Below, piece after piece: positions 1 through 35,931 of a stretch of 35,931 nt of DNA (position 1 is its first letter; every line of letters starts with the position of its first letter). The stretch comes from a virus (Duplodnaviria > Heunggongvirae > Uroviricota > Caudoviricetes). The position numbers and the translations under genes were made by a program. The stretch is taken from IMG/VR virus record IMGVR_UViG_3300029953_000013; one strand, given 5' to 3'. A model generated the notes under the pieces. The model did not search any database, was not told where the DNA came from, and saw only the letters and a program-made list of their open reading frames with translations.

Positions 1-60
1 GGCGTTGATTTTGTAGGAACTACTGTCACCGAACTCCCCGCTGGCTGCATGGACATGTGA
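1..60 (+). CDS. 3' end of an upstream gene (truncated by window; possibly the major tail protein by position)
   Basis: Frame 1 is open from base 1 (GVDFVGTTVTELPAGCMDM) to TGA at 58-60. The identity is a positional guess only. Confidence 0.35.
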   Translation, partial: GVDFVGTTVTELPAGCMDM

Positions 61-61
61 C

Positions 62-68
62 GGTGGTA
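62..68 (+). promoter_or_regulatory. GGTGGTA junction motif
   Basis: Lies immediately after the upstream stop and is followed by AT-rich sequence; same heptamer as at other junctions. Confidence 0.5.
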
Positions 69-124
69 ATTTAGCACAATAACTGTTGCCAACTATGGAT
101 GGCTCTATTCTCAATGGAGAGAAA

Positions 125-790
125 ATGTCATCCCCTACCCAGGCTGCGGCTGAAACGGTAGCGCCCGAAGTGCGGCGTATTACTGCCAAGGAATATCTCG
201 CTTTGGCAAAGACGGATCGCCCAAAGATCCTGCGCGAAAAGACTGTGAATGTTCCGCTCAATGATGAAGTTGAGATGGGCATCACCGTGCGGCAGCTTAC
301 CAAAAAGCAGATCGACCTTCTGAATGGGCGTGTGCTGGGTGCTATGCCTGTGGTGCCTACCGTATCACAGACCTATTCCACCATTCACACCGATCCCATC
401 ACCGGCAAGGCTCGGCGTCCTGGCACCTACCAGGAGCAGAACGCAGATGACCCCAAGTACAAGCAGAGCATCGAAGTGTGGTTCAACAATGCCTGTGTGT
501 GGATGGCTCTCTTGTCTGCGGCTGAAGACCTCGGCGTTACTACGGAGAACATCGAAGAGCGCTTCAACGAGATCGAAGATGAGCTTCCCGGTCCTGCACT
601 TCTGCGCGTTGCTATCGAGGCAGCGCAGATGAACGAAGGTTTGAACCTTGCCGACCAGCTTATGAACCAGATTCGCAGTAACGATGCGATCATGGAGCAG
701 GTTGCGGAGTTTGAGGCGCTTCAGGAAGAGGCTGAGAGGCTTCGTGCAGCCGCGCCCGTTGCAACCCCGGCTGAAGCCAAGGCTGAATAA
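125..790 (+). CDS. Tail assembly chaperone-like protein (G-like)
   Basis: Acidic, helical protein with ITVRQLT near the N-terminus, as in many tail chaperones. It lies upstream of the TMP and resembles the next gene. ATG 125 has GGAG at 116-119; alternative starts are 86 (TTG) and 95. Confidence 0.6.
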   Translation: MSSPTQAAAETVAPEVRRITAKEYLALAKTDRPKILREKTVNVPLNDEVEMGITVRQLTKKQIDLLNGRVLGAMPVVPTVSQTYSTIHTDPITGKARRPGTYQEQNADDPKYKQSIEVWFNNACVWMALLSAAEDLGVTTENIEERFNEIEDELPGPALLRVAIEAAQMNEGLNLADQLMNQIRSNDAIMEQVAEFEALQEEAERLRAAAPVATPAEAKAE

Positions 791-792
791 GC

Positions 793-1494
793 ATGAACCT
801 TGAAGCAACTACCAGACTGGTTGCGGAGCGTGAGCTAATCACATCCAAAACGCTTGAGCTTACCGCTGGTGGTTGCTCTATCACATTCTGCCTTGAGACA
901 ATCAACGCAGATGCCAAGAGGAAGCTGAAAGCGGGATACGATGAACGCTTTCCGGTGCCACCTGTGATTGTTCACAAAACGCCCGTAGGCACTGCGGCAA
1001 GGTTCGATCTTGAGAGCGAAGCCTACCAAGCGAAGCTGACCGAATGGTATGAGTCGCTGTCTTATGGGGTTCTAGGGTCAACCTTAGGACTTACGGATGA
1101 TGAAGTCCGGGATTTGGAAAACTGCCTTCCGGCTGAATTCATGTCGGAACTGTTTTCCACAGCCTCTTTGATCAACGGCGTTCAATCCGAACCGCTTGCC
1201 GACATTATCAAAGACGCCATGTGGGCACCTGAGGTTCTTGCCTGGATCGAGACATACAAGGCGAAGGGGGATGAGGTTCAAGTTACGGACACGCCCCTTT
1301 TCCGCCAAATGGAAGCCATGATCGAAGCCGGTTTCACATTCCGGCAATGGGATGACCTTTCCCCACGAGAGCGGATGTTGGTCATCAACTGGCACGAATA
1401 CAAGATGGTGCGCGAAGGCTACATCTCCTGGTGGACCACAAACAAGCACGCAAGCCCCCAGTCACCAAACCCGATGCGTAGGATGGTTGAATAA
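793..1494 (+). CDS. Tail assembly chaperone-like protein (paralog of previous gene with T-like C-terminal extension)
   Basis: Aligns by eye to 125..790 (PVxP, Y-x6-W[FY], LG[VL]T, [IL]ExxLP, LAD). The extra C-terminus FRQWDDLSPRERMLVINW resembles gpT-type segments. Confidence 0.55.
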   Translation: MNLEATTRLVAERELITSKTLELTAGGCSITFCLETINADAKRKLKAGYDERFPVPPVIVHKTPVGTAARFDLESEAYQAKLTEWYESLSYGVLGSTLGLTDDEVRDLENCLPAEFMSELFSTASLINGVQSEPLADIIKDAMWAPEVLAWIETYKAKGDEVQVTDTPLFRQMEAMIEAGFTFRQWDDLSPRERMLVINWHEYKMVREGYISWWTTNKHASPQSPNPMRRMVE

Positions 1495-1961
1495 TGGCAA
1501 TTTGGAATAAAACCGCAAACGAGCTTGCCGAACGGCGCAATAGCTTTCTTCGGGATCTTGGGCATGTCGGTATGGATGTCACCTATCGGGTGATGACTAC
1601 CGTTGGTGGCACCTGGGATAACGTTCAAGATGCCCTCGTGGGAGGCACCCAGCAGCCCCAGGACACGTTGTTCCCCAAATCTGGTCTACTGGTGCCAATC
1701 AAACAGATGGACGATTCTGGCGAAGGAATGCGCATGAATCAGAAGATGGTCGTTGCCGGTGGGCGCAAGATGGCTGGGGTGGACATCACCACTATGGCGA
1801 TCATCCGCTTCAACGTGAACATCCCACTCAGCTTTGATGCAATTTACCTCATCGGCAATGCAGCCCTCGGGCTTCAGCAGTACCACCTTGACGCCATCAT
1901 CAATACCGTTGCCATTGGTCCACTTCCGCTTTGGAATGAAGTGCGCATGGTCAAGTTCTAA
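1494..1961 (+). CDS. Putative head-closure/head-tail adaptor protein
   Basis: 155 aa with a beta-rich pattern (VTYRV...IIRF...IYLIG..QQYHLDAI...EVRMVK) typical of SPP1 gp16-like proteins; TAATG overlap at both ends. Confidence 0.5.
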   Translation: MAIWNKTANELAERRNSFLRDLGHVGMDVTYRVMTTVGGTWDNVQDALVGGTQQPQDTLFPKSGLLVPIKQMDDSGEGMRMNQKMVVAGGRKMAGVDITTMAIIRFNVNIPLSFDAIYLIGNAALGLQQYHLDAIINTVAIGPLPLWNEVRMVKF

Positions 1962-2725
1962 TGGCAAAATCCATTGAGCAGCAAGTTGATGCCATCGAGA
2001 CTTTTATCCTAAAGTCGGTCAGGGATGCTCTGCTCACGGATTCATTCAAGGCAATCAACAAAAGCCTTCCCAGCTATGACCGGGCTGTAAAGGGAGCTTG
2101 GAAGGACGCAGCGGCAGACCACTTCGCCAATGATGTTCCGCACGCTTACCGGCGCACCAACGCTATCGCGGACCCTAGCATTGCCAAGATCAGTGTGTCG
2201 AAGGTTTCCCTGTTCGACCCGAATACCATTTCGAGCGAATTGTTCATCACTCTTGATGGTGAAAAGGTTCTCGATCTTCACAAGAAGGCGCAAGTCACAT
2301 TGGCGGATCGGGATCAAGGTAAACCTTCGCCCAACTTCGCCCAACTGATTCGCTATCCATGGAACAAAGACGCCGCCGGTCAACTGTATTTCCCTGCTAT
2401 GACTGCCCCGGAAGCCGGTGTGGTGGGTTCCATGCAGAAGCAGCAGCATACCTATTTGGCGGAATATTTGATGGCTGGTCCTAACAGCCCAAATCAGCCT
2501 ATCGTCTACCGCGCATTGGGAAACTCTGGTGGCAGTTCTCACGATGCCGCCAAGGGGTTGGATTTGATGAACACCTTCCTTTGTGACCTGGGAATGCTTC
2601 CGGTTGGTAAGGTAGAGGCATGGACCTACGCCGATTTCGATCCGGGTCATGCTGGTGTAATCGATAGCTTGGTTGATGATATTGCGAAAAAGTTAACAGG
2701 GTCTATAGAGATCGTGTTTGGCTAA
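1961..2725 (+). CDS. Putative neck/tail-completion protein
   Basis: Position between closure-like and terminator-like genes; coupled by TAATG. No diagnostic motif recognised. Confidence 0.4.
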   Translation: MAKSIEQQVDAIETFILKSVRDALLTDSFKAINKSLPSYDRAVKGAWKDAAADHFANDVPHAYRRTNAIADPSIAKISVSKVSLFDPNTISSELFITLDGEKVLDLHKKAQVTLADRDQGKPSPNFAQLIRYPWNKDAAGQLYFPAMTAPEAGVVGSMQKQQHTYLAEYLMAGPNSPNQPIVYRALGNSGGSSHDAAKGLDLMNTFLCDLGMLPVGKVEAWTYADFDPGHAGVIDSLVDDIAKKLTGSIEIVFG

Positions 2726-2731
2726 ATCGTT

Positions 2732-2738
2732 GGTGGTA
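2732..2738 (+). promoter_or_regulatory. GGTGGTA junction motif
   Basis: In the 33-nt intergenic gap, 20 nt before GTG 2759. Confidence 0.5.
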
Positions 2739-2758
2739 GTTAAAGATGAGGTAAAATT

Positions 2759-3508
2759 GTGACCGATATTGTGTATCTCTCTGGTGAGGATTTTGCCTCT
2801 CAAATCGCTTATCAGATCAAGGCAATCCTTTTGGAATGCCCTGAACTGATCATTGCTATGCCTGGATTTACGCAGGATATGACCGGGGCGAACATCTTGC
2901 AGTTCCCAGAGATTGGGGTTCTCTGGAATACTGTAACCCTCACCGGGAATGTAGGCAATTACACCCCTCAGGTTTTCACAACGGACGGGCTGACTGCACG
3001 CCTAAACTTCGCCACTACGCAAACCGGAGCGGTGACTGTGAACAACTACAGCCGGGCAAGTAGCTACATTCTCGCCAACATCAATGATCTTCAGACCAAT
3101 TTGTTTACTTATTTTGGTGATCCGAATATTGGCAGCAAAATGGTCAACCACGTTCCGGTTGTAGTTCCGCTTGTGAATCGGGATAAGACCAAGCTCGTTA
3201 GGTATGCTGCTGGTTGTGAAGTTGTGCAGGTCCATGGTGTTATCGCCATTTATGGCGGCAGTGATCAGGGCAGCATCCAAAACGTAAAATTGGAAGCAGC
3301 AAAATTCTATCGCTTCGTTCGTGCGTATAAATTCTTGTTTTCTCAGAAAGGGCTTACCCAGGCTCAGTTTGAGATGCCAGATTATTCCATCTACAAGGAT
3401 TCCCTGTATGAAGCGGCAATCCCTTTCACAGCGATGGTGACACTGCAACCAGCACCACAAACCACCGAAGTTCCTTTCGGCACAACGCTTCCACCAACAC
3501 CAGTATAG
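2759..3508 (+). CDS. Putative tail terminator-like protein
   Basis: N-terminal helix followed by a Pro-containing strand (IKAILLECPEL...QFPEIGVLW) and an alpha/beta C-terminal half; GTG start with GAGG upstream. Confidence 0.45.
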   Translation: MTDIVYLSGEDFASQIAYQIKAILLECPELIIAMPGFTQDMTGANILQFPEIGVLWNTVTLTGNVGNYTPQVFTTDGLTARLNFATTQTGAVTVNNYSRASSYILANINDLQTNLFTYFGDPNIGSKMVNHVPVVVPLVNRDKTKLVRYAAGCEVVQVHGVIAIYGGSDQGSIQNVKLEAAKFYRFVRAYKFLFSQKGLTQAQFEMPDYSIYKDSLYEAAIPFTAMVTLQPAPQTTEVPFGTTLPPTPV

Positions 3509-3509
3509 G

Positions 3510-3524
3510 ATGTGATTTTCACAT
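3510..3524. promoter_or_regulatory. Perfect 6-bp-arm palindrome ATGTGA-TTT-TCACAT (operator-like)
   Basis: Seen directly in the intergenic region upstream of the TMP. Confidence 0.45.
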
Positions 3525-3536
3525 AGCCGATTTTCA

Positions 3537-3566
3537 TACCACCCCTTGCGAATTGTAGGGGTGGTA
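3537..3566 (+). terminator. 10-bp stem-loop TACCACCCCT-N10-AGGGGTGGTA followed by GTTCTTT (weak terminator/attenuator candidate); contains GGTGGTA at 3560-3566
   Basis: Perfect 10-bp inverted repeat. The T-tract is short and TATACT follows at 3575-3580. Confidence 0.45.
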
Positions 3567-3594
3567 GTTCTTTGTATACTTGCTTGGGGAAAAC

Positions 3595-6500
3595 ATGGCA
3601 ACGAAGTCAATCAATATCGGTATTAAGGTCGGGACTGATCTTTCCAATTTCGTGAAAGAGATCGATGCAGTCAAACAGTCTCTTATCGGGCTGGACAGTG
3701 GTGTAACGTCATTCACAAATTTGACCAAGGCAACCAAGGAGTGGGAAGAAGCCCTCAAAATCGTCAATAGCAGCCTGGATGCTATCACAGGCAAGCTTGC
3801 TCAAATCAAGTTGCCTTCCGGTGCCGCAGCCTCACGCGCAGCAGCAGGGGCAACCGGTTCCCGTAGTAACTCATTCACTGGCGGTCCTGGAAGCCCAAGC
3901 GGCTTGTCCTTCGTAGGCATGAACAAACAGCAGCTTGCGCAGTATGCAGAAATTCCCCTTCTTCTCAGGAATGCGACCCCGGCAACCCTGGCGTTGGCGA
4001 AGAAGCGGTTTGATCCCTGGCAAAATAGTGTCCGCACCACAGATGAAGAGTTTGGTCGGATGGGCGCTTCCAAGCGGGAGTTGAGTAACCCGAATTGGAC
4101 TCGGCAGCAAATGGCGAAGTCCGGTAAGTCTTTTGAGGAAGAGGAAAATAACCGGATCGAGGCGCTTGCGGATAACGCACGCCAGACTCAGATGTTCCGC
4201 GCCCGAAACAGCTTGGCAAGTGCATTGTCCAGGCAGATCGAAGCCAAGGGCGCGGGCATGGAAGCCAGCGGTGAAACCCTTCGGCGGAATGAAGCGGTAA
4301 GGCAAGCTCGGCGCATTCGGGCAACCGATGCAGACCTTGTTGGCACAGCCAAGCAAGAAGACCTTGAAAAGCGGTTGGTGGCGAAGCCCTTTGAGGATCA
4401 GGTTGAGGCAGAAAAGGCGCGGGATCGGGATCGGTCGATCAACCAAGGGATCATCCGTAGGGATGCCCAGGCACAGCAGCGTCAAATTTCAGCGACCGAT
4501 GCTGAAAGGGTAGCGGATCGCCAGCAAGCGGAAGTTCTGCCTAAGCAGTTCATCCACGAGGAAACCAAGCGCGTTGCCGACAATGCTGCAACCCGGCAGA
4601 TGGAAGACAATGAAATTGCTCTTCAGCGCAATGAGTGGAAGTCCCGTTTCACCAATTCCATGGTGGATGGGCGTGAGCTTTCCGATGATATCAAAATGGC
4701 GCGGCGTAATGGCACGCTCACCCCTGATCATCTTGAGCGGGGCGCAGCAGCACTTGACGATTACCACGCTACACGCGAAAAGCTCAAGCAGGTTCGTGAC
4801 GGCAAAGAGGTAGAAGGATTTGAAGGCGTTGATGCCGAAACCGCTACAAAGGCAATCGGAACCATCAACGGTCAGATTCGGAACATGACCGGCGCACTTC
4901 ACGAAGCTAAGAGCGGCTTCATGGATACCATCAAAACTGCCTTGGGCTTTGGCTCGGCAGTAGTCGGTATGCAACAGGTTATCGGCGCACTGAAGGAAAT
5001 GTATCGGGCTGCTGTCCAGGTGGATGAGGTCTTCACAAAGGTCCGCGCTGCTGCTTCCCTCGTGTCTGACCCCAACCGGAGGGCGCAGATCATCCAAGGA
5101 ACCCTCCACGGCTCCCTGGCGGCGTCTACGGGGCTTGGAATGGACCTTGGGGAAGCTTCCCAGGCGCAGCTTGCGGTTCGGATGAACGGTAAGGGCGGTC
5201 CCGGCACTGAAGCGCTTGCCAAGACAATCACCAATCTGGTTTATACCGGTATAGGCAACGTCGATACCTTCAGGAACGCCTTGGTGCCTATGCGTAACGC
5301 TGGGCTGGATGATGGCACTATCGCTCACCATTTGGAGACAGTCAACACTCTGTCTGCAAACGCCGGTATGTCTGATGATCGCCGCCGAAGTTTCCTTCAG
5401 TCGCTTTCTTCCAACATGGGTGGCTTGGGCACCATCGGTGACATGAATACCATCATGGCGATGTCTTATCAGGAAGCCGAAGTATCGAAAGACCCTTCCC
5501 GTAACAGCCGCCTCAACCGCTTGGAAGTGGGACTTCAGAACCCGAAGAACCTTGAACGGTTGAAGCAGATTCTTAGCCGGAACGGGGAGCGGTACGATAT
5601 CGGCGGGATGTCCATTGATGGAATTCTTAATAACGGAAACCCCCAGTCAACCGTAAACATGCTGGCGGAATTGGGTCAGTCAGGGCAGCTTTCCCACCAG
5701 GAAATGCGTGCCGTTTCTCAGACGATTGATGCCCGTACTTCTCCTGGCACCTTCGCCTTACTCACCAAGGACATGGATACCGCAAAGGAAGCCGTTTCCC
5801 TGGCATCCAACAAAACAGCCTACGGCTTCAATACCTCAGAGGACGCCGCCAAGATTCAGTCTGAGTCCCTTGGGGAATCCACCAAAGCGGTCATGAATTC
5901 CTTCAATACCCTTATGGGGGTTGGAATCGGTCCTGTTGCCGAAGGGATGAAATTCCTTGCCGCCCTTCTTTCTCCCGCAGGGCAAGCAATTGGAACTGCT
6001 GGAGCAAACGCACGCGCAGCAAGCACCAATTTGCTGGACTTTGGTAAGTCTGTAGCTGTAGCGGCAACCACCATGACAGCGCTGAAACTTGCTGTAATGG
6101 GCTATGAGGCAGCGGAAAATTCTGCGGCTGTTGGCAAGGTAATGTCTGCGGTTTCCAATTCAGGTGGCAGCATTTTCGGTGCTGCTGGAGCAGCTTTGGG
6201 TGCAATGAACCCCGTTACTTTGGGATTGATGGGCGCTGGAGCGGTTGTAGGTGTAGGAACGTTTGCATACAACAAATACGAGGAAAAGCTTGCTGGCTAT
6301 CAACATGCAGCAGATGAAAACGCCTCTGCTAATGTATGGAAACAGAACGGGTCTGCTACAAAGGCGACTGATCTTTCTTCATATGTAGCGCAACTGACAA
6401 AGCTTCACGATGAAGGCAAACTGACACTGGATGAGCAGCACCAGATGCAAGCAAAAATTGCGACCGCCGTAGGTGATCGTGACGCCGCCGAACGCATTGT

Positions 6501-9500
6501 GCTTCAGACGTTGAAGGGGCAGACCAAGGAACTGCAAACCCAAATGGATATCCTTGGGCACAAGCAGGTAGGCACCACCCAGGACAATTCTGCCGCAATG
6601 TTGTTTAACTCGTTCACCAGGGACGGGACGAATGTTAACGACTTGGTGCAAGACCCGAAAAAGCTTGCGTGGATGAATTCTAACCCATCCATTAGCCAGG
6701 ACTTCAAGAACAACATCAATAAGCGCGTTAGCGACTATAACAAGGCTGTAGCAGACCAGAACTGGCAAGGTGCCGGTACTATCGGCGGCGCTGTTATTTC
6801 TGACACTGATGCATTCAAGTCAGAAGTTCCCAATTTGACATCTCGCGGAATGAAGATTTCGCTGCACGATACGAAACTTGCGGCGGAAAACTTTAACATC
6901 TCCAAGACACAGTTTGATCTTGCCGATAGTGAAACCCGTAAGCGTATGGCTACGGATCTTGCGTCTGGCATGAGCAAGAAGGGTGTACTTAGCACATCCG
7001 ATCTGGTCGATGGCTACATTGCGAAAGTCACAGCTTCCGGCGAGAACCTTGACCCAATGCGGGATCGTATTGAATTCGGATCAAAGGCGTTCACTGACAA
7101 GAACCTCAAGAATCTTCCGGCTGCAATTCAGCAATACACCAACGGCGTTTTGTCTAACAGCCCTTCGGAAGTAAATGATTTTGGCAAGCTTTCTGCGGAT
7201 AAGGTCAAAGCGCTCCTGGGTGGCGAAAACGCTTCCGCGTTCATCAAAACCCTTCCCCAAAAGGGACAGGCGCAAGCCTATACGCTTTCCGCATTGTTGG
7301 GTATTCAGAAAGAACACTCCAACGACAACCCGGACAAAGCCGCTGCAATAGTGGGAACGGGTTCAGAGAAGGCAACCGAAGTAGCAACCCTCACAACCGC
7401 AAAGTCGGGCTACGCCAAGGCTCTTGCCCAAGGTGATTGGACTTCTGCCCAGCACTTCATGGACATGATGGGCATGAATGGAGATAATTCGGCGGTCGGT
7501 CGGCAAAAAAGGCTTGATGCAGCTTGGGCGGCTGATCACAGCGTGAACGGCAAGGGGGGCAGTGGCGAATACCAACGCTGGCTCAAATCAGATCCTTCAT
7601 TGAGCAAGAAGAGCCTGGAAGATCAAAGGATACTGTGGGAAGCGAAAACCGATTCCTCAAAGCTTTCATTCAGTGATCCGGCTTTCGCCAAGCTTGACGG
7701 CAATGCGATTCGCACATATGCGAAGTCGAAGGCAGAAGAGAACTTCGCCCCCCGCTATGATGCAATCGTGGGCGGGCTGGACCTGAAGCACATGTCTCCT
7801 GATGAAGTTAACCTTGCCATGCTTCGGGCGGATGTTGAAAAACATACGTCATATAACGATACTCTCATGGGCATTAAGAATGGCGTGGGCGTCACAGGTG
7901 ATGCCCCGATGGCAGCGATTCTTGCCGCCCATCCTAACTTGGATGCAGAGCTTAATACGAACAACCTTTCCGGGATGTCTGCCCAACGCAAGCTTGATGC
8001 AGCCACCCTTGAATCAACGATGTATCCCCAAAAGATCGGGATGGTTAGCACGGAGCTTAGTCTTACCCCTGCCTTGAAATATGGTAACTCGCAGGAAAAG
8101 GGACAGGCTGAAAGAGCACTTCTTCAGGCTCAACTTGACATTACAAAGAGCCAGTACGACACCATGAAAGACATGCAGGGGATTGACGATAAAAAGGTCG
8201 AAAATCTCACCAAGCAAGCAGAGCTTTACGAAAAGATTAACGAAGCTGCTGAGTCAACCAAGCGCACCCAGGCGGCGGCTGCTGAAGGGGATGCGTTTGC
8301 ACACAGCATCATTTCAGAGGCGGTGAGCGGAAACGCGCTAGGTCGTAACAAGCGCATGATCGGCACAATGCGGGATACCATCAACAAGGGCACTGAGGAC
8401 CGCGAATTCAATACCCTTGAAAGGACCGGGAAGGTATTCGGGGACGATGTAAATAACCCGCTGTCTTTCCTTGGTAAAACCCTGTTTGATCCCACTGGCG
8501 AGAAGAGCAAGGGTGCCTCGATGGCTGGTTTGGTTGAGTCCAATCGGGACTTGATCAAAGCGCTGGACGCTCTTCGTGATTCCGTTTCTGGAAAGGGCTC
8601 TGGTTCCAGTTCTTCTAGCGCTTCAACCGGCGCGGCTGGCAGCATTGCACCTGGGAAATCGGCGGTCCTGGGGATGACTCATGGGGCGGATACTCCCGGC
8701 AAGTCGGTCTTCCCTCCCGGCACCAAGCTTGGTCCTAACGGCGAACCCACCATCACCAAGGTCATTGATGGTAAGGAAGTCCAGGTAGACGCCAAATCAG
8801 GTGAGGTTGTGCCAACTCACACAGATGATGGTTCCAGCCCCGCAGGAGCCTCCGGGAGCCTCCCAAGTCTTCCAGGCATCCCATCGGGCGACATTGCCCT
8901 TCCAAGCGTTTCTGGTTTAACAGTTCCTACCCTTTCTGGTCCACCAGCGCTGGGTATGAATGCTGGGGATGGCACTTCAGGCGGCGAAGAAGTAGCAGCC
9001 ACTTCCATTGCTAGGGAAGACAACCTCAAGGACGGTCAGACTCAGGCAGCGAAGGACAAGGAGCAGTCACAGCGGATCGCCGCTGGTAAGTCGCCCTTGA
9101 GCCAGATTGGCGCAGGGTTCATGCATGGGATCGATAAGAACACCTTCACAGGCTATGGGGCAGGAAACTTCACCAGCGATGGCAAGGGCGGCTACACAAC
9201 CCAAGTCACAGCCGCAGATGGCACGGTTAGCAACGTGCCTGTTGGTAAGGGTGTAGACCCCACCACTGGTGGCATGTCAAATTCCGGCATCGGATCAAGC
9301 GTTTCAGCGGGTGTGGGTATCGGGCTTGCTGCTTACTCTGGCTATGCCGCCCAGCGCGGTAATGGTCAAGCCGCTCAAAACTGGGGCGGCGTAGGTGGTG
9401 GTTTGATGGCTGGTTCCGCAGTCGTGGGTGAAACCACTGGCGGGACCGGTTACGGTGCTGTGGTTGCTGCGGCAATGGCAGTGGCAGGTTTGGCAGCAGA

Positions 9501-9831
9501 AGCCCTTTCCGGTGCAGCGGCACAGAAGAACCAAGCGGACAAGTTGAACGCAGAATACGCAACCCGTATGGCTGAAATGGACCGCACGCTGTCTATCGCT
9601 GAAGAGCAGCGCAAGAGCATTGGGCTTGCCGCAGAAAGCATTCTCAGCAGCCGTGCAGACGTAGGAAGCGCGTTCCAAGGCGTGGGTGCCTCATCCTTCC
9701 TCTCAGGTCGCTACGCACAACGCGCCGGGACGGTGAACATCACCAACCTGACAGTAGCGGCAAACAATCCTACTCAGCTTGTCGCCGCTCTTGCCCAAGG
9801 CGTCCAGTCTGAAGTTTCGCGGGGTGCCTAA
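3595..9831 (+). CDS. Tail tape measure protein
   Basis: About 2,080 aa, Ala/Gly/Ser-rich and largely helical. The N-terminus (INIGIKVGTDLSNF) is TMP-like, there are hydrophobic Gly/Ala segments, and the C-terminus GTVNITNLTVAANNPTQLVAAL is typical. ATG 3595 has GGGGA upstream (track start 3580 is TTG). Confidence 0.93.
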   Translation: MATKSINIGIKVGTDLSNFVKEIDAVKQSLIGLDSGVTSFTNLTKATKEWEEALKIVNSSLDAITGKLAQIKLPSGAAASRAAAGATGSRSNSFTGGPGSPSGLSFVGMNKQQLAQYAEIPLLLRNATPATLALAKKRFDPWQNSVRTTDEEFGRMGASKRELSNPNWTRQQMAKSGKSFEEEENNRIEALADNARQTQMFRARNSLASALSRQIEAKGAGMEASGETLRRNEAVRQARRIRATDADLVGTAKQEDLEKRLVAKPFEDQVEAEKARDRDRSINQGIIRRDAQAQQRQISATDAERVADRQQAEVLPKQFIHEETKRVADNAATRQMEDNEIALQRNEWKSRFTNSMVDGRELSDDIKMARRNGTLTPDHLERGAAALDDYHATREKLKQVRDGKEVEGFEGVDAETATKAIGTINGQIRNMTGALHEAKSGFMDTIKTALGFGSAVVGMQQVIGALKEMYRAAVQVDEVFTKVRAAASLVSDPNRRAQIIQGTLHGSLAASTGLGMDLGEASQAQLAVRMNGKGGPGTEALAKTITNLVYTGIGNVDTFRNALVPMRNAGLDDGTIAHHLETVNTLSANAGMSDDRRRSFLQSLSSNMGGLGTIGDMNTIMAMSYQEAEVSKDPSRNSRLNRLEVGLQNPKNLERLKQILSRNGERYDIGGMSIDGILNNGNPQSTVNMLAELGQSGQLSHQEMRAVSQTIDARTSPGTFALLTKDMDTAKEAVSLASNKTAYGFNTSEDAAKIQSESLGESTKAVMNSFNTLMGVGIGPVAEGMKFLAALLSPAGQAIGTAGANARAASTNLLDFGKSVAVAATTMTALKLAVMGYEAAENSAAVGKVMSAVSNSGGSIFGAAGAALGAMNPVTLGLMGAGAVVGVGTFAYNKYEEKLAGYQHAADENASANVWKQNGSATKATDLSSYVAQLTKLHDEGKLTLDEQHQMQAKIATAVGDRDAAERIVLQTLKGQTKELQTQMDILGHKQVGTTQDNSAAMLFNSFTRDGTNVNDLVQDPKKLAWMNSNPSISQDFKNNINKRVSDYNKAVADQNWQGAGTIGGAVISDTDAFKSEVPNLTSRGMKISLHDTKLAAENFNISKTQFDLADSETRKRMATDLASGMSKKGVLSTSDLVDGYIAKVTASGENLDPMRDRIEFGSKAFTDKNLKNLPAAIQQYTNGVLSNSPSEVNDFGKLSADKVKALLGGENASAFIKTLPQKGQAQAYTLSALLGIQKEHSNDNPDKAAAIVGTGSEKATEVATLTTAKSGYAKALAQGDWTSAQHFMDMMGMNGDNSAVGRQKRLDAAWAADHSVNGKGGSGEYQRWLKSDPSLSKKSLEDQRILWEAKTDSSKLSFSDPAFAKLDGNAIRTYAKSKAEENFAPRYDAIVGGLDLKHMSPDEVNLAMLRADVEKHTSYNDTLMGIKNGVGVTGDAPMAAILAAHPNLDAELNTNNLSGMSAQRKLDAATLESTMYPQKIGMVSTELSLTPALKYGNSQEKGQAERALLQAQLDITKSQYDTMKDMQGIDDKKVENLTKQAELYEKINEAAESTKRTQAAAAEGDAFAHSIISEAVSGNALGRNKRMIGTMRDTINKGTEDREFNTLERTGKVFGDDVNNPLSFLGKTLFDPTGEKSKGASMAGLVESNRDLIKALDALRDSVSGKGSGSSSSSASTGAAGSIAPGKSAVLGMTHGADTPGKSVFPPGTKLGPNGEPTITKVIDGKEVQVDAKSGEVVPTHTDDGSSPAGASGSLPSLPGIPSGDIALPSVSGLTVPTLSGPPALGMNAGDGTSGGEEVAATSIAREDNLKDGQTQAAKDKEQSQRIAAGKSPLSQIGAGFMHGIDKNTFTGYGAGNFTSDGKGGYTTQVTAADGTVSNVPVGKGVDPTTGGMSNSGIGSSVSAGVGIGLAAYSGYAAQRGNGQAAQNWGGVGGGLMAGSAVVGETTGGTGYGAVVAAAMAVAGLAAEALSGAAAQKNQADKLNAEYATRMAEMDRTLSIAEEQRKSIGLAAESILSSRADVGSAFQGVGASSFLSGRYAQRAGTVNITNLTVAANNPTQLVAALAQGVQSEVSRGA

Positions 9832-10253
9832 TGACATTGATAAGCATTAACGGAACCGATTGGTCTGGTAGCATTTCAGACGTAACCTTGAAACCCAAGG
9901 GATCGGTAGTAACCAAGAAAAATGTGAAGGGGGATGTCCTCACCATTCCCCCTCGCACTACCGTGCCAAGCATCGTCATCCAGCTTCATCTTCCTTACCT
10001 GACAGCGGCACAGATGCAGACGTTGCTTGCCTTGTTCCAAGCCCAGGCACCGGTTGTGCTTTCTCACACACTTGATTTTCCCCAAGGGAACTATGTTCCC
10101 ACTGATTTTGCCAAGACCCGCATTAACAGTCGTGGAACCATTCTTTACACTGTGATGTTCACATTGAACCTTGACAACGCCCCTACTCTTCCGGTTCCGG
10201 CGTTTCGCAATGATTTGGCGGTGGGTGGTATTAATAGACAACTGGGGTTGTAA
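9831..10253 (+). CDS. Distal tail (Dit/gpM-like) protein
   Basis: 140-aa gene directly after the TMP (TAATG) with a tube-like beta pattern; has a paralog at 33258..33674. Confidence 0.6.
   Translation: MTLISINGTDWSGSISDVTLKPKGSVVTKKNVKGDVLTIPPRTTVPSIVIQLHLPYLTAAQMQTLLALFQAQAPVVLSHTLDFPQGNYVPTDFAKTRINSRGTILYTVMFTLNLDNAPTLPVPAFRNDLAVGGINRQLGL
10224..10230 (+). promoter_or_regulatory. GGTGGTA motif 22 nt before hub gene start
   Basis: Inside the last codons of the Dit-like gene and followed by TTAATAGA. Confidence 0.35.
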
Positions 10254-12979
10254 TGGCAATTCAAAAACTATATAGAGTGGTTGTGAGGCAACGTGTAAAT
10301 TGGTTGCCGGGTGTGGATGGAACCGTACCTGAAGACGCAAAGCCACTCGAAACTGAAGGCAGTTCTATCGTCCGCGATATTACTGCCTTTGTGTCTAATT
10401 ATAAAATTTCCACAAGCCGCCAAAGCATTGCCAACGACACGACTATTGACATCATCAATCCGTTGGGTCAACTCACTCCAACGAATCCTAATTCCCCCTT
10501 CAACCGTACAACCTTGGCGGGAATTGATACCTACACGCCCCTGCTGGTGGAAGGTAACGAAATCCAGATTTACCGAATCCCGCAGGGGCAAGACCCAACC
10601 AATCAGGCGAATTGGATTCCCCGTTTTCGTGGCGTAATCCATCGCATAGACCCAAGCACAAGCCAGGGACAAGACACGCTCCAGATTGCCGCTTCCAGCG
10701 TGCTTTCCATCCTATTGAAGCGCAGTTTCACCGGCACGTTCTCGCCCATCATGCGAACAACGTCATTGATCCCCGCAAACAGTTTCTTCACCCTGCCCAC
10801 GCTGGTAAGCGCCGTTGCCATGTTCCGCAACGTGTATCTTCCCACGCAGATGCCGATGCAATACACGGTAACAGCATCGCTATTTGGTGATCCCTCCGTT
10901 ACGGACCCCCAGGAGATGCCAGCAGAGCAGCTTTCCAAAATGCTCTGGTGGGATCGGAACGATGTCTTTTACTCGGATGCCGCAGTCCCGACTTACCTTG
11001 CCCCGCCGTATTTTATCGGCGGTGCGATGAACGTTACCGATGATGGCGGCGACACAACCACTATCGATGACTCGGAAACACCCTTCCAGGATGAGCGTGC
11101 GGAAACCGCCCACACAGCTATTCCAGTAAACGCCAATACCGCCACAGCAATTTGGAACCTGAATGGACAGGCTTGGTTTCTCGAAGCAGGAATCATCACG
11201 AAGGATAATACGGAAATTCTGAATGACCAACTCGGGTCATTGAAATGCTCCAATTCCACGTTTTCATTTGAGCTTACAGCCTTTCCTTGTAACGTTCCTT
11301 CTCGCCTCACCTTCGGCTATAAGATCACCGATAACAGCACCATCAACATTCAGATTCTACTTAGGACGTATAACCGGGAAACGCAGACATATCAAACGTC
11401 TGTGGGAACATCCGTAAACACAACCGTAACTGGTCCCACTCCTTTTGACGTTTCTTCGCTTGGTGGAATGCTTCTGAATACGCCCGTAGGAACTGGCTTC
11501 CAGTGGCAGATTGGGGAAGTTGACATTCCCGCTTTTGATTCAGGGCTGTTCTCGGCGGATAGCAATACCGTAATCACCCTTGCCACTGTGATTTTCACTG
11601 TAGTTGGTGATGCCTGGATCGATCAACCAAGCTGGGAATTTCTGAGTGTAGGGATGAACGCCGATGGCACATCGTGCAACGTAGACGCCAACGTGCTTGC
11701 CCTGCCCCGCTATGAGCGCTGGACAACAACGGATGGCATCACCTACTCATCCCCCTACCCTTCCCACATGGTCTTTTCCAAGAAGAACAACCGGATTGTT
11801 GCCAGGAATTTTGGGGTGCCTTACGCAGCCGGAACCCTCAAAGGCTTTGGTCCAAACAACATGCGGAACCGGTGTTTACCGGAAGATGGCATGTATGAGC
11901 GTGATCTTCGGGAGAACACGGATTACGTTACCCTGTATGATAAGGGTGCAATCCAGCTTACGAACACTTTAAAATGTTCTGATATCTACGTTTCAGGCAC
12001 ATATTTTGACATTAATTCCTCTGCACATATGGAAGCGGCTACTGCTCTCACCAAATTGATGGTTGAAGGCGGAATTCCAGCAACCAAGATCAACCTTGAA
12101 ACGACCGGCGTTGTGCTTTCAGCGATCAGCCTTGGTGTGAACACTTCGACATCACTGCTCAAGGCTGTCAAAGACATCCTCGACCAACTGCCGCAGAACT
12201 ACCATCTCTTTGAGGATGGAGATGGCAATGTCATTGGGCGCTTCATTCAGCAAGCCGGATCGCCGCGACTGTTCAACCCCGTCATTCAAACTCCGCTTCC
12301 CCAGGTCCAGACGGGCGTGCTTGTCCCTGGCGCTGAGTACTGGTATGGCGTGACAGCACTCATGCCAGATGGCAAGGAAACCCTGGTTTCAAACCTCATG
12401 AGTACTGTTGCCTACTCTGACTATTACGATTTCATGCACGCATCAATCGTAACCCCAGGCTCCATCCCTTCCCTTCAGATCAAGCCGGTTCCAAACATGG
12501 TTGGTCTGGTGATCAGGCGTGCAAAGGCATTCCAGACTGCCATGGACGTTGTGACGCCCCCTAACCCTGTCCCTTGCTTTTCCCTGGCTCTGAGCGGCAG
12601 TTTGACCCCGCCAACCCCTATCGCAACCGTCACGGTTACGACGGGCGGCTCTGGCTACACCCAAGGCGATACCGTCTTGGCTGTGGGAGGCATCGGAATT
12701 GGCTTCATGGGTTATGCAGTTGTAGGTAATGCCACGGTAAACGGCAAGACAGTTACCGGCGTAGTCCAATCTGTAGTCATCGAAAACCCAGGCAGCTACA
12801 GCGCGGCACCTACCGGATTTAGCTGCGCAGACAGCGGGAGTGGGACTGGATTTACGGCAACCTGCACCATGGCTCCCCCAACAACCCCATCTCTGGTTGA
12901 TCTCCGCGATGGCTTCACTTCATGCCCGGTCGTGCTGCTTACCAAGAACCAGACAACCGCAAATCAGAACGGGAAGTAA
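10253..12979 (+). CDS. Tail hub/Tal-like baseplate protein with inserted beta-sandwich, FN3-like and GGSGYT modules
   Basis: N-terminal hub pattern (RDITAFVSNYKIS...LVEGNEIQIY...RFRGVI...TLQIAASS) and a second hub part (SLLKAVKDIL...FEDGDGNV). Also EYWYGVTAL (FN3-like) and VTVTTGGSGYT. Confidence 0.7.
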   Translation: MAIQKLYRVVVRQRVNWLPGVDGTVPEDAKPLETEGSSIVRDITAFVSNYKISTSRQSIANDTTIDIINPLGQLTPTNPNSPFNRTTLAGIDTYTPLLVEGNEIQIYRIPQGQDPTNQANWIPRFRGVIHRIDPSTSQGQDTLQIAASSVLSILLKRSFTGTFSPIMRTTSLIPANSFFTLPTLVSAVAMFRNVYLPTQMPMQYTVTASLFGDPSVTDPQEMPAEQLSKMLWWDRNDVFYSDAAVPTYLAPPYFIGGAMNVTDDGGDTTTIDDSETPFQDERAETAHTAIPVNANTATAIWNLNGQAWFLEAGIITKDNTEILNDQLGSLKCSNSTFSFELTAFPCNVPSRLTFGYKITDNSTINIQILLRTYNRETQTYQTSVGTSVNTTVTGPTPFDVSSLGGMLLNTPVGTGFQWQIGEVDIPAFDSGLFSADSNTVITLATVIFTVVGDAWIDQPSWEFLSVGMNADGTSCNVDANVLALPRYERWTTTDGITYSSPYPSHMVFSKKNNRIVARNFGVPYAAGTLKGFGPNNMRNRCLPEDGMYERDLRENTDYVTLYDKGAIQLTNTLKCSDIYVSGTYFDINSSAHMEAATALTKLMVEGGIPATKINLETTGVVLSAISLGVNTSTSLLKAVKDILDQLPQNYHLFEDGDGNVIGRFIQQAGSPRLFNPVIQTPLPQVQTGVLVPGAEYWYGVTALMPDGKETLVSNLMSTVAYSDYYDFMHASIVTPGSIPSLQIKPVPNMVGLVIRRAKAFQTAMDVVTPPNPVPCFSLALSGSLTPPTPIATVTVTTGGSGYTQGDTVLAVGGIGIGFMGYAVVGNATVNGKTVTGVVQSVVIENPGSYSAAPTGFSCADSGSGTGFTATCTMAPPTTPSLVDLRDGFTSCPVVLLTKNQTTANQNGK

Positions 12980-12981
12980 AT

Positions 12982-14718
12982 ATGTCCAGCACAATCGTTC
13001 AAGGAGCCGTTCCTTCGCCCCTGAGTGCGCTTAACCCAACCTTCATCACAACAGTTGATTGGTCGCCCACAAGCTCTGTGTCTACTCTCTGTGGGACGCA
13101 AAAGACAAGTGAACTCTGTATCGGTGCCAACACCAATACGGGGAGCAAGAGCCTTACAGCTACTTTGAACCTTCAGGCTAACGGGGTGGAAACCGGGCGC
13201 ATTTCGGTTAGCTTCAGCATGTGTGTTCCCAGCGCGGCAATGAATCAAGGCGGTCCAGCCGGGATTACCCTTTTCCAGTGGGGCGGGTTTGAGAAGGTTG
13301 GGACAATCACACTTCAATACATGCCTGTAATTGGAGCTTTGGAATGCCCTCATGTGCTGGTCCTTTCCGTCTACGGGGATGAATACCGGACGGTGACAGT
13401 TCCCATCAACGCCATCAACCAGTTCCAGCAGGTTTACATCGAATATGACGGGATGGATTTAATTCTGGTTTGTGGAAACACAGCCGACCGCTTCTCTTCC
13501 GGCACCACAATTGCACCACCCACAAGTCCGAACCAATTGCTCTTTGGCGCGGATTGTGCGGGACTGTATTTCCTCAACCTGGAAATCTTCAATTCAGCCA
13601 TCCTTGAGCAGTCCCTTCCTGAAACCTATTCGTTCCCATACATCCTGTGGGATAACCCCGATTCCGGCGTAATTGCCGTAATCCCTACTCCGTATTTGCC
13701 CGATCCTTCCGTTCCAGACAATTTCTTCATGTTCATTGATCAGGGTTACACGGCTGGACATAGCCCGGCACAGCTTGATCTCACGACTTCCGATCAAATC
13801 ATGGAAGTGATGCTGTATGTCAATGATCGTTCCGTAGTCCTTCCAGGGTTCATGGGCGGCTCCACAAGCCAGTTTCTTAGCTACATCACGACAGTGAATG
13901 CCGGTGTAGTGCAGTTCCCATTTGATGGCAAGATGGAGAACATCAAGTTCACAAGTGTGGGCGGCAACCTCGTAAGTGCGGAACACTACCGGGGAGCAAA
14001 TACCGGGCAAATGTCCTTCACCGTGAGGCTTGAGGGAATCATGGGTGACGGGATTTCTCCCGTTGTCGGTGGAAGCTGGAGCAAAAACGTTCCCATCATC
14101 GGGAAGATCCCGCAGCAGTTCTACTTGCCCCACACTGGAGAGCCGAACAAGGGCATCTCCATCCTTGGTACAACAACCACCATGGCAACCCCCAAGGGCA
14201 TCTCTGTGACTTACCGGGATGACGATGTGCGCACAACCGGCAAGATCATCGGCAGCATTGCGAACCGCCCAGGCGCAAACATCTGTTTGACGCGCCTTAG
14301 CCCAACAAATTTCTTTGGGAGTGATCAGGTTCCTTTCCCAGTAAACAGCATCATTGCGGGGAACCCCAACCAGCTTTCCTACAGCCTTCCAACGACACAG
14401 CTTTATTGTTACGGCGTGTATTGGGAGCGCTACATGATGGTTTCACCCCCTGATGTGGTCATGAGTCAGGCACCCTACAACCGTGCAACATCGGGGATTC
14501 CCATTGCGGCGTTTTCAATTGATATTCCGGTAGGGCAGACCTTACGGGGAATCGATATTTGCTTCACTGCGGTTCCTCCGGGATTGATTGGGAATGGGGT
14601 TCCACCTAAATCAGTTGCGATTCAGGTTCCAATTGTCACACGAACCTACGTTGATGATCCCAATGGTAGTAATGACCAAGGTGGCGGTGGAAGTGGTGGA
14701 GGCGGTGGTGGTGATTAA
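12982..14718 (+). CDS. Tail-tip protein with N-terminal LamG/concanavalin-like domain
   Basis: Pattern ISVSFSM..ITLFQWG...FQQVYIEYDG..LILVCG...LLFGA...LEIFNSA; poly-Gly C-terminus. ATG 12982 is preferred because the track start 12922 overlaps the previous gene. Confidence 0.55.
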   Translation: MSSTIVQGAVPSPLSALNPTFITTVDWSPTSSVSTLCGTQKTSELCIGANTNTGSKSLTATLNLQANGVETGRISVSFSMCVPSAAMNQGGPAGITLFQWGGFEKVGTITLQYMPVIGALECPHVLVLSVYGDEYRTVTVPINAINQFQQVYIEYDGMDLILVCGNTADRFSSGTTIAPPTSPNQLLFGADCAGLYFLNLEIFNSAILEQSLPETYSFPYILWDNPDSGVIAVIPTPYLPDPSVPDNFFMFIDQGYTAGHSPAQLDLTTSDQIMEVMLYVNDRSVVLPGFMGGSTSQFLSYITTVNAGVVQFPFDGKMENIKFTSVGGNLVSAEHYRGANTGQMSFTVRLEGIMGDGISPVVGGSWSKNVPIIGKIPQQFYLPHTGEPNKGISILGTTTTMATPKGISVTYRDDDVRTTGKIIGSIANRPGANICLTRLSPTNFFGSDQVPFPVNSIIAGNPNQLSYSLPTTQLYCYGVYWERYMMVSPPDVVMSQAPYNRATSGIPIAAFSIDIPVGQTLRGIDICFTAVPPGLIGNGVPPKSVAIQVPIVTRTYVDDPNGSNDQGGGGSGGGGGGD

Positions 14719-14727
14719 GGAGAAAGT

Positions 14728-15222
14728 ATGAGCCAGGGCAGCAACGGGGATAACCAAGGGTCAAATTCTTCGACCAACGGTAATGGAACTGTATACACCG
14801 GCACTGCGCACGGTGATACGGTTTACTACACAGAAACAACAACCTACCAAACCGAAATCATCAATGTAAACACCGTTTACAATTATGATTGGGGCGAAGG
14901 TCCGCGCCAGTTCCCCTTGGTTCTCACTGGCTCTGCTGATTATACCTGCCTGTTTTACTTGCTGGTGGCTATTGATGCGGCTTGCACCCAGTGGCAGACA
15001 ATCCCCTCTATCGGGGTGGATGCTGTCAAGGTTCAAGGAAATACTACCTGGAAGACCATTCAGTTTCGACAGGTGGATCTTCAAAATCTTCTCGATGAAA
15101 ACGGCGTTCCGCTTTTGCAGGGCGGAAGGCGTGTAAACTTCAAGGTTGTCCTTGCATCTGAAGTAACTGGCGTAACGATGACTGGGATGTCTTACCGTAC
15201 CCAATCAACTTCTAAGAAGTAA
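14728..15222 (+). CDS. Putative tail-tip structural protein (beta-sandwich)
   Basis: AGGAG RBS; low-complexity N/G/S N-terminus followed by beta-rich sequence. Confidence 0.5.
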   Translation: MSQGSNGDNQGSNSSTNGNGTVYTGTAHGDTVYYTETTTYQTEIINVNTVYNYDWGEGPRQFPLVLTGSADYTCLFYLLVAIDAACTQWQTIPSIGVDAVKVQGNTTWKTIQFRQVDLQNLLDENGVPLLQGGRRVNFKVVLASEVTGVTMTGMSYRTQSTSKK

Positions 15223-15231
15223 GGATTTAGC

Positions 15232-15735
15232 ATGGGTGGCGGTGGTGGCGGTAAATCAAAGGGCAGTTACAAAAACCCTATCCAGATTTCATCACTGGTG
15301 GAATGGGTTGGGATTGCTGCTATTCGTGGTTACTCAGGTGTCAACGCCCCGGATGGTGCGGATTTAGACATCAACCAGTTTTTGGTGGTTAACCCCATCG
15401 AAGTTGAGAAGTCTAATTTGGGCAATATCGGGCACCCGCTGTATCGCCCCTTCATGGCACGGCGTTACGGAACGGGAATCGGCAAGCCTGAGAAAAGTCA
15501 ACTGGCATATGATAATATCAATGCTACGTGGTGGGCATGGAATCAGCTTGAAGACGGGATGCGTGTAATTGCGACCGCAAAACTGCAAACCATGGATGAC
15601 TTCCATATTATGGTGGGCGATACGATTGCTTTTGACGATAGCACAATGGGCGTGCGCAGACTTTGGCTGGTTGAGGGTGTGAATGAGGACGCCAATGGGG
15701 TGGAACTTCTCTTGATTGACGTAATCGGCGGTTAA
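15232..15735 (+). CDS. Putative tail-tip protein resembling the C-terminal part of hub/TipJ proteins
   Basis: Starts MGGGGGGKSKG, reminiscent of lambda gpJ-family N-termini. Ends with a VGDTIAFDD...LWLVEGVNE...VELLL hub-type strand pattern. Confidence 0.5.
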   Translation: MGGGGGGKSKGSYKNPIQISSLVEWVGIAAIRGYSGVNAPDGADLDINQFLVVNPIEVEKSNLGNIGHPLYRPFMARRYGTGIGKPEKSQLAYDNINATWWAWNQLEDGMRVIATAKLQTMDDFHIMVGDTIAFDDSTMGVRRLWLVEGVNEDANGVELLLIDVIGG

Positions 15736-16149
15736 ATGCTTTCCAGATGCCCCCACTTCAGCACACAAGCGGCTCTCCTACAATCCGTTGTAGGGGAGCT
15801 TCCCATTATCATTTGCGAAGGGATTGATGCCCAGGATTCTAGCGTGTTCAAGATTACGCTGTCCACCTGGGACACGTTCCTACTCGATACCGGCGAGAAG
15901 CAAACACAGCTAAAAGCCACCAATATAAGGGCTATTTGTCGGTCCACGCGGTTCCAAATCAGTAGAGCAATCGTCAAGGTTGTTTTCCATGTATCAATTG
16001 GTGGTAAGACTTGGAAGCACACTGTATTTTCGGATTTGTCCAATCCTGAAGTGTTGGCGGACGGCTTTGCCGATGTCTTTAGGATGATCTTAGATGGCAA
16101 TCGGAAACCAAACAGCCCTGACGCCCGTTCTCCGGGACATAATCAATAA
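15736..16149 (+). CDS. Hypothetical tail-associated protein
   Basis: 137-aa ORF starting immediately after the previous TAA and overlapping the next gene by 56 nt. Confidence 0.5.
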   Translation: MLSRCPHFSTQAALLQSVVGELPIIICEGIDAQDSSVFKITLSTWDTFLLDTGEKQTQLKATNIRAICRSTRFQISRAIVKVVFHVSIGGKTWKHTVFSDLSNPEVLADGFADVFRMILDGNRKPNSPDARSPGHNQ

Positions 16150-17812
16150 CCAAGGCGTCGATCCATCAGTAATTCAGGGCATTGATAACAGCGGCGAAAA
16201 TTTTCTTTACTTTGAACCGTCAACCGCTGTAAACATGAACCCCTCTTCCGTTACTGCCGGTAGCGGAGTGGGGGAACCTGGGTTTATCCTCAGTGCGCAG
16301 CCACAGTCCTTCGACACTACGCAGCTTGAGGCGCAGATCGAAGCCGCTGTAGACACGGCTGATCCCCTGCCCCCACGGCGCGTAGGGGCTACAACCACGT
16401 ACATCAATGGCGTCAACGGCGAGAACGTTCAGAATCTCATCGTGTGGTGCGCTCCCCTGGTGGATACAACCGGGCGCTGGCTGGAAATCCTGGAAAGTGT
16501 GCCGGTCACAGGCACCGTCTACAACGATTCGATTGATTACTACCTTGTGCGTCGGGAGAACTTGGGAACGGGCGAACTCGTTAGTATTGCGATGGTTTCC
16601 CACAACAAGCAGTCAGTCGCCGCAGCACGAACCTACCTCACAAACCAGAAAAACGCTGGTCTGCCTGGGGTGACTACAGACAACGAAACGCAGATTGCAA
16701 CCTTCGACACTGGGCTGTATGAGAACGTGATCAACGTTGCTGGATCACCAGTGCTTGATTCAAATGGGAACCCGGTGAAGGAAGTCACCCTTGGTTCTTC
16801 TGACATGTTCTTCTCGTTCAACGATACAACCGCAATCCTCGGAATCAACTATTCCTACGTTGTCAGTGCAATCACCTTCGGGCAGAGCGAAGGCGTTTCA
16901 GTAGCTTTCGTTCCTGGTGAGCCAAGCGCAGCCGGTGGGTTGTCGCTTTCTTTTGAGCCTGTGTGGTGTTCCACCTTGCCAACGCTCGGTGCGGGCGCTA
17001 CCGGCGCTGAATCATATCTTGATCTCTCCGTCACGGTGGGACCGCTGGTAACAGCCCTTGACGTATGCTTGATACCGATCCAGGACGGGGCATACACACT
17101 CACCTATACCGCGCCTCTCCCAACCGATCCATACGTGGTTGAAACGAGTCCAGTGTTGATTCAGCTATACCGTCCAGTTACCGGATCGTCCACACAGACC
17201 ATCCAGTTCGTTGGACGCAACCTGGAGGCTGCTGGAGGGGTTGCAAGCCTATCCATTGGTGGGTCCGTAACCCTGGCAACTGGTGGAGTCACGAAGACCC
17301 CAGTGCCGAACGCCACAACCGATTTCTTCTATAAGCTTCAGGTCACAGTGCCAAGCACAGCATCACTCGGATTTGCAAGCATGACCCTGACTTGTGGCGG
17401 CGGCAAGACCCTAACTTGCTCTCAGTTTACAATTCTTGATGGCACGACCGGAGCCACTGAAGGCGCAACCTTCGACTACCCAGGACAGACATACCGGATG
17501 GTTACGGGATCGCCCCTGGTGATCAACATTACCGGCAAGCACATGAGTGCCATCACCGGATTTGTGATGACTCCTGCCAATTGCACGGCAACGCTGTCTA
17601 ACCAGTCCTTCAATTCTGTAGATGTGACTCTCACAAACTTTACTGGTGCTGTGACACTTCAGGCTGTCCTCACAGGCGGCTTAGTCAGCACAGGCAAGGA
17701 TACCGCTGTAGTTTCGGTTTCATCCAGCACAGGCGGCGATCCAAAAAGAACCACAGTGTATCCCGACACAGACGCCATTCGGGGGATTCCAACTTTGACG
17801 ATGGGACGTTAA
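16094..17812 (+). CDS. Tail protein with Ig-like (IPT/TIG-like) domains
   Basis: Thr/Val/Gly-rich, with TIQFVGRNL and LVINITGKHM strand motifs and YSYVVSAI (FN3-like). Confidence 0.6.
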   Translation: MAIGNQTALTPVLRDIINNQGVDPSVIQGIDNSGENFLYFEPSTAVNMNPSSVTAGSGVGEPGFILSAQPQSFDTTQLEAQIEAAVDTADPLPPRRVGATTTYINGVNGENVQNLIVWCAPLVDTTGRWLEILESVPVTGTVYNDSIDYYLVRRENLGTGELVSIAMVSHNKQSVAAARTYLTNQKNAGLPGVTTDNETQIATFDTGLYENVINVAGSPVLDSNGNPVKEVTLGSSDMFFSFNDTTAILGINYSYVVSAITFGQSEGVSVAFVPGEPSAAGGLSLSFEPVWCSTLPTLGAGATGAESYLDLSVTVGPLVTALDVCLIPIQDGAYTLTYTAPLPTDPYVVETSPVLIQLYRPVTGSSTQTIQFVGRNLEAAGGVASLSIGGSVTLATGGVTKTPVPNATTDFFYKLQVTVPSTASLGFASMTLTCGGGKTLTCSQFTILDGTTGATEGATFDYPGQTYRMVTGSPLVINITGKHMSAITGFVMTPANCTATLSNQSFNSVDVTLTNFTGAVTLQAVLTGGLVSTGKDTAVVSVSSSTGGDPKRTTVYPDTDAIRGIPTLTMGR

Positions 17813-17813
17813 G

Positions 17814-20800
17814 ATGAGTGTTTTTGCGCAGGGGATTCACAACCTGTTCTATGTCGAGCCGGGTAACAGCACAGTTCGCGTAACTGGCTTGAAGTCTGGC
17901 ACGCTCTATTGCGTCCTGGCTCAAGGTAGCTTCGGTATCCGCACGACTGGCATTATTGGCGCGGTATCTTCAGGAACCGGCTACTCACTCATCGGTCCTC
18001 TCCCCGCTTCGGCAACGACTCTTCAGAGCCAGATCGTAACTGAAACCGGGATCACGGCACCTGACAGCTACTTCGTGGCTGGTGCTGGCGCAACTCTTTT
18101 CCGCTACACCGTCCAGATTGAAGTTGATCCGGTTGCAAGTTCACCTACCAACATCGTGGTAAACGCCGCTGCTCCCGACTTCAACGAGGGTGCGGTTGAT
18201 TCTAATATTGAATCAATCATTTGCCATATCAGCCGTGACAACGGTAAGACCTTCAATGAGGTTCAAACCGTTTCAACGCCTTTCACGAATTTCAATTTGT
18301 TCGCCACATTCTCAATCCCAATTCCTTACGGGACGGATGTGCAAATGTATTTCCTCGTGCAGTTCAAGGACAGCACGTATGGTCCGCAGTCAAGCATCTA
18401 CCATGTTCACGGCACGATGGTTCCTTCTTCTCCCGTCCTTGCGGCACCCAGCATCGGTAGCATGGTTGGGCAGTATATGTATGCCGATGGGAATATCTCA
18501 CTCACCTTCAGCGCTGTAGTAACCGCCGATCCCATCGCATCCAACATTCAGGTGCAGATGTTCAATGGTGCAAACCCAGTGTTTTCAACCACTGTCCCGA
18601 ACATTCCAGGACAGGCAGTAACGTGTTCCATTCCGAATATTAGTAGCGCGGTTCCGACGTACACCATCAAAGCTGCTTCCATTCTCGCTGGTAGTGCAAG
18701 CCCCAACGCTACAACGACATGGAATTCAAACACTTCCCTTCCCTATGTCCCTCCCGCATTCGCGCCACTCAGCAGTATCTTTCTGTCTGAGTACATCAGC
18801 AATCCAGGCGGCTCCCTTCAGTCGCAAATTCACGTATACTTCAACTCGCTGTTGAACCCGGCAGAGCCACAGGGAGCCGTGTATTATCGGCTTCAAGACT
18901 CAACCCCGATGGCTTCATTGACGTTGGCGAACTTCACCCTTGCAAGCATCTCCCCTACCGGCGATGTCTATACCCCTGTTCTGACTACCGTTGGCGCTGG
19001 CGTTTCCTATGAGGTTGTGGTTCTTTCCGTATCGCCAAGCGGAATTCAAGCGGCATTCACTACAAACCAGATTCAGTCGGTGCCGATCACACAAAATGCG
19101 GAGTATGTTCCTACGGAGCAGCCACAGCCCGTAATTACGGTTCTTTCCCCCAAGAGCATCATGCTCACCGGCACATACAACCGCCCCGCCTTCACCCCTG
19201 CCCCGGTGGAAATCAGGGCATACAACAACGAATCAAGCACGGCTGGCGCGGGTCTGGTTCTCAAAGGGACATACTCAGCAAGCGCAATGGGCGTTTGCAG
19301 CTACAGCCTGACAATCCCTGATATTACCCAGTTCTCGATTGGGGGCGGTCAGTATGCGATTACCTTGCGCTCCTACCTTGAGAACAACGGCATCACGCCA
19401 ACCCAGTCCAAAACTTCCGTCCTGATCACCATTCTTGAGCCTCCCGCCCCGACTTGGCAGGTTGCGCCTACAGCCGTAGTTTCAACCTTCGGCGGCACGG
19501 TCGGCGGCGTAAACCCGCAGCTTGTTTCCCCTCAGGATAACGTAACCATTCCGGCTACAAGCGCGGGTGGCAATTGGGCTTCTGTGACGGTCACACTTCA
19601 GGCGAACGCATTGCAGGTTGAAGTAGCCGATGCGACTGCTGATCCTGGTCCAACCGGCACCGGCACCAACGCACTCGACTACACCCCATCAGCGGTCTAT
19701 AACGGCACCTGGGCATACATCACCCTCTCCCCGACGAATAACACTGGGGCAAAGAACGTTCGCACACGCTGGCTCACAGCCTATGGGAATAGCAATTGGA
19801 GTCCTGCGGCGGAAATCATTTTCCCGTACATCCCCACCGTTGTAACAACGTCCAATATCACTGGATGCACACCAGAATGGACATCCAACCCCGATGGCAC
19901 CATTACCCTTCAGTGGCTTGCTGGAAACTTCGGCAGTGCTACGCCAGGAACATACGTCATTTGGCGCAACGTGCAAGGCAGCAACAACCAGCTTACAGCG
20001 TCATCCATTGGAACAACAACCGGTCTGACGTTCACTGATTATTTGCAACCTAACATGCAGGAAAAGTCCTATTACTACTGGCTGGGTGCAAGCAATTCCC
20101 AAGGCTTCCAGGCGAATAGTCCCGCTGCGGTTGTTTCAAGCACGGATGGAGTCACAACCCTCGCGCCTTCTCATCGGTCGATTGTTCCCAGCACTCCGGT
20201 AGGGTTGGGCATCACTGGCGCAACCGGTGGCTTTACCATCGCATGGAATCCCAATCCAGAGTTGAACATCAAGTCTTACACGCTGGAATGGTCGGCGCTG
20301 GGGGATTTCTCAGATACCGTTTCTTTCGTCATCACCGGCACAAGCTACTTCCAGACTCAAGGCGCGACCGCTCCCCTGGCAACCGCTCTGATCTATGCTT
20401 GGAAGTTGGTAGCAAATGACACGGCTGGGAATTCAAGCGCGGCTCTTGGACCGCTGGGCATGATCAATTCCGCTAACTACGGCACGCTTCAGGGTTCCGC
20501 CCCAACCGCCCCAACCGGCGTGTCACAGGTTGCCAATACTGACGGATCGATCACAGTATCCCTCCCGGTGACAACGGCGGCTTATTTCCACATTTGCCGC
20601 ATGTCGAAATCAACGCCATGGACCCCGGCGACCGCCGATCCAGAAACCGGGGCACCTTCTGATGGTTCCACAATGGAATCCCAGGCGATCATTGCGGGAA
20701 CTTCACCAACCTTTGTTGATACCGGTTTGAACACAAACAAGTTCTACACCTACCGGGTCTACACACGTTCCCAGCTTGGGACCGACAGCGCCACCTACGC

Positions 20801-21386
20801 CGCTCCCCCAAGCCCTGTGCAGCCTTCCTTCGTGGTTCCTGGCACCCAACGGCAAAGCCTGATCATCAACGGGCAGTTCGGGAACGCTTCGGGCGCGTTC
20901 GGAACTTCTTTCAGTGGTTGGACCCTCGGCACGAACGTGAACTTCACAGCCGCCGCAAGCAATTACGCTTACGATGGCTACACCTACCAGACGCCAGGGT
21001 TCACAACGACCGCTGTTGAGTCTGCTGTGGTGCTTTCACAGAATTTCCAGGTTGTTCCGGGAGCCAAATACTCTGTGATGGGGATTGTCAATTACGCCCC
21101 GGCAACGCAGAACGGCAATGCCTACATCCGGGTTTCCCCAGCAGCTTCATTGCTGAATTCCTCGAATGGTGCTGCTATCTACCCTGCCCCGTATTCGGCG
21201 GCTGGTGGGGAAGCATCAGGAACCGATAAAACCACGGTAGACAATACGTATCGGGTTATCACGTTCTCTTTCATTGCGCCAGCAGCAACCAGCCAAATGA
21301 GCTTGAACGTTGGCTTTGAGAACAAAACAACCTTCGATTCCGTCACGCTTTATCCCATGTTCATACAGGTTTACGCGGACCAATAG
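17814..21386 (+). CDS. Large tail protein with multiple fibronectin-III-like domains and C-terminal carbohydrate-binding-like module
   Basis: Repeated PxxP..L...ITL[QA]W...Y.[IL]..Y.[YW].[VL] FN3 patterns, with SLIINGQFG...W near the C-terminus. Confidence 0.75.
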   Translation: MSVFAQGIHNLFYVEPGNSTVRVTGLKSGTLYCVLAQGSFGIRTTGIIGAVSSGTGYSLIGPLPASATTLQSQIVTETGITAPDSYFVAGAGATLFRYTVQIEVDPVASSPTNIVVNAAAPDFNEGAVDSNIESIICHISRDNGKTFNEVQTVSTPFTNFNLFATFSIPIPYGTDVQMYFLVQFKDSTYGPQSSIYHVHGTMVPSSPVLAAPSIGSMVGQYMYADGNISLTFSAVVTADPIASNIQVQMFNGANPVFSTTVPNIPGQAVTCSIPNISSAVPTYTIKAASILAGSASPNATTTWNSNTSLPYVPPAFAPLSSIFLSEYISNPGGSLQSQIHVYFNSLLNPAEPQGAVYYRLQDSTPMASLTLANFTLASISPTGDVYTPVLTTVGAGVSYEVVVLSVSPSGIQAAFTTNQIQSVPITQNAEYVPTEQPQPVITVLSPKSIMLTGTYNRPAFTPAPVEIRAYNNESSTAGAGLVLKGTYSASAMGVCSYSLTIPDITQFSIGGGQYAITLRSYLENNGITPTQSKTSVLITILEPPAPTWQVAPTAVVSTFGGTVGGVNPQLVSPQDNVTIPATSAGGNWASVTVTLQANALQVEVADATADPGPTGTGTNALDYTPSAVYNGTWAYITLSPTNNTGAKNVRTRWLTAYGNSNWSPAAEIIFPYIPTVVTTSNITGCTPEWTSNPDGTITLQWLAGNFGSATPGTYVIWRNVQGSNNQLTASSIGTTTGLTFTDYLQPNMQEKSYYYWLGASNSQGFQANSPAAVVSSTDGVTTLAPSHRSIVPSTPVGLGITGATGGFTIAWNPNPELNIKSYTLEWSALGDFSDTVSFVITGTSYFQTQGATAPLATALIYAWKLVANDTAGNSSAALGPLGMINSANYGTLQGSAPTAPTGVSQVANTDGSITVSLPVTTAAYFHICRMSKSTPWTPATADPETGAPSDGSTMESQAIIAGTSPTFVDTGLNTNKFYTYRVYTRSQLGTDSATYAAPPSPVQPSFVVPGTQRQSLIINGQFGNASGAFGTSFSGWTLGTNVNFTAAASNYAYDGYTYQTPGFTTTAVESAVVLSQNFQVVPGAKYSVMGIVNYAPATQNGNAYIRVSPAASLLNSSNGAAIYPAPYSAAGGEASGTDKTTVDNTYRVITFSFIAPAATSQMSLNVGFENKTTFDSVTLYPMFIQVYADQ

Positions 21387-21390
21387 CATG

Positions 21391-21397
21391 GGTGGTA
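21391..21397 (+). promoter_or_regulatory. GGTGGTA junction motif
   Basis: Intergenic, 21 nt before ATG 21419. The 13-mer GGTGGTAAGACTT is identical to 16000-16012. Confidence 0.5.
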
Positions 21398-21418
21398 AGA
21401 CTTGTCAAGAGGAACATA

Positions 21419-22780
21419 ATGTCTTGGCAAGCATGGAATTTTGGGAGTAGCGGTTCCACCCTAATTGATGGCGCGAACATACTTACCGGGACCGTAAATG
21501 CCACTGCCCTTGTCGCAAACAGCATCACGGCAAATCAAATCAAGACTGGGACGATCACCACGACCCAGCTTGCGTTTGCCCCAGTTGTGGGCACGGATGT
21601 AATTGCATCCATCAACGCTTCGACCGAACAAAACGGCGCAAGCGTGCTTACCATTCTTGGAAGCAAAATCCACATCGACGGGTCTGTCTCGTTCGGTGCT
21701 GGGTATAATCCTGCCACTGCCAACGCTACCCTTTCCAATTGGGGCTTTGGTGGTGGCACGACCTATATCAACGGCGGATTGATCCAGACAAACACCATCC
21801 AGGCGTCTTCAATCGCGGCTGGTGCGATCACCACTGATAAGCTGGCAGTCGGCACCATCCAGCGGCAGAACATCATCGCCAACGGGCAGTTTGGATCGGT
21901 TAACGCAACCGGCAATACCTATTCCTGCTGGACCCTGCTTTCCGGTGTGACCTTCACAGCCTCTCCTAACAACGCAGTGGGAGGGGCTGGATACGTGGCT
22001 CCTGCTCCTGGTGTTGCCGGAACCTACACCCCCTTTACCTCAGTCGGTCAGCCAGCTACCGTTGCTCTGTACTGCCCCGCCCTCTCCGCTACGGTAATGG
22101 CGCAGAACTTCATCAAGCAAGCCATCGCCGTAACGCCAGGGCGCACCTATTCAGTGGTGGGGCTGGTGTACGGAACTGGCGGAACAACTAGCGGTCGTAT
22201 CTACCTGAAGACCGTAGTTCAAAGTAACCAGCAGGAACTTTCTTCAGCGACAACCGGAATTTCAGCCGGTAGCGTGATCCCTCCGTTCTACCTGAATGCG
22301 GTCCCGGCACCGAACGGATCGGCTTACTCGACCGATTGGGGAGTTTGGAATCTCTACGCATATCGTGTGACTGTTCCAAGTGGCGTAACGCTCCTGGAAG
22401 TGCAGATCGGCACAGACTCAAATAGCAGCGTTTCCGCTATCACTCTTTACCCTGGATTCATTCAGGTTTACGACGATGACACGAACGAATCAACTATCGC
22501 AAATGGAGCTTCCCAGCTTCAGGCGGTTGCTTTCGGCGGCGACATTCAGGGCGCGTATAACGCTCTGGTAGTAAGGGCAATTCAAGGAACAATGGTTGCC
22601 AACGTCCCTCCCACGGATGGTCAGGTTCTCGCTTATAGCGCGGCAGCAAATCAATGGAAGCCTACTTCAAGCTCGGGCGGTTCGCTTGGAAACGGCATCA
22701 CTGGGGCATCCATTGATGGCGGCATGGCTTCTACCGTGTATGGCGGGACAGGATCAATCAATTGTGGAGGCGCTTCTTAA
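21419..22780 (+). CDS. Tail fibre-like protein (ITA[DN]K/QI-type repeats plus carbohydrate-binding-like module)
   Basis: SITANQIKTGTITTTQL and AGAITTDKL repeats; NIIANGQFG module paralogous to the previous gene. ATG 21419 has a GAGG RBS. Confidence 0.7.
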   Translation: MSWQAWNFGSSGSTLIDGANILTGTVNATALVANSITANQIKTGTITTTQLAFAPVVGTDVIASINASTEQNGASVLTILGSKIHIDGSVSFGAGYNPATANATLSNWGFGGGTTYINGGLIQTNTIQASSIAAGAITTDKLAVGTIQRQNIIANGQFGSVNATGNTYSCWTLLSGVTFTASPNNAVGGAGYVAPAPGVAGTYTPFTSVGQPATVALYCPALSATVMAQNFIKQAIAVTPGRTYSVVGLVYGTGGTTSGRIYLKTVVQSNQQELSSATTGISAGSVIPPFYLNAVPAPNGSAYSTDWGVWNLYAYRVTVPSGVTLLEVQIGTDSNSSVSAITLYPGFIQVYDDDTNESTIANGASQLQAVAFGGDIQGAYNALVVRAIQGTMVANVPPTDGQVLAYSAAANQWKPTSSSGGSLGNGITGASIDGGMASTVYGGTGSINCGGAS

Positions 22781-25700
22781 ATGGCTCAAGTAATTCAACT
22801 TCGGCATGACTATGCCGCAAACTGGACAACCTCTAACCCCGTTCTCGCTCAAGGCGAATTCGGGTATGAACTTGATTCAAAGCGCAATAAAGTCGGTGAT
22901 GGTGTAACGGCTTGGAGTGCATTGGGCTACTACGGCATCGGTAACACTGGTGCGCAGGGCGTAGCTGGCACTATCGCTGTCGGCACCGTAAACACACTTC
23001 CGTATAACCAGCCTGTAACGGTTGTAAACACTGGCACCGTCAACAACGCGATCCTCAACTTCTCCATTCCCCAGGGTCAAGCAGCTACGGGCGCGATTGG
23101 AACGGTAACAACCCTCGCCGCAGGATCGAACGCAACGGTTACGAACACTGGCACTCCCGGCGCTTCTATCTTCAATTTCGGTGTTCCACAGGGCATTCAA
23201 GGTATTCAGGGACCATCAGGAACGCTTGCCGTTGGAACCGTATCAACCCTTGCTCCTGGCGCAAGTGCGACTGTCACAAACACAGGAAACTCACAAGCGG
23301 CTTCGTTGAACTTCGGCATCCCTGCGGGTGCAGCAGCAACGATTACGGTAGGGACCGTAACCACAGGTGCAGCAAACTCTAGTGCCACTGTTTTGAACGG
23401 TGGGACTGCTGCTGCTGCAATCCTTAATTTCTGCATCCCGCAAGGTATTCAGGGCATCCAGGGACCGGCAGCAACGATTGCTGTAGGCACGGTTTCAAAC
23501 CTCGCTCCTGGTTCCGCCGCGACTGTGGTAAATGCTGGAACTTCACAAGCTGCATCCTTCAACTTCGGAATCCCCCAAGGGACCGCCGCAACCCTCGCAA
23601 TTGGGACGGTAAACACTGGTGCAGCTAACTCAAGCGCCACGGTGACGAATTCAGGGAATGCGAATGCCGCAGTTCTGAATTTCTCGATCCCGCAGGGCAT
23701 CCAGGGCATCCAAGGCATCGCTGCATCGCTTGCCGTTGGGACTGTCACAAACTTGGCTCCCGGCTCCAATGCGACTGTCGTAAACGCCGGAACCGCCCAG
23801 GTGGCTTCCCTCAACTTCGGCATCCCTCAGGGTGCAGCCGCTACCATCGGTGTAGGAACTGTATCGACTGGTGCAGCAGGTTCTAGCGCCACGGTAACAA
23901 ACGTTGGGACAGCAAACGCCGCTACGCTGAATTTCGCCATTCCTCAGGGCATTCAGGGCATTCAGGGCAACACCGGAACCGCCGCTACCATCGCGGTTGG
24001 GACTGTCACAACTCTTGCGGCGGGTGCAAGCGCAACCGTCACAAACGCTGGAACTGCTGGCGCGGCATCGTTCAACTTCGGGATTCCACAAGGTGCAGCG
24101 GCAACCATCGGGATTGGAACCACCACGACCGGGGCGGCTGGCTCAAGCGCGGTTGTGACGAATTCCGGGACTTCCGGCGCGGCTGTTTTGAACTTCACCG
24201 TTCCGCAGGGTCTTACTGGTTTGACCGGCACTGCTGCAACCATCGCCCTCGGCACCGTTACGACTGGTGCGCCAGGGTCTAGCGTCATCATGTCCAACTC
24301 CGGGACAAGTGGTGCGGCTGTGCTCAACTTCACCATCCCTCAGGGACTCACAGGCAATACAGGTGCCCCAGGTGGCGTTACAACCATCTTCGGCAGAAAT
24401 GGCGTTGTTGTAGCCGCATCAGGCGATTACACAGCCGCCCAGGTGGGCGCAGAAGCCGCTTTGGGGAACCCTTCTGTCTCGGGCTACTTGCTGTCTTCGA
24501 CCACAGCGGGTGTTCGTTCCTGGATCGCCGCCCCCGTAACGTTCAATCCCGCCGCCCCCGGTGCGATTGGCTCAACCACCCCGGCAGCAGGAACCTTCAC
24601 CACTTTTGGGCAAACCATTACTGCTGCTTCTGGTACGACCATTAGCACGCTTAATATCTCAACAGGAGCGAATTCTAGCTTTAAGTTCTTCGATACACAA
24701 ATTGGTGGTCAGAACCTCGGTTTGGCGTATTTCCAGTGGGCGCGTGGGGGTTCCCAGGACCGCTCTTTCTCGATCTTTACTAGCACCAGTGGTGGCGTTT
24801 CCAATCAAGCCTTGCTTTTGGATTCTTCTGGCAACACCACCATCAACAGCTTGAATGCAAGCACAGGCGCTTTCTCGGGAACCGTAACCGCACCTACCTT
24901 TTCCGGCACTCATTCTGGTTCCGGTGCAGGTCTGACAGCGAACACGGTTCCTATTGCCGCGCTTTCCTTCCCAGGCGGGTCAACTTTCCTCCGCGCTGAT
25001 GGAACTTGGCAGACGGTTAGCGTTAACTTGGCGGCTCCTGGTCCAATCGGTGGCACTACACCGTCTACAGGTGCATTCACCACCGGTATATTTTCCGGGC
25101 TGATCACCGCTTCCGCAGGCGTAAACCACACTGGCGTACCTTCATCTTGGGCACCAGGAACTATCGCTTATTCCGCTACCGGTGGTTTGGCTAATATTGC
25201 CAAGACAGGAACAAGCTATGACTGGTCGGTTTTGGATACATCGGCAACCCTGGCGTCAATAGGGGTTGTCACAGGAACCCATAATATCGCAATACCTAAC
25301 GGCAACTTGATTGTTTCGGGAGTTGTGCAGGTTACTGGCGGAGCTGGTGTAGCGGGGTCAATGTATTCAAACGCATCCCAGGGAATGGTCATTCAAGCAA
25401 AGGCTGGGTCATCTTTTGATTTCTGCTTGATCAATCCGGCAAACAGTGCCTACATTTTCAACGTTCCAACCGGAACCTCTAACGTAACCTTTTCGGGCAC
25501 AATTTCCGCTACTAACCACCTTGGTTCTGGAGCCGGGCTTACTGGAACCGCTGCTAGTTTGACTGCTGGTGCTGTGTCTAGCATCACGACTGCACAGGTT
25601 TGGAATGCGATTTCCAGTCAAAGCAACCCGGATTGGTATCGTAACTCTAACGGATTCTACTGCAACAACGGAACCGGGCTTCAGCCAAACGGCACACTGC

Positions 25701-26134
25701 TTTGCGTCATGTATAATGGCGGTTCTCTTCAGACCGTCAATCTTTACGCAACCGGAACTGTCGTGTCTGGATACTCAGATGGTCGGCTCAAGGACAACAT
25801 CAAGACCATTCAGAATGCAATGGGCATGGTTCGCGCAATGCGAGGTATCTCCTACCGGGCAAACGCTCTCGGGCAGTCATTCGGCTTCTCAAGTAAGGAA
25901 GAGCTTGGTGTGATCGCCCAGGAAGTTCAACTTGTAGCTCCCCAGGTGATCGGTTCCGCGCCGTTTGATGTCGGGCATAGGGATGATGGTTCAATCTTCT
26001 CCATCTCCGGGAACGATTACTTGACCGTGGATTACGAGCGGCTTGTTCCAATTTTGATCGAAGCCATCAAGGAATTGGAACTGCGCCTCGACATGCAATT
26101 GGGTGGTAACACATACAGTGTGGTAAAGGAATAA
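22781..26134 (+). CDS. Long tail fibre: Mtd_N/hyaluronidase-type N-terminal anchor, collagen-interrupted repeats, C-terminal Peptidase S74 intramolecular chaperone
   Basis: IQLRHD.AANW...NPVL..GE.GYE.D....KVGDG...W..L at the N-terminus; GIQGIQG triplets; YSDGRLKDNI...GVIAQEV...VDYERLVPILIEAIKEL at the C-terminus. Confidence 0.9.
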   Translation: MAQVIQLRHDYAANWTTSNPVLAQGEFGYELDSKRNKVGDGVTAWSALGYYGIGNTGAQGVAGTIAVGTVNTLPYNQPVTVVNTGTVNNAILNFSIPQGQAATGAIGTVTTLAAGSNATVTNTGTPGASIFNFGVPQGIQGIQGPSGTLAVGTVSTLAPGASATVTNTGNSQAASLNFGIPAGAAATITVGTVTTGAANSSATVLNGGTAAAAILNFCIPQGIQGIQGPAATIAVGTVSNLAPGSAATVVNAGTSQAASFNFGIPQGTAATLAIGTVNTGAANSSATVTNSGNANAAVLNFSIPQGIQGIQGIAASLAVGTVTNLAPGSNATVVNAGTAQVASLNFGIPQGAAATIGVGTVSTGAAGSSATVTNVGTANAATLNFAIPQGIQGIQGNTGTAATIAVGTVTTLAAGASATVTNAGTAGAASFNFGIPQGAAATIGIGTTTTGAAGSSAVVTNSGTSGAAVLNFTVPQGLTGLTGTAATIALGTVTTGAPGSSVIMSNSGTSGAAVLNFTIPQGLTGNTGAPGGVTTIFGRNGVVVAASGDYTAAQVGAEAALGNPSVSGYLLSSTTAGVRSWIAAPVTFNPAAPGAIGSTTPAAGTFTTFGQTITAASGTTISTLNISTGANSSFKFFDTQIGGQNLGLAYFQWARGGSQDRSFSIFTSTSGGVSNQALLLDSSGNTTINSLNASTGAFSGTVTAPTFSGTHSGSGAGLTANTVPIAALSFPGGSTFLRADGTWQTVSVNLAAPGPIGGTTPSTGAFTTGIFSGLITASAGVNHTGVPSSWAPGTIAYSATGGLANIAKTGTSYDWSVLDTSATLASIGVVTGTHNIAIPNGNLIVSGVVQVTGGAGVAGSMYSNASQGMVIQAKAGSSFDFCLINPANSAYIFNVPTGTSNVTFSGTISATNHLGSGAGLTGTAASLTAGAVSSITTAQVWNAISSQSNPDWYRNSNGFYCNNGTGLQPNGTLLCVMYNGGSLQTVNLYATGTVVSGYSDGRLKDNIKTIQNAMGMVRAMRGISYRANALGQSFGFSSKEELGVIAQEVQLVAPQVIGSAPFDVGHRDDGSIFSISGNDYLTVDYERLVPILIEAIKELELRLDMQLGGNTYSVVKE
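22970..24372 (+). repeat. Eleven coding repeats of ~36-39 aa (TI[AG]VGTV[TS]T..G..ATV.N.GT..AA.[LF]NF.IPQG) with collagen spacers
   Basis: Counted in the translation. Units alternate L-type and G-type, with a collagen triplet block after each pair. Confidence 0.9.
26102..26108 (+). promoter_or_regulatory. GGTGGTA motif 30 nt before start of next gene
   Basis: In the last codons of the fibre gene; a partial copy (GTGGTAA) follows at 26120. Confidence 0.35.
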
Positions 26135-26138
26135 TGAA

Positions 26139-26591
26139 ATGGCAAACTACAACGAAACCGCTGTCTCTGGTTCAATCTGGACTCGGGCGAAAGCTGTCCA
26201 AATCAATAACCCTGCCAATGGCACGCCCAGCATCACGTTTACGGAAGAGCAGGTTGTGGACTACAACAACACGCTCCTGTCCGGTGGGCAACCTTCGTTT
26301 GTGAGTGTCACATTCAACCCAGCGGCAGTGATTCCGATGATTGATCCGACTACGCAAACAGCAACCGGCGCGACTATGACGCAAGGGGATCTCTATGCCG
26401 CGCTCTACAGCCTGTATCTTCAGGTTGCGGCAGCGCGGGATGTCCAGGCTGCGGCTAACGCTGCTGCTTTCGCGGCGATCCCTGCTGCGGTTCCTGGGGC
26501 TATAACCACGGCTCCTTCGTCAACCATTCCGGCACCTTTGACAGTAACAATTCCTTCTCCTGCCCCTGCGGCGACAACTACAGGTTCCTAA
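26139..26591 (+). CDS. Tail-fibre-associated protein (possible fibre chaperone/adaptor)
   Basis: MANYNETAVSG..WTRA..V.I.NP.NG.PSITF.EE pattern of a kind I recall downstream of phage fibres; Pro/Ala/Thr tail. Confidence 0.5.
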   Translation: MANYNETAVSGSIWTRAKAVQINNPANGTPSITFTEEQVVDYNNTLLSGGQPSFVSVTFNPAAVIPMIDPTTQTATGATMTQGDLYAALYSLYLQVAAARDVQAAANAAAFAAIPAAVPGAITTAPSSTIPAPLTVTIPSPAPAATTTGS

Positions 26592-26594
26592 GCG

Positions 26595-27434
26595 ATGGCA
26601 TTCACTGTCAATGGCGTAGACTTGGATACCATCTTTGAACCCATTTGGACCGCCCCTGGTGCGGCTACAGGTTTCTATGATGGTGGGCAGGATCTTGCGA
26701 ACCGATATGAGAAACTTTCGTCAGGTCTACCATATTATGCAATTCCTTTCACACATAATGGGGTTGATCTAAATACCTTGTTTGCGGGCAAAGGGACTGT
26801 AGGCACAGCCATAACATCTATTTACGCCGGTAATTACGGAACGGTGACTTACACCGGTCCTTACACCGCTTATGACAGCAAAAATAATGCCTATACAGAA
26901 TGGACAACGATTCTATACACAGTGTATATAGCTGGAGTCTGTACCTATAATTCTACTACACCTTGGGTGTTCCCTTACGTCTACAATGGTAACACATACA
27001 CTGCCGTTTCTTCCGTAGTCAATGTGAATACTGCTTCAGAGATTCAATACACCTATGTGTTGGCGGATGCCATAAAGGAACCTAATACCACAATTCCGAA
27101 TGGATGGGTGTATGACCAGAACTATTGTTATTACCAGACTTTGCAGACTGGGGTTAGTTCAACAACGGATAAATCAGGCATAACATATTACTACGCCAGC
27201 ACAACCTACCGCTTAATTCGTGGTGGTGTAGTCATCTGGAGTTCAACCACCGCTCCAACTGTAACATATAGTGCCACTTATGGCTATTATGTTACGGTTG
27301 TTGTTGGTAGCGTTACTTATTACGCGCTTATATCAAGCGTTTCCTATACTACATGCGCAGTATACAATACCGGCTATGGAGCCGATCCATACGACCAACG
27401 GTTCGCCATATCTGTCGCCGTACCCGTTAACTAG
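26595..27434 (+). CDS. Tyr/Thr-rich putative adhesin/receptor-binding tip protein
   Basis: N-terminal triple motif NGVDLDTIF / GGQDLANRY / NGVDLNTLF, followed by a Y/T/V/S-rich beta region. Spot counts of two 60-nt lines give 35% and 40% GC. Confidence 0.55.
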   Translation: MAFTVNGVDLDTIFEPIWTAPGAATGFYDGGQDLANRYEKLSSGLPYYAIPFTHNGVDLNTLFAGKGTVGTAITSIYAGNYGTVTYTGPYTAYDSKNNAYTEWTTILYTVYIAGVCTYNSTTPWVFPYVYNGNTYTAVSSVVNVNTASEIQYTYVLADAIKEPNTTIPNGWVYDQNYCYYQTLQTGVSSTTDKSGITYYYASTTYRLIRGGVVIWSSTTAPTVTYSATYGYYVTVVVGSVTYYALISSVSYTTCAVYNTGYGADPYDQRFAISVAVPVN

Positions 27435-27443
27435 GAGCTTGAA

Positions 27444-28022
27444 ATGGATATCGTTCTTCTGAATGGTGGTGGTGTTGATTCTCTCGCCGCCGCCCTTATT
27501 TTGAAAAACAGTGGACACACCTTGCATAGCCTTCATGTGCAATTTGATTATCCAGCTTCAGCCAGTATGGTAGTTGCGGCTAAGGCAATTGCAGACGCGT
27601 ATTGCGCCGATCAGGTGGTAGTAACCGTAGCGGGGCTGGTTCCTTGGGGGATGAATGCACCAGAGGCAACACCCACAGGAAGGTATCGTTCCGTTCCCAA
27701 TCTTCAATTGGTGGTATCTGGAATAGCAGCGTCCTATGCTACTCGCAATGGGTATTCCTACATTGCCAATGGCGTGAAAAACCAGGAAGTTTGGGGCAAT
27801 GGGTTTGAACCCGCGATCTCAGCACTCATTGCCAATCACAACCATTCCCAGCTTAAACAACCTCTGCTGTTTATGCGCCCCCTCTCAGCGTTGGATGATG
27901 CGGCGGTCTACGCATTGGTGGCAGGTAATTCTGTCCTAAATCAAACTGTTTCATGCCTTTCCTCCCCTCCCTGCGGCACTTGTTTTAAGTGCCTCCTTCG
28001 TAAATCTCACAATCTCTCATAG
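27444..28022 (+). CDS. queC: QueC-family (7-cyano-7-deazaguanine synthase-like) PP-loop adenylating enzyme, divergent
   Basis: N-terminal GGGVDS PP-loop variant, VP..Q..GIAASYA...I.NG segment, RPL, and C-terminal Zn site SC-x5-CGTCFKC.LR; AGGAG RBS. Confidence 0.75.
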   Translation: MDIVLLNGGGVDSLAAALILKNSGHTLHSLHVQFDYPASASMVVAAKAIADAYCADQVVVTVAGLVPWGMNAPEATPTGRYRSVPNLQLVVSGIAASYATRNGYSYIANGVKNQEVWGNGFEPAISALIANHNHSQLKQPLLFMRPLSALDDAAVYALVAGNSVLNQTVSCLSSPPCGTCFKCLLRKSHNLS

Positions 28023-28030
28023 GATTCTTT

Positions 28031-28696
28031 GTGAAAAAATATACAATCGCCGCCCTCGCCGTCCTTGGGATGGCTCTCAGCATTCCAGTCCATGCAGAAG
28101 ATGCAAGGTGCCTTGTCAATGTATACAAGAGCAACGAGACTGGTTACGAGAACCGGATCAATGCTTTCCCCTATATCAAGGAAGGTGATCTTTGGTATTT
28201 CGGTGATCTCTCGGCGTATTCGTCCTCCAAAGAGCCGACCGTCATGGATCGCTACTCGGGGCTGTCCATGTTGGGCACCACGGCTTGGCACGGTTTCTCG
28301 GCTCGATACCAGAGCGAGGTATACGATACCAAGGCAACCATCGAAGTGAAGGGCAAGCCGAAGCTCAAGGAAACCTACTGGCGCGACAACCGAAACGGGG
28401 TCGCCTACGTGGGCGAAACAAAGCCCTTTGATGGCAAGCTGTGGGTCTGGAACGAAGCCATGGTCTTCAAGTGTGATCATGTGGACTACCGGTATGAGTA
28501 TACCGTCCGTGCCCGGTATGACCGATTCTGGCTCGACAATCAGTACTACTACGACACGACCGAAGGTAAGAAGGTCAACTACCGCGACAGGCTGATTTTC
28601 GCGTATGACCTTTCCAAGCGATTCAACGTGCAGTGGCGCAGTGAGTGGAAGTCCCATACCCGAATCAACTACGTGGGCGGGGGTATTCGCTTCTAA
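28031..28696 (+). CDS. Outer-membrane beta-barrel (porin-like) protein with Sec signal peptide
   Basis: Signal peptide MKKYTIAALAVLGMALSIPVHA, then ~11-12 amphipathic Y/W/R-rich strands and a C-terminal beta-signal NYVGGGIRF. Confidence 0.75.
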   Translation: MKKYTIAALAVLGMALSIPVHAEDARCLVNVYKSNETGYENRINAFPYIKEGDLWYFGDLSAYSSSKEPTVMDRYSGLSMLGTTAWHGFSARYQSEVYDTKATIEVKGKPKLKETYWRDNRNGVAYVGETKPFDGKLWVWNEAMVFKCDHVDYRYEYTVRARYDRFWLDNQYYYDTTEGKKVNYRDRLIFAYDLSKRFNVQWRSEWKSHTRINYVGGGIRF

Positions 28697-29331
28697 TGAA
28701 ACACTTTGATAAGTTCCATGTGCTTGTCTCGCTGTATAGCGCCCTGTTCATCTTCGCACCCATCTTGAGCGGCGGCAGGGACATCCTTCTGTGGGGCTTC
28801 CCGCTCATGCCGGGAACCCTGCTCAATTTCTTCAGCGTGTGCGTCATCACGCTTGTGCAGGACAACTACGGACCCGCTCACGCCAAGCAAATGGTTACGG
28901 GCGCGTTGATCACAAAGGTAGTCTTGTGGGGTATTGTGATGCTCACACTTCTACTTCCCGAAGCAGCCCGAACCCCAGGGTACGAAAAGGTTGTGTCCTC
29001 AGGGTTCCGGGTGGTGCTGGGTGGAGTGGTTGCTAAATACGTTGGCGGGATCGTATTCGACATCCCGGCTTTCCAGTGGATGAAGCAGCGCAAGAAGGGC
29101 TTCCACTTCGCGTTCCTGGCGGCTCTGACCCTTCATAACCTCATCGACCGTCCAATCTTCCTCATGATCGCCAAGTATGGAACTGGCGGAAAAATGTGGG
29201 ACCGATTCCTTATCCAAACCATGCTCGGCTTTGTCTTCATCCTCATCCTTACGCCGACTGTAACCATTCTCAACAAACTCCTGTTCAAGAAACAGGCTTT
29301 CATTCACCCAATCGAGGTAGCCAATGCTTAA
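28696..29331 (+). CDS. yhhQ: VUT/YhhQ-family (queuosine precursor transporter-like) inner-membrane protein, divergent
   Basis: About 6 hydrophobic helices with family landmarks G..L...(YG..AK)...R.V.G..A..VG...D...F...K...N.ID..IF..IA.YG. ATG 28696 overlaps the barrel stop (TAATG). Confidence 0.75.
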   Translation: MKHFDKFHVLVSLYSALFIFAPILSGGRDILLWGFPLMPGTLLNFFSVCVITLVQDNYGPAHAKQMVTGALITKVVLWGIVMLTLLLPEAARTPGYEKVVSSGFRVVLGGVVAKYVGGIVFDIPAFQWMKQRKKGFHFAFLAALTLHNLIDRPIFLMIAKYGTGGKMWDRFLIQTMLGFVFILILTPTVTILNKLLFKKQAFIHPIEVANA

Positions 29332-29728
29332 AGCAAAGAGCAAGCTTCAGACCTTCTTCATCCCGGATGATCGGTGGTTCACTCTTGCCCCCTACATCCA
29401 CTACCCATCACACTACACGGAAGCCGAAGCCGAACGCTTCACAACCGTCATCGCGCACGAATCCCAGCACATCAAGCAGCAGAGTGCAACCAACAAGTGG
29501 TGGTGGCTGCTGAAGTACTTTGTGGTTCCATCCTTCCGGTTGAGCCAGGAAGCCGAAGGCATCGCATGTGAACTGAATGCCCTGCCGGAAAGCGCACGGG
29601 CACAGGTGACTTCCGCCTATTGCAAGGACTTGTCTTCATCGGCTTATACCTGGGCTGCGTGGACCGAAGACGATGCCTTGGAAGCGATTCACGAAGCAGA
29701 GATCAGGCTTTTCAAGAAAACATTCTAA
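29324..29728 (+). CDS. Small zincin-like metallopeptidase-motif protein (HExxH + downstream E)
   Basis: VIAHESQHIKQQ followed by RLSQEAEG; overlaps the VUT gene end by 8 nt. Confidence 0.6.
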   Translation: MLKAKSKLQTFFIPDDRWFTLAPYIHYPSHYTEAEAERFTTVIAHESQHIKQQSATNKWWWLLKYFVVPSFRLSQEAEGIACELNALPESARAQVTSAYCKDLSSSAYTWAAWTEDDALEAIHEAEIRLFKKTF

Positions 29729-29729
29729 C

Positions 29730-29736
29730 GGTGGTA
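29730..29736 (+). promoter_or_regulatory. GGTGGTA junction motif (within GTGGT-ATTAA-ACCAC inverted repeat)
   Basis: Intergenic, 25 nt before ATG 29762 and upstream of an AAGGAG RBS. Confidence 0.5.
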
Positions 29737-29761
29737 TTAAACCACACAAGGAGAATACATC

Positions 29762-30136
29762 ATGTCAACAGCGACCTCAACCCCGGCAGTCAAGATCACC
29801 AATCATACCTGGACCAGCATCAATCTGTCCCGGTCACAGGGTAATCCCAATGATGCCGCAACCATTGCCATTGTCGGCAATCTCGCCCAGGCGGATAACG
29901 TCTACCTCGCGGATACGGCTACCAGCACCCCCTACCCCGTTCTGAACAACCAGAACCCTTCCCTGGAATACCTGGATGACGCCAAGCTGGCTGACGCTTC
30001 CATCTTCGGGGAAACCATCACTCGTGCTGATGGAACCAAGCTGACCGGTCTTCAGTACATCGATGCCGTTCTCAATGCGCATGTGGCTCCCGCCGCTGCT
30101 CCTGCTACCACAACCCCGGCTCCTGCCGCGAACTAA
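29762..30136 (+). CDS. Hypothetical protein
   Basis: Strong AAGGAG RBS, C-ending codon bias and a Pro/Ala/Thr tail. Confidence 0.7.
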   Translation: MSTATSTPAVKITNHTWTSINLSRSQGNPNDAATIAIVGNLAQADNVYLADTATSTPYPVLNNQNPSLEYLDDAKLADASIFGETITRADGTKLTGLQYIDAVLNAHVAPAAAPATTTPAPAAN

Positions 30137-30147
30137 GGGACATTCAA

Positions 30148-30417
30148 ATGTCATCCTATCTCATCGAACTGAACCCTCTCCAGCTTTCCTACCTGACCGA
30201 TCTCCTGGATCACAAGGATGCCGTAGCCGGTCCTCATGTCATGCACCACGCCGGGATTCGCACCCAGCTTGCCAGCCCTCAGGTTGCCAAGGATTTCGTG
30301 GAAAACCTGAAGGCGGCTGGCGTCACTGAGTATCTTCAGAAGCAGTCGCGTGCATCGGACGGGCAGAGTTTGCCCCCGGCAACCCCGCCTCAGGCTCCTG
30401 CGGCACTCCCTCAGTAA
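30148..30417 (+). CDS. Hypothetical protein
   Basis: AAGGGA RBS; 89 aa helical with a Pro/Ala tail; followed by a terminator. Confidence 0.65.
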   Translation: MSSYLIELNPLQLSYLTDLLDHKDAVAGPHVMHHAGIRTQLASPQVAKDFVENLKAAGVTEYLQKQSRASDGQSLPPATPPQAPAALPQ

Positions 30418-30438
30418 AACATCTTCGAGTTGCACTGC

Positions 30439-30472
30439 AACCCCGCTACTTCGGTAGTGGGGTTTTGTTTTT
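30439..30472 (+). terminator. Rho-independent terminator
   Basis: AACCCCGCTAC-TTCG-GTAGTGGGGTT stem with a C(UUCG)G tetraloop and one G-U pair, followed by TTGTTTTT. Confidence 0.9.
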
Positions 30473-30482
30473 GGAGTAAAAC

Positions 30483-33251
30483 GTGATCCAACCTTACGGG
30501 CTTGGTAATGATATGTCGCAAACCATTATCAATGGTGCGAATATTGCAACCGGGTCAGTCAATGCAGGTTCCATCAATTTGACTGGCAATGCACAGAGCG
30601 TGGTTTACGTTCTGAATGCCGCTAACGGTGGGTCTAGCTCCACAACTATTGATGGATTGTCAATCACCACAAACACGATTGGCGCATCCAAGATCATCGC
30701 CGGTTCAATCACTGCTGCAAAGCTTTCGATTGGACCGCAGTTTCAATTCATCTCCCAGGTAACGAATGGGCTTCCTCTGAATGTGAATTCGGATGGGAGC
30801 TTTTCGCGTTGGGGAAGTGGCGCTTCTCCCGCCACGATAAACCCGGCTGGCAACCCTACCGGTAATTACCTTGCGCAAGAAAACCCCACGGATGCACGCT
30901 GGTTTGCAGACCCAACCCGTTCATACCCAGCCGCGCAGAACGTCAAGGTGTACGCTGCTACCTTTGGCGGTGTCGGCGGAAGTAGTTCATCGTCTTGTGG
31001 ATTGTTTTTCAATCTTGCGAACGCCTTTGCTACAAGTGGTGGGCAGACAGGTATTCTTGTCTTCCGTACAGGCACCAGCCTTCAGATTTACGGTGTAACT
31101 GGCGTTAATGGCTACACCCAGCTTGGGACTAACTACGCAATTACGCCGAACAACACAGCGGATCGTATTCTTGTCCAGTATTACGGGAACCCGACAACCG
31201 CTGTGGGCAATGTGACTGTCACAGCCGGTGGCTCTGGATACACCCAAGGAACCCCTGTGACAGCCGTTGGCGGCACTGGCGCGGGTTTCACCGGCTACAT
31301 CAACGTGGCTGTTCCTGATGGGAACTACACAACAGGTCCGGTCGTTTCGGTGGAGATCACCAACGGCGGTTCTTACACAGTTCTTCCAACCAGCTTCACT
31401 ACCACTGGTGGCACCGGCTTTACCGCCAATACAAATACTGCCCTCAATCCTCGGATGCGGGTGTTCTTCAACGGTACAGAGATCAATCCAAGCGGCTTCA
31501 CTGATACGTTCCTGGGCACGTATGGTGGGCAGAAAGGCGGCTACTCTGGCTTCCTTCTGACGGACAGCACCGTGACGATCAACAGCATCATCATGGGCAA
31601 CCAGCCCACTCAAGTTGAGGATGGCGCGATCACGGCGCAGATGCTTAATTCGGCAAGCATCTTCACCAACCAGCTTGTGATTCAGGATGTTGTTGGCGGC
31701 ATTAACGCCAGTTCCACAACCATCAACGGCGGCAACATTGCTACCGGATCGATCACTGCTAACCATTTTGCTTCTGATTTCATCACTGGCGGCTTCATCA
31801 ACGGACAGTTCCTAAATATTTCGGGATTGCTCACCGTTGGAACCATGAATTCGGCTTTGGCGCAGAGCGGCAATTCTGTGATCAACACACTTCTTGGGAT
31901 CGGCAATGTAGTGACCGGTCCTAGCTCTGGTGTGCAATCACTTTCAAGCGCTGTCACCAATTCAAACGTTTTGAATAATATTCTCTCGAATGGGAACGTA
32001 GTAACCGGTCCTGGAACTGGAACACAGTCTCTCGCAAGCGCTGTCACAAATGCCACCGTGAACAACGCCATCTTGACAACCGGTAACGTGGTTACGGCTG
32101 GTAGCAGTGGCAGCGTTGCCCTTTCGGGCGCTCTTGCTGGGGCATTGAGCAGCAATACTGGCGCGGCTAATTCCTTCGTTGCGACATTGAACGCCTATGC
32201 GGGTCAGGGCGTTACCCAAATTTCTGGCGCGGGTCTTGCGACTGGTGCAGTAGCGGCAAACTGGCTTGCGACAAACAACGCTGTCATCGGGCAAACCCTT
32301 GCATCATATGGCTATGTTCCTTCTGCAAGTAACGGGGGTGTGCCTTCTGGATGGTGTTTGTATTCCCAAGGATACAGCGGCACGGATATCAACGGTGCGG
32401 GCACCTACGTGAACATGGAAATTGGAAACGGTGTAAACATCGCCGGTTTCAACGTTGGTTCTTTGATGCTTGCCAAGATTTACGCGCAGGACAATACAAC
32501 CGGCACGTATTACACCGTCTATGCCAATACTTCAGGCGGCAATTGGAGTTGGACCGCCCCGGTGCTTGGGCATAACTTGAGTTCACTTGTCTACAAGATT
32601 CGCATCAACATGTGCGGCGGTGGAGCCGGTGGTGGTACTGGCGCAGCATCGGGCTACGGTTACGGTGGTGGTGCTGGCGCGGCTGCATGTGTAGAACTGT
32701 TTGTCATGGGCGGAACTGTTCTAAGCGGAACTGTTGGGGGCGGTGGTGCTGGTGGGCATAACGTCACAACCGGTGCGTCTGGTGGTGCCACTACTCTCAA
32801 CGTTACCTCTTACAGCATGACCGGCATTACCATCCCAGGCACAGGCAGTTCATACGGGCTTTACCTCACTTGTGGTGGAGGTTCAGGAACTACCGGTGGT
32901 TCGGTTTCCGGGCTTTGCACCGCTAATGGTGGCGCGGCTGGCGTTTCGGTATTAGGGGTTGCTCCGGGTGGCTTCATTCGGTGGGCTGTCGGCGGCGCAG
33001 GTGGTGGAACCGCTGGTGCTGGTGGTTCCTGTAACGGTGTTCCTGGTGGAAACAGCTATGCCGGAAGCGGGGGTGGTGGGGGTGCCTCAGGGTTCGGTCC
33101 TGGCTTCAACTGCAATAGCGGTAACGGCAGCGGTGGCTCCTTCAACCCTCCCGGTAACACTGCTTCTCCTGGTGCTGGCGGTGGTGGTGGCGTCTACAAC
33201 TACACAGGCGGTAAAGGCTCTGATGGCTTCGTTTGTATTGAAATCATTTAA
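30483..33251 (+). CDS. Second tail fibre/adhesin with C-terminal glycine-rich (polyglycine II-type) domain
   Basis: GTG start with GGAG RBS. N-terminal TIINGANIATG/SITAAKL repeats resemble 21419..22780; there is a GGSGYT module. The C-terminus is CGGGAGGG...GGGAG...GG.G.DG[FV]V.IE. Confidence 0.8.
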   Translation: MIQPYGLGNDMSQTIINGANIATGSVNAGSINLTGNAQSVVYVLNAANGGSSSTTIDGLSITTNTIGASKIIAGSITAAKLSIGPQFQFISQVTNGLPLNVNSDGSFSRWGSGASPATINPAGNPTGNYLAQENPTDARWFADPTRSYPAAQNVKVYAATFGGVGGSSSSSCGLFFNLANAFATSGGQTGILVFRTGTSLQIYGVTGVNGYTQLGTNYAITPNNTADRILVQYYGNPTTAVGNVTVTAGGSGYTQGTPVTAVGGTGAGFTGYINVAVPDGNYTTGPVVSVEITNGGSYTVLPTSFTTTGGTGFTANTNTALNPRMRVFFNGTEINPSGFTDTFLGTYGGQKGGYSGFLLTDSTVTINSIIMGNQPTQVEDGAITAQMLNSASIFTNQLVIQDVVGGINASSTTINGGNIATGSITANHFASDFITGGFINGQFLNISGLLTVGTMNSALAQSGNSVINTLLGIGNVVTGPSSGVQSLSSAVTNSNVLNNILSNGNVVTGPGTGTQSLASAVTNATVNNAILTTGNVVTAGSSGSVALSGALAGALSSNTGAANSFVATLNAYAGQGVTQISGAGLATGAVAANWLATNNAVIGQTLASYGYVPSASNGGVPSGWCLYSQGYSGTDINGAGTYVNMEIGNGVNIAGFNVGSLMLAKIYAQDNTTGTYYTVYANTSGGNWSWTAPVLGHNLSSLVYKIRINMCGGGAGGGTGAASGYGYGGGAGAAACVELFVMGGTVLSGTVGGGGAGGHNVTTGASGGATTLNVTSYSMTGITIPGTGSSYGLYLTCGGGSGTTGGSVSGLCTANGGAAGVSVLGVAPGGFIRWAVGGAGGGTAGAGGSCNGVPGGNSYAGSGGGGGASGFGPGFNCNSGNGSGGSFNPPGNTASPGAGGGGGVYNYTGGKGSDGFVCIEII
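31873..32130 (+). repeat. Three ~29-aa coding repeats (N..L..GNVVT[GA].S.G.QSL.SAVTN)
   Basis: Seen in the translation of 30483..33251. Confidence 0.7.
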
Positions 33252-33257
33252 GGAAGC

Positions 33258-33674
33258 ATGATGAGCATTCGCCTTCAAAACGCCGATACAACCGATCTCC
33301 TTCTGAATATCTACCTACTGGAAGACAAGATCGAGACAAGCGCCACGACCGAAGATGACATCTACGGGGCACCGGTGGTAGTAACTAAGGAACTTCCCGC
33401 TGGAAGCACAACTTGGACCATGGGGGCTGCATACCAAACTGTGCAAACCGCCCAAGCTTGCATTGCGGCATTCCAGGCTGGATCGGCTCTTATGCTGACT
33501 GACGAATTGAACTTTGTTGAATCGGTTGTCATTACTGATTACCCAGCTATTGAGCGGGTCAAGTCAGGCGTGAACGTCCTGTATAATGTGAAGCTCACAC
33601 TCACCTTGAAGAGCGGCGGCTTTCAGCTTCCCCCGGTCCTTACAACGTCTGGACCGCGCCTTTTTGATAGGTGA
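33258..33674 (+). CDS. Second Dit-like protein (paralog of 9831..10253)
   Basis: Shares Y.T....Q..[IL]A.FQA...[VL][VM]L...L.F....TD[FY]...R[IV].S...[IV]LY.V..TL.L with 9831..10253; start 33258 or 33261. Confidence 0.6.
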   Translation: MMSIRLQNADTTDLLLNIYLLEDKIETSATTEDDIYGAPVVVTKELPAGSTTWTMGAAYQTVQTAQACIAAFQAGSALMLTDELNFVESVVITDYPAIERVKSGVNVLYNVKLTLTLKSGGFQLPPVLTTSGPRLFDR

Positions 33675-33677
33675 ATA

Positions 33678-33878
33678 ATGTTTGAAGAACAGCTTAGAAA
33701 CGCGCTTGCGACAAATGGTGAGGTTACGATCTTTACCTTGTTCGGCGTAGCTCGGGGAAAGGTTACGGAGTGCCATGATGGTGGTTGGTTCTCCTTTGAA
33801 CGCATTCCCGATGGCGCTAAGGTAAATATCTATTTCGAGGACGTTTTGCTCCTTGAAGAACATGTGACAACCCACTAA
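33678..33878 (+). CDS. Small protein with Sm/LSm-like pattern
   Basis: N-terminal helix then V.IF...G...G.V....D....F......V.IY...V..L; lacks the Hfq YKHAI motif. Confidence 0.45.
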   Translation: MFEEQLRNALATNGEVTIFTLFGVARGKVTECHDGGWFSFERIPDGAKVNIYFEDVLLLEEHVTTH

Positions 33879-33900
33879 GGGTAAGGAAAGGTATACCTCA

Positions 33901-34221
33901 ATGGACGCTCCAAAAAATAGTGAAATGGAAAGCTTTTTCCAGGACTATGATGGCGGCAAGAGTTTCGGTCGTTTGGCTGCTGGCTATCTGATCGTGGCAT
34001 CGCTTGCTTGCTTCAGCACAGCCATTCTTGTCCCAACAGCAGCAGCAACCGCCATCACCTTCATGAAGGCATTCCTGGTAGCAGCAGGTAGCTTCTTCGG
34101 CTCAAACAAGGGAACCGAAATCGCAGCCAGCTTCTCTTCCATGCTCGGCAAACGCCGATCAGATAGCGATTCTGCATCTGCCCCAGTAGCCGATGCTCCT
34201 TCTACTCCTGGTGCCGCATAA
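33901..34221 (+). CDS. Holin-like two-TM membrane protein
   Basis: FFQD.DG.KS.GRL followed by two hydrophobic helices and a polar tail; lysis-like position. Confidence 0.55.
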   Translation: MDAPKNSEMESFFQDYDGGKSFGRLAAGYLIVASLACFSTAILVPTAAATAITFMKAFLVAAGSFFGSNKGTEIAASFSSMLGKRRSDSDSASAPVADAPSTPGAA

Positions 34222-34607
34222 TGATCAATTTTGCTGACCTTGTAACTTCCTCTTACGTGATGTGGGGGATCAATGGCGCTATTGCCATCGGTCTTTGCGT
34301 CTATAACTGGGGGAACAAGAACAAGAAGAAAGCCGAATCTGAGGAAAAGGCTAATTACAACCTCAAAGTCATGGGTATTGAAAAAACCGTACAGGAGCTT
34401 AATGAAATGGTAGTGCGTCATAAGGGCGAATTGGATGCTCTTCGGTCTAAGACAGACAAGATCGAAGGCTATATGAACAAGGCGTCTGAAGACTTTGCGC
34501 GTGCCATGGAGCAGATGGAAAAGATGGCGGATCGCATGACAACCGTTGCCGACCGGATGCTTACAAAGGACGATCTGGCTCTCATTCTTCAAATTCAAGG
34601 GAAATAA
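34221..34607 (+). CDS. Single-TM coiled-coil protein (holin/antiholin-like lysis-module protein)
   Basis: N-terminal TM (YVMWGINGAIAIGLCVY), a basic stop-transfer segment, then heptad repeats; TAATG coupled. Confidence 0.5.
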   Translation: MINFADLVTSSYVMWGINGAIAIGLCVYNWGNKNKKKAESEEKANYNLKVMGIEKTVQELNEMVVRHKGELDALRSKTDKIEGYMNKASEDFARAMEQMEKMADRMTTVADRMLTKDDLALILQIQGK

Positions 34608-34608
34608 T

Positions 34609-35235
34609 ATGGTAACAAAGACTCTCCATCAGATTTACGGCACGGTCCTCGTGGTAGGTGCCCTGGCTTTCGCTGGGGTGGCTGTGAAGGATCACATTCA
34701 TGCCAAGGAAGAGGCGAAGATTCAGGCGCAGATTGTCGAGAAGGACGCGCTCCTGAAGGTTTCTGATCAGAAGGCATCCGTAGCCGAAGCCAAGGCTTCC
34801 GTTTCTGACACTGCTCGTGTGGGTGCTGAGAAGAACTACACCGTGGCTCTGAATCGGGTGAACCTGCTTGAGAAGCAGCTTGCCGCGAACAGTACGAAGA
34901 TCGCCGCCAATGCCCCTCAGGACGCCCAGGCGCTTCCTGCCGATCTCACCCCAGCAGAAGCCGTGGAACTTCTCCCGGCAGAGCATGAGGCTCGTGTGGA
35001 CTGCGGCGAAGCCCTTGCCAATGCGGACAACGAAATTGGTAGCCTGAAGACTGCCAACGGTGCCCTTCATGACTCGGAAGCTATCCTTGTGGACAAGACC
35101 GTCCTCCAGGAGAAGCAGAACGAAGTCGTTACCAAAGATCGGGATACACAGGTCGAGCGCAAGAAGCTCTGGCGCGATACGGCGATTGTCTCAATTCTCA
35201 TCAACGTTGCCAAGATCGCTAAGTGGTTCCTGTAG
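34609..35235 (+). CDS. Spanin-like membrane-anchored coiled-coil protein
   Basis: N-terminal TM, long Ala/Glu/Lys coiled coil with a Pro-rich hinge and single Cys, and a hydrophobic C-terminal helix. ATG 34609 is preferred over the track start 34546. Confidence 0.55.
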   Translation: MVTKTLHQIYGTVLVVGALAFAGVAVKDHIHAKEEAKIQAQIVEKDALLKVSDQKASVAEAKASVSDTARVGAEKNYTVALNRVNLLEKQLAANSTKIAANAPQDAQALPADLTPAEAVELLPAEHEARVDCGEALANADNEIGSLKTANGALHDSEAILVDKTVLQEKQNEVVTKDRDTQVERKKLWRDTAIVSILINVAKIAKWFL

Positions 35236-35240
35236 CGGCT

Positions 35241-35282
35241 GGTGGTAGGAATACTTATAATCGCGCATCTCGGTGGATGCGC
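35241..35282 (+). promoter_or_regulatory. GGTGGTA motif, TATAAT (35256-35261) and 7-bp hairpin GCGCATC-N6-GATGCGC (35263-35282) before AAGGAG RBS
   Basis: Seen directly in the intergenic region. No canonical -35 recognised. Confidence 0.55.
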
Positions 35283-35298
35283 ATCAAGGAGCAACACA

Positions 35299-35931
35299 AT
35301 GGCAAATGAAGTATACGGTGCAAGTGGCACCCTCCGCGCACGTTTCATCAAGTCAGAGCGAGTCAAGGGCGCTGCTGGCAAGAAGGACTACGCCAAGGTC
35401 GAGATCGAAGTTGACGGGCACAAGCTCAAGGTCATGGCGCGTGGTGACGCTGTGTTGGACGCCCTGGACGGCTTCGCCAAGGGTGAGTCTTTCCCCTTTT
35501 GGGGCAAGCTGAACAGCTACACCAACGCTGAGAAGAAGACCTACACCAATCTCCAGATTGGCAAGGTCTACACCGATGAGCGCGAAACCAGCGGTGACGT
35601 TTTTGTTACCGGCGAGATCAAGGAAATCGGCAACATCATGTCCACCAAGGAGCCTACCAAAGTGGTTGGCAAGTTCGTGGATGTGGACTGCACGCAGAAC
35701 GCGCAGTATCCCGATGTCGTGAGGCTTCAGCTTGCCTTCGGCACCGACATTGATCTGCCTGTCGGTCAGGTGATCAAGGTTGTGGCTTTCCTGGACAAGT
35801 ACGCGATTTGGGTCTTTGAGGGCAACGTCCAGAAGGCTACCAAGAGCAACCTGCCCGAAGGCGCGGTGTTCATGGGTCGTAGCGGCAAGAAGGATACTGC
35901 TGCTCCTGCCGGTGACAAGGGCGCTTCCAAG
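35299..35931 (+). CDS. Tandem OB-fold, SSB-like protein (truncated at window end; absent from ORF track)
   Basis: AAGGAG RBS then ATG 35299, open to the window end (MANEVYGASGTLRARF...AKVEIEV...FWGKLNSY...TNLQI...VFVTGEIKEIG...). Two OB-like strand patterns and a disordered tail. Confidence 0.6.
   Translation, partial: MANEVYGASGTLRARFIKSERVKGAAGKKDYAKVEIEVDGHKLKVMARGDAVLDALDGFAKGESFPFWGKLNSYTNAEKKTYTNLQIGKVYTDERETSGDVFVTGEIKEIGNIMSTKEPTKVVGKFVDVDCTQNAQYPDVVRLQLAFGTDIDLPVGQVIKVVAFLDKYAIWVFEGNVQKATKSNLPEGAVFMGRSGKKDTAAPAGDKGASK

Follow-up and report, generated by a model that had tools for sequence, protein, structure and literature searches.

Why would a phage carry a QueC-like enzyme and membrane proteins in the midst of its tail-fibre genes? 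Phages are known to insert 7-deazaguanines into their DNA via DpdA and thereby escape restriction, and bacteria to attach them to proteins via Cap9 or QatC, which arms immunity. The four co-directional genes described here (g1–g4), which lie among the tail-fibre genes of an uncultured peat-bog phage (IMG/VR record IMGVR_UViG_3300029953_000013; the stretch of 35,931 nucleotides analysed is referred to as the window), fit neither of these uses.

A compact cassette among tail-fibre genes

Upstream of the cassette lie a Peptidase_S74/Mtd_N fibre gene (22781–26134; 1117 aa) and two fibre-like ORFs of 150 and 279 aa (26139–27434, plus strand), the longer of which matches phrog_11610 (1.4e-05); both ORFs probably belong to the cassette's transcription unit. 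Then follow, all on the plus strand, g1 for a short QueC-family PP-loop ATP pyrophosphatase (27444–28022; ATG start, 192 aa), g2 for a predicted secreted, 12-stranded outer-membrane β-barrel (28031–28696; GTG start, 221 aa), g3 for a predicted inner-membrane transporter of the VUT/QPTR (YhhQ) type (28696–29331; 211 aa), and g4 for a small HExxH protein resembling DUF4157/eCIS-core proteins (29324–29728; 134 aa). Just 8 nt (28023–28030) separate g1 from g2, the ATG of g3 overlaps the g2 stop codon within a TAATG at 28696, and g3 and g4 overlap by 8 nt. A glycine-rich fibre gene (30483–33251; 922 aa) lies downstream. The preliminary description of this locus—four packed genes between fibre genes, assigned to QueC-like, barrel, VUT, and HExxH proteins—was thus accurate in its coordinates and in all three junctions, and the four assignments are borne out as regards family or fold.

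GGTGGTA, a phage promoter-type motif, occurs 15 times in the window against 3.3 copies expected. One copy (26102–26108, plus strand), located before the 150-aa ORF, is the probable start of the cassette's unit; another (29730–29736, plus strand) follows 2 nt past the g4 stop codon, where this unit ends and the next begins. The phage itself would supply the promoter, of GGTGGTA type, from which the cassette and fibre genes are read jointly. Such late co-transcription speaks against nutrient uptake, for which it would be an odd arrangement in a lytic phage. A scan for sigma-70 promoters and terminators around the cassette returned nothing above chance except an intrinsic terminator 3′ of ORF dn89 (30439–30474, plus strand; an 11-bp stem followed by a T tract). 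A possible fifth associated gene is dn124 (29762–30136, plus strand), a 124-aa ORF of no known family whose homologue sits directly upstream of the QueC-like gene in another phage, L046 (tblastn, 27.5% identity over 120 aa, E = 9.5e-06). The GC content of the cassette is 52.2%, that of the window 52.9%. Contigs from four further peat DNA runs, taken as evidence of presence only, contain the cassette at ≥99% identity and without deletion joints.

A QueC-family enzyme with altered substrate motifs

The g1 product matches the Pfam QueC model (PF06508; 7.9e-13, 48.8 bits at a cut-off of 22), and its score against the TIGR00364 equivalog (33.9 bits) falls below the cut-off of 150.3 bits. It possesses a PP-loop (NGGGVDS; SGGxDS in 54 of its 60 top relatives) and a four-cysteine zinc site (C171-x5-C177-x2-C180-x2-C183) that recurs in 59 of these 60 and whose first spacer is shorter than that of the canonical QueC site, C(x)8CxxCxxC. 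At the places of the canonical substrate motifs YxQxHxxE, VPxRN, and YPDC, g1 reads QFDYPASA, VPNLQ, and GVKNQEVWGNGFEP, respectively. A motif census of the 60 top relatives found neither Y/FxQx5E nor YxDC in any of them, and RN in four. In E. coli QueC, mutation of Y35, R99, or Y131 inactivates the enzyme (PMC13329287).

Judged from its sequence, g1 is therefore a member of PF06508 but not a QueC: it represents a distinct subfamily of ~190 aa that keeps the ATP and zinc motifs and lacks the three substrate motifs. A reading of g1 as a QueC that makes preQ0 from CDG does not survive the equivalog score and the missing YxQxHxxE, RN (of VPxRN), and YPDC. Since g1 lacks every known deazaguanine-binding residue of QueC and Cap9—an observation that also speaks against a conversion of deazaguanines—its substrate may be other than CDG, or no deazaguanine at all.

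With HMMER, the g1 family comprised 176 representatives, mostly 176–200 aa long. The best PDB match of its profile was Cap9 (9nto_B; 3.6e-18, residues 13–190), ahead of QueC (2.6e-14), with QatC (9vlk) reaching 1.6e-4 only; PADLOC, too, labels g1 ‘QueC’ and not QatC. Longer QueC-like relatives provided no informative fusions, and a match to Gat-QueC was dismissed as it was confined to a PP-loop-level PHROG hit. The subfamily is not listed in a 2026 survey of PF06508 (PMC13329287). A tblastn search of 50,697 records of cultured phages detected no g1 relatives, and neither did a scan of 185,579 species genomes with a single peptide pattern from the QueC-like alignment.

A predicted precursor carrier, a candidate channel, and a loosely linked HExxH protein

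The third gene matches Vut_1 (PF02592; 5.5e-16, 59.7 bits at a cut-off of 27.2) as well as the NCBIfam model TIGR00697 ‘queuosine precursor transporter’ (65.2 bits; cut-off 50.95). Its product falls into phrog_4899, the PHROG shared with the YhhQ of phage CAjan, and contains at least five hydrophobic 19-residue spans. These matches point to a predicted queuosine-precursor transporter of the YhhQ/QPTR type, with the equivalog cut-off cleared modestly. Few members of the VUT family have been characterised, and those that have are importers; this sparse characterisation and the modest equivalog margin of g3 both weigh against an uptake function. As with g1, a tblastn search of cultured phages found no g3 relatives.

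For g2, an AlphaFold2 model with a pLDDT of 86.8 comprises one signal helix and 12 strands (an earlier model built from 2 sequences had a pLDDT of 34 and was unusable). The signal peptide ends in VHA, the protein terminates in a β-signal (GGGIRF), and a C-terminal aromatic residue is present in all 11 family members, namely g2 and ten homologues. Foldseek matches in the PDB were exclusively outer-membrane barrels, including KdgM (4fqe; TM 0.53/0.65), and TM values of 0.76–0.79 were obtained against the Atlas clusters of DUF481, DUF5020, and KdgM. Neither a Pfam match at E up to 0.1 (including PF06178 and PF04338) nor a PHROG match was found, and a scan of viral contigs with the barrel alignment yielded no match. 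We also considered the Lom/Ail family and rejected it, as there was no Pfam match and the model has 12 strands, not 8. Modelling thus suggests that g2 is a small, KdgM/DUF481-like candidate channel.

The g4 product bears an HESQH motif that is conserved in two homologues, one in phage L037 (44% identity) and one in L046. Conserved stretches are HExxH-x2-QQ, WW.LKY, and SFRL..EAE, with HExxH and EAE kept in all three sequences. Its score against Pfam eCIS_core (PF13699; 0.013, 16.1 bits) lies below the cut-off of 22, and its Atlas structure resembles a DUF4157-named, largely viral cluster (TM 0.76) and M56 peptidases (TM ~0.5). The HExxH gene of L046 is displaced by 3 kb from the cassette, and g4, being loosely linked, is at most an accessory.

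The enzyme–carrier pair forms the conserved core

The order QueC-like gene, barrel, VUT is kept in L037 (47–51% identity) and L046 (31–47%), two further uncultured phages with unrelated flanking genes, which argues that the arrangement goes beyond chance; in all three phages, a Peptidase_S74 fibre gene precedes the set. In six further viral or metagenomic loci (L039, L040, L041, L047, L050, and L053), the VUT gene follows the QueC-like gene directly, without a barrel, and at nine of the twelve distinct loci with enough flanking sequence, it adjoins the QueC-like gene or lies one gene away. The conserved core is hence the pair of g1 and g3, with the barrel as an addition in one clade. That the barrel gene was inserted between coupled genes with the coupling kept nevertheless argues that the barrel works with g1 and g3.

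The pairing is not universal. More distant QueC-like genes (L042/L043 and L051) have no adjacent VUT gene, and the complete genome G003, which contains a QueC-like gene, has no Vut_1 at all, so the enzyme is evidently able to work without the carrier. Such unaccompanied enzymes count against an uptake-and-conversion unit, as does the frequency with which DUF481-like barrels turn up elsewhere in uncultured phages.

Seven loci (L039–L042, L050, L051, and L053) contain a trio of QueC-like, YhhQ-like, and CBM96-like genes, with the VUT gene not adjacent in L042 and L051. Genes for fibres or receptor-binding proteins adjoin the enzyme in every locus—S74 fibres in three and the conserved CBM96-like protein in seven—while tblastn found no CBM96-like gene in the barrel-bearing clade. 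Large neighbours in relatives had no Pfam or PHROG match, and megablast of positions 26000–31000 against cultured phages gave no match.

With regard to the four-gene system originally proposed, the neighbourhood comparison therefore supports a g1–g2–g3 unit in three phages and the QueC-like/VUT pair in six more loci, but not the inclusion of g4, whose family is widespread. The suggested novelty of a porin–VUT pairing stands, in that the literature searched contained no description of it, nor of the QueC-like/VUT pair.

Search for preQ0 synthesis and DpdA genes

By exact-protein matches, we followed the genome from −75.6 kb to +37.4 kb relative to the window, that is, across 113 kb of a genome that measures at least 140 kb. 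FolE, QueD, QueE, and TGT were absent from the Pfam matches of all called genes, both in the window, in agreement with what had been noted at the outset, and in the 113 kb. Since the Pfam TGT model (PF01702) and TIGR00432 miss the known DpdA proteins of phages 9g and CAjan, these negatives are uninformative for DpdA. When the larger proteins of the 113 kb that had no assignment, 31 in number, were compared with DpdA PHROGs, none matched at E below 3e-7. Likewise, G001, a complete 63-kb relative with direct terminal repeats (DTR) and the same gene pair, showed no DpdA1: neither phrog_887 nor phrog_7068 (DpdA) matched, although the positive controls scored 2.3e-98 (CAjan) and 1.2e-19 (9g). Nor did G001 match TGT, PTPS, or GTP cyclohydrolase I, and the latter two were absent from all of G001–G005. 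The proposed search of the wider genome is thereby answered for folE, queD, queE, and tgt within 113 kb and for dpdA among 31 proteins; at least 26 kb lie beyond, which probably hold the replication genes, given the clamp loaders at their edge. A protein from this edge had no match in a scan of viral contigs. On this evidence, the canonical phage preQ0/DpdA pathway is probably not the case here.

As a separate observation, no consumer of a product of the cassette was found, which sits poorly with uptake and conversion. A supply of queuosine (Q) for phage tRNAs was considered and discarded, as tRNA-Asn is the only Q substrate among the 11 phage tRNAs.

Proposed function and alternative explanations

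What, then, might the cassette do? Uptake and conversion of a compound resembling 7-deazaguanine is the probable answer. In a more detailed version, which we hold tentatively, the compound, most likely a 7-deazaguanine base of the queuosine-precursor type, may well be brought in across both membranes and then converted at the expense of ATP. In this scheme, the host outer membrane would receive a small channel of KdgM/DUF481 type made from g2, g3 would carry the compound across the inner membrane in the manner of YhhQ/QPTR proteins, and g1 would spend ATP on adenylating the compound at a carboxyl or carbonyl group and pass the adenylated group to ammonia or another amine. In all PP-loop enzymes of the g1 family, the adenylated group is handed to ammonia or another amine. 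The functional core would be g1 and g3, with the barrel an add-on in this clade and g4 at most accessory. Starting from the families, folds, gene coupling, and conserved gene order observed, we infer which way the compound is transported and how g1 acts on it, and the substrate class from the side-by-side position of two separate families linked to 7-deazaguanines. The adjacent yhhQ and queC genes of phage CAjan (PMC7544227) set a precedent for this pairing.

An alternative, which we regard as unlikely, is canonical salvage: the carrier would import preQ0 or a precursor, g1 would finish it, and a DpdA encoded elsewhere in the genome would insert the product into DNA as protection from restriction. 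CAjan, with its yhhQ beside queC in a folE-queD-queE-queC-dpdA cluster, offers a precedent, phages with a YhhQ gene are known, as are phages with DpdA only (PMC6884629), and a DpdA, to which Pfam TGT is blind, could lie in the at least 26 kb beyond the explored 113 kb. However, residues that QueC cannot do without are missing from g1 (PMC13329287), FolE, QueD, and QueE to make CDG are missing from the 113 kb, the complete relative G001 harbours the same pair with no DpdA, TGT, PTPS, or GTP cyclohydrolase I match despite positive controls, the 31 proteins of the 113 kb that were compared with DpdA PHROGs gave no match, and the cassette resides in a late fibre unit rather than among nucleotide-metabolism genes. 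The size of g1 and its best solved match, Cap9 (191 aa), ahead of QueC, direct attention instead to protein modification. A deazaguanine carboxylate, whether imported or made by the host, would be activated by g1 and joined to the N-terminus of a protein of either phage or host, perhaps a neighbouring receptor-binding protein; such genes or fibre genes are found beside the enzyme at every locus. QatC, moreover, has lost the canonical motifs and still deazaguanylates a protein (PMC13329287, PMC13279940). We nonetheless consider this a slim prospect: no CD-NTase, Cap10/TGT-like, QatA, QatB, or QatD partner was seen, Cap9 retains the YxDC and RN that are absent from the g1 family, a glycine-rich free N-terminus as in CdnD was present in no neighbour, and the adjoining small-molecule carrier fits the conversion of a metabolite equally well.

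It is very improbable that the cassette serves counter-defence by removing or diverting host CDG or preQ0. Type IV CBASS, QatABCD, and Dpd need these compounds (bioRxiv 10.1101/2025.04.06.647259; PMC13329287) and would stay unarmed, and a QueC-family enzyme with membrane carriers and no visible consumer would suit such a drain, but g1 lacks the known CDG-binding residues, the characterised VUT proteins are importers, and late expression would come too late against early-acting defences. Lastly, the genes might form no system and simply be independent accessories gathered in a variable fibre region, a known type of site for such genes. The barrel would then act in exclusion or receptor masking, as do Lom-/Llp-type genes beside receptor-binding genes, and g1 could amidate a surface sugar like the PF06508 member WbpG, a type of sugar amidotransferase that does belong to this family (PMC13329287). 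The absence of the barrel from most relatives, the 3-kb displacement of the HExxH gene in L046, and the frequent occurrence in phages of DUF481-like barrels and of DUF4157-like proteins, each on its own, would be in line with this explanation. It is made quite improbable by the overlapping start and stop codons, by a g1–g2–g3 order kept across 31–51% identity and three phage backgrounds, by the g1–g3 pair in six more loci, and by the small likelihood that two families pointing to 7-deazaguanines became neighbours by accident.

Unlike both known uses, the cassette couples, in a receptor-binding module, a phage QueC-family enzyme with a rebuilt active site to an importer of the queuosine-precursor type and, in this clade, to a candidate outer-membrane channel. 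Once worked out, the substrate of g1 would add to what is known of QueC-fold chemistry and show how uncultured soil phages use scavenged queuosine precursors. It would also be unusual in itself, as an auxiliary uptake device, for a phage to encode both a channel for the outer membrane and a carrier for the inner one. A bolder and distinctly doubtful version is that g1 catalyses a new 7-deazapurine reaction fed by two-membrane import, in which a deazaguanine-type base is ligated to a receptor-binding protein or envelope component, or a new metabolite is made. If true, this would explain why the enzyme is always found beside receptor-binding genes and never beside DpdA.

Comparison with known QueC-family systems and related proteins

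Like the KdgM/NanC/OmpL and DUF481/DUF5020 barrels (4FQE, 4PR7), g2 has a signal peptide, 12 antiparallel strands, a terminal aromatic residue, and about 200 mature residues, with TM values of 0.53–0.79. The likeness is one of fold and language-model features; there is no sequence-level membership (7–13% identity in the fold matches), and g2 differs in being encoded by a phage, between the genes for an enzyme and a carrier. Similarly, g4 shares with the small phage DUF4157/eCIS-core-like HExxH proteins and the M56/M48 core the HExxH, a downstream conserved Glu (in EAE), and a length of 130–145 aa, but differs in its sub-cut-off eCIS_core score and its loose linkage to the cassette.

Among the enzymes, QatC of QatABCD systems has about 400 aa, N- and C-terminal extensions, and qatA, qatB, and qatD as neighbours, compared with 192 aa and none of these features for g1. 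Canonical QueC (preQ0 synthase, EC 6.3.4.20) shares PF06508 membership, an SGGxDS-type PP-loop, the four-cysteine zinc site, and a conserved His after the first helix, whereas g1 is about 30–40 residues shorter and has no queD or queE neighbours. Closer in architecture is Cap9 of type IV CBASS (9NTO chain B; bioRxiv 10.1101/2025.04.06.647259), which has the same minimal QueC fold of about 190 aa with a PP-loop and a C-terminal zinc ribbon. Cap9, however, retains Y/FxQx5E, RN, and Hx4YxDCxxxF (PMC13329287), all of which g1 lacks; there is no CD-NTase or TGT-like Cap10 among the neighbours of g1 (Pfam), which is phage-borne, belongs to a fibre operon, and has a transporter gene as its partner. 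In gene arrangement, a parallel is phage CAjan (KP064094), where yhhQ and queC are neighbours within the folE-queD-queE-queC-dpdA cluster (PMC7544227), so that a gene for a YhhQ-type carrier of phrog_4899 adjoins a QueC-family gene in both phages. CAjan combines a full-length canonical QueC (phrog_1550, 1.6e-80) with folE, queD, queE, and dpdA in its replication region; in contrast, the present cassette, for which folE, queD, queE, and dpdA were not found, couples a remodelled enzyme to its carrier across an inserted barrel gene and does so within a fibre module.

Organization of the cassette within the fibre region

The placement of four tightly packed forward-strand genes between fibre genes, claimed in the preliminary description, was borne out by gene calls in the window, junctions included. 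A QueC-like gene (27444-28022; ATG start, 192 aa) is followed after an 8-nt gap by a barrel gene (28031-28696; GTG start, 221 aa), by a VUT/YhhQ-type carrier gene whose start codon is the ATG within TAATG (28696-29331), and by a gene for an HExxH protein that overlaps the carrier gene by 8 nt (29324-29728). Upstream lie an 1117-aa fibre carrying Mtd_N and Peptidase_S74 domains and then two small fibre-like ORFs; downstream is a glycine-rich fibre of 922 aa. The cassette does not differ from the window in GC content.

A promoter-type motif, GGTGGTA, occurs 15 times in the window (3.3 copies expected), including at 26102 and 2 nt past the end of the HExxH gene, and a strong forward-strand terminator at 30439 lies 3′ of the unit bounded by these two copies. 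A phage promoter therefore seems to drive transcription of the cassette together with the two fibre-like genes, and the same features disfavour its reading as a self-contained sigma-70 moron. Two more copies within the QueC-like coding sequence (27614-27620 and 27710-27716) could be internal starts for the three following genes, or chance. In one sample, the downstream fibre (30483-33251) was called as two proteins of 855 and 81 aa (L001:13040-15818), a split due either to variation between strains or to a frameshift in this gene.

Predicted functions of the cassette proteins

Identification of the first gene as QueC held at the level of the Pfam family (PF06508, 7.9e-13) and failed at that of the QueC equivalog model, where it reached only 33.9 bits against a cut-off of 150.3 bits. 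An exhaustive HMMER search returned 176 family representatives, nearly all of 176-200 aa, and motifs were counted over the 60 closest members. The PP-loop is kept in 54 and the zinc CxxCxxC in 59 of these; a [YF]CxxH motif specific to the family occurs in 45. Motifs of the Y/FxQx5E, RN and YxDC type form the QueC catalytic signature as defined by Libby et al. 2026 (PMC13329287), and Y35, R99 and Y131 are essential in E. coli QueC (PMC13329287); among the 60 relatives, Y/FxQx5E and YxDC were each found in none and RN in only four. With PP-loop and zinc site kept and the substrate motifs lost, the protein thus looks, from its sequence, like an active ATP pyrophosphatase whose substrate pocket has been rebuilt.

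The second protein had no family match. Modelled with AF2 using 10 homologues from a profile search (pLDDT 86.8), it shows a signal helix and 12 strands, and its Foldseek matches were outer-membrane barrels without exception, with KdgM and OmpL the best of matching size. The model superposes on Atlas models of DUF481, DUF5020 and KdgM clusters at TM 0.76-0.79, one superposing cluster being composed of 103 members, all viral, and every member of the barrel family ends in F, Y or W. The proposed barrel is thus upheld, as is the VUT assignment of the third protein, which exceeds both curated VUT/QPTR cut-offs, has at least five membrane spans, and shares phrog_4899 with YhhQ of Escherichia phage CAjan. 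The motifs HExxH-x2-QQ, WW.LKY and SFRL..EAE of the fourth protein are kept in three sequences; in the Atlas, it groups with small proteins of mainly viral origin that carry the DUF4157 name, and structure comparison there relates its core to M56/M48 peptidases.

Recurrence of the cassette in other phages

We compared neighbourhoods of QueC-like genes at 12 loci out of the 176 representatives. The proposed co-occurrence of all four families was confirmed in part: the order enzyme-barrel-carrier recurs at L037/L038 and L046, while the barrel is absent from six loci and the HExxH gene is displaced by 3 kb in L046. At L037/L038, a Peptidase_S74 fibre and one small fibre-like ORF again lead into the set: a QueC-like gene (51% identity) precedes homologues of the barrel (47%), carrier (49%) and HExxH protein (44%, HExxH kept). 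The remaining phage genes differ from those of the window. L046 carries the first three genes (42%, 31% and 47%) after a collagen/S74 fibre, with the HExxH homologue farther downstream. The interval between carrier and HExxH gene (L046:5757-7943) encodes a 226-aa orphan, a protein with a weak DUF1599 match (E 0.0023; 'nucleotide modification associated domain 1') and a dCMP deaminase, which hints at nucleotide metabolism adjoining the cassette there. A 124-aa ORF downstream of the cassette (29762-30136) has a homologue directly 5′ of the QueC-like gene in that locus (L046:3493-3900, 27.5% identity) and may be a fifth travelling gene.

At the six loci without a barrel (L039, L040, L041, L047, L050 and L053), VUT directly follows the QueC-like gene; more distant members (L042/L043/L054, L051/L049 and L044) had no adjacent VUT. 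Altogether, enzyme and carrier families stand side by side and translationally coupled in nine loci. In seven non-barrel loci, the next gene, with or without an intervening VUT, encodes a conserved large protein whose first ~300 residues resemble CBM96/DNRLRE carbohydrate-binding modules (for instance L039:7188-9188, L040:7166-9427, L042:6546-8573, L050:1384-2811 and L051:664-1611); it had no Pfam or PHROG match and no tblastn match in the window. Given these neighbours and the S74/collagen fibres, the enzyme gene always adjoins receptor-binding-type genes.

The surrounding phage genome

The phage is uncultured and comes from peat. Walking outward from the window by exact-protein look-ups covered 113 kb. 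To the left lie terminase, ClpP, class II RNR, a tRNA/tmRNA island, NAMPT, PRTase, RNA ligase and numerous orphans; to the right lies DNA ligase, shortly past which all assemblies break. Right-side contigs (at least six, from different samples) end 100-200 nt after this gene (L001:19783-19997, about +37.3 to +37.4 kb relative to the window), a pattern suggestive of either a repeat or a physical end of the genome. On the left, JGI contig Ga0311328_10000211 (L059; 57,388 bp) extends the sequence by 26 kb or more past the position -75.6 kb from the window, so the genome measures at least about 140 kb. A contig of 99,931 bp also carries the QueC-like gene. Clamp-loader and kinase PHROG matches appear at this left edge, and no DNA polymerase was seen in the explored 113 kb. 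A NAD-salvage set (NAMPT, PRTase, NADAR), lying some 25-28 kb upstream of the window, is split by a GIY-YIG endonuclease gene (L029:8498-11700 and L029:7968-8405), with Band_7/SPFH and DPBB proteins nearby.

Pfam TGT misses DpdA of phages 9g and CAjan, so Pfam negatives carry no weight for DpdA; we therefore used phrog_887 and phrog_7068, which detected the CAjan and 9g controls at 2.3e-98 and 1.2e-19. Neither matched in G001, a 100% complete relative (63,330 bp, terminal repeats) with the QueC-like/VUT pair, nor in G002-G004; PTPS and GTP cyclohydrolase I are likewise absent from G001. In the explored 113 kb, no DpdA PHROG was among the 25 best families for 31 unassigned proteins of at least 150 aa.

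Possible roles and relation to known systems

Because two families tied to queuosine precursors adjoin and are coupled in nine loci, and because yhhQ adjoins queC in CAjan (PMC7544227), a 7-deazaguanine-type compound is our best guess, on these sequence grounds, for the cargo. Barrel and carrier would take up a small molecule, which the enzyme would then convert in an ATP-dependent step. We tentatively favour such uptake and conversion with a downstream use other than the standard preQ0/DpdA pathway, given the loss of substrate residues, the absence of synthesis genes from the 113 kb covered, the lack of DpdA in the complete relative and the position in the fibre module. These same points weigh against DpdA-dependent DNA modification, which the CAjan cluster exemplifies and which we regard as unlikely here.

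Against solved structures, the family profile matched Cap9 best (3.6e-18), followed by QueC (2.6e-14 and 6.6e-13) and QatC (1.6e-4); protein ligation in the manner of Cap9 or QatC, possibly onto a neighbouring receptor-binding protein, appears somewhat less probable still. That the genes are unrelated accessories, or serve surface-glycan amidation, is doubtful, and diversion of the host pool against deazaguanine-dependent immunity is the least probable of these readings.

The tblastn search of 50,697 cultured phage records returned no relatives of enzyme or carrier, and scanning 185,579 species genomes with a single pattern yielded none of the enzyme family. The literature searched held no description of a QueC-like/VUT pair outside DpdA clusters, nor of a porin paired with a VUT carrier, the latter in agreement with the preliminary description. 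Cap9 retains the QueC signature motifs (PMC13329287), whereas the present family has lost them or, for RN, rarely keeps them, and its subfamily is not among the ten PF06508 clusters surveyed by Libby et al. 2026 (PMC13329287). On the favoured reading, the cassette is a variant within 7-deazaguanine biology, in which the barrel inserted between enzyme and carrier is the new element.
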